Shown: positions 1 to 64,000 of the stretch, one piece after another | How the letters are laid out: each line of letters opens with the position of its first letter | Numbering within the stretch: position 1 is the first letter of the stretch | Source: Podarcis liolepis | Lineage: Eukaryota | DNA: 64,000 nucleotides | Reading direction: 5' to 3' (one strand) | Assembly: GCA_965112155.1 (NCBI GenBank) | Contig: OZ218107.1 | Position numbers and translations under genes: made by a program | The notes under the pieces: generated by a model | Databases searched by the model: none | Seen by the model: the letters and a program-made list of their open reading frames with translations, nothing else | What the model was told of the DNA's origin: nothing

Positions 1-187
1 TCAAAATGCCCTTTATTGCTTGCAAGAGTGTATGTTAAGAAAGTACCCTTAGCTAAAGCAATTTTAATAGTTTTTTTAAAAGCAAATTGCTGATACACAT
101 TGTTTCCCTGGTTTTGAGGATGATGCTAATTAATAAAATAGGTTACAGAAAAATGCTAACTAGGTAATGTGCTAAATAATAGGGATC

Positions 188-212
188 GTGTGTGTGTGTG
201 TGTGTGTGTGTG
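188..212. repeat. (TG)n microsatellite
   Basis: Directly visible. Confidence 0.95.
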
Positions 213-3200
213 CATGCGCGCGTGCATGCATGCATGCTGAGAATGAGTGTAGGCCTTGTTTTTAGTAATTGTATTATGCATTTGAAACACTAGTTATAAC
301 CCTGCTGAAATTGCTGTGTAGTGAAGAAATAGTTTAAATAAAATCGACAATAATAATATGTTTAAATAAACTTATTCATGGGAAGAGATGGAACTCTGCT
401 TATGGGTGTGATGAAAAAGCTTGTCACAGTTAGATAAATGGGGGGCTTTCAAAGAGCATGAACACATATGCAGTTAACTTATCAGCCACAGACAGGCACA
501 GATGGTAGTTCATGAAATGCTCCCTGGTCAGAATATAATAGATGTAGAATATAATAGATGGAGAAATGCAAAATAGTTTACAGTTGAAGAAAAAAATTAT
601 CTATTTTACAAACAATGCATGTAGACCATAGTTCAGCTAAACTTAATTTACATTTATCAAGGAATAAGCCCTACTGAGCATAATGAGACTTACTGTTGGA
701 TAAACATACATAGAGCTGCACTGCACACCACACTGAAACCAATGAAGCAAGTTATTTGTGACTAACCTAATATTTTTCTATTCATATAAAGCCAGTCTAA
801 TTAATTTCAGTTGTGCTTACTGCTGGAGAAGGGGGCAAAGGACTGCAGCCTGAGCCTATGCATGCTTGCTCCTCAGGAGGCATGCAAAGTCCCACAGTCT
901 TCAATGGAACTTACACTGCAATCCTGTGCACAATGACTTGAGAGTAGGTTGCAGCTAACCTTAGGGCCAGATCAGGGCCCTAAAACTTAAATACTGCAAT
1001 AAGGGATATATGAAGTTAAGCAGGCTCCTTTGGAGCCCATCTGATAGTATTTTATATTAAAGTGGTGGGATATTCCTCTGATATTCTAAGCTAGCTCCCT
1101 ACACAGCCAACATCCATGATGCTATTAAAAAACATGGCTAAATTCTATATGATTTCATTATATCCACTGCTGTGTGTGTGTGTAAGATACACACAGTGAC
1201 GCACACACACATATACAGTGTGTTGAGAATGCAAAGGTATAAAACCTCCATTTTGGGCTAGAACTGGGTACAAGTGGCTTCTTGAAATTATCCACCCTAT
1301 TTGTGAGCAGTTAAATTGGACAGTGTGGGGAGAACCATGTGGTGGGGTAATTCTGCAGAGCGAGAAAGCCATGTAATGAGGTAACAGCTGTTTTGGATCC
1401 ACTGGATATAAAGCCCGGTGGCTCCTTTAAGAGAGTAGCTCAGGTTTCTCTGTTATGCCAACTTGGAGCTGGCATGACAAAATAACAAATCCACCCCAGC
1501 TTCCATGCTTGCTGACATGAGCTGGCAGGGCTTTGGATATAGCTCTGCTACTGCAATGCCCCACCTCTGGAATGACCTGTCAGTCTATAATCCTTCACAC
1601 ATATTCCGTACTTGGCATTGTAACTCACCCTATGACATTCAGGTGAAGGGTGGGGATATAAAGGTTGGAAATAAGTAAACAAACTCCATCAAGCACAGTG
1701 TGTTTTCAGTAGATGTGTTCTGTTAACCATTTGTAAACACAGTCGGAATTGTAGTCTAACAGCTCCACACTAAACATGTTTATGAAGAAGTAAGTTCTAT
1801 TTATTTCAGTCGGACCTGCTTCAAGTGAGCATGCTAGGGACTGAAGACCCAAGTTTTAGGCTTCAAGGCAAAAATGTGACAAGATTTAAAATGGTGCTTG
1901 ACAGTCTTCTAATTGAAAATTTCTTTTTTGCTCAGCATGGTATGCGTTTTCCATTGGCTTGTGAATTGAATATGAAAAAAGTGAAGTCTGCATTGAAAGC
2001 TGTGACAGTTGTGCTTTTTGTGACAATGCTGTGGTACCTAAAAAGAGCATGATAGAAAAATGCTGATTTAACACACATTTAAGTCAGTGAGAATATAGTA
2101 GGCTGCAGTGGCTGTAGAAGTGATTGCAATTACAGTCAATCTTCATAAACCAAATATACTTTTGTTGGAATACGATGTGATTAGACAACAGTGGCTCTGG
2201 AGGGTACTTTATGAGGGTACTATTCAGAACAAACTGCAATCAAGTACATCTATAGGATCCTTGACAACACAGGATTGTTATAAAAGATATATTCATCTTT
2301 AGAGAGATTCAGCACCTATAAGTCCTCACTCAAATTGGCTTAGATTTCTAAGGTTTAACTAAATGGGCTGAGGCTACTGATATTCAGCCTACTTCCCTGT
2401 GTTAGGTCTGATCAGTGGTAACCTGGAGGAACCAAAAATTTCAGATAAACTCTGTAGGGGTTATAGATAAGTGGTCTTCAGATTTTCAGACACCGGCTCC
2501 ACCTTTAACTATAGCCTTTGATACAAGAACCAGTTTTAACTGGTTTAGGACTCTGTGCAAGAACCTAGCAGCAGATGCTACTTTAGATATCAGGTTCATG
2601 GCTTCTTTGCATCCCTAGCATTTTACAAAAGAAAAAAGACCCAAACTTTTGAAGAATGGTGGCAGCACTGAAGGGTGGCCCACCATAGGTTAGTTTGTGT
2701 GTTCCATTTATGTGACGTGACCCAGCAGCTGAAGACCACTTTTGTTTTTTCATTCCGAGAAGCACAATTTGTCTTGCCATAACGCTGCAGGGTAAGAAGG
2801 GCTGTATTCACCAAAGGAGCCCCATCCTCTATTGCATTTTGTCATCCTTTGTCTCTTATGCCCTGCCGCAATCTGGTGTCTCTTGTACTAATCTGAATGA
2901 AAACGTGTGATTAAAAATAGATTTGTGCTTTTGCAGAATCACAGTACTGATGTCTGTCTTTGTAATAAATGTGCTTATGTTCTCATCATGGCCATTGTCA
3001 GAGGAGAAGCACGTTGTTGCCTTGGAGAACGTACTTAGAGAGATTCTGACTGTCTGATTGGCTTTTTCTTCTATCACATTTATTAAAAAAGTAGCTGAGT
3101 GTGGAAATAGCATTGTAAATAATGAAAGTGAATATCATTGCCAGATATGTATTCTTCTTTCCGGATGTTCTGCAGAACTAAGTCCTCTTCCCAGCCAATC

Positions 3201-6200
3201 TAGTGAAATCATTAATTTATTGCTGCATCATGATCCTGACACTTCTGGAATGCTTGCAGAGATTAAAGCTCCTTTATCAACATTCCCAAGACTGTGATGT
3301 CTAAAGACCTCATCTGTTCACAAGTGGCTGAAATTAAATTCTGGCTGTTCAACAAATCTACACTTAAAAATTGATTTATAGCTGAAACAGTTAGAAGATG
3401 ATTATATGAATACATACTCCAACTTGGTTGAGGAAGTTTTGTCAAAAAGCCTTTTTTGGGGGCTGGGGGGTACAAAGTATATGATCCTAGGTATGCTTAT
3501 TTCCATTGAATGAAGTTTAGAATGAAGTAGTTGATTTTACAACAAGGATGGTAATATAGTATTTTCTTAATAAAATGACTTGAAGGTTTCACTGGCTGAG
3601 ATTTTAAGCATGGCCAGTGCCACTGAAAAAAGTTTCTATAGAATTAATTTCCATATACCTGTTTAGGAATAGGGCATCAGCACAATATTCTCTCAGTACT
3701 TTTCACAGCTTGCTCGCACCAAGCCTTGGTAATAAATTTAATGCCATTATCACCTTTATCAAAGCATGATGTAAATATGAAATGTGTAAATGAAACATCA
3801 TGTAAGAAAGGGAAGTTTGGAGTCTTTCTTTAATACCTTGGGGGCCACATTACCATATTTCTTGGAGTCTAATGGGATTCAAAAAACATCTGGAAGGCTG
3901 TAGGCAGGTGTAATGTTAAGTGTATACATGCTTCTTATACAAACCATATGTTGAGCCTTTGTATCACAGATACTCTTGTGGCAATTTGGTTTGACTGAGA
4001 CGGTCCAGGAAGCTACTGTATGCCTCAGGAAGCAGTATTTCATATCTGTGGAAGTGTAAGAGCAAGTTGTGGTTATTCATTTGTCAGGTTATACAAAGGA
4101 CAGTTCATTTAAGAAGCATATTGTTTTCCAGAACTCCGCCCTGGTAAACCCTGGTTTTGCTTAAGCAACAGTTGTGCAGCATAGCCTCTTTCTCTTAGTT
4201 AAGTGGCCAAATGTAGCATAGAAAATGAGGAGATGACATCTTATTACTTGCATTCTCTCTGCTCGTCTGCAGCAGCAACTTCCTCCTAAAGTTCTACAGG
4301 CCGCTAGAGGACTCTCTGTAGTATATTTTGCTGGGCTCAGCAAGAACAGTGGTAACATCCCATCTTTTGGGAAACCTTATTGTGTATCTAATAATCTCAC
4401 CAATTTAGAATTGTCATAAAGTGGTCATGTTAACTGGGGCTGTGTGAGTTGTTATAGCCAGATGTAAACAGGTATGAGACTTCATTCAGTTTTGATATTA
4501 CCTATTCCTGTAATGACCAATGTTTAGGAGTGATTTAATTATGTATTTTTTTTTAATAAGTTAAATTCAGATATAATTAAAGCAGTGCTTCCTGACACCG
4601 GTTACATACCCCTTCCACCCACAGGATAAACTTTTATCTATAAAACTTTCTCATAGCTAGGAATCTCCAGTTAGTAGCTGCATCAAACTTTCAAATGGAT
4701 ATCAGGCACCTGAAGGAGTTTCGGGAAACAGTTGTAGGCAACTATATTGGCTTCATGTGGAGGAAGCCATGGCACTGTTCAAGGCTGGTGCACAGCTACA
4801 GAGAGTAGTTTCAGTTCTAGAAATAGGTGAATTCAGGTATCAGTAGGAAAGAAGCACGGAAGAGCGAACAGTTCACATTAGGAATGTAGGATGTAGGCAT
4901 CAGGACCATGGACAGAGCACAGTAGGCTGTATGGAGCCTGGCAGACAGATGAGCATCTTTCAGAAAGAGTAGCTCACAAATGTAATCTGTCAATACTGAT
5001 AAGTGTCTTGGAACACTGCTTGTCACTTCTGGGTGTGGTATGGTAATGATGGCAGGATGCTGGGTGCTGCAGAGATTCTGAAGAGCATTCCTTGCTATTT
5101 GAGGCAACTAGAAAGGAAGCAATCCTAGGGATTGGTGATCGTTGTGGGGATTTAAGATGATTCTGTTACTTATTTAGTGGAGGAATCTGCTCCACTGTGT
5201 TTTCTCATTACTGTTATCTGAGATATCCCAGAGACAATAACCTTATGGGTCTTGGAATTATTATTCTTCTCCAAACTTTTGACATGGTACTGAAGCAGTT
5301 TCTGCTCCTGCAACTATCTTTTCACTGAGGGAGAAAGTCTTAACCCTCATTTCACATGAATTTTGGGCTCTTTAATAGATCTCCTTTGAAATTTAATAGG
5401 CAAATCAGTCTAAATTATATGGGCTCATAGGTTCTGGAACCTATGTTCTAGGCTAGGAAAAGAGAACATTTGACCACCAAGACCCCAACTGCCATGCTCA
5501 CTGTAACTGATGGGAGGTGGTTTCAAACACCATCTGAAAAGCAGCAAATTCCTCATCCTTATTCTAAACCATGATTTCTATCAATAGTAAGCCAATAAAC
5601 TCTGCTTCATCTTGAGTGCTCTTGTGTGTTGGAGATATATTTCCGTATTTGGGATTAAATTTAAGCTTTGCACAATATAAATTGCTTATGTAAATTACAT
5701 TAGACTACAGATGCCGTATTAATAAACCTTTTAATAACAGTATTCTGGAATTCATACCTTTGAAATATTTCATGAAAGTGCTCATTTTTAGGAAAGTGCT
5801 TAGGTTGGAAACGTTTTATTAATTCATGAACTATTACTTTAGGAGGCAGGTGTCACAATTAAACTTGCGCTAACAATTTGCTGAAACACAGTGGATAGAA
5901 CATTTTAAAAATTACTCTGATAGTTCAAGGGCAGCCAGAATAAAAAATGGGTTTGCATTTCAATTATCAGCACATAGACATTTTGCTGAACTTTTGTCCT
6001 GGTTCTTCTTCACTGGCACCTATTTGAAGTCTACCTGGTTCATTTTTCATATTCCTCAAGGAAGGGTCAAACAGAACAGGAAGTAATTGGTTTGGGTGAG
6101 AAAAACACCTAGAGCTGGGTCAAATTGCAGTAGGCTTAGTTAAGTAAAGTTCCCAGACATTTCATTAGTAAAATGGGTGAAATTCTAGTAAAATCTGTTT

Positions 6201-9200
6201 AGGTCTGGATGGATATGGGTTTATGAGGTCAGGCCATCCATTGGAGAAGATATTGCAAAAATATTACTTTCTATAAGTATTGCAGAGTAGCCATGGCAAG
6301 TAAACTGTTTTCATCATCCCTGTGTCTATCAAAAGGTAGCTATCTCTCACCAAATTCAGTTGGTGTTAGAGTTGAAGGAAGTGGCTAAAATATGGTTTAA
6401 TAATGAAACAATCTCCATTCCAATTAACACTGGGAACATGCTATTTGAACATTTTGCAATCATTACTGATTTGCTTATTTTTCATTTATCTTGTTTCATT
6501 TCTACCAGAATTTAACTTTTCATACTTCTTATTTTCTTCTCTGGCTCTAATTATTTTTTAATACATTTATATATTTTGCGTAAGTTTCTCTCTGAAGCTT
6601 TTTATACATGTCATTCATGCAGTACAGCTGCATGGGACTTACTCCTCAATGAGTGAATTTATTATTATATTACAGTTGATTTATTAATTGTCTTCTAAGC
6701 CACCATCTCAAGGCAATTCATACCCAAATATTTAAAAATGCAAATACAATGAATGCATTTTTTAAAAAAGAAAAACAAAACTGAAATCCCAATGAGCAGA
6801 CACTCATGGTAGAAAACCCATTTACTCAACCGGGACCTAACTGGAGTATCATAATAAAAATATATATGTTCTGAAAATGAAAGAGATAGCCACTGTTCTG
6901 GCAGCTGTTTCAGAGAGCTTCTTCCAGAATTTTTTTCCATATCTAATAGTTATAAATCACCTGATAATCATCTTAGAGTTACTAGTGGATAGTTTGTAGC
7001 TATTAGTCATTGTATCCATTATATTTTAATGTTAAATAATGCCAAACACCTTTGTGTCAATCCCTCTGATTTTTAAAAAATAAATTACAATATCCTCTTT
7101 TGGCCTCATTTACTAGCCCACCTATTCTAACCCTGTGTCTGTCCAATACTCATTTTTATATGTCAGATGAAAACTGGAATAAGATAAAACCAGGGAAATT
7201 TAACATTTTTTAAACTTTGGAAATCATCACAGTTGTATCTGTTTTCTCAATCAATAGAATGATGGATTTAGCTCATGGGTATGTTATGCTTAGATTGCAA
7301 CCTCTCTCCATTAGAAAGATATTTTCAAAGCATTTAGAACCTTCCATCGTACCTGAACCAGCAAGCATGGTTTAGAAAGTTTAACACCAATCCAAGGCAT
7401 GAAATCATGGTGTAATGGGAAAATAATTTCTCTATAAACCTGCATCGCGTGCACAAACTATTGCTGGGCACACATAGAAATAACTGACAACAAGCCTATC
7501 TTGTTGGCAGAAAAGCCAGAACTCCTTTCCCTTTTAGCAAGTGGTACCCATTGGCATTGAAATTTTAACAGCACACCCAGCTTTAAACCTACCTGTGCAG
7601 GGACACATTGAGAATAGGCAATGGGTGAATCAAATCTTTACTAATGCAGCAGACTCCATAATGTAGCCTTTTGATTCTTCTCTTTTAAGAGTTTTCACCA
7701 AGGCAAGGGAAGTAAATACAAATTTATTTCCAAAGGTTGGGTGAGTCAGATTTCTTTGCAGATGTTGAGGCAGAGTGAGTTGATCTTTGTGGAAACTGAC
7801 CCATAACCAAGCTGGATAGGTCCAGGAACTCAAGCACTTTATTATAATAATGCTTTATTGATAGAAAGTTGCAAGGTTTAAAACGGTTTCTAATAACAGC
7901 ATAAGGTAAAGTAACTTGGAAGCTTAAAAATAGCAAAGCTATCTTTTCTGACTAAGCACCGAACAACCACTTATGCAGCATAGAGAGCATACATTGCGAA
8001 GAGAGCTCCATTTAATGAGCTAAGCCAGATTCAAGCAAAACGCTGGACCCTATCCCATTACTTCATGTAATCAATCATGATGCTTGATTAAAAGAACCTT
8101 CAAAACAGTGCACACTCATCCCTCCCATCTTGAAGGAACAAACACCCCTTCCCATCACAGGTCTTACTTAACTGGTTCTCACTAGCACTGGCCTTGAAGG
8201 ACCCACACTTGGTGTTAGTGCCTAGGAAATTCAACCTGGAGAGGTTCACAGCATCAACATCCCAAAAGGCTCTTGTTTATCCCATAGCTGCAGCCTTGGG
8301 TACAAACACAAATCATGCATTCCTCTCTCTATGCCCTTTTGCTGCTTTGCTTCTAGCTCATGCCACTGAACTCTCAGTTCTTGTCTTTGGTCTTTTTCTA
8401 ACTACCAGCCAGTTGAGGACCCATTTGCTGTCTCACACAGATCCATTCCTTTGTTCCCCTTAATGGCCCATCACTCAGGTAATCACCTAATCTGTAAGCT
8501 AGCCTTGTTTATATTTTAACACTAACCCTGGATCCCAGGGTTAGAAAGGTCTTGGCATACAGCCCTACACCCAAACTCATAACAATATTGTGATGACTTG
8601 GGCAGTCCATGCGTAAAGTGGAATACAGCATAATTTAAGAATGACATTCTTCCACAATCTTAATTTCTAACTGCAAAAATCACATTCTCCCTTAAATATT
8701 TATAAACACTAGTGCTTATTAGAAAACATACTGTTTAAAATTTTAATGCTTTTGATTTGAATTGTGGATTTTATTCTTCATTCTTTGCAAAATGTAAAGT
8801 ATCATTGTGCTTTGTAGAAGTTTGCTGCATGTTAAGACCTTGAGGTGAAAGATATTTCCCCATGTGTGTTTATTCCTTCCGTCCTTTGGGGAATAAATTG
8901 TTTATATTGCCAGAAATTGTTAGTGCACTTCAAACCATCATACATACAGAATACAAAAGCATGTTACTTGAGTCTGTTAGTATGCCATGGCTAAAAAAGA
9001 AAGAACACTGGGAAGTAATTGTATTTGAGTTGCTTCATAATTTATTAAACACTTCCATTAAATGGTAAAGATGTATTGCATTCAAAGAACCATATGAGCC
9101 AAAGCAGCAAGGATAATAAAAGTATTCAAAGTTTTTAAACTATCAGTTTTAATTTGATATTCTTTCAAAAATGAAATGCTTAAGTATTCTCAGTTGGGCT

Positions 9201-9818
9201 AAATACATCCTTGGTGATCTCTAGAAAGAATTGGCTCTCATAAATAGTGCCATTTTATGCTCAGATTTTAACAATAGATTTCTGTGTTAGTCTTTAGAGA
9301 CTTTAATTGACAGGACAACATTTTATTCTTCAGTATAGGTACAAGACTCTGTGAATCCACACTAAAAGCATGTAATGGTTTGGTCTGAAAGATGGTTGAC
9401 AGCTTTGTGGGACTGAATTGTCGGTTGAGTAGTTACTGGGCTACATCCAACAGCATTGCTCAGCTTATGTTGAGGTTTCCATCAATGGAAGAATGGGAAA
9501 ATTAATTCCAGTGATTTCTGTTCTCTTGCACCTCTCTTACACACACCTAAATATCCTCTATAGGGTCCCCCAACACCCTGGAGCAGATCTGGGGAATGCA
9601 GAGACTGAAGGCAAGGGTAATCAGCTGGTAATTGCTCCTTCCCCTTTCTGTTGATGGAAGCACTACTGTCATCTGAGTTACATTGTGGAATACTATACAA
9701 ACTACTGTTTCAAAGTTTAATCAACTGTAAATATTTGTCTTCATGCTTAGTACTACCGATACATAGAGTACTTTTGGTAAAAAAACCCAAACAACTCTCA
9801 TTTTTTGTTTCATTCTAG

Positions 9819-9969
9819 GTGCTGCAAGAAGTGTAAAAGCATCTCCAGAGAAAGCAGAACTCTTTTTTCAGAAGCTAAGAAATAAACATGAATTCACAAT
9901 TTTGGTGTCACTCAAACAAACTCGCTTAAATTCAGGTGTTATTTTTTCTGTTCACCACTTAGATCACAG
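9819..9969 (+). CDS. NELL2: NELL2 coding exon (human exon 3 equivalent), LamG/TSPN domain
   Basis: ttctag| acceptor, |gtaggt donor; translates (G)AARSVKASPEKAELFFQKLRNKHEFTILVSLKQTRLNSGVIFSVHHLDH(R), matching the recalled NELL2 protein; 151 bp. Confidence 0.96.
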
Positions 9970-10067
9970 GTAGGTGCAGATACCTAATATTTATTGTTTT
10001 CTTTCTGGCATGCTGAAATGTGAAATAAGATTAAAATAAATCAGAAAGAGAAACCTGAGATTAATAT

Positions 10068-10157
10068 GCAGCAGAACCCAATGCATTTATACTCAGAGGT
10101 AAATCCCACTGAGTTCAGTGGGACTTACTTCCAGGTAAAAGTGTATAGGACTGCTGC
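10068..10157. repeat. ~85-bp palindromic dispersed repeat; other copies near 640-950, 1760, 10165, 11575, 31575, 37855, 48670 and 63660
   Basis: GCAGCAG..GTAAATCCCACTGA gt TCAGTGGGACTTAC..CTGCTGC. Confidence 0.7.
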
Positions 10158-13100
10158 TTTATGCTGTGATACTAAGCATATCTATGTAGAAATGAATTTT
10201 GTGGAAGCAGATTGGAGTCACTTTCCACTAATTATATGATTGGAATATTAGCTGACATATATGGAACACTACTTGGAAATTACTGTGGCTCATATGACTG
10301 TGAATAATGTAAATAGATAGAAATTCACAAGTTAAGATGTATCAACAGATTATATAACTAGTATCTATCAACAGCTGTCACCATTTAAATGTCTCCCACT
10401 TCTAAGGGCATAAAAAGTTTTTCATTTGTCTGTCACACTACTGTGGATCTCATCCTCATCTAGTGTAAATCAGCCCAACCTCATTGCCTGTAAAAGACCT
10501 GTACTATTTCACAGCATCTGTTGTCTTACCTGTGTGCCTTCTTACTATTTGCCTCACTTACTTTCAAACAGTGAAGACTATCCAAGGTTACAGAAATAAC
10601 AGTAATAAATGGAAAAGCAATGCTGTTTGGTTTAAGGAAAGCAATGCTGTTAGGTTTAAGAGACTAAACTATGTGACCTGAGGGCGTTTGAGAATGATTT
10701 CATCATGATACGACAAGAAAATTGTTGTCACAGTTAAAAGAGGTGTTATTAAGATTGTTACGCATCTGCTGCAGCTGCTGAAACAGTCAACATATGACCC
10801 TAGCAAAGAATTGTCAACAATGATCCATGAAACTATATGAATTTTCAACTCAAACTTCAAGCTCCTATAGCATCTCATTGAAACAAATGGGTTTTGCTGC
10901 CATTAAGTAGCATATGATTGGCAACTGAGCTATCATGCTGTAATAGGGACATTTTCATTCTTTCTAACAGACAATGGGAAAGTTGCATTATCTTTAACTA
11001 TGGTAGGAATGGTGTATACCTTTTATGGTATTACTGTTGAACAACTTTATATTGTATCTCACAGGGATAATAATGATTGTTAACATGGTAATTTTAAATT
11101 AAGTGTTAAAAGCTCCTTAGAGTGCTTCTTAAATTTATGTTGTCAACTGCATAGGCGAAACAAGAGTAACAATGCCAGAACCTTTCTAACAAGCTGCTTT
11201 TGTAAGAATTCAAGTCATTTGAAATTGGTACTGTTGGTTTGGCTAGAACTTTGTACATGCTTACATAAGCAGATGCCTGAAGATATATAAAGTTTTTCAT
11301 CACAGGTGCATATCGTATTTAATAACATTTTAGCATCTTTCAGATAATGCAATGAGCTAGAAAGGCACACCACATCCAACACAGCTGGGACAATTATAAT
11401 CCCAGAAATAAGATGGTCATGGTATAGGGATACTTTGGGCTTTAGTGGCACATCCTGAAAATATTATTGGAGTTTTATTGAATCTTTTTGGTGGGTTAAA
11501 TTTCTCAATTCAATCCCTCAAAGAATTAAAACAAATATTCAGAACATGCTCCTGTAGAGGTTTAGGCACATGATTTGTCTGATTTCTACTCAGAGGTAAG
11601 TGTCATTGACCTCAAGGAGGCTTACTCCCAGGTAGGTATGCATAGTAGGAGTAGGGAACCTCAGGCTCAGGGTTGAATGTGGTCCTCCAGGCCTCTCCAT
11701 CTTGCCACAGGCCACACCACTATGAATCCTTCTCTGTGCCCTCTTTGAATACTTGTTCTTGCTTGGAAAGCCACTTGCCGTGTGGATGGAAGATAGAGAT
11801 GTGCGTGTGTAGAAATCTGTGACTTTTGTTTGTTTGGAATATAGCCTGCTGTACAAAGGTAAAAGTTGGAATAGAAACCAGTATAGCTCACGTACTCCCT
11901 ACCTGTGAATGTGAGTAACTCCCAGAGCACAATGTTAGGTCTGCTGCCACCAGCCCTCTCGTTTTCTCTTTGTCCTTGAATCTCTCAAGTCAATGGGAGA
12001 TTGATTTTATTTAGGGAATTGTGGGAGTTTCCGGTTCCCTTCAGGGATGGGTCCAGGGAATCTAGGCACAGTGGGGAGAACACAGTCATGTGGAGCCACA
12101 AATCCACATCAAATGTCAGCAAACCATTTTAAGAGAATTTATGAAGAATAAGGTTAAGAAGACAAAAGGGAAAAGGCAGGACAGCTTATACAACAAAATA
12201 AATACACGTTTTTAAATAGAATAGAATTGCTGATGGGGAAGTTGTTTGAAAGTCAGCCTTCAGAACTGCAGTTCTTGCAACACCTACTGTACCCTTTGGG
12301 CCCACCCACTTTGACATGCAGCCCCTGGAGACTACATCCAATTTGACCATGCAGCCCATGCCCATGGGTAAATGTGTCCCTTGGCCTGAGAGAGTTTAGC
12401 TAGCCTTGCTGTAGAGCTTGTAGACCTGGCTCAGACCTGGCTCAGCCCACTGTCTAATTATGATAATGTGCTTAAAAAATATATATCTCCCAGTGGCCTT
12501 CTTCAGGCTCTTACTGGGCTGGTGCCACAATGTGTATGGTGGAGGTGTGTGCAATGCCTGTTTTACATGGGTATAGTATGAAATGTCAAGTGGGCAGTTC
12601 ATCTAAGGACAGTATGTTCAACAGCCCATTTTTCTCTGTTTTGGGGTAGGAGCGGGAAAGTGTATAAATCAGACCATAACATGTATGGGCTTTCATGTGC
12701 AAACCCATGTCACATGTGATGAAGAGGTGGGACACACCTGCATTCTCCTTCACTATGTGAGTCACAGGACAATTGAAGTAAGGCTCCAAACTGGACCTAC
12801 ATTCCCATGTGCACTAGTGTCATATATGGGACAATTGCAAGCAGTTCAAAATATGGTAGCATAGATGAAAGTTAGAAATTATAATTCAACAAAACAATAT
12901 TAATATCAACAAATCAGGTTATTAGGACAATGATGGCAAGACTGACTTTCTGCAGATCAAATTCCTTTTCTGTAGTCTAAGTGCAGCTATAACATAAAAA
13001 CCATGAATACAGCTTCTGATTAATGAAAGCATCTTAAGCTGTGTTGAATGAAATACATTTTATTAGAATCTAACCAAGTACGATCTCTTAATTATATACA

Positions 13101-16100
13101 AATTAATGATTGCCACCAATTGCTCCTCTATTACACTGAACCATGGAGTGTGAATCTATTATCCATTTTGCGTGATTTCCTCATTAATCTTTCATCTTGT
13201 TGTTGATGATAAGAGGTCATCAGTACTAATAAATGTTAATCCCAATGCCCTAAGAAATCTTTGTGGATTTTGGTTTAAATAATGAGCGCAAATGGGTGAA
13301 GAACTTTTCCCTTCAGATGAGCAAATAAGAAAATGAGAAATTAGAAAAATTTAAACATAGACTATATGTTTTGAGTTGAATACTTATTTTATTAAATGAT
13401 GCTAGTCAGAAACAGTGAGCTCATTGAACTGCAACTGTGCTCAACTTATGACTGTGCTTGTACAGTTTATTCATATCTACTGAAGGAAAAACTGAAGTAA
13501 ATACTTGCTTTGGTATTTAGATACATGGTTACAGCAGAAAAATATATATATATAAATATGTAAAAGGTTTTGGAGTAAAGTAGGGGGTGGATATCTAACG
13601 TGTGTACAAGACCACTTGCTCCAAAATAAGTAAATAGATTTGGATTTAGAAGTGGGTATGATTTGCCATAGTCCTCATTATTTTCCTGCTGTTTCTGCTT
13701 CATTGCCTGATCTCTCATAGTTTACAAGCAACATACCACATCTACTTTATCTATTACTTGAATCTTGTAAGTTCCATCAAAAGAAGTAACAATGACATCA
13801 ATTTCTTTTTGTCTTTTTCATCTAATATTTTCTTATCACTCAGTTTTAATAGCATAAGCATCAACCAGATTTCTTTAGTCATTTGGACAACTGTTTGATC
13901 ATTCTTGAACATTCTTGACACTGTGAGTAGTAGAAATGTGTTGAAGCAGTTAAAATAAGTATTTGTTTTCTGTTTAACCTTGTCAAGTTGGAATAACCCC
14001 AAATATTGGTTATAAAGCAGGTCATTAAATTGATGGATGTCCTGCTATATTTCTCTGGGTTTTTTCCCCTGGCAGCTAGGCTTCATTTAATTTTTAAACT
14101 TCTTGTCATTGCACAAAATGAATTCTGGCAATATGGTGTAAATTATTCCAGTTTATAAAACTTCCCATGAGCAAACACTTTAATGAGTTATATTTACTGG
14201 CCCACCTTGTGTATGAAAGTTCAGAAGTTACTCAGAATTTTCTGATGCAACAAAAATATCATGGGTTCGGGCTAGATTTCACCTCTAGTCATCAGAAAGG
14301 CTCTTATTTATAGAAGGCTTTTGATTCAGTAGAGTGGTGTGTATGTGTGTGTGTCTGTGTGTGAAATTTGCTGATCCCGTACTCTCTAACACTGTTCTAT
14401 GGCACCTAACCCTCTGGAACAGCATGGGAGGTGGTTCTGTGACTCCAGAGGGAAGGGCAAAAGTTATATACCACCTCTGTACCAGCAGGAACATCTGCAG
14501 AGAGGAACTCTACTTAGATCATGCTCCCAGTAGTTGAGATATGCCCCCTTTAGCATTGTATTGACATTGTGTTTTTAAAAGAAAGTTTATTTATAAGTAT
14601 AATTTATGCAAGTCAGACAGGAAGCCAAATTGTAAAATTTCATTCACTGAAGTTCTTGCTTAAAATTGTTCTCTAATGGTAGACTCCAGTCACATTTGAG
14701 GGCATATTAGAGTTTTGAAAAAGAACATGTAGAATAAAAAAATAGTGCTGTCTTTTTTAGTTTGGCAAATGCTAAGCTTGTGAAGATTTGCATACTTTGC
14801 CTTCATCAGTTTTTGCCTGCATTGCATGGTTGTTGTTTTTCCAGTAATCTCACTTCTGAACAAATCACCAGTTAGGAGAAATAGAATTCACTATCTGTAG
14901 ACACTTTTTTTGCCACTTTCTTTCTAGCTTCCATTTTTGTAAAAAGCAGCAGCAGCAGCAAGCAACAGAATAATAATTTGGGGGGAAATTAAAAGCAAGT
15001 TTGAAAAATTAAATGAAAATATCAATCTTTTTTAAAAGGTTCTCTCAAAGCTGAATTTCAGAAATGGAGTTCAAAAATCTTTGAAAATGCTGGAATATTG
15101 CTGAATTTTGGATTTTACAAATTGAATTTGACTTCTGCTCTAGTATAAAGTTTTGAGCCAATAGAATTTCCATATTAAGCATCCATGAGAAAAAGCAACG
15201 CAAGTAAAAGGGAAATGGAAGGTGCAAAAACCTAATCATGTCAAGTAAAAACAGAATAAAGGCTATTCTTTCAGGGGTTTGAACCACATTACCATTGGGG
15301 TCCCTTCAGACTCTATAATTCAATGATCCTACAATTCAATGATCCTACAAATTATCATTATTATTATTATTTCCTTTGTGCTTATGTTTGGTGGGGTAGG
15401 GAGCTGGATCCAACCGGCTGCCAAATTCTGACTTCTCCAAACCCACCTGATGTTTTACGACCACTACCTCTATCATGGTATCAGGTGAAGTGTTTTCATT
15501 TGCCCTTACAGTTTGAAATCAAGCAGCACAGGCAGAGGAAAAGGGTTTTGCACGTGCTGCTGACCAGTACCTGTGAACTGTGCTTTCGGTGAAGAGCTGC
15601 ATCTTTACATGCCTGCAAGTGAAATCATATATGATGTTAGGTGTAGGGCATGGGTTGGGGGAAATGGCCTTTGTGATTAACTAGACCAATGGGTAGAATA
15701 TTCTGCACCTCTGCTTTAAATAGAAAGATTAGTTCAAGAGTCACTGATACTATTGCACAGCCATGATAATCCATGAAGCTATATTCTATTCAAGGGGTAT
15801 AGGAGCTCATTCACCATTCAGTCAGACTGAGAGGTGCATGTTTTATGCACTGCTCCTGTAGATAATTCACTACTAGTTCATGTGAACACAATTAAAGGGG
15901 CTAGATTATTTTGTGGTAATGCCATATCTCTGTTGTTAGCGTTCAGAGTTATGAATAGTTCTGCTTAATTTTGCATTGTTTCACATGTTAATTTTAAGTA
16001 AATAGATAATTAAGATGTGAAGAGTGCTTTGGCCTATTCTATCACTGTCTTGTTTTGTTTCATTAAAAATTGCCTTATTTCAATCCTTTTAAGATTGTGG

Positions 16101-16144
16101 TGATAAAAGAGGTAATTCAATTGGCATATATTCTGTCAACTCTA

Positions 16145-16230
16145 CTAAAGTGGTGCTTCAGCTTAAGAACAGTTTCAGGTTAAGAACGGACCTCCGGAAC
16201 GAATTAAGTATTTAACCCGAGGTACCACTG
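16145..16230 (-). mobile_element. Truncated copy of the 50674 MITE
   Basis: Reverse complement of 50674-50760; one TIR plus TA. Confidence 0.8.
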
Positions 16231-16294
16231 TACAAATACTGGAATCAACAGGAATGTTGTTCCACAAAATGGGGGCTGTCACACTGAAAGCCTG

Positions 16295-17050
16295 TTGCGT
16301 GGCGATTCCCGTCCCCTCCCACAGATGGAGTAAATAAAGACACCGGACACCAGAATTTAGGTTAATGGGCGAAAAATGGCCACAACTTTATTGATTACAG
16401 GTAAGAGTGGTATTGGCTTTAGGCATTGGTCCTAACAGACTATCCGGTCTAACCGGGAAGGGTTAAGCACCAACAGGGGGAGCCCCCGAGATGCACATCC
16501 CTAAGCGCTCCCCAAGGGGTTACCGCTCGGGAGCGCGCTTTAGGCCCTAGCCTCAGTAGGTTTCGGACGAGGCAACGCCCCCTGGAGTCCTTTAATGAAC
16601 TACCCTTCAAGATTTGGGGGAGGTGATGGCGTTCCTCTCCCCTGACTTCATTTGCATAACAATGCCCCTGTCAATGCCTACCGCCAAAACCGAGGAGTTG
16701 TGACGTTTTGTGACGAGGTAGGCGAAAAACCAAGTGACTTCTAAAATCCAGCCAATTAGCCAAATGGAAAAACTCCTACCAGGCCCCTTGCGGCGACCAG
16801 CCGAAGCCCATAGCAAAGTCCGAATGCAAACCTAGAGGGCGGGTGGGTGGGAAACTGTAGCTGCTGTAAGGAGAGAAAAGGGGTCAGCCAGGGCTGCCCC
16901 GACCTTAAATGCCCTTTAGTAACCCCGCCCCTACCGCCAGCCGATTGGCTGGCGCTGTGGGTAATGACTATTCATGAGAATGGGAATCCCTGAGTCCTGC
17001 GGGGCTGGCGCCAGCCCCGCAAGAATGTAAATGGGGGCGTGAGCCAGCAA
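16295..17050 (-). mobile_element. ~750-bp LTR-like repeat, copy A (possibly DIRS/Ngaro-derived)
   Basis: CpG-rich; on the minus strand: TTGC start, CCAAT (16944-48), GC box, ATTTAA, ENE-like motif, AATAAAGTTGTGGCC (16387-92), CACGCAA end; colinear homology with 45744-46753; no TSD seen. Confidence 0.8.
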
Positions 17051-17436
17051 CCCCCCCTCCTTAGGTCGGGAGTGGCTTTGTCCGTAAAGAAAACCCAACA
17101 CATGATCTCTTGCTCATATATAGGGGCTCTGCATGATGGAGGCATCTTCATGTATCATAATCATGGCAGAGGCCCTACTCAAAAGCAGGAGCTTGCTCAT
17201 TGCAGTTTCTTTACAGACAACTGTGCACAATGTGCTGTGGTTGGAGGAAGAAGAAGGCATCACATCAGGGAAAGGGCTGAAAGTGGGACCCCCATCCAAG
17301 AGGCAACAAAATTATGCCTTAGATGTGAATAATGTATAAATTGGATTTTCTCTCGGTTCTGTTTATAAACCAGTATGAATTCTGTTTCCTCCCTATTAAC
17401 ATTGCTTCATGAATTGATGATCCATTTCTGGTGCAG

Positions 17437-17610
17437 GTACTTGGAACTAGAAAGCAGCGGCCATAGAAATGAAATTAGATTGCACTACCGTTCAGGAAGC
17501 CATCGCTCACATACTGAAGTGTTTCCTTACATATTGGCAGACGACAAGTGGCACAGGCTCTCTTTAGCAATCAGTGCATCACACCTCATTTTGCATGTAG
17601 ACTGCAATAA
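17437..17610 (+). CDS. NELL2: NELL2 exon 4 equivalent, LamG/TSPN
   Basis: tgcag|...|gtaagt; YLELESSGHRNEIRLHYRSGSHRSHTEVFPYILADDKWHRLSLAISASHLILHVDCN(K); 174 bp, phase compatible with neighbours. Confidence 0.98.
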
Positions 17611-17734
17611 GTAAGTGAAGAGTTTGTGTTTCAATTACTTGAAACTGCTGCAGCATTTTAGATCATCACTGGATAGTATGAAAGTAATTTCTTTTTCTTT
17701 TTTACTTTGCTCCTGTTCTCTCATTTAAAAACAG

Positions 17735-17831
17735 AATTTATGAGAGAGTGGTGGAAAAGCCTTATCTGGATTTACCTGTTGGCACAACCTTTTGGTTGGG
17801 ACAAAGGAATAGTGCACATGGTTACTTCAAG
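17735..17831 (+). CDS. NELL2: NELL2 exon 5 equivalent
   Basis: acag|...|gtatgt; IYERVVEKPYLDLPVGTTFWLGQRNSAHGYFK; 97 bp; preceded by a 124-bp intron. Confidence 0.97.
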
Positions 17832-18477
17832 GTATGTTTTCCTCCATATACATATATATTTAATTTTAAAGTTAGGATCTTCTACAAAGATTGTAGAAGT
17901 TATCTCAAATGAATGTGAACTTGGGGCACTCGTATTTCTGATTTCAAGATTTGTGCTACACTTCATTTGAACTGGCTGATCATTCAGTTACATTTTGGGG
18001 GTTCCATATCAGGCCAAAGAGTGCATTTGTAGCTTTATTGCTCAAATCAGTACTTGAAAACTATGTTTTTGTTTGTTTGTTTACTAGTGCACTGGTGGTG
18101 TTTGTGTTAAATAAGAATTGTTAACATTTTATTTTCCTCTCTGCAAATGTAATATAATGACTGCCAAACATCAATGAGCCCGACCTGGAACTAAAAGTAA
18201 TTTATTTGGCCAGAAAAACAGTACTTTTGGCAATAGCGTGTATTCAGTGTTGATTGGTTTCACATCTATGCAGCCGTGTGAATATAAGCAATGCAAGAAC
18301 TAAGATAACATATTGAGTCAGGTCAACAAAATCTAATATGGCATTTTGTATCTGATAATGTGACCAATACAGAAGGGTCAAGGAATATAGAAGAAAGAAG
18401 GACAGAACAGGGGAATTTGGAAACTTTTTTTTTTTTAATGCTGTACTTCTGTAATGAAAACACTTTTCTCTAATGCA

Positions 18478-18849
18478 TAGGCTCTAGGCACTCATTACTC
18501 AGATGTAAGGCATACTCAAGTACAGAATGGGGTATGGCTGCTATTTTAGCAACCCCCACTTTTAAACAATTGCCCACAGAGCACAATTGTCTGTATAAAA
18601 AGGCCAAAGTTTGTCTCCTTGTACGTATGCAATCAGCATGATTGGAATACCTGCACAACCAGGTGTCTTCTATCTGGTAGAAGGTGCTCATGCAGTTGCC
18701 TTCCTATGCAAACAACCATGTTCAGTGCATGGCTTAAAAACAAACAAACCCCCAAACTCCCTGACATCAAGTGGGGCTAAAAATGCAGCCCTTTTCCATT
18801 CTGTGTTTGAGTATGCCTTACACCTGAATAATGTGTGTATAGGACTGTA
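18478..18849. mobile_element. ~370-bp foldback (long imperfect inverted repeat) MITE
   Basis: GTAAGGCATACTCAAGTACAGAATGG pairs with CCATTCTGTGTTTGAGTATGCCTTAC; two opposite-strand ORFs give near-identical peptides. Confidence 0.75.
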
Positions 18850-21800
18850 GATCATTCTGCATGTTGAACAGAGGAAAGATGCTGATTGGAGTAGCACATG
18901 AAGAGATTGTTGGTTACATCTGGGCATATTTTGAGCCTACAGCTTTCTGTGCAAGAAGCACCATTATTGGCTTTCATATGTTGCTTTGAGAGTAGTACCA
19001 TAGCCTACATGAAGTGCACTTAATTACTTAATTAATTGACTGCCCTTCACCAACAATTATCCCAGGTTGGCATACAATATTTACAGTAGCATGGCATTAT
19101 CATCACAAAACAATACATTAAAATGAAAAACAATTGAAAATCATTAAAACACACCAGCAGTCCAAACAGCAGCTCAGGACCTGATCAATTCAGTTTATTT
19201 CCAAATGCTTTCACAAATAAATATGTACTCAGACTGGGCAGAAACCAACCATTCATGAGGCAAGCTGAAGGCATTTCAGTGGAATGCCAATGCTGAGAGT
19301 GCTCTGATAGGACTCACCATCACATTCAAATTTTGGGTTCCTCAGAATTCTTCTTCAGACTAGATGTTAAGCGAAGGAGGAAAAGAGTAAACAGGATGGG
19401 GAAAGCTCCAGACCTGTAGACATCCAGAATTTGTTCTTGTTTTTCCTTAAAGGGTTACTTAGGTTGCAAACCTTAGGACACCGTATTATACAGAAGATTA
19501 ATTGGACTTACTTCAAAGTACATTTACTTTGGCTTCTGCTGCAATTTGCTCAAGGCACAGCTGCTGGCAAGGCAACTGATATTGTTGGGTTATTTTATTA
19601 TTATTTTAATTATTTTTCAAATTTCTCAGTTTAGAGATCTGCTCCAAAATAAGTGTAGATTAAATCATGATGGTGAGGTTACCAGCAAGGCCCCCACTAC
19701 AGATGGCAGATTCCAGGAGAAGTATTTGGTAGGGCTGTGCATGGAACCCTGACCCCATTTGTGGCTAATAGATTAGGGAGACAGGAATAAAACCAGCTAT
19801 TTGGCAGCTTCACTCATTCATAATTAGCTTCCAAGCCCAGTTCAAGACTCTGGTTCTGACTTTTAAAGTCTTTCATGCTCTGGGTATTATCTCCTTGAGA
19901 GAGCACCATTCCTTTATAAGCTCTTTATAAACTATTGAGAAAATATGCATGGACATTGTGCTTCTAAAGCAATCCACCCTAAGTAAACTAGATTATTTCC
20001 AGTTTGCATATTTTCATCTCTTAGCAAGCCTTCTGCTACACTAAACCTTGAAAATGTCATTATCTGTATTATTAGTCATTCTTTCAGAACTGGGCAGACT
20101 GAATATGAATATTCATAATGTATTTGGGAAGTGCTTATCCTCATAGGCTTTCCACCTTCTTCAGGTGGGTTCTTCCTCCACCATGGACAGTAGGCAGGCA
20201 CAAGTGATTGAGGGCTTGCTCACACTTCTGCTTGTCCCACCTCCCCCCCCCCACTCCCCTTTTACTGCTGAATTGGAGCAAATCCCAATCGGGTTTTTCC
20301 ACAGATTGACGGTTGCTCAGATTCAGCAGTAAAGAGTGGGTTTCCCCAGGGAAAGTGGTGGGGCAAACCAAAAATCTCTTGGACTCGTGCTTTCTAGGCA
20401 TGGGATGAGCCAGGACTGCAAAGGAACAGTAATTCCAGCTCCAAAAGAATATCTCAAAGTTGCTGCAGTTAAAAAGCTTTCCATTTCTCCAGTTGTATTA
20501 CTGTTTGAGAGCAATTGAACTGGGAACATAAGCTTTTAAGTTTGCCTTTCTATTTCCTTCTGGATCTTTTTCTTTGTTTTCAATTTTTTAGCACACTCTA
20601 GTGGCCAGAGATTAAAAATATTCCATTGAGAGAAATGCGACTACAGAGGGTTAGAGACAAGAAGGCTGAAGGCAGCAGCTTTCTCCTTTCATTGGGTTGG
20701 ACTTGATGTAAGACACTAGAAGCTTTCTCCACTGCACAGAACCAGGAGAGCATTCACCTTGCCTTTCTGCAGAATAGGAAACAGTGTTCAGAGGGAGGAA
20801 ACACAATAAATATCTAAATGGATTTTTCTTTTCACTGGAAATTCTGAGTATAAACTTATTGGCTGTATCAGGAGAATATGGTCTGTTCATTGCCTTTGGA
20901 GGAAGGACTGTTCTTCGTCAGTATCCTTTGAACTGGAATTGCAAGGCCTACATGATAGCCAGGGTCTGCCACGTCCAGAGCAAGTTAATTGATAGTATTG
21001 ATTGAACTTCCTTTGGCACACTTATGGGTTGCCTTTGACAAGAAGAGATGAAAATACTAAGAAACCAGAAGAATGATTTATGTCTAGGAATTGATTCACC
21101 GCTGGCTTACTTGGGGAAAGGGTTCATTGGTTAGGCTATTATTGTTCTGCCCAGAGAAATGGAAAAAAACACTTCTTACTGGGTTCGCCTCTGGGTTCTT
21201 CACTCCCCTAGGGATGCAATACTATGTTCATCTGGAAATATATAGAAGTTAATTTTGTATGGCCACATTTGAGTACATAGTGACCTTTGCTCCTCTGCTG
21301 GATTACCTGCATATTTTAAAGGCGTAAAAAGTAGCTGAGTGAATTCGCCCTTGAGTCATGGCCCTCATACACTTAACTGCCCGGTCCAACACTCTGGTCA
21401 CAGTTTTTGTTTCTTTCCATTTCACTTCTATACCTCATTGTTCTGGTTTTTCCATACATGGATATTTCTTTCTCCTAGAACTAAAGCCTTGGGCTTTTAT
21501 TTGTTCCTTCTTGATAAACACCAAATTTCACAGATAAAAGCAATGAACATGAAGAGTTTTGTTTTGCTTTGAAGAAAGGGATCTGGGCTGAAATGATAGA
21601 TTACGTTCACGGAGTTCTGGGATAATATTTTACTATTTTTATGATTATATGCTGTTTTGTGCATGTGAGATTTCTTTTTTAAAAAAGAAATGAGACAGCT
21701 ACTCCTAGCATATATTAAAATAAATCAACAGGCAAACTTGGTAAAGCATATAGGTGTATTAACCATTTAAAATAACAAGTATAGAGGGGTAATGACAATG

Positions 21801-22581
21801 AAAAGATACAGCATAAGTTAAGGTGCCTACTTTTTAGACCTAAATCTCATGCCTCTTTAATGAAATGTCAGATTTTGCAGACTCTATCCCACCCACCCCA
21901 AAACCCAGACAACCTTGTAGAGTGTAGAAAGAATCACGAAACACATATATAGTATGAATTGCACCATCTACTTGCAGTTTTCAGTACCTGCTCGCACAGG
22001 GGTTTTTTTGTAGCTGATTTATGAAGTTTTGCTAACGAGGTCCTTGATGACTTGGTGCACAATCTAACATAAAAACCTCCTGCTTAAACTACATTGACGT
22101 GAATGGAAATTTTGCAGTACAATATCATAGTTGCGACTTGTACTCTTGCTTTTCAAATTTTATTTAAATGAGTATCTTAAAACTCAGTGAAAGTACAAAT
22201 TATTTTAAAATTGTTTTTAAAGGTCACTTGAAAGCTTTCGTTCAGTGACTAAATAAAAGTACCGTAATGGCAAAGTCACGGCAACTAGTCTCTTGCTGCT
22301 TAATTACACCTTGACATTTAATCTTAAGTCTCTGAAAATGGTTGGATGCGTATGTATGTATCAGTGTGTACATGTACAGCTATTTTCTTTCTACTCTACT
22401 CTCCTAATGATACAGTGAAGGAGAGCAAGATATAATAATTTTGTGGAAACTGCTTTTTGTGGGTGAAGTATAACTATTTTGTGTGCTAGAATGTTTCACA
22501 TGGAAATGCTAACTTTCTAATATAATGCCGACAGGCAAAAAATAACATAACCTTTCTCTTCCCCCACCCCCATTTGCGCAG

Positions 22582-22654
22582 GGCATAATGCAAGATGTGC
22601 AATTACTTGTCATGCCTCAAGGATTTATCTCTCAGTGCCCAGATCTTAATCGCA
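22582..22654 (+). CDS. NELL2: NELL2 exon 6 equivalent
   Basis: gcgcag|...|gtaagt; GIMQDVQLLVMPQGFISQCPDLNR(T); 73 bp. Confidence 0.97.
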
Positions 22655-22813
22655 GTAAGTCTGCTACTTCTTCTACCATAAGAAACAATGAGATGCACTA
22701 CTTTGTTTAATATTTATCCTGCAAGATCTCTCTTGAGATTCAATTGATAATCAATGCATTTTGACAGACTTGGCCTAAGTACAATTTGACAAATTTAGTG
22801 TTTGTAATTTCAG

Positions 22814-22896
22814 CATGCCCAACGTGTAATGACTTCCATGGGCTTGTGCAGAAAATTATGGAGTTGCAAGATATTTTAGCCAAAACCTCTGCAAAG
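22814..22896 (+). CDS. NELL2: NELL2 exon 7 equivalent, coiled-coil
   Basis: tttcag|...|gtaaca; CPTCNDFHGLVQKIMELQDILAKTSAK; 83 bp. Confidence 0.97.
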
Positions 22897-23114
22897 GTAA
22901 CAAGTTCTTAGGTTGCTGTTATTTTTGCTTTTTTGTGTGTGGGTTGGGGTAAATTGCTGGAACCATTGCTCTTTTTAGGGACTTGTAAATATGAATGCAC
23001 ATATGTATATTTTTATGGACTCTGGTATAACACTTTGCTTAATTTTTATTTGTTTTTTGAATAAAAAACTGAACCAAAATCAATGAAAAATATCCAGATC
23101 CACTTACAGGAATA

Positions 23115-23333
23115 CAGTGGTACCTCTACTTATGAGCACCTCTGGTTATGTATCCTTCAGGATACACACACGGCAAACCCCGAAGTATTTTTCCGGGTTT
23201 TGCCGCATGCACATGTTCAGAAGCGCTCTACCGCACCATGTGCATGCGCAGAACAGGCACCTCCGGTTGTGAAAACCGTGGGATCCAACCGGAGCTCTGG
23301 AACGGATCCCATCCGCAACCGGAGGTACCAGTG
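23115..23333. mobile_element. Tigger/pogo-like MITE
   Basis: TA|CAGTGGTACCTC ... GAGGTACCAGTG|TA. Confidence 0.85.
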
Positions 23334-23784
23334 TATGAAGATTTGTTGTTGAGGTTACCTATGGCTGTTAGATTAATATAATTCTAGTTACTGTCTTATG
23401 TATGTTGCTAGCATTGCCAAGTCAATGGCATTTAATGAAACAAGAAACACTTTCAGTATCAAATGTCTTGGAGTTAGTAATTTACTTTATAATTCTTGAT
23501 TAAGGCAAATGCAATATTAGTATTAGTATTATAACATGGGACATGCGCAAAACATTTTCAAGGTGCTCCTGAAACCCTTTGACCTTCTTATATTTTTAGT
23601 GCGCAAAACAGCATTCCTGGATGTTGTGTCTATGTTGATGTGATAATAATTTTACTACACATGAAATACCTGCAACCACTTAATTATGTACTGAAAATTA
23701 TACATCAAAAGTTTGCTAAGGGCAAAAAGTTTCATTGTGGAGGAAAATTCCTGCTAAAAGTTTTAAAATGAATAAGCGCATATC

Positions 23785-23832
<48 letters not shown>
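23785..23832. repeat. (AAT)n microsatellite
   Basis: Directly visible. Confidence 0.95.
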
Positions 23833-23833
<1 letters not shown>

Positions 23834-23879
23834 TAATATTAGAGTGTAGGGATTGTCATCACCTCAGGAATGTACAACA

Positions 23880-24090
23880 TTATGGTGCAGTGGTTAGAAT
23901 GTTGGACTAGGACCCGGTAAGTCAGGGTGCAAATTCTCACTCAGTCATGAAGCTCATTGGGTAACCTTAGTCCATTCAGTGTCTCAGCTTAACCCACCTC
24001 ACAGCTTTGTTGTGAGGATAAAATGGGAGCTAAGGGAACAATGTGTGCCACCTTTAGATTCTTGGAGGAAAGGCGGAATAGAAATGTATT
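23880..24090 (+). mobile_element. tRNA-derived CORE-type SINE, older
   Basis: TGGTGCAGTGGTTAG A-box, GGGTAACCTT...CTCAGC..CCTCACAG..TTGTTGTGAGGATAAAATGG core. Confidence 0.7.
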
Positions 24091-24091
24091 G

Positions 24092-24095
<4 letters not shown>

Positions 24096-24136
<41 letters not shown>
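24096..24136. repeat. (TA)n microsatellite
   Basis: Directly visible. Confidence 0.95.
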
Positions 24137-24139
<3 letters not shown>

Positions 24140-24141
<2 letters not shown>

Positions 24142-24370
24142 CTTGTGGGATCTGGCCAATGGCCCATGGTGTTCAGCATCTGTGATATCCTGTTCTCACA
24201 GTGGCCAAACAGATGCCTGTGTGAAACATGCCAGCAAGATCTGAGAACAAAACCAGACTCCCCTCCTGTGTTTTCCAGCAACTAGTGTTCAGAAACGCAT
24301 TGCCTCTGACCATGGAGGCAGAGCATAATCTACATTATGCCTAGTAGCAAGGGATAGACTTATCCTCTAT
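24140..24370 (-). mobile_element. CR1-like LINE 3' end
   Basis: CCTGTTCTCACAGTGGCCAAACAGATGCC.. is the reverse complement of the 61780-61815 region. Confidence 0.6.
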
Positions 24371-24622
24371 GATATTTACACTTAAGTTCACTCTAGGCAA
24401 TCACACCCGCAATGCCAGAACAGTGAATATATCTCAAACTAACATTGATCACCACAAGCACTATGCATTAAAAACCAATTGCCACATATGGCTCTGGGTT
24501 ACTAATTATCATCAACACAATCTATTTATTATCTGTAATCTTCTGAATGCATTCAAATAAAAAACACACATGTGGAGCAATCCTATTCTCAAAGGAAGTA
24601 TTTTCCATAGAAGAGATCTGTA

Positions 24623-24957
24623 CAGTGGTGCCTCGCAAGACGAAATTAATCCGTTCCGCAAGTCTCTTCGTCTAGCGGTTTTTTCGTCTTGCGAAACAAC
24701 CCTATTAGCGGCTTAGGGAATTAGCGGTTTAGCAGCTATTAAAGGCTTAGCAGCTTAGCAGCTAAAAGGCTATTAGCGGCTTAGCGGCTTAGAAAAAGGG
24801 GGGGAGCGGAAAAAATCGCAAAACTCGCAAGACTTTTTCGTTTTGCGAAGCAAGCTCATAGGGAAATTCGTCTTGCAAAGCGCATCGAAAAACGGAAAAC
24901 CCTTTCCTCTAGCGGGTTTTTCGTCTTGCGAGGCATTCGTCTTGCGGGGCACTACTG
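24623..24957 (+). mobile_element. Tc1/mariner-pogo (Tigger-like) MITE
   Basis: TA TSD; TIR CAGTGGTGCCTCGCAAGACGAA; internal TTAGCGGC repeats. Confidence 0.9.
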
Positions 24958-25284
24958 TATGCTCATTCCATAGATAGTTCCATTGGAATTAATGGGGCAG
25001 CCCATAAGCACAAGAGATATAAATGCACACATTTATATCTAGACTGAGCCATAAAACACCCAGTCATTCTTACAGCCTTATTCTGAGTTGTTAAGATGAG
25101 ATGAATTATATTCAAACTTTGCATTTTTGTTCATAAGTGCCTAGATATTTGTTTCCATATTTCACAATTTCCTTTTTTTGACTTCAGTAGTGCTTGATGC
25201 TACAGAATGGCTTAAATTGTTGTTATAGTTTTAGGTAAGCCTTTTCACAGTTAACATGTCCCTCTCTGTGCAACATGTACCTAG

Positions 25285-25413
25285 TTGTCCCGAGCTGAGC
25301 AGAGGATGAATAGGTTGGATCAGTGCTATTGTGAAAGAACCTGCACTATGAAGGGTGCAACCTACAGGGAATTTGAATCATGGACAGATGGCTGTAAGAA
25401 CTGCACTTGCATG
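25285..25413 (+). CDS. NELL2: NELL2 exon 8 equivalent, coiled-coil end and VWC1 start
   Basis: cctag|...|gtatgg; LSRAEQRMNRLDQCYCERTCTMKGATYREFESWTDGCKNCTCM; 129 bp. Confidence 0.97.
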
Positions 25414-26140
25414 GTATGGCTGTAAATTGCATAGAAATTCAGGGACCTGGTTATGTAGCCTGCTGAAAATGTTTATGCATTTTAGACATGAAAAGCTGTC
25501 AGATTAAAAATAAATTTGTGTTGGAATGAATTTACTTACCTACATTGTTCTTTATGCATTATGTTGCATTTTCTGTAGAAAAATCTGGCTCTTGCCTATG
25601 TGGGGGGTGGGGGTGAGCTGTTATGGCCAGTGTTGGCAGGTGAAAGGAAGAGTTATGAAGGAAGATTGGCATGGCCAGGCATATCTTGTCTCTGACTGAT
25701 GTTACACTGTACAGTGGGCTCAAGGCTCAGGTTGTGGCACAATCCAATAGGAAAGCCTATTGCCCATTAGTCTGCTAGGGCTATAATGAGGGGCCCTTGA
25801 AAAGGACTCAAATGTGTTCAACTAGGTTAAATTTATATGGGACAAAATGAGTTTATATATCATGGCTCCGGTGCAAAAGAAATACATAAACTAGGTTCTT
25901 TGGATCAGGTAGAAAAGTACATATCTACTTCTGAAGTATAGCGTGCCTGTTTTTAGGGTTCTTTTTTGTTTAATAAAAACATATTTCTGGAAAAGAAACC
26001 TCTCATCCAGTTTCGAGCAATTAAAGTATTTGGAAACAGTAAAAAAATGCAGGATGAAGCAGGTATCAAACTTCAGAGAAAGTGGTATATAAATGTGATG
26101 TTGAAGTGCAGTACATTAACCACAATACAAAGCTCTATGC

Positions 26141-26522
26141 TTTTCATACCAAGTGGGCCACACAATGCCTTGTCGTTGGGGGCAAGGGAGTGAGGCCAAA
26201 ATTTGATGCTCCTCCAGCCCTTGTGCTGCCTTCCCAAAGCCAGCTAAGCAAGGTGCCAGGCTTTGGGAAGGAGACACGAGGATCTGGCAGGGTCCTAGAG
26301 CCATCTCACCTCCTTCCCAAAGATGTAAGAGTGCTAAAAGGCTTTGGGAAGGAGGCGGGAGGACTCTGGGACATTGTCAGAGCCTTCAGGCCTGCTTCCC
26401 CAAAGCCCAGCACCTTGCTTACCTGGTTTTGGGAAGGCAGCATGAGGGCTGCAGGGTGTGTGTGTCAAATGTTGCTGAGTGATGCCAAAAGAGGCCCTTG
26501 GGCCATGTGTTGGACCACCCTG
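26141..26522. mobile_element. hAT MITE lacking its left TIR
   Basis: TSD CTCTATGC at 26133-40 and 26523-30; right end GTTGGACCACCCTG; internal CCTTCCCAAAG/CTTTGGGAAGG repeats. Confidence 0.65.
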
Positions 26523-26556
26523 CTCTATGCCATTCTCATGTTTGGGAATGCTCTAC

Positions 26557-26695
26557 AGGAGTGGGAAACCTTTGGGCTCAACATATTTGCTGGACTACAA
26601 CACCCATCATCCCTGCCCATTGGCCATGTTAGGTAGGACTGATGGGAACTGAAGTCCAGCAACTTCTGGAGGGCTCACAGAGTACCAACTATTGC
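26557..26695. mobile_element. Short (~135 bp) hAT-derived palindromic MITE; relatives near 5440, 45170, 48510 and 57720
   Basis: CAGGAGTGGGAAACCT start; GCTGGACTACAAC..CCCATCA / TGATGGGAACTGAAGTCCAGC inverted core. Confidence 0.6.
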
Positions 26696-27200
26696 TCTGC
26701 GTTTTGTGACTAAAGCATTTCCAAGATTGAGAAGAATAAGGCAGCTTATACAGAACATATCCAACTCACTTCCTTATAAGAATGCCTCATTGCAGGCAAC
26801 TTTTTTACAGGACTATGATATTATTTTTAAACATGCATAATGGCTGTCTTGTGGAAATTATTGGGAAGGTTTTATTCAATAGCGTTTTTATACTTCAGAG
26901 TAATCTTCCAATTTGTTCAACTGGCAGAATGTCAGGATAGCAAATGATAAGTTTTAAGGACAACATTGCATTGCTGTCACTAGATAAAGAACCTGTTATG
27001 TGTGTATCAGAAATCTATGTAGATAGAAATATAAAAATATAGATATATAGTATATTGATTCTACCTTCACAATCAAGACAAGAAAAATTGTGTATTCGGT
27101 ATGAGATGTTATCTTTTTAAAGAAACCTGTAATTTAAAATAGCTATTTATCTGACCATATTCTGTCAAATTATTTCAAAACAACCTTTTGTTGCTTCTAG

Positions 27201-27303
27201 AATGGTACTATTCAATGTGAGGCACTGATCTGCTCGCTTTCTGATTGTCCTCTTAATTCTGCTCCTGCATATATTGATGACAAGTGTTGCAAGGAATGCC
27301 AAC
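27201..27303 (+). CDS. NELL2: NELL2 exon 9 equivalent, VWC1
   Basis: ttctag|...|gtaagt; NGTIQCEALICSLSDCPLNSAPAYIDDKCCKECQ(P); 103 bp. Confidence 0.96.
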
Positions 27304-27555
27304 GTAAGTGGTTGTTTTTCATAGATGTTTTGATGTCTCAGCATTATAACATTTCTAAAGCTTACATCCTATGCAGTAGTCTCCAGCTTGGATGGGACCA
27401 TACTGTAGGCATGATTCATTTAAAGATAAGCATTTGAATACCATTTCTTTCAACAGGTGAATAAAGGTATACGCTTAGCTCTCTATTGAAACCAATGACA
27501 CTTGCACTAATGGCTAGATTATGACTGTAATTACTTTCTTCATAATTACTTACTA

Positions 27556-27830
27556 CACTGGTTGCCTATCCGCCACCAGACCAAGTTCAAGGTTTTGTTA
27601 TTGACATATTAAAGCCCCAAACAGCTTGGGGGGCAGACTGCCTCCCCTACTCTAGTTCATATTGATCTTTACGATCATCAGACGAGACCTGGCTGGCCAT
27701 ACTGCAGCCAGCAGAGTGCCATCTGGAAACCTCTTGGAAATGGGCTTTTTCATTTATAGCACCAACTCTGTGGAATACTCTCCCAAAAGAGATTCACAAA
27801 GCCCTATCTGTTGAATGCTTGATATTTTTC
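27556..27830 (+). mobile_element. Degenerate L2 ORF2 C-terminal fragment
   Basis: HWLPI..KFKVLLLTY motif and FIAPTLWNTLP motif. Confidence 0.7.
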
Positions 27831-29046
27831 CCCTAAAAATCAGTTTCTTACCAAGGTCTGTTTGGATGTTTGAAAGTACCTATCCTGTTCAGTGGCTGAC
27901 TTTCTGTTTTACTTATGGGCTTCCAGTTAATCTGGTTTTCATTTGCATGTCATGTTATTTATATTTTATAAATACAGAATGCTAAGCAAAAATGCCAAAA
28001 ATGCTAAGCAATATATACATTTTCTAATAAATGGCCAAATGTAACCAATTTTAGTTTTAAATCTCTGTGCAATCCATATCAATTATGGGAAAACATGCAT
28101 TTGGAGCACAAAGAATTAAATGTGACTTTCGCAACTAAAAAGAGTTTCAGTGTGTAAGTGTGTGGGAGGGGGTGGGTGAGTTGCTATTGAAACTGCAGCT
28201 AACAGTTTGCAGTGCCAACTCCCTAGAGTTTGCATTAAGTGACAGAGATCAGAGCATTGCTTATTTCAGTTATGCTTCTAGCAGGCAAGTTCTCAAAATG
28301 GTCTTTAAAAATGGTTTTGTATTGTCTGACATTTTCATTAAGTGTTTTAGTAAGGCTGCTAAATGTATGAATGGATGCAGTGAATGCTGACACTTCCTTA
28401 AAGGAAGCAGCCCAGAATCAACTGATACCCTAAACAAAGATGCTTTTCCAGCCATTATCTTTTCATAAGGCTGTGTCTTCCATGCTTTCCATGGAAAAGG
28501 TTCCTGGTTCAGACCATGGTGCTTTAAGGTAGGGCTAGGAATGACTCCTGCCCACTGAATCCCTGAAGATCCACTGTCAGTGTTGACAGGGCTGAGCTTG
28601 ATGGACGAGGGGTCTCACATAGTATGAGACAGCATCTTCTGTATGTAATATACAATTATATGTACATAATATAATATCCAGCTTCCAGACCTTACAGCTA
28701 TTGGATTGTACCCAATGTTAGTCCCAACTACTAGAGAAGACCCATTGAAATGAATGGATCAAAGTTAGTCATGTCTATTAATATCAATGCATTTATTGTG
28801 AGTAGGACTAGCAGTGGCTACAGCCTATTGTATTTAGCACACAGTACTCATACATGCATATGCAACATTTATTTTAAAGTCCTAGATACTTCAAATGATG
28901 TGTCTAACAGTCAATAATGAATAAATAACGAATCATGTAAGTAAATGTACTATGAGTAGGCTATTAAACTTTATTCTGAGAATTAAGTGGTACATGAACT
29001 CCTGAGCATTTATAAGATTCAGATTCCTCCATACTTCAAAAGATGA

Positions 29047-29201
29047 GCCTTCCTGTGGTGCAATGGGTCAGTGTACCTGGCTGTTAACCAGAAGGTTAGT
29101 AGTTCGAGCCCACCCAGGGACAGCTGTGGGAGGGATTCCTGCATTGCAGAAGCTTGGATTAGATGACCCTTGGGATCCCTTCTAACTCTAAGATTATATG
29201 A
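29047..29201 (+). mobile_element. SINE with tRNA-Asn(GTT)-derived head and CR1-like tail
   Basis: CTGTGGTGCAATGGGTCAG..GGCTGTTAACC..GTTCGAGCCCACCCAGGGAC followed by TTGGA-TAGATGACC..TCCCTTCTAACTCTAAGATT. Confidence 0.75.
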
Positions 29202-32200
29202 AATAACTAATAATTAATTGCTATATGAAATAACTGATAATTAATCATTCTCCAGTGGCAGAGATGCAGTAACTAGATTGAATATAATTACCTAACTGAA
29301 TGTGATTGGCTTGTTTCTGAATTTCTGAACTAATTTCAAGCTCATATCACTGACAAATCCTTAAATATTTCAATATTTCAGAATTTTTCTTCTAGGTAAT
29401 CTTTGTTACAGCTGTCAATCTCCTTCCAGACTGCATAGGTTCTTGATTTCATTGCAGTGATGGCAAAGGCAGTGGAATCATACCACAACTCAGAATTACA
29501 GTAGTCTATAATCATAAAATTCAGTAGCAGATGGGCTTTACTCCTGTGTATGAAAATAGGTATTCATAATTAGCTATAGCTCTAGAATAAAATAAAATTC
29601 CCAGTAGCAGTTCTGCGCACTTATCCTGAAATTTATCATATTTGCTGCAATCTTTCAAGCTCACAAGCAGGTGAGCAAGCGAGTCTAGGGGCACTGAGTG
29701 CAACATAGTGTTTCAGCAGGTGAACTAGCTGAGAGAATGGGCAATCTAGTCAGACAGGGCTATTCACAGTGGGAGACAACCTCATTGAGCAATGTATATG
29801 TGCGAGCCAAAGAAAATAGCAGCTAGAGAGAGGCTGAGGATGACAGAGTAATTGGAAAAATGTAGGTGAAATTAGATGCTTTTTGGAGGCTGCAGGAAGT
29901 TCATTGGTTTAAGGATAGAAAACCCAGCAGGCATGTGTTTGCATTGCCTTCTTGTGAGAAGTAGCTGTATGCTTCATTTCTCCTAGAGAAACATTTTAAA
30001 TAACTGGTTTCAAACCACTAGAGAAGTCCTTAATGCAAGAAGCAAAGGTCCAGTTCATAAAAAAGGCATCAGTGGTGTGTTTTATCACAAAACACAGTAA
30101 ACCCTGACATTTTGCGGTTTGAAATTACACCTGTGAAATGAGGTGGTAGGTGTGTGTATTAGGACAGTCTGGTTTTCAGAATGCTTTGTTATCAAATAGC
30201 ATTACTTCATCCATAAAGTGTTCTCCGAGAACCAAACTATAAAGCTGTGCATTCTGCAAAAGAGGAATGTTAGGAAATTCGGGAGCAAGTATCAAGACTG
30301 ACAAGAAAAGAATGATCAGTTATTTGAATCAGATATGTCTACTCTAATTTCATAGCCAAAACACACCGTATCCCTCAGTTCACACAAAACAAAATACATT
30401 GGATATGGGCTAACCAAAGTTAAGCACTGTAAAGTTGCATTTGAACCAAATGCCTTTTGATTTAAGACTGTTTAGCTCTATTAGACTTCAGTGGACTAAA
30501 GTGACACAGATTCAAATGATTATGCTTAATTGTAATGTGCACAGTGCTCAGAAGACTGCTTTAGTGATCAATGGAAATAATGGCTAAAAATAATGACCAC
30601 TTTGGTGAACTGTGATATGATTAACTCAGTAAAGGAAATGAGCATTTTCTTTTCATATCACTACAAAATGATAGGGAAAAGCAGAAATTATAAAAAGGAC
30701 TATAAACGATAGGTTAAAATCAGATGAATAGTTTAGATTAGAACAAAAAGAGAAGTTATGCACACTGGTTGTTTATTTTTCACCAGATTTTTGTACAGTT
30801 CAGTAGAAAATGTTGCAGATCTGCATGTGAGATTCCTTTTTACAAGGCTGCTTACAGACAAAGCTGCTAGATTTCACTTCCTTCTCTCTGTGTTTCTCAT
30901 TTATGGCTTTTCAGACTCCCATCTGTAACTAGTCGTGGAAGTGTGAATCTACTGAGTTTTGCAGTGAGACTTTTTTGTTTTGCGGTGCAGCAAAGCCACT
31001 GGCATTATCCAGTGCCTTATTTGTGTCAAAAAGAGATGCATCTGCTTCATTATTCCCCTACCTGCCATCCAAGAATTCAGACTTTCCTGGGCTGCACTTC
31101 TTTGATCAATACTTTACAACAAATCATGATGTCTTTGAGAAAGCCATAATGCAGTCTTGTAATGGAGGCTAGTAAAGTGGAATAGAGCACTCAAGGAAAT
31201 GTCCATATAAATTAGAACATGTTATAAGAGCAGATTGGATAAGTGAGTGGTAAGACAGCCTTTGAAAATATGAAGTCACACTAAATGTTCAGAAAAATTT
31301 AAGTCAGTCACCTGCACATGGATGTGGCATTCCCCTAGGGGGGGGGGACATTTGTTCTTCCCCTGCTTGCCTCTGCAATGGCTTGCACATCCTACCACTG
31401 GTTCAAGAATGTTCAGTGCTAATTGCTTATTACCCAGTTGCTGTGCAAAAGCTACAAAGAATAGCAGTAAACTTGTCAAGCATTCTAACATGGAGAAGTT
31501 CCTCCATTGTGGAGATAAAATTGACAAAGGGTTTCAACTCTCTTATCTGATTAAGAGGAAAAAGCAGACAACAGTATAATCCTAATTATGTCTACTCAGA
31601 AGTAGGCTTTATTGATTTCAGTGGGTATCACACTTGGATAAACACATATATGATTCCAGCATGAACTATGAAGAGACTGTGGCTTGAATGCTGACTACCA
31701 TAACCTCTACGGTTTTTATATTTGCATAGTCAACTGATCAAACCTACAGTACTTGGTATTGAGTTGACTTGGTCCCATTGTTGTCACAGAATCTCACCAA
31801 TGTAATGCCCTAGCTAAATTGGCTAGATCCAATGGCTTAATTATTTATGAACCCTGTTCCCAAATGTGTGCCAAACCTACTTTTGCCCTCCAAATTAATT
31901 TGCATCATGACAGTAAACTCAGCATATACTGTACTCCCGGCTACAAGCTTGATTTGGAAACACTACAAGCTTGACTTGGAAGAGAACCAATACGACCATG
32001 TAGACAACTAGGATCTTTGCAATCAGGGTAGCCACTCTCCTCTCTCCCCTACCCCTCCTTCTTTTATGCATAGGCATCAAAATGCCTATGGAGCTCAGAT
32101 TGCTGAAATGTGCTACTGTACTCCCACTATTTTTCATGGCTATACCCGCAGTGCAGTAGTCTACCCTCAAATATATTTGTGACCCAAATTATATAGAAAA

Positions 32201-32461
32201 TAGGTAGTTTCTGAACCAGTTTAGTTAAAAACAAAATACCTTCCATTAATATACTACTACCACCAACACTTACTCTGAACTAAGGCTTCAAGCTAACTTC
32301 CCTTATATTGAGCTATGGACGGGTTGGATTGAGTGGTGCTCATTTGCTTGCTTTTGCTGGCTCAGCTGGCTGCCACAGATGGAGTGACACAAACTTTCTT
32401 TGTGGAAGCCGCCCAGAGTGGATGGGGAAATCTAGCCAGATGGGCGGGGTACAAATAATAA

Positions 32462-32502
32462 CTCCTCCTCCTCCTCCTCCTCCTCCTCCTCCTCCTCCTC
32501 CT
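32462..32502. repeat. (CCT)n microsatellite at the tail of a short L2 3' fragment (32400-32460)
   Basis: Directly visible; GCCGCCCAGAGTGG..GGGCGGGGTACAAATAATAA precedes it, and a similar fragment lies at 51650-51730. Confidence 0.9.
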
Positions 32503-33536
32503 ATTTTTGTTTGAATGTATCAAAATTTTCAATCCATTCTTAAAGTATTTGCCTTTGAGTACTGGTTCTGGTATCTACAGCAAATAGCGTTGTTGGTATG
32601 GGAAATTGTGTGAACGTACAGAAAAGATCTTATAATGCTAATTAAATAACTTAGAGTTATTCTGTTTTGCTGCCTAAGGTATAAATAATAAAATAGAAAG
32701 TTTAAGGAAATATAAATTCATTAAGACGATGTGGCACACATATATGAAACTTGTCTTCTTTAAGGAGTTAAAGGATCATAATATTTGCAATATTTTGCCA
32801 GGGGAGAATTAAAAATATCATCATACAGCAAATGTGCTTTACGGGTTTTTCTTTGTTTTCTCCTTTTAAAGAATTTATAATTTATTTTATGTCTAGATGT
32901 TTAGCTCTTTTCCTCTTCATTTCACCCTCACCAGGGAGTTTGCAGAATACAAAACTCCCTTCAGCTAATTATTACTGTAATTTTGTTTCCTGTGCATAAC
33001 AACGTTTAAGATGTTTTAAGGGACAGAGTTTTCATATTGACTGGGAAATGTCATTTTAGCAATGCTCTAATGCTGTATTCTTAATGCAGGTTAGTTTACA
33101 GTCCTAACCCCCCCCCCAGACACACCCCCAGACATGCAAGCACAGATATGCAGCTATTTCAGTATTCCCCAGCAAACATTTATTCATATTTGTGTAGGGA
33201 GTTCATATAACTAAAGCTGCTGCATAGACCAAACCCAGAAATGCTGTGACTGGCTGTAGAAGGTAGACAATATACTAATCATTCAGAGTGACTTACAAGT
33301 GAAATCAAAATCCAATAATGAAAAGCCCCTGTCAGGATCCTTCTAGCTGGATAGCAGATGACTCTGTGGGAGGTAAGGGATATTTTACACTTTCTATTAC
33401 CATTTTGTTGAGCTTTCAAGACAAATATATAGATATTAGGAAGGGAACGAGATAAAGCTGGCCCTGTTCTATGTTCTATACAACAGTTTAGTGATTCTTC
33501 TGATCATTATTTACTGGAAGGTATCTGCCCCACCCC

Positions 33537-33763
33537 TAGAGTGACGTGGGTGGCGCTGTGGGTTAAACCACTAAGCCTAGGACAGGGGTCTGCAACCTTT
33601 AAGACAAAAAGAGCCACTTGGACCCATTTCCGAAGAAAAAAAAACTGGGAGCCGCAAAACTCATCATTATAAAAATAACTTTTTTGTCACTTTTTTATTA
33701 TTTCTTTGTTTGACCCCTCAGAATTACTCCTCCTAATAGAAATAAACGTTAAATTAACAAGTT

Positions 33764-33802
<39 letters not shown>

Positions 33803-34360
33803 CTTCACTCCCCTTCAAAACAGTGACCAGCGTACATGCCCCCTTTCAATGCAGTGACCAGCGTACATGCCCCTTACAATGTAGCGGGTGGGCAGGAAGG
33901 TGACGTCGGGACGGTGCATGACTAACGCACGCACCGCCCCCATGAGACGTCACAGCCAGTACAGCGCCCGCAACAGTGGGGAGTGTCGGGGCGCACAATG
34001 CGCCTCCTCCCCTCGCTAGTATCCGCCCCGGAGCCGTGGCAAAGGTGTAAAAGAGCCACGTGTGGCTCCGGAGCCGCGGGTTGCAGACCCCTGGCCTAGG
34101 ACTTGCCAATCAGAAGGTCGGTGGTTCAAATCCCCATGACGGGCTGAGCTCCTTTTGCTTGGTCCCTGCTCCTGCCAACCTAGCAGTTCGAAAGCATGCC
34201 AGTGCGCTGCTCTGGTTCGCCAGAAGCGGCTTAGTCATGCTGGCCACATGACCCGGAAGCTGTACGCCGGCTCCCTCGGCCAATAAAGCGAGATGAGCGC
34301 CGCAACCCAGAGTCAGTCACGACTGGACCTAATGGTCAGGGGTCCCTTTACCTTTACCTT
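33537..34360 (+). mobile_element. Sauria SINE, split by a hAT MITE
   Basis: GGGTGGCGCTGTGGGTTAAACC head, (ACCTTT)n tail; 15-bp TSD TATCTGCCCCACCCC at 33522-36 and 34361-75. Confidence 0.92.
33583..34093. mobile_element. Non-autonomous hAT (Charlie-like) DNA transposon
   Basis: 15-bp perfect TIR CAGGGGTCTGCAACC; perfect 8-bp TSD GCCTAGGA (33575-82, 34094-101); internal (TG)n. Confidence 0.93.
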
Positions 34361-34474
34361 TATCTGCCCCACCCCATCCCCCAAACTCTAAGGAAATTTG
34401 GAACTCCACAAATGGTGACATGTGAATAACTGTTCTGTATAAGGGACAGGATTCCTTCTGCACACATGCAAATG

Positions 34475-34523
<49 letters not shown>
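34475..34523. repeat. (AAT)n microsatellite
   Basis: Directly visible. Confidence 0.95.
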
Positions 34524-34526
<3 letters not shown>

Positions 34527-37500
34527 CAACCACTCAAAAGGGCCTGAAGAAGCATAAATTCTTGCATGGGGCTTTGCTCGTATTTTCTATACCAGCTTAC
34601 ACAAACTTTTTTGTGTTTAGAGAACATTAGCTCAAAGCTGTCATTGACAATTGCATGTTTTTGTTTAAACCTACATATACTGTAAATGGTAGGATTAGTG
34701 AAGCAAATTAGTTTCTCAAGCATGATGGTTTTCCATTGCAGCTGTAAAAGGCATCTTACATTGTTCTGAGAAAAAAAAACAGTTTTTTTCTGGTTTGCAC
34801 TTTGGAGCATCTGTTTTCCCCAGTTACCATAGTAAGTGGACGGTTGGACTCTCTGTAGATAGGCAGTGATAAATGGCAGTGATTCACCCTATATAATCAC
34901 CACCTTTAAAAAGACGTTGGTAGACACTACTAATTCTCAAGCTATGTTTCTAAAATAGATATGGATTATTATGTACTATGCCTCATGTAGGAAATCACCA
35001 GTTAGTTACAGTTTCAAGCTGTAGTCCCTTTTCCTTTGAACAAACATTTTTAATTCATTCCTGGAACTGTAAAAATTTCTTTTCCGAAGTGAGTTTATAG
35101 ATGTAGCCATTGCTACATCTTTTCAGGCAATTGTTTTGTCATCCAATAAACACACAGCAGTAGCTCAGTCAGTGTGGGGGATCAAAATGTAATTTGGTAC
35201 TTATGTTTCAGAGAATGCATTTTTTAAGTGCTCACATTGTAGAGTCGTACCGAGAGGTCGTGTCAGCTTTCTTCTTTGTAACCCAGTGTATCTGGGGGGA
35301 AAATCCCACCTAGAGGGTTAGCTCTGCTGAAGCAAAATCTCTGTGTCTGCTTCTTTCCTTGTACCGCAACCCTACATAACACAGACATAACTTTTCAGGG
35401 CCACTCAACCCTCTTGCAAGGATTTTGTTTTTTAAGGGCAATATAGAGGGGAAGAGAAAGTTGAGTTGCATGAATTGCGTTCTGGTTGCACAACCATTGA
35501 ATGTCACTCTTAATATTCACTTATTAAGAAAATACTTTCTCCTTCCTTCCCCAACATGGAACTGCTATTTGGTGCAGAAATTTTATGCGTGGAATGTGGT
35601 TGCATGAATGACAGGAGGCATAATTTTGTCGGTTGGTGTCCTAACTGATATGCGGAGTAGCACACTCCCCATGTCTAACCCACAATACTTTCTAAACCCT
35701 TTGATGGCTTGTGTTGGTAGTCTGCTTTCCCATAGGCATACTCAAGGTAGCCAACAAAACTTGGCATTGCTGTCAGCAATTATACCAAATAAGTATATTA
35801 AAAATAGAAATGTTAGTATGAAAAAGCCCTAATAGTGCAATAAATAATGGAGGACTGGGTGTTACTGGGAGCTGATAAAGTCCTGGGGCCACAGCATGGA
35901 TGTCAATTAGACGGTGGACCTTGCCTCTCCTACTTAGCAGTCACAGATATCTGCTATGTCAATAGGAAATATTAGGTTACCTGCTTGGAAGCTGAGTGTT
36001 CCAGGCAGATGCTGGATTGTTCATGCAAAGTTTTTGTAACAGAGAAGGGGGAAACCTAGCAATTATCCACAAGTCTTTGCTGATGGAATTCGTTATCATT
36101 TGTCTTCCTCAGCACCCTCTTTAGATCTGTTCTTCCTTAATATTATTATTTAAGTGACAGTTGAGTCAATCTCCCTGTGACAAGTTATGTGCTAGATTGG
36201 GACTAATGCTTGTGTAACATTAGGAAAGCTTGGGAAAGGGCTGCCTGAAAATACCCCATAATTATTATTTTTTCTTGACATGCCGCAGAAATTCCTTGCC
36301 CTAAATGGTGTTTAAATGTGAATGTCAATGGAAACTAGTGTTCTAATTAAAGAACAATGTATAAAGATAATCTCACTGCATGCTAAGTATAGATAGCAAC
36401 AAAAAACCACCCCACAAAAACCCATTTATAAACCAAAGTTTCCCCCTTTGCAAACAGCTTTTAAAACAGGTGTTATTGTTTTTATATATTTAAAAAAATG
36501 ATGTAATTGTTATGGCAACACATTTGAGACTAAAAATATTGGCTAGTGAGCAATTCCTTAAGTGTTTTATTATATTCTGAGTACCCTGAATATTATGCTA
36601 TATAATATTCTAAGAACAATATACAGTATATTCAATCTAACCCCAACAGAGTACACAAGGCTAATTGACAAATACTATTTGAATATTTAGGGATGACCTG
36701 TTGCATAGCTATAGGGCACATGCTTAGCTCTGTTGGTTTAATTTTCAAGGTAATGCTGGAAAAGGCTTCAATCTGGAACCCTATTGAGTCTCTGAACACA
36801 AAGCTAGATGGGCCATTGGCCTATTTCAGTATAGGTTTGTAAACCACAAACCAGCTAAGCAGGTGAGGTTTGACGTAAGCAAATATATTTTCATTTATAG
36901 CTTTAATGGAATGCTTATCTAATTAAGTGGATGTATATCACTTCAACAAGTTTATAGAAACTGTATCTTATTACTAGAAAAACCTGTGTGTCTATAAGGC
37001 GTTTGGATATCAAACTCTTTTTGCTTACCTACTATCTACAAAATTCCCCAGGGAAGAGCCTTCAGCAAATATCTGTTGGGAGATTTTGGAAGTGAAATTT
37101 CTGGAAGCAAGCCTGCAGCTAGGAGCTGTCACTCACAGTTTTCTCCTCAAAGCACTAGGGCAAGCCTTGTGCCACTGAAGAGAATTAGGGTTGATCCAGT
37201 GCACTGCTTTAGAGCATCAAGCTGTCATGGTCACTTTTAAGAAAATTCAAGAAAATGAGTTATGCTAGACCTTTTCACCAGTAGGGTGGCTAATCCTGTT
37301 CAGCTGAATATCAGTGGAACAAGGCAGTAACAGATTGTTGTAATAATTATACTTGTTCTTCATGTTGCTTCTCCCCTCCATATGGATCACACACCACCTG
37401 AGATTTCACATATCTATCATGCAGATAGGTGAGAGGTCAGAGGGTTATTCATATGCTGTGAATGTTGTACAGGTCAAGTGCTTGGAATTGATATAATCAA

Positions 37501-38438
37501 GACATGCCAGTTCCAAGCACATCCATCTAATATAGAGAGCTGCAGTGAGCAGAAGCTGTTTAAATACTCAACAATGGAAATAAGGAAACGGAAATGCAGT
37601 ACAGTACAATATATAACTATCAGGTTGTTTTTGAAGGGCATGGTAGTGCAATCTGGGCATTTCAGCATATATTCACTTTACAAACTATGCCTAATAAGGT
37701 TGCAATGATTTGATAATTAATTTGGCTAGAATCATTAGTCAAAAACACTTTGATTCACTAAAACGTTCCTCACTGATTAGTGCCATGGTTTAATGCGATC
37801 TGAACATAGATTTATCGCTGAAAAATATAAACAATGGATTGGATCCAGATTTGTTATGCAATCCCAAATATGTATACTCAGAAATAAGCTTCACTGAGTT
37901 GAGCAGGACCTACTCTTGGGAAACTGTGTATGGTGTGCTTAAAGTAGATCAACATGCTATGCTCAGTTAAGATAGATCCACAGCTGAAAATAGTGTATCT
38001 GGTGGCCCTCAAAAAACATAGCTGGTCATTTGGATCTTTCAGATCAAATAATTTTAGGTGAGGCATTTCAAGGACAGTAAACCAATTTGCTCTTGCCTAA
38101 AACGACATTGCAAATGGGCTATCTCTCACTCAGTGGCTACATTTAAGAAAAGCCCACTATCCTGTTATTTCTGTGATATTTCAGGAACAGACATTAAGAT
38201 GAATGAAGATAAAACAGCCCAATAGGGAGTTATCAGTGACAGAATAAACACATTCACATTCCTAGGAGGGATGCCGACAGGCATAAATGAAATCTTCACT
38301 GGACATTGCACTTACATACTTCAGTTCAAGATGACCTGCCTTTCACCCTTATTTCCAAGGTCAAAATACACATCAAAATCCTGTTGGCACGGGAAACTGA
38401 TATATATAGGCTTGTGAAATTTGCACTTAAGAGGCAGA

Positions 38439-38440
<2 letters not shown>

Positions 38441-38477
<37 letters not shown>
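38441..38477. repeat. (AC)n microsatellite
   Basis: Directly visible. Confidence 0.95.
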
Positions 38478-38481
<4 letters not shown>

Positions 38482-38602
38482 TTAAAAGGATATAGCTACT
38501 GCAAGTCGGGAATGCTGAATAGAGAATTCCATATCTTGCTTTGGTGGAAAGCAAAATGAATTGGAAATGGAACTTAGTGTAATCCATCACTTGGCATAGA
38601 TG

Positions 38603-38692
38603 CATAGCTGTCAACGTTTCCCTTTTTAAAAGGGAAATTCCCTTATTCTGAATAGGATTCTTCGCAAGAAAAGGGAAAAGTTGACAGCTATG
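38603..38692. mobile_element. 90-bp hAT-type MITE
   Basis: TIR CATAGCTGTCAAC(G/T)TTTCCCTTTT; perfect 8-bp TSD CATAGATG. Confidence 0.9.
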
Positions 38693-39096
38693 CATAGATG
38701 GTTCCAGTAATGGCACACTGAACAGGAGAGGGATGTTGCTTATACTGTACTAGATTTCTCCATGCACAAATTATCTGAACAGACCTTCTAAGCATATGGA
38801 TGCATGTGAACGCATAGACAGTCCCCCAAAAGAAATATGCAACCACAGACAATCACATGTGACCACAGGCAATCACTTATTATGTTGGCATACATGTAGT
38901 AGAAAATACAAGAATACGATACTTGCCTGCTCCTTTCCATCTATGCTGGTAGTCTTCTCTGTTACTTACCTTGGATTTATAAGATTTTTTATTTTAACAA
39001 AACCCCCAAATGCTTAAAACTTCAACAACAACATTACCACTATTTAATTTGTTTTCAAGAAAAGACTGAAATTCTCAAAGATCTTGGGATTTGGCT

Positions 39097-39432
39097 TTAT
39101 TATTAGTATGTACTAAATTTGTATACTGTCCTTCACCTGAAGATTCCAGGGCAGTTCACAACTGAACAATACAAAATGAGAACACATAATACACAATAAA
39201 ACGAAAACAAGAAGCAGGCCAATAACCCCTCTCCCACAAACACATTTTAAAAAGCCATAAAATCAGACGAGCACCTGGTTGAAGGAAATCGTTTTCACCT
39301 GGCGCCTAAAGATATGTAAAGAAGGCGCAAGGTGAGCCTCCCTGGGGAGAGCATTCCCCAAACAGGGAGCCACCACAGACAAGGCCCTTTCTTGTCTTGC
39401 TACCCTCTGGACTTCTCGTGGAGGAGGCACAT
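39097..39432 (-). mobile_element. L2 LINE 3' end
   Basis: RALSVVAPCLGNALPREAHLAPSLHIFRRQVKT (ORF2 C-terminus) plus 3'UTR and AAT-rich tail. Confidence 0.8.
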
Positions 39433-39687
39433 GAAGACAGATAGGAAGTTCACCTCTAAAGCATCCCATTCATGCTCTGACCTTGAAGCCAGTTATCCCA
39501 CAACCAGACACTTTTCTATCTAATTTACAGTGCCTATGTTTCTAAGTGGCCATTACATTATGTCTAAGCTTACACGATCTTGCATGCTCTGCCAGTGTCT
39601 TAAATATGAAATTTACTTGGGGTATTTGATGTTAAAACTTGTGTACCTAAATTAAACCAAAGTTTTGTACTATTTTCAATTCTGCAG

Positions 39688-39779
39688 CGATATGTGTGTT
39701 TGAAGGCAAAACATACTTTGAAGGTGAAAGAGAAACTGTACATTCAAACTCAGGGGATTGCATTCTGTTTGAATGCAAG
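39688..39779 (+). CDS. NELL2: NELL2 exon 10 equivalent, VWC2
   Basis: ctgcag|...|gtaaga; ICVFEGKTYFEGERETVHSNSGDCILFECK; 92 bp. Confidence 0.95.
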
Positions 39780-40164
39780 GTAAGATCACTGTTAGCTTAT
39801 TCTCTTCCTTGTAATGTGCCCTTACCCATAGTTAAACCTGACAAAAAATATGGTAGCAGTAGCTTTCTAGGTTTGATGTGTTTTGCCAGTTTTTATACCA
39901 ATCTTAACTGAATATATATGTATTTAAAAATGGGGTTCTATGTAAGTTTAAGTCCCTTGGTAGTATGCTTGTTTTGCAAGACAAATGTTTTGGAAAAGTG
40001 GGGTGTTATTGAACAAGAGGATGCATAAGGTTGCTGGTAACGTCACTGCACAATATATTGCGCAACAGTTGCACAAACAGTTTTTACCAATGCATCTGCT
40101 GCATAGGATTCCTTTGTTGACCATTATTATTAAAACTCATCTGAGACAGCAGGATAGCCCATAC

Positions 40165-40524
40165 CAAGGGTCGGCAAAGTTTTTGTGGCTTGGGCCGGTT
40201 CACGGTCCCACAGATGACACGGTGGGCTGGAGTGTGTGCTTGCACACGCATGCATGCATGTGCAAATGCTATTTTCAGCGCTCCTTCTGGCACAGAGGAG
40301 GCGTGCACAGCTTCCCATTGGTGCAGCTTCCCATTGGCTGCAGGAAGCTCCTGCAGCCAATGGGAAGCTGGCCAGAGTTGCAGGAGGCAGTCCCCGCTCT
40401 GCTCTGTGCTGGTTTAGTGCAGCGCACGGGAGCTGACTGAGCAGGCAGCGGGGGTCCATGGGCCGGATAAACGACCCCCCATGGGCTGCTTGTGGCCCAT
40501 GGGCCTTAGGTTGGCTGACCCCTG
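40165..40524 (+). mobile_element. hAT MITE
   Basis: CAAGGGTCGGCAAA ... TTGGCTGACCCCTG; TSD GCCCATAC/GGCCATAC (7 of 8). Confidence 0.82.
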
Positions 40525-41367
40525 GGCCATACACTAGCAGACAGAGGATGTTGGATACGGTCCAGTTTTGTTTTGATTTCTGTTATCCGAGGAGAAAATT
40601 GAGAGCAAGTTTGAAGCCTGCAGCTTCCACTCTGCCATTTCCCTTATCATTGGTAGAAATGAACAGAATAACCAGTAAGTTCTCATATTTGGGACCTGAT
40701 CCCTATATATAAAATTCACTTCTTTATAATTATATCTAAATAATAAGCCCTGCACCACCCTAGCCACATTGTGTACAATATTTCACTAACTCTGTAATAT
40801 TGTTTCATCATATTTATTGAAAGGTTGAGTAATGTGGGATTTTGTTAATGCTTTTGCTTTTACTTTAAAGCTGAATTTTATACAAAGTTTCTTTCTCCAA
40901 ACAATACTTTCCTGACATATGGCTATTGACTTTTGTAGAGAGAGGAAAAAAAGAATATTGATAAAACTGAGATCAGCTTATTTAAGCTTCTGGATTGTTG
41001 TGAGAAAGGAACTCTGAAAGAAAAATGAGTTTTGAGTTTCTTCTATCTGTAGCAACCTGCTAGTAATCCATATCAATGAAAGCATCTGTCCTTTAAAAAA
41101 AAACTTTTTGAAAACATTTTAGGAAAATTACAGCAATTTGGGGTAGAAGGGAAACTATTCTTAGTATTTTAATTAAACATTTTGATTCATTGCTTCTCTA
41201 TGGTTTTGCGCCAATGGATTTTGTTATGAAGCTGGATGATGACAAAAAACCTGGCTGTTGAGTAATTTACACTTTCTAGCTGCATTTTTATTGCATGCTT
41301 TAAATCTGCATATGCACTTAATTTTGTTTTTTTTTTTAAGTACATAATGATCGTTCCCCCCCAATAG

Positions 41368-41470
41368 GACTACAAAATGCAACGTATAGTGAAGTCAGAT
41401 TGCCCCGCCTTGAACTGTCCAGAATCTCAGCAAATCTCCTTATCTAACAGCTGCTGTAAAGTTTGTAAAG
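41368..41470 (+). CDS. NELL2: NELL2 exon 11 equivalent, VWC2
   Basis: caatag|...|gtaagg; DYKMQRIVKSDCPALNCPESQQISLSNSCCKVCK(G); 103 bp. Confidence 0.95.
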
Positions 41471-41495
41471 GTAAGGCAAATGAAAGAATTTACTC

Positions 41496-42591
41496 TTGCA
41501 ACCACGCGGGGAAATGAACAGCTGAGATACATAGACTGAGTGAACTGGGGCACATTTATATATTTATTCATTTAACCCAAAACCGATCTCCACGTGGAAA
41601 CCAAGGTGTGGGATCTAATTAATAGAATGTGGGTGAGCCAACCTGTGAATGGTTCCTCTGCTTTCTCTCTCAAGCATCACCCTCTCAAGTGAGTAAAAAG
41701 GCCTACCTGATCCATCCCATCTTTGGGGCCCCAGCAACTCTAGGCAGATGTTACTTGTTGGTACCGAAGGTGCTGCCTAACCAGGCCGCTGAGCCCCACA
41801 TTAGGACTACGCCACTTACCCTTAAAGATGCCTGATGTTGCTCGCCAAACCTAAACTGTGTCATAACTACCTGCACCTACCTTATAAAGGTAAAGGTAAA
41901 GGGACCCCTGACCATTAGATCCAGTCGCGGACGACTCTGGGGTCGCAGTGCTCATCTTGCTTTATTGGCCGAGGGAGCAGGCATACAGCTTCCGGGTCAT
42001 GTGGCCAGCATGACTAAGCTGCTTCTGGTGAACCAGAGCAGCGCATGGAAATGCCGTTTACATTCCTGCTGGAGTGGTACCTATTTATCTACTTGCACTT
42101 TGACGTGCTTTTGAACTGCTAGGTTGGCAGGAGCAGGGACCGAGCAATGGGAGCTCACCCTGTCATGGGGATTCGAACCACTGACCTTCTGATTGGCAAG
42201 CCCTAGGCTCTGTGGTTTAACCCACAGCGCCACCCATGTCCCTACCTTATAATGTGGTCAAGTAACCTCTTTAAAGACTATCCCTCCTCTAAGTTCCAGG
42301 CTACCACATCAGTACATAGCAGGCAAAACAAGCAGCCTAGCAAGGCCAATCCGCTCACGAGCAAAAAATCCACCCTCAGCGCCCCAAAAACAATTGGCCA
42401 ATGCCTGTACTGTCTATAGGGCGGGAGGATACGTAGCCAACAGAATGAAGAGGGTGCCAGAAGAATGAGGTGGGCTTAAATAGCCCCACCCACCCACTCC
42501 CAGTGTCAGTGTTGCATGCCTCTGCACATGGAAGTCACTTCTCAGGCCTCTACACTTCCTGAGCAGCTGCAGCAGCTACTTGCCGCCACAA
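41496..42591 (-). mobile_element. Degenerate member of the same LTR-like family, copy C, interrupted by a Sauria SINE
   Basis: Minus strand: GTTGTGGCGG start, TATTTAA, GGGTGGATTTTTT..ATTGGC..TTTTGCCTGC, AATAAA, TTGCAA end; ~730 bp once the SINE is removed. Confidence 0.5.
41888..42242 (-). mobile_element. Sauria SINE, full length
   Basis: Reverse complement of the other copies; TSD TACCTTATAA at 41878-87 and 42243-52. Confidence 0.93.
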
Positions 42592-43309
42592 CTGCTTCGA
42601 GCATGGTGACCGTGGGAATGCTGGAAAATGAAAAACTTATCATGTATCTGATAAAACATGCAAACGTTTAAGCCACAATAGATCTATGAATCTTCAAGGT
42701 GCCGCAATACCCGTTCTGTTTTGTTGCTGCCTCAGTATACTAACATAGGTACCCTTTTGAAAAAATCCCTTTGAAAAGTATCAGCCGGTGACTGTCTGAG
42801 GATGGAAGGGGAAGAAAGCAATTTGTGGCATTTCTCCCCACACTCCTGCAGCAATCTCCAACCCCCTATGTGTGTGGGACACTGGGGCAGATTTAGAGGG
42901 GGGGGGCTCCAGGAGGGAGGCGGGATTGCTGAAAATGGCATCCTTCCATGTAGAAGCAGAACTGTTGCAGTCACCTAAATAGTAGGGAACATATGGATCG
43001 CTTCCATGCTGTTCCCACTGGGCTGTGATCGTGGCTGATTGTGTGTACATCATAATAGCTGTAGTTGCTTTATCAGTTAACATGGTTTGGTTTGCTGATA
43101 GAACACCGAATTCCCACTTTAATGTTGTTCACTATGGAGAGTTAAAGGAATACGGAGGATTATAGTCTCACATTTATCACATGGCACTTTGAACAGATGG
43201 TGTGTGCCCTGATTTGCAATGCAGGGTAAAAGATAAAGGTATTCTCTGGGGTTTTCTTGTCTGCTGTTCTCATCCAGGGCGATATTGGTTCCTTCAAAGC
43301 TGTGAGCAG

Positions 43310-43315
<6 letters not shown>

Positions 43316-43366
<51 letters not shown>
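43316..43366. repeat. Compound (TC)n(AC)n microsatellite
   Basis: Directly visible. Confidence 0.95.
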
Positions 43367-44649
43367 TCTTCTGGTTTTTCTAATAGATAAACCATTTCAA
43401 ATATGAAACAAGTTCCCAGTCTCCTGGGTTTCACCATATACTTGTGTTTCGAAAAAGAGAGCCACATTCGGTTCCTGGGTTATCCAGGCACCAAGTATGT
43501 AATTAGTGAAACCAGACATAAAAATTAGATGAAAGAATATGACAGAAACTGGATAAGATCCTGGCTATCCTATCTATTGAAATAAACTCAAAAGGACATT
43601 TTCACGGATGGATTTAAATTATTTAAATGGCTCCGAGGGATATGTTCATTACGATATTTCTTGATTATTCATGGAGACCACACAGGCTTGAGAAGTGTAA
43701 TTGGCAGGTTTCATGCTTGTTATCAGAACATTCCCATGTCTGTCTGTGTGTGGGGCAGCTTGAATTTGCCCGTCAGGAGCTGCCTACAGATCTTATCTCT
43801 GAAAGCCTAAATTAGTATATAATTAATCTCCTGTACTTGCTCTCTTATAGTGCTGCATAGCCACAAGGAGCATATTGATCAATAATGAAAATGTAACCGC
43901 CATCTCCTGTGATGCTCAGGTTCTGACACAAACTGATAGAAGCCGGGAAAAGTCTAGCCTAAGGCTAATACTTTGTCCTTAACTAGGGCTCCTTTGTGAG
44001 GGAAGACAGAACAGGACAAAGGCTGCCATAGGACCAAATACTGCTATTCATAAGCAAATAGAAAAGCCATAAATGCTGAGGGTGACATACAGATTGGGAA
44101 CAAAGAATGGTTCTTCGTAGACATTCTTGCTTCGGAATTAACTACTAATTAGCTGGCTACCCCTGCTGAGGAGCCCAGGAGGTGGCTGGGCAGACAACAT
44201 ACAGTTTCCGAGTCATTTCTGGTAAGCAGTATTATTGTCCCACAATGGCAGCTGACAATTTCTGCTTGTGAATCACTTGCACTGACCATGGCTGTCACAT
44301 CCTGCCAAGTGTTGAGGACCATTTTACTGAACATTTGAACACAATGAGAAATCCAGGAATGTAAGAGGTGGGAGGAGAGAGAATCCACCACTTAGAAGGA
44401 TGTTGCAGGTGACATCACATGCATACCGCCCATAAGTTACACCCCCCCCCATAAATGTTTTCTGCACTTGCCCATAGTGACTTGCCCTCAGAGATTTACG
44501 GCTGGATAAGGCTTAAAACTGGTGCCTTGCACTTCAAAACACTAAAACTATTACATTTCTCTTTAGCGTTGGCCATTGTCAAGAGGTGGTAACTGTTAAT
44601 TAAGGACAGATAGTTGAATTCACCTATGCTATTTAACTAGATTATATAC

Positions 44650-45033
44650 CTGACACGGATGGTGCTGTAGTCTAAACCACTGAGCCTCTTGGGCTTGCTG
44701 ATCAGAAGGTCAGCGGTTTGAATCTGCATGATGGAGTGAGCTCCCATTGCTCTGTCCCAGCTCCTGCCAACCTAACAGTTTGAAAGCATGCCAGTGCAAG
44801 TAGATAAATAGGTACTGCTGCGACAGGAAGGTAAACAGAGTTTCCGTGCACTCTGGTTTCTGTCATGGTGTTCTGTTGCGCCAGAAGTGGCTTAGTCATG
44901 CTGGCCACATGACCTGGCAACTTGTCTGTGGACAAACACTGGCTCCCTTGGCCTGAAAGTGAGATGAGCGTCACAACCCCATAGTTGCCTTTCACTGGAC
45001 CTAACTGCCCAGGGGTCCTTTACCTTTTTTACC
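44650..45033 (+). mobile_element. Sauria SINE, more diverged subfamily
   Basis: GGTGCTGTAGTCTAAACCACTGAGCC...GCTCCTGCCAACCT...CCTTTACC. Confidence 0.88.
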
Positions 45034-45743
45034 TATTAGATTATAATGATGATAGCATTGATCTGGGTCAGTTGAACATAAATTTTCCTCTTGATCTTTA
45101 GAAGCCTTGGTTTGGTTCCCACAGTGGCAACCACCAGTTCAAGTGTTTTGATAATCATATTCAAGTTAGCCTTTGCCAACCTGTGTAGTTTTTTTGGACC
45201 ATTATTATTATTTATTAAATTTGTATACCACCCTGTACCTGCAGGTCTCAGTGCTCTGTTAGCTGGGGCTAATGGGAGTTGTGGTCCAGAAAACCTGGAG
45301 GGCACCATGTTAGCAAACACTGCTCCTAAGTACTTGAAAATGATAGTGGTTGTAAACTATAATGGTTGTTGAGGAAGAAACTACTCACTGGTCCTGCTGA
45401 TGAGGTGCTAGGCTCTAGGTATCAAGAGCAAAATTCATATAGCAGCTGGTGGGGCATTGTTGCTCACTTGGCTTCTCAGTGCCATGTGTTGCTGCCAGGT
45501 ACCAAGAGGGAAAGTGAGAGGAGCTGGAGGCAGTGGGGAGTTTGGTATGGTGTGGAATGGTTCAGCTGCTGCATCTGCACCACACCAAGCTCCTTGCTGC
45601 CTCTCTTCCACTCTCAGTACCCAGCAGCAGTGAATGCCATTAGAAAGCCAAGTGAGTAATACTGCCCTGCCCTGGCAGCCACTACCGAATATATATTTGA
45701 GAAGTCTTTTTTAAAATCTGCTCCACTTCCTAGTGGGGAGGAG

Positions 45744-46753
45744 TTGCGGTGGACTGCGTGGCCACCCACTACTCACCGGGATGCGGGGGACTTTGTCTCC
45801 CGTCGCCTGGGGATCCCGGCCACGTCAGAATCCGGCCAGCCAATCCGCTGGTCGGTGGCGTGTGGCCGGGACAGTTTAAACCGAGGAGCGAGCCAGAGGA
45901 CTTCCTCTTTGGCTCGCTTCCTCAATCACCCACCCTTCCTCCCTATTTCACAGGTTAGGCACTGGCCTTGCTATGGACCTCGGTTGGTCGCCTTGGTTGT
46001 TCGAGGGGCCTGGTAGGAATTTTTTCCACTTGGCAAATTGGCACTGTCCACTTGGTTTTCGCCTACCTCGTAGCAATTGTCACAACTTTGTTAGGGTTGC
46101 GGTTAGGCATTGTTTGACCTTGTGTGGGGGAGGGGAGGTGTGGCTATCACCTGCCCCTCCATGCTTAAGGGTATTCTGTTAAAGAAATCTGGGGGTGCTG
46201 ATCTTGTCTGAAGCCTGGCTGGGGGGCTAGGGCCTTGACATGACCCCAATGGGAACACCAGGGGGAGCTTGAGTTGGTTCGCATCGACAGGGCTCCTCCT
46301 ACCAGTGGTTTACCCTTACCAGACTTCCTGCACATGGGCAGGAGTCAGATATAGTTGGGTCCAATCAATGCCTAAGCCAATACTGCTCACATTCTGTAAT
46401 TCAATAAAGTTGTGGCCAAAATTTGCCCAATAACATAAACCTAATATCTGTGTCCTTGTGTGAGTTATTTCCAATGAAGAAGAGTTTGGATTTGATATCC
46501 CGCCTTTCACTCCCCTTCAGGAGTCTCAAAGCGGCTAACATTCTCCTTTCCCTTCCTCCCCCACAACAAACACTCTGTGAGGTGAGTGGGGCTGAGAGAC
46601 TTCACAGAAGTGTGACTGGCCCAAGGTCACCCAGCAGCTGCATGTGGAGGAGCGGAGACACGAACCCGGTTTCCCAGATTACGTGACTACCGCTCTTAAC
46701 CACTACACCACACTGGCTCTCTGAGGGGGTGGCTGCGGGGTCTCGACACGCAA
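45744..46753 (+). mobile_element. ~750-bp LTR-like repeat, copy B, interrupted near its 3' end by a SINE
   Basis: TTGCG start, CAGCCAATC, TTTAAA, ENE-like motif 46012-46067, AATAAAGTTGTGGCC 46403, CACGCAA end; shares motif order with copy A. Confidence 0.8.
46476..46720 (-). mobile_element. tRNA-derived CORE-type (MIR-like) SINE
   Basis: Minus strand: A-box TGGTGTAGTGG, B-box-like GGTTCGTGTC, GGGTGACCTTGGGCCAGTCAC core, (TCT)n tail. Confidence 0.8.
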
Positions 46754-46919
46754 ATACAGAAATGGCCATGTGGCCCAAGAAAGACAATGAATGGATATAC
46801 GTAAGCCTCAATCCTAGAAGGTTAAAATTGGTTGGAATTGTGCTGCTGACTTCAGAAGGAACTGAATAGCCTACTTCAGTTGTTTAGCATTTCTAAGCAT
46901 CATTGTTACTTACTTTTAG

Positions 46920-47048
46920 GCCATGACTTTTGCTCTGAAGGACACAAGTGCTTGGAGAATTCTTTCTGCAGGAACCTTGAAGACAGGGCTGTCTGTAGCT
47001 GCCGAGATGGATTCCGAGCTCTCCGAGAGGACAATGCATACTGTGAAG
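46920..47048 (+). CDS. NELL2: NELL2 exon 12 equivalent, EGF1
   Basis: ttttag|...|gtaatg; HDFCSEGHKCLENSFCRNLEDRAVCSCRDGFRALREDNAYCE(D); 129 bp. Confidence 0.98.
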
Positions 47049-48123
47049 GTAATGCTTTGTAAATAAATCTGTTTCAGGTATAATAATTAGTGTGGATTAC
47101 TGCAAAAAGTATGTATTAATTCACAACTTGTCAAAGTGATGGGCTCATTAAATTCAGGGGATTTAATTTAAAGCATATTAATCAGCTGAAGTAATTATCT
47201 CTCCAATTAAGGTTCTCCCTTTCCTAAAAATAATAATCTGATCTGTGTCAAAGTAATATGTTAATACAACTGAATTCTTGATTTGGAAATTAATATATTA
47301 CTACAGTATGTACTTTCCCCCATTCAAATCTCACTCAGATAAGCTAAAATTCAAATATCGTGTCATTTTAATATAACTCCTGAGTTGTTACACCTCTTCA
47401 TTAATCCCCAGGTATATTTATGTTACCTTAAAGGTTGTATAAAGTAAGCAACAGGAGATAGATTTAAATATCTTGTGGTAAGCATCATTTTACTAACAAA
47501 CATCCCGTCCAAAAGATGTAGCATTGTTCCCATGGGGTGGGGAAAGTTGGTTGTTCTCATTGGCCAGCTACAGGCTGATGTGCTGGAAAGCACATTGTTG
47601 CTTTTACAGTTTCTTCAAAGTTCCAGGCCAGTTTGTGATCAAGGCCAGATGACACACATTCTAAGGTATTCCAGTTATTGCCTGATGCCTTTTGATGGAA
47701 TGAGTTCAGCTGTGAGTCAGCAAGTATTGAATATGGAGGATGTGTAGGTGCTTGTACGAACCACCTCTCATATACTTGGCTATCATATGGAGAAACATTA
47801 TTGCTATGTTTGGCCACCTGAATACGCTGAAACAGAAAAATGCCAAGGCATTGCAATTATGAGAGATATCCATTATCTTCCTTTTCCACCACCATTTCCT
47901 CCTGGCAGGGCATGCTGAAGTAGAACAGCATGTAACTAAATATTTCCTTCTCCATTAATTACAAATCTGTAAGCAATTACTTTGTCAGGTGAAGCTGGAA
48001 AATAATTGCATTTGAAAGCTTTATTTGCAAGATCGGTATTAAAATGTAGCTAAGCATGAACAAAATAATTGGTTTTACTTTTCAGGACAAATAAAATAAT
48101 TATTGGCTTTTATCGTTGCAATC

Positions 48124-48466
48124 GGGACGCGGGTGGCGCTGTGGGTTAAACCACAGAGCCTAGGGCTTGCCGATCAGAAGGTTGGCGGTTCAAATCCCTG
48201 CGACGGGGTGAGCTCCCGTTGCTCGGTCCCTGCTCCTGCCAACCTAGCAGTTCGAAAGCACGTCAAAGTGCAAGTAGATAAATAGGTACCACTCCGGCGG
48301 GAAGGTAAACGCCGTTTCCGTGCGCTGCTCTGGTTTGCCAGAAGGGCTTAGTCATACTGGCCATATGACCCGGAAGCTCCCTTGGCCAGTAAAGAGAGAT
48401 GAGCGCCGCAACCCCAGAGTTGGTCACGACTGGACCTAATGGCCAGGGGTCCCTTTACCTTTACCT
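48124..48466 (+). mobile_element. Sauria SINE, young
   Basis: CpG-rich; 16-bp perfect TSD TTTTATCGTTGCAATC at 48108-23 and 48467-82. Confidence 0.95.
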
Positions 48467-50673
48467 TTTTATCGTTGCAATCCTGGAATAGGTTGGGTAT
48501 TTTTATGGCACTTGTAGAAAACCTTTGCGCCCCCCCCCCATGTTGTTGAACACCCTTAATCCATGGTCATTGGTCATGCTTGTTGGCACTGATGGAAGCT
48601 GCTGTTCTGCAACATCTGGATGGCCAAAGGGTTCCTCATACCCAGAGGCTGCAGTTGTAGTCACTGTCAAAATGCTTTCTGCACTATAAAGCTGAAGTTC
48701 ACTTCTGAGTAGAGATACATAGGGCTGCACTGCGTGTGGTCTATATTATACAGTTATAATTGTTTGCGGCTGTTGAGATTGTTAATAAAGGAATGTGCTT
48801 GATTGCCAGCCATGAAGGCAAATGGTAAACCTATTTTTCCACTAATGAAGCATTTTCTAAAGATTCAGTGAGAGATGAGAGGTAAATCAAACATGCCAAT
48901 GAAAACACTGGCAAGACTTGTATCACCTGTAGAGTTGATAATTTAGTCATGGTTTTGAAATGCTTGTTGGCTTTTTAAGAAAGGATTGCATAACAAAATC
49001 TCCAAAAATCAGCAAAGGATGCTAAGGATATTTGCATAGGAGCATGTCTTATTTCTTTAAGTGGGAATTTCTCCCAGTAAATCTGGATGATTTGAAGTTG
49101 GTATAGTAAGTGATATTTACTGCCTTAACTTTCATTAGCTCTAGTTTCTGAATAGAATGGACAAATTGGGCAATTTTGGTTTCCCCCAGTTTCTTATATT
49201 TTCAGTGTATATTTTCATATTGCTTTCTTTTCAGTATTTTCTGTTCATTATTTTAATGTACATTTCTGCTAATACACATTTCAATATGCCATCTTACGTA
49301 TTATATGCATTACGTATTATACACATTTTTGCAAGCAATTTCTCCTAATAGTGTGCATTTTTCTATGTTATTTTCACTAATTACCCATTTTTGTGGAAAC
49401 TTTCCTCTGACCTATGTACTTTTGTACAATTTCTTTGGCTGGGGTATTTCCTTTCAAAAATTGGAGAACTGTGAATGTCAGAGGATAGCTATGTTTCTGT
49501 TCAATTAAATATAAATTGAACCAAATTTCTACTGCATCCCTACTTCTGATTACCTTGTTGAGAGCTCCTTGTTATTAAATGCCCACTTCTGTTTTTCTTG
49601 CTGTTAGCTGTCATATCTTCTAAGGCAACATCTGTATTCACCTGCCTCCTTAGCTAATTAGGTGCTGTGAATAAATTTGCCCCTTCCATTTTTTAACAGC
49701 TACTTGTAATCTGGCACAATCTCTTGCTTTCTCATACTACAGATCATAAGAAGGTGAATCAAAATCCCATTACGTACACTGCCATCAAGCAATTGTTAAT
49801 TTGTGCAAAGGGGGGAGGGGAACATTTTCAGAACTGTTGCTACAGTAGCTTGTTTTAGATATTCACAATGTTATGTCTTAATTAAAAATAAAATAGATAG
49901 AAACTCCACTGAAATGCATGGGAATTGAGCCATTAATTTCAGTAGGCATCAGGTGCTCCAACTCTAGGGGGCCGAGGTGTCACCCCTGGAAGGCAATCTC
50001 TATGCTGTTCGAAACCCCATTTGCTCTATGTAGTACAGTATTTCTTGACAAATTTGTCCTTTATAATGGGAGGCAGTGTGATTGTTTTACTGATGTCTTT
50101 TTAAAGGTTTATGGTGATTCTGAGTACATATTTCTGACAGAATAAACATCATTTTCAGTTGACTGCTGTGCAGAGTTATCTTTTAAAATTTAATGAGGAC
50201 ATTCAACCGGTGGTAAATTTCTGCCCATATCTTCCAAAATTAGGTCAGGTTTTATTTACTAGCTGAAATAAATAGATGGCTGGATTTTATTTTATTTTAA
50301 AGGCTGGGTGTACTACTTCACAAAAAGCAGTTCTAAGGAGCTCACACTCAGTATTAGTTTGTGATTCCTGATTGATTTAATTTAAAGATTCTTGCAACAT
50401 GATACGGTTGGTGATGCCAGGGGTTCTAATAGATGCCTGCAAAGTCTGAAAGCTGGCACACAATTTGCTCCAGCAGAGTTCAGTTTCCAAAATCCCAGTC
50501 CTGTGTTCCTATGCTACACCTAGTTGAGAGGAGAGCAGCCTCCTGGGACATAGACACAGTTCAAAATAACCATGGCTGTCTCACTGAGCATGTATTTCTT
50601 CAAAGCTTGGCATTTTGGAAAGGTCAGCTGCTGAAGAGATGAAGAAAGAAGTGGCAAGATATGTATCAGTTTA

Positions 50674-50899
50674 CAGTGGTACCTCTGGTTATGTACTTAA
50701 TTCGTTCCGGAGGTCCGTTCTTAACCTGAAACTGTTCTTAACCTGAAACACCACTTTAGCTAATGGGGCCTCCTGCTGCCGCTGCACCGCCGCTGCACAA
50801 TTTCTGTTCTCATCCTGAAGCAAAGTTCTTAACCCGAGGTACTATTTCTGGGTTAGCGGAGTCTGTAACCTGAAGCGTATGTAACCCGAGGTACCACTG
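50674..50899 (+). mobile_element. Tigger/pogo-like MITE
   Basis: TA|CAGTGGTACCTC ... GAGGTACCACTG|TA. Confidence 0.9.
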
Positions 50900-52224
50900 T
50901 ACGTTTATATTGAGGTATCTTCAAGTGATCAGAGACAGTCCCAGAGAACAATAACCATTAGTGCCCTATGTATTGCAGCCACTAGGAACAGAAAGGATGC
51001 TTGATATCATGTGAATGGATGAAATCACTCAGAAAGCAGGTTTTCTTCTGCTGCTTTGGCTGGTCCTGCTACACACCCTCTTTGAATGCTTTTATCTAGC
51101 CACTGTGTGTCCTTGAACTGTGATAATGTATCTTGCTTGCCAAGGTGGAGTATGGAGGTGTTTGTAGATATCAGGGGCAAGTGACAGGAGCAGATCAGTA
51201 ATAACTCACATGACACCACAACTTTTTATTCAAAGAAGCAAACAGCTCAAGAGGTCAGGCCTAGTGAGCACAGCAACTCTTCTTGATAGGTCTTGCCCCA
51301 ATGAGGCAGTTGTGAGGACTGAAGGTCCCTGCCTTCCCACAGGGAAGGCCTAAGCTGCCTCATCTTCCTCTGGGTTCTCCCAAGGCAATCTGAGATTCTG
51401 TTGATGCATCTGTCTCTGCTACACCCTCTTCATACCTCTTCTGGTCTTGGGAGACCATGTGACCCCTAGAAGATTGCCCATCACGGAATGTGCCACTTAG
51501 GCAGAATAAGGTTCCAACCCCTGGCATAAGAGCCTGAGACAGGAGACCCTTGTAAGAGTAGAACACAACAAAAGTCCACAGTGAGTATGTATTAAGGGGG
51601 GGGGGGGGACAGCCACTATTTACACATGCTGTATTGTTTTTAACACTTGATTGGGAGTCGCCCAGAGTGGCTGGGGAAACTCAGCCAGATGGGTGGGGTA
51701 TAAATAATAAATTATTATTATTATTATTATTATGCATTTTGCCTTAATGAATACTCTTCATTATGAAGTATGAAGTAGTGTTAGAAGACCATCTTTGATG
51801 CTTTAGTTTTTATCTTCTAACTGAAACTCTACAATAGTTTCAACATGTAAATATGTGCTTAATTTTCAATTCTGTGTCCTCCAGATAAATCAACTGATGC
51901 TTTGCTTGATTAATCTGCCAATTAAACTTTTTAAAGTCTACCAACAGCAATAATTATAAAAATAGTTGTATTAAATGTCATTGTTTAGATATGTTTTCCT
52001 CCCTTATATTCATAATTATAAAACAATTTTTTAAAGCTTTTGCGAAAGGTAAAGCTGGCTGCATCTATGAATCAATGCATCACAACTGGTGATTTGGGTT
52101 GTTGCAACCTGGTCCTATGAGTAATGTAAAAAGCAGAGCCAAACGCAAGCTGCTTTCTAGTCTGTGTAAATAAAAGGAAACCCCAGCAGTACTTGCTCAA
52201 TTGGCCTCGTTGCTCTGTCCACAG

Positions 52225-52350
52225 ATGCTGATGAATGTGCTGAAGGAAGGCATTACTGTCGGGAAAATACCATGTGTGTAAACACACCAGGATCATTCAT
52301 GTGCATCTGTAAAACAGGTTACATCAGGATTGATGATTACTCATGTACAG
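52225..52350 (+). CDS. NELL2: NELL2 exon 13 equivalent, calcium-binding-type EGF2
   Basis: ccacag|...|gtaaga; (D)ADECAEGRHYCRENTMCVNTPGSFMCICKTGYIRIDDYSCT; 126 bp. Confidence 0.98.
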
Positions 52351-55300
52351 GTAAGAGACAGCAGTTAGTCAGTGAAAAGTCTCCATATTTCCAATGTATT
52401 GAAAACGCTGCTTTGCTTATGGATAACAGCACTTTTAATTCCTGAATGGGAAGCGGCAGAATGGAGTGGTGTCATAGCTGTTCACATCACAAATCCTGCT
52501 TTTTAGCCTGGCCACATCAGAAGGTGGGAACGCTTTCGTCTTCTTGTTTTGCTGCAAAACCCCCCCAGGCTGGCATAGCTGAAAAGCCCAAACGGCTTTA
52601 GCTCCAACAGATTTAAAGTCACCAGTGCCTGCCTTGCCCCAAGACACCCTTTTTTGAGGAGAACAACCAGTAGCCAGGGGTGTACCTAGGGGTTGGCTAG
52701 GTTGGCCCCTGCCCAGGGGGATGCAAAAATTGTGCCTCTTAGCTCTGGCTCGGAGTGGCTGCTTGTGTGGTTCTCAAGCTCTTTCCTCCACTGCTCTGGG
52801 TGGCTGGGCAATACATGTAGGCTCCTCTGACAAGGGAGCAAGGGACAGAGGATGCCAATTCAGCTCCTTGTGAAGGGTGCAAGGGTGCCTAAGTAGGCTG
52901 GTGGTAGCTTCCTGCCTTGTTGGGTGCAGTAGAGTCCACTACAGAGTGCAGCTTAGTGGAGAGTCAGTTCCAGTTTATCCTAACCCCATCTAGTGCACTC
53001 ACAGGGAAAGCAGACCCCAGACTTTCTTACTTCCTTCCAGGATCTGCTGGAAGGAAGTAAGAAAGTTAGTTCATTTAAAAAGTTTCCTAAGCGACAGCTA
53101 CCGTGAATCTAGCCCCAAATCAATTTGGTGGCAGGGCAAATGTTTAATTAGGTTTTTAATTGGGAGGGGGGAGGCAGAAGGAAACATTGCATCTTATTCC
53201 TCTTCCCCTGACTACACTGGAAGTAAGAGGGGTCAATCCTGCTGTGTGCTGTCTCCCCAGAACCTTCTCTGTGGAAACATGCTGGCAATACAGATTCCTG
53301 CAACCAGCAGGATTGAGTCCTCCACTCACCAACTGGTGAGCAGATGACTCAATCCTGCTTAGGGTCTGCTTTCCCTGTGAGGGAATACATGGAATCTGTC
53401 TTCCTCTCCTTTTTTTCACTGACGGACCTCCCTCTGACAGCCCCAGGTTTCTCCAGGCAGCCTGATGTGGGGTGATCCAGGGCTGTTTCCACCTAACCCC
53501 GGTGAAGCCTGGATCCCACCCTTCCTGTTTAGTATAGGATGTAACAAATCCAGTGCACAGCCCTAGTATATGCGCATACTATAGCCTTATCTGGGTTATA
53601 CCAGATTGTATATCATGCATGTGTGATGATGTCATCATCTAATACCACCATTATGAGTCCTTTATAGGTCTGCCCTGAGGGGCACAGTGGTGTTCCATAT
53701 AGACTGCAGTTGTGCAGATCATGAGATCAATTAGTAAATTATTTGCATACTTGCTTTTAATTGCATAGATATATGTTTCTGTGATATCACAATTATATGT
53801 TGCTGTGGAAAGCTAATAATATATATAACTCATTTACTGGTTTCACAAACCATCAATAAATTGAACCCTATACTTGTTTCCTTTAAACTGCCTAGAAGCA
53901 ATTATAAGCTGAATTGAATAAGTGACTTGAAATGAAAATAATACAACACTTGAAATGGTAGTTTGTTGGAACTCATTAGAAGTTCCTTAACTCAAACTGA
54001 AATATAAATTTGGTTACGAACTGCAAGTTATTTTCATATAAACTATAAATCTTGGTAACACAACAATAAAACTGTTATGGCTGTGAAGAGATTAAATTAT
54101 AAGAGAAGTTTTTAAGCAGCTATTATGCTGCAATTTGCTTAATGACGACTGAGAGCATTTACAAATACAACCACGATCCGTGTTTACAATGATTACTGAA
54201 AAGGAAGAGCAGTTCCATTTGAGAGTACCAAATGCCTTTGACCTTATGTTTTGCAGAATACATCAAAGTAGCATTTGCAAAAATGTTACATAAATATACT
54301 TCTTCCTCATCAACATATTAAAGTGAATGATGTCAAACCAGATGCACAGTTCTTCATAGTTGAGAACAGGAACAGTTGCAGAGGTGGCCTTTTAGATTGG
54401 TCCCAAGCTTGTTGCTATGCTACAAGGTTACCAGAAAAGCTGCAAAAGTCAGCATGCTATACTTGTGAAATCCTGAACATAGAATCTTTGTTAAATCTAG
54501 TAGCATTATTAATGGAAAGCAAAGAGGGTGGTTTTTCATACTTCCATTTTTTTTAAATGAAACCCAAACCTTTTATTTTTTTTAAAAAAACCAATGTTTC
54601 CTAATTTCATTTTTTCTTCCCAAGCCCAGTGCAGCTGGGAGCAGCTGTTTATAGCATCCAATTATAACGGGACCTGTTTCTTTCTTTGTCTTGTTAACAC
54701 ACCTGCTCTCTCTGCCCCCATACCTATTAATCAAGCTGTTCTGGAACCCAGATGCCGTCTTGTTCACTGCCACAGCCAGCTTTAATGCAAGTTTAGGTCT
54801 CTAAGGGTTTCTGTCTGGTACTTGCCAAATGAAGGAACACCCTATAAATCTGCACACAATAGGGAAGGTGAGAGCTGTAGAAACCAGCTGTCCCCCAGTG
54901 AGGCAAATAATAATAATAATAAGTGGGAGAGAAGAGCTTTGAGCAAAGCAGGCAATTTTTTAAAAAGCAGGTTTTCCATGTGGGCGCTTGCATAAATTGT
55001 GGAGAACAGGAATGAAAAGGGCAAGAATAATACGTTTTAGCCAGTGCAATGATACACTTTTAAGATACAGGACTGAGACATTGTTTAGATTAGTAACTGT
55101 TGAATGGATTCTTTAAAAATGGTATTGTTGACCTGCAAGGGAGTAATAATTATCACAATTTACATATGTGTGTGTGTTTGTGTGTGTGGAGAGAGAGCCT
55201 TTAGCACAAACTGCTGAACTTATGGTTGGTGTCAGCCATGTTTTCGGATGAGTACTTTCACTCAGCAGCCACCCGCATTCGTAGAATCAGTTTGTTTTGC

Positions 55301-55375
55301 ATGGGAGCCCCTTGGTTGTGGGGCTGCATACAAAAGTATGATAAGTTTGTCAGTTCTTTGGTTAAGATATTGATA

Positions 55376-55707
55376 CAGTGGTGCCCCGCAAGACGAATGC
55401 CTCGCAAGACGGAAAACTCGCTAGACGAAAGAGTTTTCTGTTTTGGAGGTGCTTCGCAAGACGATTTTCCTATGGGCTTGCTTCGCAAGACGACAATGCC
55501 TTGCGAGTTCCTGCGGGTTTTTCCCCCTCCCCCCCTTTCCAAAGCCGCTAAGCCGCTTATCAGCTGATCCGATCAGCAGATAAGCCGCTAAAAGCCGCTA
55601 ATAGCGCTAATCCGCTAATCCGTCAATGGGCTTGCTTCGCAAGACGAAAAACCGCTAGACGAAGAGAATCACAGAATGGATTATTTTCGTCTTGCGAGGC
55701 ACCACTG
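55376..55707 (-). mobile_element. Same Tigger-like MITE family, opposite orientation
   Basis: TA TSD; CAGTGGTGCCCCGCAAGACGAA...TTCGTCTTGCGAGGCACCACTG; GCCGCTAA repeats. Confidence 0.9.
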
Positions 55708-56782
55708 TACACAGACTGCTTTCATTTGTCAGAAGTGGGGTTTTTATTTTTTTGTCCTTTAGAATAAAATTGCAAAGTGACTCTTCAAACTCATATTGAG
55801 TGTGTTTGCGCATACAGTTAATGTTAAACAATGCAGCGTTTAAACAATATGGCCTTATTATCTCTGACATCTCTTAATGTCTGTTTTAAATGCCAACAAA
55901 GATCACTAGTTGCCTGGTAATTTATTCTGAGTTTCTGGCAAATGTGCTCATCTGACACTTCAAATGCTACTTCACATTCTGCTGCTATAAAACCCCTTAC
56001 TAATTTCATTATGGTTTCATGTTCATTTGAAAATGGTGTGTGTGTGTCATCTCAAGCATTGTAATCCAATGATCATGATGGTGACACATTCCTGTTAATC
56101 AGCAGCAGCCCATTTGGGTGTCCCTACTGTTTACAAGTAAGGCAGGATAGTGGCAAGACTGGGACTACATATCCACACTAGTGGAGCTGCTGAAGTTTGT
56201 ACTTCCTAGCTATCACAACAGATGGGCTTTTGGACATGTATGCAAGAAAAACAAGTCACTGTGATCTACTTAAGCTGTAGAATGCTCCAAAGATTCCCTC
56301 AGATACCGGTACCCTTTTTTGTAGAAATGTGTCATAACACATAAAACGTAAAATCTGACACTATCATCAGAAAATAGGAAGGTATAATGGAGGTCCATCT
56401 GGACTGAGATGAGGGATAGCACAAAGTTGGAATAGATATTGCTCTGGGGCTGCTGTCTAAGGCTGTGAAGGCAGGAGAAGCTGTAGGCAGATAAAATCTG
56501 TGGCCATTTGTTTACTTACTATACTTTACACCCTGCCTTTCCTCTGGGAAGCTCAAGGTGGAGTACAGGGTTTGCATACCCATCCTTTTATCCTTACATC
56601 CCTATATGCAAGCCTGAGAAAATCAGTAACTGCATACCCCTCAACCATCCCACTTGAGTGGGACATCTTGGAATGTCCTGGGTATTTTTTTTTGGTCCAG
56701 TGCTCTGGCACGAGTCAGCTGGTTTGCACCAGAGCACTGGACCAAAAGACACTTGTTTTTGGTCTTACGCGCTGGCACAAAT

Positions 56783-57289
56783 TGTAGCCTCATTAGACTT
56801 TACCGATTGGTGGGCTCTGCGTTGCTCCCGGACGGGAGGAAGGAAGTCAAATGACACCGAGGGTTGGTTCAGAGAAAGAGTTCTTTATTTCTGCTCTCCG
56901 GAGCAGCAGAAAGGCACTTGTGTGGTCAGTCCACAGCAAGTCCAAAGAAATGAGAAGTTTCATGCAGTATATATATCCTCCAGGCACCCTCTCCCCCTTC
57001 CCCAGGAATCCAGCCACGTCAGCTTGTACACGCAGGTTGACATCACAGATGTTCCTGCTCTGGTACTCTTAACCATAAAAGGGTTTTCCTTCCTGTACTC
57101 CTGACCATAAAAGGGAATTCCTGTTCCATAATCTTATCTTGGAGCAGGAGGTCACCAACTCCAAGAACACACTCTGGCGCTGTTCCCAGACTAGGTCTGT
57201 GCGTCAGAGTGTGGTTAGGATGTAAGATAAGACCTAGACGTGTCATCCCTACTCCACTGGAACAGCCAAGGTCATCCATTGCTGTCACA
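56783..57289 (-). mobile_element. Possible solo LTR
   Basis: Minus strand TGTGACA...TATATATA...AATAAAG...CTACA; TG..CA ends but no clear TSD, boundaries uncertain. Confidence 0.4.
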
Positions 57290-58896
57290 GACTGATAAAG
57301 GAGAGAGCCTTGTTTATACAGCTGTGTTCTTGTTATGCATTTGCTCAACAGCTCAAGTTAATGCATTTTAGAAATGCTCCCTTGGAGAAAGAATAAAAGG
57401 GGGGTTTTGGGTCCTGTTTCAAACTGACTGCACAGAAACCCATTCCTTCAAAATCAGCTTGCTCCACGAGAGCTCAGGACCAAAAAATTATGAGTGTCTC
57501 AATTGATCAATGGGATGGTGGAAGGTATGTGACTGGCCAAAAATCATCCAGCGAACTTCATAGCTGAGGGGGGAATTTGAACCCTGGCCTCTCAAGTCCT
57601 AGTTAAAAACTGTAACCCCCACAACACACTGGCTCTCTGAGGATAAATTTGTTTTGAATATTTTTTGTGCATGTGTGGATTCAGTATAAAGTACTTTGAA
57701 CATACGTACATTCCAGATTTTGCTAGGTTCCAACTCACATCAGCCTTAGCCAGCATGGCCAATAGTCAGGAATGGTGGGAGTTGTAGTCCAACAATATCT
57801 GAAGGCCAGAGATTCTCCATTCCTGGTATAAATATGTAGAATTTTGTCTGAATTCAATAGCGCTAAGCTAAGAAAGCATGATGAGACAATAAACAATGGT
57901 TTGACCTCAATGGAGAGATCATATTTAAACAGGATTTTTTCTTATACATAAACATTTGTTTAGCTAATTTCTTTTGGTCTTTACCATTCATTCACATGTA
58001 AAGTCTTTGTATTGTTTGTGTTCATAACCCCAATGACATGTCAGATGAAAATAGATGATGGCTAATTAGCTTGCAAATTGATGTTAAAATGATAGGAATT
58101 TGTTTGTTTAAAAAGCAGTGAATTTACATGGCTTTCATCAGTATTGGTCTTTAATTAATGGGATTTCAGGAAATCAGTATCCGCATAACGATATTACAAG
58201 CACGTTGAGGTTAGGATTGCACTGACAAGATAAGAAGCAGAGTCTCATAAAGTGATCACCAGGGGAAAATATATTGTCAGTAACAGTAATTACAGCAGGT
58301 AATTGTGTCATTTGCTCTGTTTCAGTCCACTGAGCAATGAACCTACCAGCTGCAACATGCTTTCCCCCCTTTGATCTTCAGGGTTTTAGAAAATCTCACA
58401 CAGCTTAGTAATGAAGATAAATGCTAAGAACATCTGACATTGTATAGATAGGTAGATCTCAAATTAATTGGATTGATTCCTTGGAAAAACGACTTTCCTC
58501 TTAGATATGTATTTTTATTCATGGTTTTCATCGCTTAATCAATGTGTATGTTTATTAATGAAATATTGCTTTTTGGGGGGCCAGTGATTTTGTTAAAATG
58601 TCATATTAAATAATACCTGGATTGGACTGAGAAGAATTAATTTCAGGAAAATTAATTTGGGATCTGATTTAGCCAAAGTTACATACATATTTAATTACTT
58701 CTATCTACCGACATATTAAAAACATTGTGATAGTGTAGGATTTAGGGGCCTACTGGCTTTCTGGAAGATTGATTGCAGATATCCATGGCTCATCAGGTCT
58801 TCAAAGTATCAAACAGGTCTTGCTACAGGTTGCTAGTGAGGCCTACACAATAATTAATGGAAACTTGCAGAATATTCTGGGAATGGAAACTAAAGC

Positions 58897-59315
58897 TTAT
58901 AAACAGGTGTTGAAGATTACACTCAAACTCTTAACGGACGGTGCTGGCGCTAATTGTGCCCCCACAAGTGATGGGAGTTGCCCCCCCAATCCCATATCGT
59001 CCCGACCCAGCCAAAGGACCTCTGTCTTCGAAGGATTTAACTTCAACCGACTCCCACGTAACCATCTGGCCACAGCTTCCAAACATCTGATCAGTGTGTC
59101 TGGGGCCGAGTCAGGATGGCCGTCCATCAACAGGTAGAGTTGTGTGTCATCAGCATACTGATGGCAGCCCAACCCAAAACTCCAGACAAGCTGGGCAAGG
59201 GGGGGCATAAAGACGTTGAAAAGCGTCGGGGAGAGTATCGCACCCTGCGGCACTCTACACGCCAAGGAGTGGTGCGACGACAGTCCCTCCCTCCAGCGCC
59301 ACCCTCTGTCCCCTG
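58897..59315 (-). mobile_element. L2/CR1-clade LINE reverse-transcriptase fragment
   Basis: VPQGAILSPTLFNVFM...CHQYADDTQLY...KLNPSKTEVL RT motifs; truncated at both ends, with a frameshift near 59285. Confidence 0.92.
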
Positions 59316-60144
59316 AAATTTATCTGAGAGATAGTAAACCTGATTTAGAAATAATTTGTGGAAATAGCTTCCTTGCTCTTAATGAACATATATGCAAATC
59401 CAAACCTGCAAATTATTGCAGATGTCTTGCAGTTTTATTTCTTTGAAGTGTTATAAAAGTGTAATTCAGTGACCACCAAAGCCAATATTGCTTTGCCAAA
59501 GTCAATGTAATGGACACTGAATCAATTTGTAAAAAACTTTAAATCCTAAACTACCGATTCTCCAAACCAATGCAAACCTAAAATGAAAAACACACTTAAT
59601 GCTGCTGATGTTTTTGATTTATGCTCTTTTAAAACATCTATGAAGGTAACAGAAAGTGCATGGCATAATATCTGCAAAATCAAATGAATTCTGGTTTTAT
59701 TCTTACTTCTCGCTTGAATAGCCAGTGGTTGGTTTTAAGTGTGATTTTTTTCTGATTCGTCACCTAAGCCATGCACAGCATTCTGTCTGCTCCCTTGGAA
59801 GAAAAATGGCATGTAAAAATAATCAATGAAGAAGAGCAAATATATCATTTTGTGTATTTAGGCCTTGGTTACAGATGAGTATGAGTTCCTTAAAGCAGTG
59901 CTTCTCAAGCAAAATATTGATCTGCACATATGTTTATGGAAAAAAGAAAAGGAGTGATACCACTCCTCGACTTTCAAAGGAGTACTTGCCAAAGGTTGTC
60001 AGTATTGTAGTCTGCTGCTTGTTCCTCTATTAACGATGTAATTGATACAGTTACTGGACTTACAATAATTCTGAGACTAAGGAATTAGATAAATGTGAAA
60101 AATAAATATTCTCACACTTCCGCCTTCCTTTTTGAATAAAATTA

Positions 60145-60729
60145 CCGTATTTTTCGCACTATAGGACGCACTTTTCCCCCTCCAAAAATGAAGGGGAAAT
60201 GTATTTGCGTCCTATGGAGTGAATGCAGGCTTTTGCTGAAGCCTGGAGAGCGCACTGACCCCTCTCACTCTCCAGGCTTCAGGCAGCTATCCGCAAGCCT
60301 TCGGAGCGCGGCGGGAGTTCCTGGCGGGCTCAGAAGGCTTGCTGATAGCAGCAAGCTCCGGGAGCGAAGGCGAGGTTGCGCGCCACCTCGCCCCCGCTCC
60401 CTGACCCGTTCTGGGGGCTGGGGTGGGGGAAGCTCGGGCTTCCCCCGCCCCAGCCCCGCGGCTAAAAAGGAAGCCAAGACAGCGAGTGGGATCCATCCTG
60501 CTGGCTATCTTGGCTTCTGCCAAAGCCGCACGCAGCCTCTCCCGGCTGGAGAGGTTGTGTGTGGCTAAAGAGGCAGCCAAGACAGCCAGCGGGATGGATC
60601 CTGCTGGCTGTCTTGGCTTCTTTGCTCTTTGGGGCTGGGGGGGGGAATAATTCCCCCCCCTTTATTTCCTCCCCAAAAAAACTAGGTGTGCCCTATGGTC
60701 CGGTACGCAATATAGAGCGAAAAATACGG
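60145..60729. mobile_element. Tc2/pogo-like MITE, GC-rich
   Basis: TA TSD; TIR CCGTATTTTTCGCACTATA / TATAGAGCGAAAAATACGG. Confidence 0.88.
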
Positions 60730-60806
60730 TAGATTCATTTTATAAAGATGCCAGAATGTTACATTACTTTAGGTTCAACGTCTTTATTGCAATAATACCT
60801 CCCCAT

Positions 60807-61063
60807 CTGTGCAATGTTCTCTCCAGGGGGGTTCACCTGGTGCCTTCATTATATACCTTTAGGAACCAGGCAGAAATGTTCCTCTTTAGCCAGCCCTTTG
60901 GCTGATTGACATCCAGTGCCCTGTGTTGGGGAGAGTGGGGGTTATTGGGTTGTTTTTGTTTTTATTATGTATTTTGTGTTTTTGTATTATGATTTTATGT
61001 TGTAACCATCCTGAGACTTCCAGGTATAGGGCTGTATACAAATTTAATAAATAAAAATAAAAC
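60807..61063 (+). mobile_element. L2 LINE 3' end
   Basis: Homologous to 39097-39432; TGTAACCATCCTGAG..ATACAAATTTAATAAATAAA tail. Confidence 0.7.
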
Positions 61064-61261
61064 AATTCATGTGGGTGTTAATATAAACTATGGAATGCAG
61101 CCCCACAAGCTGTAGTGCACGTATTTGTTTTTGAAAAAAATTATTGTTTTAAACTGTTTTTAATATTGACACTGTGTTTTAATTGTTGTAACCTGTCCTG
61201 GGACCTTAGAGTAAGGCAATAAATTGCAATAATAACAATTGCAGCAGCAACAACAACAGGT

Positions 61262-61865
61262 GCTAACTTGGATGGCTTTAAAACAGGGGTCAGCAAACTT
61301 TTTCAGCAGGGGGCTGGTCCACTGTCCCTCAGACCTTGTGGGGGGCCGGACTATATTTTTTTTGGGGGGGGGAGGGAACAAATTCCTATGCCCCACAAAT
61401 AACCCAGAGGTGCATTTTAAATAAAAGCACACATTCTACTCATGTAAAAACACCAGGCAGGCCCCACAAATAACCCAGAGATGCATTTTAAATAAAAGGA
61501 TACATTCTACTCATGTAAAAACACGCAGATTCCTGGACCATCCACGGGCTGGATTGAGAAGCCGATTGGACTGGATCCGGCCCTGGGCCTTAGTTTGCCT
61601 ATCCATGCTTTAAAAGATTAGGCCAATTTACAGTGTATAGGGCTATGAATGCCTTCTGGCCCTGCTGACTATATGTTGTATCTCCACTGTTGGAGGCAGT
61701 ATGCCTCTGAAGAGCAATTACTGGGAACCACAAGTGGTGAAAGTGCTGTTGCACTCAGGTCTAGCTAGCAAGCCTCCCATTGGCATCTGGTTATCCACTG
61801 TGAGAACAAGATGTTGGACTATAAATGACCTTTGCTTTGATCCAGTATGGTGGTTCTTAAGTTCA
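61262..61865 (+). mobile_element. CR1-like LINE 3' end, interrupted by the hAT MITE
   Basis: AACTTGGATGGCTTTAAAA[hAT]GATTAG...GGCATCTGGTT..CACTGTGAGAACA..GATCCAG..TTCTTAAGTTC; a minus-strand relative lies at 24140-24370. Confidence 0.6.
61284..61607 (+). mobile_element. hAT MITE with internal ~71-bp tandem duplication
   Basis: CAGGGGTCAGCAAACT ... AGTTTGCCTATCCATG; perfect TSD CTTTAAAA (61276-83, 61608-15); duplicated unit 61391-61461 and 61462-~61524. Confidence 0.88.
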
Positions 61866-63840
61866 CAGTCACAGGCAAGGCTTATAGACGCTGAGTAACA
61901 GGGAGTTAGCTTGTAAAGGTAACCTTTTCACCTGTCAAAAATAGTGGCTGGTTATCTGACCCCAAGGTGAACTCCCCCTTTCCACATCTGATTGCCCCTG
62001 GGTTCCTTTTGAATTCACCAAAATATGCTTTTGAAATAGAGATACAGTCTTGTGTTCCTTAGAGAGGCAATGGCAAAGAGCCTCTTTACTGAGAGTTCCT
62101 GATTAGTTCTGAAAAAAAAGAAAAGAAAATAAATGTGCTTTAGAAGCAACTGAGTATAGGGAGGGTTGAAGCAGGAAAAGGGTTTACCTAAAGCAGTGAT
62201 GGGTAACCTCTGTCTCACAGGACAAATTTGGCCTGCCTGGCCTCCCCATTTGGACTGCCATTTGTTGGCGAGATATGTTCAGGGGGTGCAAGATTGGATA
62301 TCTGTATGCTAAGCTCTTGGTCCAGTAAATTTCAGGATCAGATCTTACCAATATATACAATCTTTGTTTGGAAATAATGTCCTTGGTCACCTGAACAGCT
62401 TTCTCAGAAGCGATGTGGAAAGCACATTAGGTGCATCATTCAAAGTGCATGCCGTGAAGCAAATGCAGAGTGCAGTTTGTATTAGACATTTAATGGAAAC
62501 ACAACCACTTCATTAACTTTGCAGTATTATTATGTGCTCTATATCATTATGTGATCCAAATAGGCTGTCAACAAGCATTACGTTTTAAGCAGTTTTAATT
62601 TAAATGTGACCTTTGCTTTAAATTTAGACAATGCCTTCAGGAATCCATATGATCACTCAGTGATAAAGCTAATTATTTCTTCATGTAAGCATCGAAATAT
62701 ACCTATATGTGGCAGAAATTTAAATCAGCCCTTTGCTCGTTGTCCCCATCCATCCCTGAATTAGCAATACCTTAAGTGTGACTCTGTTAGGAACATGATA
62801 TATTGTACCAATATACTAGTAAAAGCACCGCGCACCCAATAATTTTGGCCTGGAAAAACAATGTTGGCTATTTTTGTGGCAATAAAGCTATTGCATCTGA
62901 CTGTCTACTCAACCTGAAATCTTTAAGAAAGCATCTTTCTCCTGAGAATTCCATTACAGCAGTATAGTAAAAAATGGATGGGCTCCCTTCCCAGAGCACT
63001 GCAGCATTAAAAAAAAAAAAGAGTCTCTTCTCTCTTTCCCCTCTCTGTTGCATTATTTAGCTGTTAGAGTGGTTGCCTCGATGGTGGTGTGTATTTTGAG
63101 GAAAATTCCATTTTAAAAGCTGTGAATGCCTAACCCTTTTTATGCCAAGGCTGAGAATCACTGAAAAACGTATTATTTCTTAGGAAGAAATAAACCATAC
63201 TTGATCTTCTTGAAAGCTGTAGTTTGTAGGAAGCAATTTAGGCGCAAGTTCTATTTCTATGCATGTAACTAAAGGTCAAGCTAGATGTGTGCATTAGTTC
63301 CCAGCCCCTGTGTTTAGCCCAAATCAATAACAAGGAAGTAATGTTTTGTCCAGTTATGTTGGAAGAATTTCAGTTAGTTCAAGGATGCGGACAACGTACA
63401 TTAGATAGGTGCAGGCAGACACTTGCATTCCTGACCCATAGCCCTGGTAAATTGTCCAGGCACGTAGTACTGAAAGCTGGCCAAGTAATTTAGGCATTCA
63501 AGGCAGGGAATCACTTTGCCTAATGGTAGGGCCAGCTCTGTCTGCTTATCTAAAAAAAGCTTCACCTGTTTAAGTAATGCACGTTTGGCAGTTAGATGCA
63601 TGACAGCAAGGAGAATGTAAAAGCTGGAAGTGAGTAGTTTTGATTGCTTCAAGACACAGTCCTATGCATTCTTACCAAGAAGAACATGGATAGGCTTTGG
63701 CCACTCCAGCATAACCCTGTGAATGCTGGCTTAGAAGGAAGCCCTCTGCAATATTCAATGGCTGTTACTCCCAAGCAAGATTTCAGCCTCCCTCCCAGAT
63801 AAATAAGTTTAGAATTGCAGCCCACTAGGAAGCAAGTCTC

Positions 63841-64000
63841 GGGACGTGGGTGGCGCTGTGGGTTAAACCACAGAGCCTAGGACTTGCTGATCAGAAGGTC
63901 GGCGGTTTGAATCCCCGTGACGGGGTGAGCTCCCATTGCTCAGTCCCTGCTCCTGCCAACCTAGCAGTTCAAAAGCACGACAAAGTACAAGTAGATAAAT
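63841..64000 (+). mobile_element. Sauria SINE 5' half, cut by window edge
   Basis: GGGACGTGGGTGGCGCTGTGGGTTAAACCACAGAGCC head, near-identical to the 48124 copy. Confidence 0.92.

What the first reader, a model, noticed from the sequence alone, without database searches (positions are those of the whole stretch)
16295..17050. Two diverged copies conserve a multi-helix RNA fold with compensatory changes
Seen in both copies despite low sequence identity in the middle. (i) Long-range helix TTAGGCATTG/CAATGCCTAA (B 46103-12/46366-75; A uses TAGGCATTG/CAATGCCTA). (ii) Nested helix TAAGGGTA/TACCCTTA (B 46166-73/46311-18) versus GAAGGGT/ACCCTTC (A 16457-63/16602-08), where the outer pair switches from T-A to G-C. 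(iii) Position-matched hairpins GGGGAGG..TCACCT(G)CCCC and GGGGAGC..GCTCC, plus a hairpin just 3' of helix ii with unrelated sequence in A and B. Helix i encloses ~250 nt and brings the poly(A) region next to the ENE-like motif. Inference: the family is selected as a structured RNA (packaging or replication signal, ribozyme-like domain, or lncRNA), not only as a promoter.
Basis: partly seen in the sequence, partly recalled or inferred. Interest (0 to 1): 0.72.

Follow-up and report, generated by a model that had tools for sequence, protein, structure and literature searches.

The report
Folded RNA tail of Ngaro retrotransposons
The two repeats are leftover end-pieces of a known kind of jumping gene in a reptile genome, and their shared base-pairing pattern is conserved across distant families of that element, where it likely hides the first of two identical stop signals and would shield the finished RNA's tail.

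Summary
The helices are at the stated coordinates. Both copies are solo A–X–B end-pieces of Ngaro (DIRS-order, tyrosine-recombinase) retrotransposons in NELL2-like introns; full elements in this genome read A1–gag–RT–YR–SGNH–B1–A2–X–B2. The fold is the B repeat. Two clades folded separately share 72 of 117/118 pairs, and a clade-1 structure holds in held-out families (20 of 21 related tests). Solo copies decay neutrally, so this is not a host-selected lncRNA. No Rfam family matches. Best model (inferred): in B1 the end of the SGNH ORF pairs over UGUA-CAAU and masks the poly(A) signal; in B2 the signal is open (predicted unpaired 0.17 vs 0.68; 19 of 20 elements), and an ENE-like U-loop in X catches the tail. 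A third clade lacks the masking helix, and no RNA 3' ends were seen. The scan reached this reading before on other genomes.

The parts
16295..17079 (-). Solo Ngaro A-X-B unit, family A (785 bp; AAAG... to ...GCAA; no target-site duplication)
   Evidence: Same ends in 30 of 30 loci; flanking repeat of 3 nt or more in 1 of 29 extracted copies; matches A2-X-B2 of L061 over its whole length at 86%
16851..17079 (-). A repeat: likely promoter (CCAAT 16944-48, GC box 16923-31, TTTAA 16905-09)
   Evidence: A1=A2 over 217-230 bp in full elements; window A 1-229 matches A1; boxes read from sequence, function inferred
16687..16850 (-). X: unique spacer between A2 and B2, absent from the 5' end and from the B1 context
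   Evidence: Gap between the A2 and B2 self-matches in L169, L170, L171, L173, L174
16717..16780 (-). ENE-like U5/U5 internal loop (GGUAGG-AG-UUUUU-CCA...UGG-UUUUU-CG-CCUACC)
   Evidence: Pattern in 108 of 136 X segments; A-U swap of the outer stem pair in L227 and L231
16697..16704 (-). GUCACAAC at the end of X, predicted to pair with GUUGUGGC just 3' of AAUAAA in the B2 context
   Evidence: Unpaired probability of GUUGUGGC 0.05 in B2 vs 0.30 in B1; alignment folds
16295..16686 (-). B repeat (about 390 bp): the structured region of the finding
   Evidence: B1=B2 at 99.5-100% over 383-402 bp in L169, L170, L171, L173; starts at element position 394
16420..16680 (-). Helix i (16672-80 with 16420-28) enclosing about 250 nt
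   Evidence: Nearly invariant in all clades; its inner-end pair (UA 19, AU 13, CG 12, GC 1 of 47) is the only pair above all 50 simulated alignments
16616..16643 (-). Hairpin H2 (GGGGAG..UCACCUCCCC)
   Evidence: Present in every clade by eye and by clade folds, in shifted registers
16457..16608 (-). Four-way junction closed by helix ii: short hairpin H4, long hairpin H5, long hairpin H6
   Evidence: H4 p=0.005, H6 p=0.005, H5 p=0.25 against tree simulations; G-C to U-A swaps in H4 and H5 between clades
16444..16456 (-). Variable hairpin H7, 3' of helix ii
   Evidence: Unrelated sequences between families, absent in some
16366..16399 (-). UGUA (16396-99), AAUAAA (16387-92), predicted cleavage at CA near 16366
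   Evidence: AATAAA exact in 149 of 154, UGUA within 14 nt in 135 of 154, CCA 19-21 nt after the hexamer in 151 of 154 B1 units; use not shown
45714..46753 (+). Solo Ngaro A-X-B unit, family B, interrupted by a later repeat of about 245 bp at about 46478-46722
   Evidence: Family ends AAAT... and ...GCAA; match breaks at 46477 and resumes near 46723
46012..46067 (+). ENE-like loop of copy B
   Evidence: L031
46103..46408 (+). Structured B domain of copy B: helix i 46103-12/46366-75, helix ii 46166-73/46311-18, AAUAAA 46403-08
17438..17608 (+). Host exon, NELL2-like laminin-G domain (both elements lie in non-coding DNA around such exons; A is antisense to this exon)
   Evidence: phmmer E 2.9e-32 to NELL2 chains; Pfam Laminin_G_2

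Best explanation
The two copies are decaying solo A-X-B end-pieces of Ngaro retrotransposons, and the conserved fold in their B repeat likely works in the parent element as a 3'-end switch: it would mask the poly(A) signal of B1, expose that of B2, and hold the new tail next to an ENE-like loop. Shown: element identity, B1=B2 repeats each with AAUAAA, X present only before B2, conserved pairing, neutral decay of solos. Inferred: (1) the RNA starts inside A1, so it must read through B1 into A2 to carry a template for the element's ends; (2) helix i closes the 250-nt domain so that whatever lies just 5' of B faces the poly(A) signal; (3) in B1 that is the end of the SGNH ORF, predicted to form about 26 bp down to UGUA-CAAU; (4) in B2 it is X, predicted to pair instead with GUUGUGGC 3' of the hexamer, leaving UGUA and AAUAAA open; (5) the tail added about 20 nt further would form U-A-U triples with the U-loop in X. 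The enclosed four-way junction is most likely a binding site for the element's own Gag/RT (packaging or priming); that step has no direct evidence.
For: Layout and domains. Clades 1 and 2 folded separately share 72 pairs. Held-out permutation tests pass in 20 of 21 non-independent comparisons. Tree simulation on the 72 pairs: 0.943 canonical vs 0.888±0.014, p=0.0025; distal B1 helix p=0.010. Compensatory swaps in the distal helix, e.g. G-C in 20 of 29 clade-1 vs C-G in 13 of 13 clade-2 sequences, and U-A in 4 clade-1 sequences where others have A-U/G-U; the 3' partner is non-coding. Predicted unpaired probability of AAU 0.17 (B1) vs 0.68 (B2), 19 of 20; of the 8 nt upstream 0.10 vs 0.65, 18 of 20; shuffling the coding end releases AAU (0.63, 20 of 20). 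L164 joins the end of A1 to the SGNH splice acceptor yet has a complete A1 start, as expected of a spliced RNA copied with an A2 template. Stranded bulk RNA reads of a related source cover YR/SGNH on the sense strand only and fall to about 0.3 over the first part of A2.
Against: All-pairs G-test with a tree null: only 1 pair beats all 50 simulations. The 72-pair test is partly circular (pairs chosen on the same sequences); H5, the proximal extension and the GAGC hairpin are not significant, and H2 and helix ii share no pair in register between clades. Clade 3 fails the held-out test (0 of 3) and its 8 nt upstream of AAUAAA stay 0.46-0.71 unpaired in B1. The 20 elements come from about three clades, so they are not 20 independent cases. 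The 5' strand of the masking helix is also coding. No poly(A) junction or RNA end was seen; depth was low and the A-region dip may reflect divergence. 96 of 154 SGNH elements end at B1 with no A2-X-B2; I read this as later B1xB2 recombination, untested. Accessibility values are predictions.
Confidence: 0.6

Rival explanations
1. The B fold is mainly a packaging, dimerisation or reverse-transcription priming signal, and B1/B2 poly(A) choice is set by something else (weak site, splicing, enhancer in X).
For: The four-way junction is conserved yet lies wholly inside helix i and is identical in B1 and B2, so it cannot itself tell the two sites apart; Gag has a CCCH finger; the DIRS primer is unknown (PMC7192593, passages); clade 3 lacks the masking helix.
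Against: It does not explain the compensated pairing between the SGNH end and the non-coding UGUA-CAAU stretch. It is compatible with the best model as a second role.
Confidence: 0.25
2. The inner domain is a self-cleaving ribozyme that makes the RNA 3' end or a primer.
For: Compact four-way junction with conserved unpaired bases; other retroelements carry ribozymes (recalled).
Against: No Rfam family at gathering score and no ribozyme among 13 weak hits at E up to 10; a complete poly(A) signal set is conserved downstream; cleavage inside B1 would cut the genome-length RNA.
Confidence: 0.05
3. The solo units are host-selected lncRNA genes, or mobile non-autonomous units in their own right.
For: Each unit has promoter boxes, ENE-like loop and poly(A) signal; solos are very numerous (3946 and 6447 first-look candidates; not copy numbers); X-B joints occur in RNA reads; the same question is open for SIRE (PMC6681497, passage).
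Against: Non-CpG private changes: 79/7114 paired vs 43/4189 unpaired (family A, p=0.71), 122/7791 vs 51/2922 (family B, p=0.55); about two thirds break the pair. Reads over X and B lie on both strands. The B|A junction needed as end template was found once per family with my patterns.
Confidence: 0.07
4. The helices are a by-product of GC content and shared ancestry.
For: Helix i is almost invariant; the strict test passes one pair.
Against: Shuffle z-scores, held-out tests, tree simulation, sequence-unrelated hairpins at the same places.
Confidence: 0.03

Closest known systems
Ngaro retrotransposons with SGNH hydrolase ORF (DIRS order; Xenopus DIRS-53_XT; PMC9210276, first fifth of the text and passages read)
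   Same: A1-gag-RT/RH-YR-SGNH-B1-A2-B2 layout with identical repeats; A about 225 bp (236 bp in DIRS-53_XT)
   Different: B is about 390 bp here (152 bp there); a unique 165-bp X lies between A2 and B2; that paper has no occurrence of 'secondary structure' or 'solo'
Solo AB repeats of Cafeteria Ngaros (PMC8547959, passages) and SIRE of Trypanosoma cruzi VIPER (PMC6681497, passages)
   Same: Isolated 3'-end units; SIRE is A2 + a short exclusive internal region + B2, like A-X-B
   Different: No RNA fold is mentioned in the passages read; X is longer here and holds a U-rich loop
ENE triple-helix stability elements (KSHV PAN; TE ENEs; Arabidopsis Evade, PMC12501189 passages; review PMC7583470 passages)
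   Same: U-rich internal loop between two stems, G-C pairs next to the U runs, upstream of a poly(A) signal
   Different: The review lists TE ENEs from plants, fungi, slime mould and stickleback retroviruses, not DIRS-order elements; triplex formation is untested here; the primary survey (PMC4864102) was not held
Retroviral poly(A)-site choice (HIV-1 poly(A) hairpin and U1 occlusion, HTLV-1 Rex-response element, foamy virus; PMC3694450 passages)
   Same: Two identical poly(A) signals, only the last to be used; RNA structure involved; a long folded domain bridging distance
   Different: Both signals are at the 3' end; the predicted mask comes from an upstream coding sequence brought in by a 250-nt enclosing helix

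Membership tests
Ngaro retrotransposon | Split direct repeats A1...B1-A2-B2 | tested here: met
   5 of 11 10-kb loci (L169, L170, L171, L173, L174) show it; the others end at B1
Ngaro retrotransposon | gag-like ORF, RT/RH, tyrosine recombinase | tested here: met
   L170: RVT_1 E 2e-13; Phage_integrase E 2e-5 (just under the curated cut-off); CCCH finger E 2e-4 in ORF1
Ngaro retrotransposon | SGNH hydrolase ORF after YR, no methyltransferase domain | tested here: met
   Lipase_GDSL_2 E 8e-6 to 4e-4 in 4 of 4 ORFs, below cut-off (0 of 1); Atlas score 0.98 to GDSL clusters; no methylase family hit on the two RT ORFs scanned
Ngaro retrotransposon | No target-site duplication | tested here: met
   1 of 29 and 0 of 26 copies with a flanking repeat of 3 nt or more; only an AA overlap
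Ngaro retrotransposon | RT phylogeny within the Ngaro clade rather than PAT | not tested
   No reference RT sequences were fetched
Solo LTR of an ERV or Gypsy element | TG...CA ends with 4-6 bp target-site duplication | tested here: not met
   Ends are AAA...CAA without duplication
ENE | U-rich internal loop flanked by two stems with adjacent G-C pairs | tested here: met
   108 of 136 X segments; 5' run of 5 U in 101 of 113 matches; upper C-G in 108 of 113 (the lower stem was part of the search pattern)
ENE | Placed near the RNA's polyadenylated 3' end | tested here: inconclusive
   About 330 nt 5' of AAUAAA, bridged by helix i; the actual RNA end was not observed
ENE | U-A-U triplex with poly(A) and stabilisation of a reporter RNA | not testable with these tools
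   Needs melting/EMSA and reporter assays
Known self-cleaving ribozyme families | Match to an Rfam ribozyme model | tested here: not met
Known self-cleaving ribozyme families | Site-specific self-cleavage | not testable with these tools
   Bench assay
Host-selected structured lncRNA | Paired sites constrained in the genomic copies themselves | tested here: not met

The most novel reading that the evidence does not exclude
Vertebrate Ngaro elements run their whole 3'-end programme through nucleic-acid folding: a context-dependent helix switch chooses B2 over B1 for polyadenylation, an ENE grips the tail, an undescribed four-way junction recruits Gag/RT, and the joined B|A recombination site folds as a single-stranded DNA hairpin like an integron attC site. 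This would be the first mechanistic map for split-direct-repeat retrotransposons and the first ENE in the DIRS order.
Probability: 0.35. Interest if true: 0.75.

Novelty: new variant of a known kind. Interest (0 to 1): 0.52.

Why it matters
How split-direct-repeat elements make an RNA that passes one poly(A) signal and stops at an identical one about 780 nt later was not addressed in the passages I read, and DIRS-order replication is largely untested. The fold gives specific, mutable base pairs to test that. An ENE-like loop and a new four-way-junction RNA in very abundant vertebrate repeats would also widen the known range of poly(A)-protecting structures. The two window copies themselves are ordinary neutral remnants.

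Tried and rejected
Rfam: only a tRNA-like hit elsewhere in the window at gathering score; 13 weak hits at E up to 10 in six loci, none a ribozyme over the B fold. By-eye comparison with twister, hammerhead, hairpin, pistol and HDV cores (recalled) found no fit. A loop-loop pairing between H5 and H6 fits one subfamily and does not covary; dropped. Structure-aware alignment (Q-INS-i) is not installed, so all statistics use sequence-only alignments, which misregister clade 3. Covariance model versus sequence-only model on 22 loci: the CM gave more bits for most matches and covered clade 3 end to end, the sequence model gave better E-values; not decisive. A pattern search for the B1 context of window family B found nothing, so my prediction for that family is untested. 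Sequencing-run search: no RNA holder listed. One read lay gave low depth and no molecule ends; the poly(A) site remains unobserved. PDB search with an SGNH ORF gave nothing useful. Rows dropped: 15 of 169 SGNH loci had no complete B1 unit; four representatives with large indels were left out of the 47-row alignment; clade 3 and the five added solo fragments were left out of the tree simulation; 46 elements were thinned to 20. [quoted passage not shown]

Full report
Observation. Copy A is read on the minus strand and copy B on the plus strand. Each folds better than 100 of 100 shuffles (z -3.44 and -2.62). The window is vertebrate DNA; the exon next to A matches NELL2.

What the repeats are. 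Both belong to large families (3946 and 6447 first-look candidates, 40 scored each). Family A spans 16295-17079 with the same ends in 30 of 30 loci. Family B spans 45714-46753 with a later insertion. Ends are AAA...CAA with no target-site duplication (1 of 29, 0 of 26). A search for the end joined to the start gave one locus in which a tyrosine recombinase and an SGNH-type ORF are followed by B1, A2, X and B2. Of 11 ten-kb loci, five show the full A1-gag-RT-YR-SGNH-B1-A2-X-B2 layout (domains). This is the Ngaro layout (PMC9210276, first fifth and passages). Solo units are known from Cafeteria (PMC8547959, passages) and as SIRE (PMC6681497, passages).

Is the fold real? I collected 154 B1 units from 169 SGNH loci in about three clades (39 cluster representatives average 70% identity, minimum 50%). 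On a sequence-only alignment of 47 rows, clades 1 and 2 folded separately share 72 of 117 and 118 pairs; clade 3 shares only 24-26 in register, although single-sequence folds show hairpins at the same places. A clade-1 structure tested on held-out families has fewer broken pairs than permuted substitutions in 20 of 21 related comparisons, and in 0 of 3 for clade 3; window A versus B gives p=0.0006. Against tree simulations the 72 shared pairs are 0.943 canonical versus 0.888±0.014 (p=0.0025; partly circular); helix i, H4, H6 and the distal B1 helix pass, while H5, the proximal extension and the GAGC hairpin do not. The strict all-pairs test passes one pair, the inner end of helix i. I judge the fold real, with moderate statistical power.

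Where selection acts. In 29 family-A and 26 family-B solos, private changes are as frequent at paired as at unpaired sites and mostly break pairs. The structure was therefore kept in transposing lineages, not in these copies. Rfam has no match.

Likely mechanism (inferred). B1 and B2 are identical and both carry UGUA, AAUAAA and a CCA about 20 nt later. If the RNA starts inside A1, it must pass B1 to include the B|A junction as template for the ends. L164, where A1 is joined to the SGNH splice acceptor but begins with a complete A1 end, fits this. Helix i closes the 250-nt domain and brings the sequence 5' of B against the signal. In B1 this is the end of the SGNH ORF, which pairs down to UGUA-CAAU with compensatory swaps. 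In B2 it is X, whose GUCACAAC pairs 3' of the hexamer. Predicted unpaired probability of AAU is 0.17 in B1 and 0.68 in B2 (19 of 20 elements, thinned from 46), and 0.63 when the coding end is shuffled. Clade 3 does not show the masking helix. X holds an ENE-like U-loop (108 of 136 segments) placed beside the B2 end; ENEs protect poly(A) tails and aid Evade transposition (PMC12501189, abstract start and passages; PMC7583470, passages). Retroviruses face the same two-signal problem (PMC3694450, passages). The four-way junction has no assigned role; a Gag/RT binding site is my guess, as the DIRS primer is unknown (PMC7192593, passages).

RNA evidence. Four raw-read runs of a related source were laid on L170. 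The two stranded bulk runs cover YR and SGNH on the sense strand, X-to-B joints occur in the two single-cell runs, depth is low, and no molecule ends or poly(A) junctions were listed (25 loose-end rows were not shown). Poly(A)-site use is unobserved.

Also seen. The joined B|A junction folds into a hairpin in 15 of 15 junction types, with a CGCAA/TTGCG to CACAA/TTGTG swap in three; mean z -2.3, 8 of 15 below -2. This suggests a folded single-stranded recombination site; the likeness to integron attC is recalled.

Novelty. The element class and solo units are known. Eight searches listed no paper on this fold, but key subscription papers and all supplements were not seen. I stated the switch-plus-ENE reading before the first look-up; the scan holds the same reading, and the junction hairpin, for other genomes. 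These notes are not independent support. Verdict: a new variant of known kinds; interest 0.52.

Noticed in passing
B1|A2 junctions, e.g. L170:8230-8295; split between window 16295-16310 and 17040-17079: The joined element ends form a conserved hairpin with the crossover AA at the top of the basal stem (15 of 15 junction types; stem swap in L101, L177, L209; inner stems unrelated between clades). Possible folded ssDNA recombination site.
   Followed up: partly
L164:7136-8355: A1 joined directly to the SGNH splice acceptor, then B1: looks like a retroposed spliced mRNA with a full A1 start. L063, L165 and L166 have A1 joined close to the RH/YR region.
   Followed up: partly
L065-L244: 96 of 154 SGNH-bearing elements end at B1 with no A2-X-B2; solos seem far more numerous than these. 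Solos might also arise during reverse transcription as A-X-B mini-circles rather than by later recombination.
   Followed up: partly
L115 / L169:7881-7940: In a young family with many near-identical copies the SGNH ORF stops about 35 nt early, yet the stretch that pairs over UGUA-CAAU is kept after the stop.
   Followed up: partly
L004, L022, L023, L030: Family-A copies inserted in or next to other copies of related families, often inverted.
   Followed up: no
G000 contig C20: A large share of the SGNH-bearing elements listed lie on this one 40-Mb contig, as on a repeat-rich sex chromosome.
   Followed up: no
window 46478-46722: A SINE-like repeat of about 245 bp inserted in the last part of copy B; 91-98% matches in L046 and L057.
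   Followed up: no
window 29049-29122: Rfam tRNA hit just above the gathering score (33.6 bits), possibly a SINE head.
   Followed up: no
window 16706-16716: Copy A has lost the GUAGC strand that closes the X domain in other copies, a sign of decay.
   Followed up: partly

Follow-up and report, generated by a model that had tools for sequence, protein, structure and literature searches.

A conserved hairpin with a two-sided U-rich loop in an abundant squamate repeat: a candidate ENE upstream of a canonical poly(A) site

Two copies of a terminal-repeat-like unit lie in the 64,000-nucleotide stretch of Podarcis liolepis DNA analyzed here (the window), one on each strand, and each carries a hairpin with U tracts on both sides of an internal loop (Table 1). 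Within the window, blastn retrieved no third copy of this unit, and neither long reading frames nor gag or pol frames were found; pattern scans of metagenome contigs and viral contigs did not find further copies of the carrier either. Both units contain a promoter-like segment, in which the CCAAT box, the G/C-rich box (GGGGCGGGG in copy A) and a TATA-like element (TTTAAA in copy B, TTTAAG in copy A) are equally spaced, and a poly(A) site that is canonical in sequence, with UGUAA, AAUAAA, a CA around 20 nt further on and then a GU-rich element. The CCAAT, the TATA-like box and the AATAAA around 335 nt downstream of the hairpin that had been reported in the initial annotation could all be located, the AATAAA of copy B lying 336 nt past the hairpin.

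Table 1. Coordinates of the carrier units, the hairpins, the long-range stem and neighbouring features in the window.
Feature	Position	Strand	Description
Carrier repeat unit, copy B	45720..46473	+	terminal-repeat-like; 5' edge set by a jump in genomic depth
Promoter-like segment, copy B	45840..45880	+	CCAAT 45840-44, G/C-rich box, TTTAAA 45875-80; read from sequence, putative promoter
ENE-like hairpin, copy B	46012..46067	+	6-bp lower helix, AA/CG mismatches, U6/U4 internal loop, CCA/UGG, apical helix
Long-range stem, 5' strand, copy B	46079..46116	+	Ha 46079-87, Hb 46104-12; begins 12 nt past hairpin
Long-range stem, 3' strand, copy B	46362..46417	+	Hb 46366-74, Ha 46408-16; contains UGUAA, AAUAAA 46403-08
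Predicted cleavage region, copy B	46425..46429	+	GCCCA; putative cleavage point
GU-rich downstream element, copy B	46447..46462	+	read from sequence
Carrier repeat unit, copy A	16326..17075	-	76% identical to copy B in global alignment
ENE-like hairpin, copy A	16717..16780	-	lower helix, A.G mismatch, G-C closing pair, U5/U5 loop, CCA/UGG, apical helix with 9 extra loop bases
Long-range stem, 5' strand, copy A	16672..16704	-	Ha 16704-16696, extension 16691-16683, Hb 16680-16672
Long-range stem, 3' strand, copy A	16379..16428	-	Hb 16428-16420, extension 16417-16409, AAUAAA 16392-16387, Ha 16387-16379
Other repeat family copies	44650-45027, 34058-34355, 48122-48462, 63839-64000, 41892-42240

The carrier, a putative LTR, is an abundant repeat with a promoter-like segment and a poly(A) site. 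Both units end in CA; inspection of the two copies by eye found neither a shared TG start, and hence no TG..CA ends, nor a target-site duplication. Internal direct repeats, which were sought in the unit as marks of split repeats, were short and at chance level only. Five bases past the end of copy A begins a stretch (16321-16303, - strand, TGGGAGGGGACGGGAATCG) that resembles a primer-binding site, TGG...GGGAATCG. Since GGGAATCG is complementary to a common tRNA T-arm, the stretch may be a decayed primer-binding site; its fit to a tRNA 3' end is inexact.

The hairpin of copy B reads GGTAGG-AA-T6-CCA...TGG-T4-CG-CCTACC and that of copy A GGTAGG-AG-T5-CCA...TGG-T5-CG-CCTACC, and a letter-by-letter check confirmed both strings as originally given. 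When each hairpin was folded alone, the minimum-energy structure was indeed the one proposed, two helices around a two-sided U-rich loop: a 6-bp lower helix, the loop, CCA/UGG and an apical helix, with energies of -13.7 kcal/mol for copy B and -16.8 kcal/mol for copy A and pairing probabilities of about 1. Two 56-nt variants of the copy B hairpin carrying read-supported letters were folded as well. Compared with shuffled sequences, the z-scores were modest (-1.4 for copy B and -1.6 for copy A). A weak point of the initial description is the statement that different sequence forms the upper stem in the two copies, as the core UGGC/GYCA is the same in both, with one G-C changed to G-U, a fifth pair gained by a change on one side, and zero pairs altered on both sides. 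We also considered a coding explanation for the hairpin and rejected it, since indels make the reading frames differ between the copies and copy A meets a stop at GGTAGG; a protein search with a spurious 69-codon frame spanning the hairpin, aimed at gene calls on lizard contigs, returned no match.

How easily such a shape arises was gauged with a loose descriptor, which asked for four or more consecutive T on each side, three inner pairs with a G-C or C-G closure and, no more than two bases away, a perfect outer helix of 5 bp or longer. The descriptor matched three places in the window, the hairpins of copies A and B and positions 55236-55304, compared with 0.14 matches per window in dinucleotide shuffles, which corresponds to around one match per 450 kb by chance and hence to thousands per lizard genome. 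The third match (+ strand, T4/T4, 5-bp outer helix) lies outside the repeat family and illustrates the ease of chance origin. Given that the shape is this common, the weight of the motif must rest on its conservation within the family. It also has to be asked whether the hairpin has any function, or is a chance shape that happened to be present in the founder of an abundant repeat and now appears conserved through recent amplification and the 80% likeness cut-off of our alignments. The expected chance frequency, the modest z-scores and the finding that around one-third of the aligned genomic contigs are at least 95% like copy B are all in keeping with such an origin, which we nevertheless regard as quite improbable in view of the evidence from the family and from the two diverged units that is given below.

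The architecture was compared with that of the ENE class using criteria drawn from reviews and the Evade paper (PMC7583470, PMC12501189). An ENE is a stem-loop with a U-rich internal loop beside G-C pairs that take A-minor contacts, and it acts on the poly(A) tail or on an encoded A tract; the more than 200 predicted members of the class include examples from plant, fungal and slime mould transposable elements and from 'stickleback fish retroviruses' (PMC7583470). Several predicted ENEs are embedded in the LTRs of transposable elements (PMC13541005). Single-domain ENEs comprise that of the KSHV PAN RNA and predictions in transposable elements, according to accounts of Tycowski et al. (2012, 2016) (PMC7583470, PMC13541005, PMC4378190). 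The lizard hairpins resemble these single-domain ENEs in having an internal loop with U tracts in either strand (U5/U5 in copy A), a C-G closure above the loop and, in copy A, a G-C pair below it. Unlike them, they have two extra positions between the U loop and the lower helix (A.G and G-C, or A.G and A.C), a 3' tract of only U4 in most relatives of copy B, and no covariance-model match. Judged by its letters, copy A would carry the sequence features of an ENE, save for the A.G mismatch below the closing pair.

In order to assess conservation, one genomic contig run and three RNA runs were aligned to positions 45650-46475 at a likeness of at least 80%; parts of this region are contained in sequencing runs under five species labels. 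Summed genomic depth was 73 in the unique flank and rose to around 979,000 and 721,000 in the two hairpin bins, the highest values of the unit, compared with around 340,000 in the AATAAA block, at most around 348,000 in other conserved blocks and 5,800-130,000 in most of the remaining unit. The hairpin block is thus the most conserved part of the carrier repeat and is common to the order of 10^4 places, a figure that is a depth ratio and not a copy number. That the depth of a single unit varies by over 100-fold along its length, with peaks on the hairpin and AATAAA blocks, is difficult to reconcile with a functionless shape spread by amplification.

Within the hairpin, GGTAGG/CCTACC, CCA/TGG and the T tracts varied in less than 10% of the genomic depth, with the exception of T-tract length. 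The differences that reached 10% concerned 5' T-tract length (T5 in 33%), the three apical positions 46045-47 and position 46051, the last of which is variable in the family and sits within an internal loop. Position 46047 is G in 98% of the depth, giving a GGC/GCC apical helix, so that the T of copy B is a private change. It is the apical loop that takes up insertions, of 9 nt in copy A and of GGG or TT in RNA contigs. Loss of the U tracts or flanking helices across copies had been named beforehand as an outcome that would speak against an ENE; the opposite was seen, as both are kept across thousands of genomic contigs. Positions 46019/46060, between the U loop and the lower helix, are G/C in copy A, T/T in one expressed relative and A/C in copy B and most of the depth. 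The G-C and U/U states fit an ENE, and the latter would yield a U7/U5 loop if the RNA is sense. The upper C-G pair is invariant, whereas the lower G-C closing pair, which ENE triplexes reportedly cannot form without (PMC12501189), is found in copy A, with the A.G mismatch beneath it, and is absent, next to a U4 3' tract, from copy B and around 96% of the depth aligned on copy B.

Covariation was not detected in the ENE helices, no pair being altered on both sides in the comparison of copies A and B, in the family depth or in RNAalifold. Since these helices are near-invariant, a sequence-specific partner fits them as well as a structure does. A search of positions 45600-46600 against Rfam 15 gave no match to the hairpin at E ≤ 10, the inclusion of ENE models in that set being unconfirmed; three sub-threshold matches elsewhere in the unit are all likely due to chance. 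The original ENE interpretation therefore keeps its architecture, its conserved U tracts and helices and its poly(A) site, as well as a lower closing pair in copy A, but it lacks covariation, an Rfam match and, in copy B and most of its relatives, that same closing pair, and it has to contend with the competing folds described below.

Copies A and B have diverged to the point that blastn aligns them in no more than two islands, one corresponding to the hairpin block (45968-46087) and one to the AATAAA block (46366-46439). In either copy, each island is complementary to the other, with the pairing segments nested. The duplex between them has an energy of -46.3 kcal/mol in copy B (z -7.3) and -36.4 kcal/mol in copy A (z -5.2), and none of 1000 shuffles was as good. 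Both the restriction of detectable likeness to these two blocks and the strength of their complementarity argue against a chance shape devoid of function. The stem consists of two helices. In the outer one, Ha, GUCACAACU pairs with AGUUGUGGC, whose strand overlaps the last A of AAUAAA and continues directly 3' of it; in the inner one, Hb, UAGGCAUUG pairs with CAAUGCCUA, and in copy A this helix is lengthened to 20 positions, 17 of them paired, by GGUUUUGGC with GCCAAUACC. Together the two nested helices close a domain of around 245 nt of variable bases, and the stem itself includes the poly(A) signal. Ha and Hb are identical in the two copies, the sole two-sided change being a pair of indels in Hb, where copy B has an extra U opposite one A fewer. 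In addition, consensus fragments of the unaligned read ends of relatives contain GUCACAAC, GGUAUUGG and UAGGCAUUG beside otherwise different sequence, which indicates that the paired segments are what the wider family retains.

Conservation of this kind could also act at the level of DNA. The block might be a cluster of NFI/CTF-type TTGGC/GCCAA half-sites and CCAAT boxes in both orientations, with the hairpin and the long-range complementarity as by-products of inverted motif copies. TTGGC/GCCAA occurs six and five times in the two units, around threefold more often than the 1.8 expected per 750 nt, the strands of Hb are one CCAATGCCTA motif in opposite orientations, and the sequence of the block is invariant rather than covarying, all of which would suit binding sites. 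However, the strands of Ha (GTCACAACT / AGTTGTGGC) are a further pair of motifs, unrelated to that of Hb and correctly nested outside it; within the transcribed part every TTGGC is 5' and every GCCAA 3', an arrangement that pairing requires and factor binding does not; the block lies downstream of the CCAAT/GC-box/TATA-like promoter; and the indels in Hb alter both strands together. We consider a DNA-level explanation unlikely on this evidence.

A structure that acts in RNA may equally have a job other than clamping poly(A). The long-range stem could present a U-rich upstream element to the cleavage/polyadenylation machinery, or the whole could be an R-region fold for strand transfer, packaging, export or poly(A)-site control, as in some retroviruses with long structured R regions. 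Conservation and long-range complementarity serve such roles as well as they serve an ENE. If transcription starts around 25 nt past TTTAAA, the whole fold falls in an R-like region of around 520 nt present at both ends of the RNA; the AAUAAA of copy B is paired with UUUGUU in the predicted fold, which suggests control of the poly(A) site; and stems and an apical loop of invariant sequence are what would be expected of a protein-binding RNA. On the other hand, none of these roles requires a two-sided U loop closed by C-G, and we know of no described R-region or processing-type element of the hairpin's shape. A different RNA-level job is a candidate that we hold to be doubtful, although less so than sites in DNA.

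Whether the hairpin is predicted to form depends on the sequence that is folded with it. When the region from the hairpin to the poly(A) site was folded, most of the pairs of Ha and Hb had probabilities of 0.9-1.0 in both copies. In full-length folds the hairpin itself reached 0.87-1.0 in copy A and 0-0.11 in copy B, in which forcing it costs 4.2 kcal/mol, and with flanks of 60-250 nt its probability was 0.01-0.09 in both copies. RNAalifold on copies A and B favoured two other hairpins, a small one of GGAA/UUCC around the 5' T tract and one pairing GCCUACC with GGUAGGC around 40 nt downstream. In the fold of copy A and the forced fold of copy B, a 4-bp helix is predicted between GGGC (46006-09), just 5' of the hairpin, and GCCC (46425-28), which belongs to the conserved GCCCA at the expected cleavage point around 20 nt after AAUAAA. 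This helix, suggestive only and resting on modelled folds, would create a three-way junction with the first residues of the tail at the foot of the hairpin.

Transcription was investigated in the RNA runs. One relative of the carrier dominates the stranded bulk RNA run, which comes from a related species, its unaligned read ends agreeing at 0.90-0.95 with a single consensus. This relative, which has T at both 46019 and 46060, covers 45986-46097 and 46366-46433, and its reads continue past 46417; 368 of its fragments against 27 have the first mate on the + strand, so that, assuming a standard dUTP library, its RNA would be antisense to the hairpin and the AATAAA. The remaining family reads were balanced by strand (18 versus 24), as were those of a single-cell run (30 versus 24). 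No pile-up of read starts or ends was seen at the predicted cleavage site in the three RNA runs aligned on 45650-46475. The proposal of a Pol II transcript thus keeps its promoter-like segment and its canonical poly(A) site, but the RNA reads show neither an excess of the sense strand nor 3' ends. Sense, site-terminated transcripts are not in evidence in the sampled RNA and may belong to other tissues or to the past; the absence of a sense-strand signal from the reads is also a point in favour of binding sites in DNA.

Taken as a whole, these results describe a real and conserved module of the 3' end that probably acts at the level of RNA. In the mechanism that we propose, it would be a module in the transcribed 3' part of the terminal repeat of a very abundant squamate retroelement, placed at the foot of a conserved long-range stem that bears the poly(A) signal on its 3' strand. 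Because of this stem, the start of the poly(A) tail would come to lie beside the hairpin despite being around 360 nt away in sequence. Adenosines of the tail would then insert between the two U tracts as U.A-U triples, with the invariant C-G pair closing above, and the clamp would slow deadenylation and 3' decay of the element's RNA. That a sense RNA is made, that it folds in this way and that it binds poly(A) are all steps that we infer. On balance we favour the broader proposition that the hairpin belongs to the 3' end as a structural module of the RNA. More tentatively, we put forward a poly(A) clamp of the ENE type, as a possible role that falls short of an even chance. More tentative again, and doubtful as it stands, is the complete picture of a squamate retroelement superfamily (~10^4 copies) with a working ENE that is delivered to the cleavage site by a long-range stem and a three-way junction.

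Among known systems, predicted LTR ENEs are similar in that a hairpin lies in the terminal repeat of a retroelement, upstream of a canonical poly(A) site. Proximity to the tail distinguishes the lizard hairpin from single-domain ENEs, as it is 336 nt from AAUAAA and would be near it only via the predicted long-range stem. The Copia93 element Evade of Arabidopsis has an ENE that works at a distance of hundreds of nucleotides from the tail, out of a spacer preceding the 3' LTR, and protects against deadenylation; its U tracts and the adjacent G-C pairs are each essential in vitro (PMC12501189). Both Evade and the lizard repeat therefore have an element of a retroelement (LTR-type) hundreds of nucleotides upstream of the tail. 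Evade, however, has four U tracts (a double domain) in that spacer, whereas the lizard hairpin lies inside the repeat, and the function of Evade has been shown experimentally, whereas ours is inferred.

Long terminal-repeat stems that include the poly(A) signal and join distant parts are a feature of retroviral R/U3 regions too, in the HTLV-1 Rex-responsive element and the HIV-1 poly(A) hairpin. The lizard stem is alike in both respects and differs in what it brings together, as its AAUAAA and cleavage site are already adjacent and it is the hairpin with the U loop that is brought to them.

The MALAT1/NEAT1 triple helix has a similar two-sided U-rich loop, which captures an A tract. In contrast to the lizard element with its ordinary AAUAAA, these RNAs rely on two parts immediately downstream, an A-rich tract encoded in the genome and a tRNA-like site for RNase P. 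MALAT1-like loci with multiplied copies have been reported in anole lizards (Zhang et al. 2017, cited in PMC10869381). We considered whether the present hairpin could be MALAT1-like and rejected this, as no A tract follows it and the Rfam scan of 45600-46600 gave no tRNA-like or mascRNA match.

ENEs shield the RNAs of viruses and plant retrotransposons, as well as long non-coding RNAs, against deadenylation, and for the mobile elements of animals they have only been predicted so far. If the proposed mechanism holds, the lizard repeat would be the first transposable element of an animal whose ENE is backed by more than prediction, and it would give the class a new, 'tethered' layout. The natural variants of the hairpin form a ready test set, with U5/U5 loops with the G-C closure, U6/U4 loops without it and U7/U5 loops, which could reveal the features that an ENE requires and whether closeness to the tail can be replaced by a long-range helix. 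Should the hairpin not be an ENE, the paired conserved islands would nonetheless mark out an unexplained RNA domain at the 3' end of a major repeat of squamates.

Other repeats were found around the carrier units. Directly abutting the 3' end of copy B is a SINE-like repeat (46474-46700, + strand, GAAGAGTTTGGATTTGATATCCCGCC...), which we take to be of a squamate tRNA-derived type. A further repeat family, 73-92% alike among its members, has at least five copies in the window, one of them just upstream of copy B.
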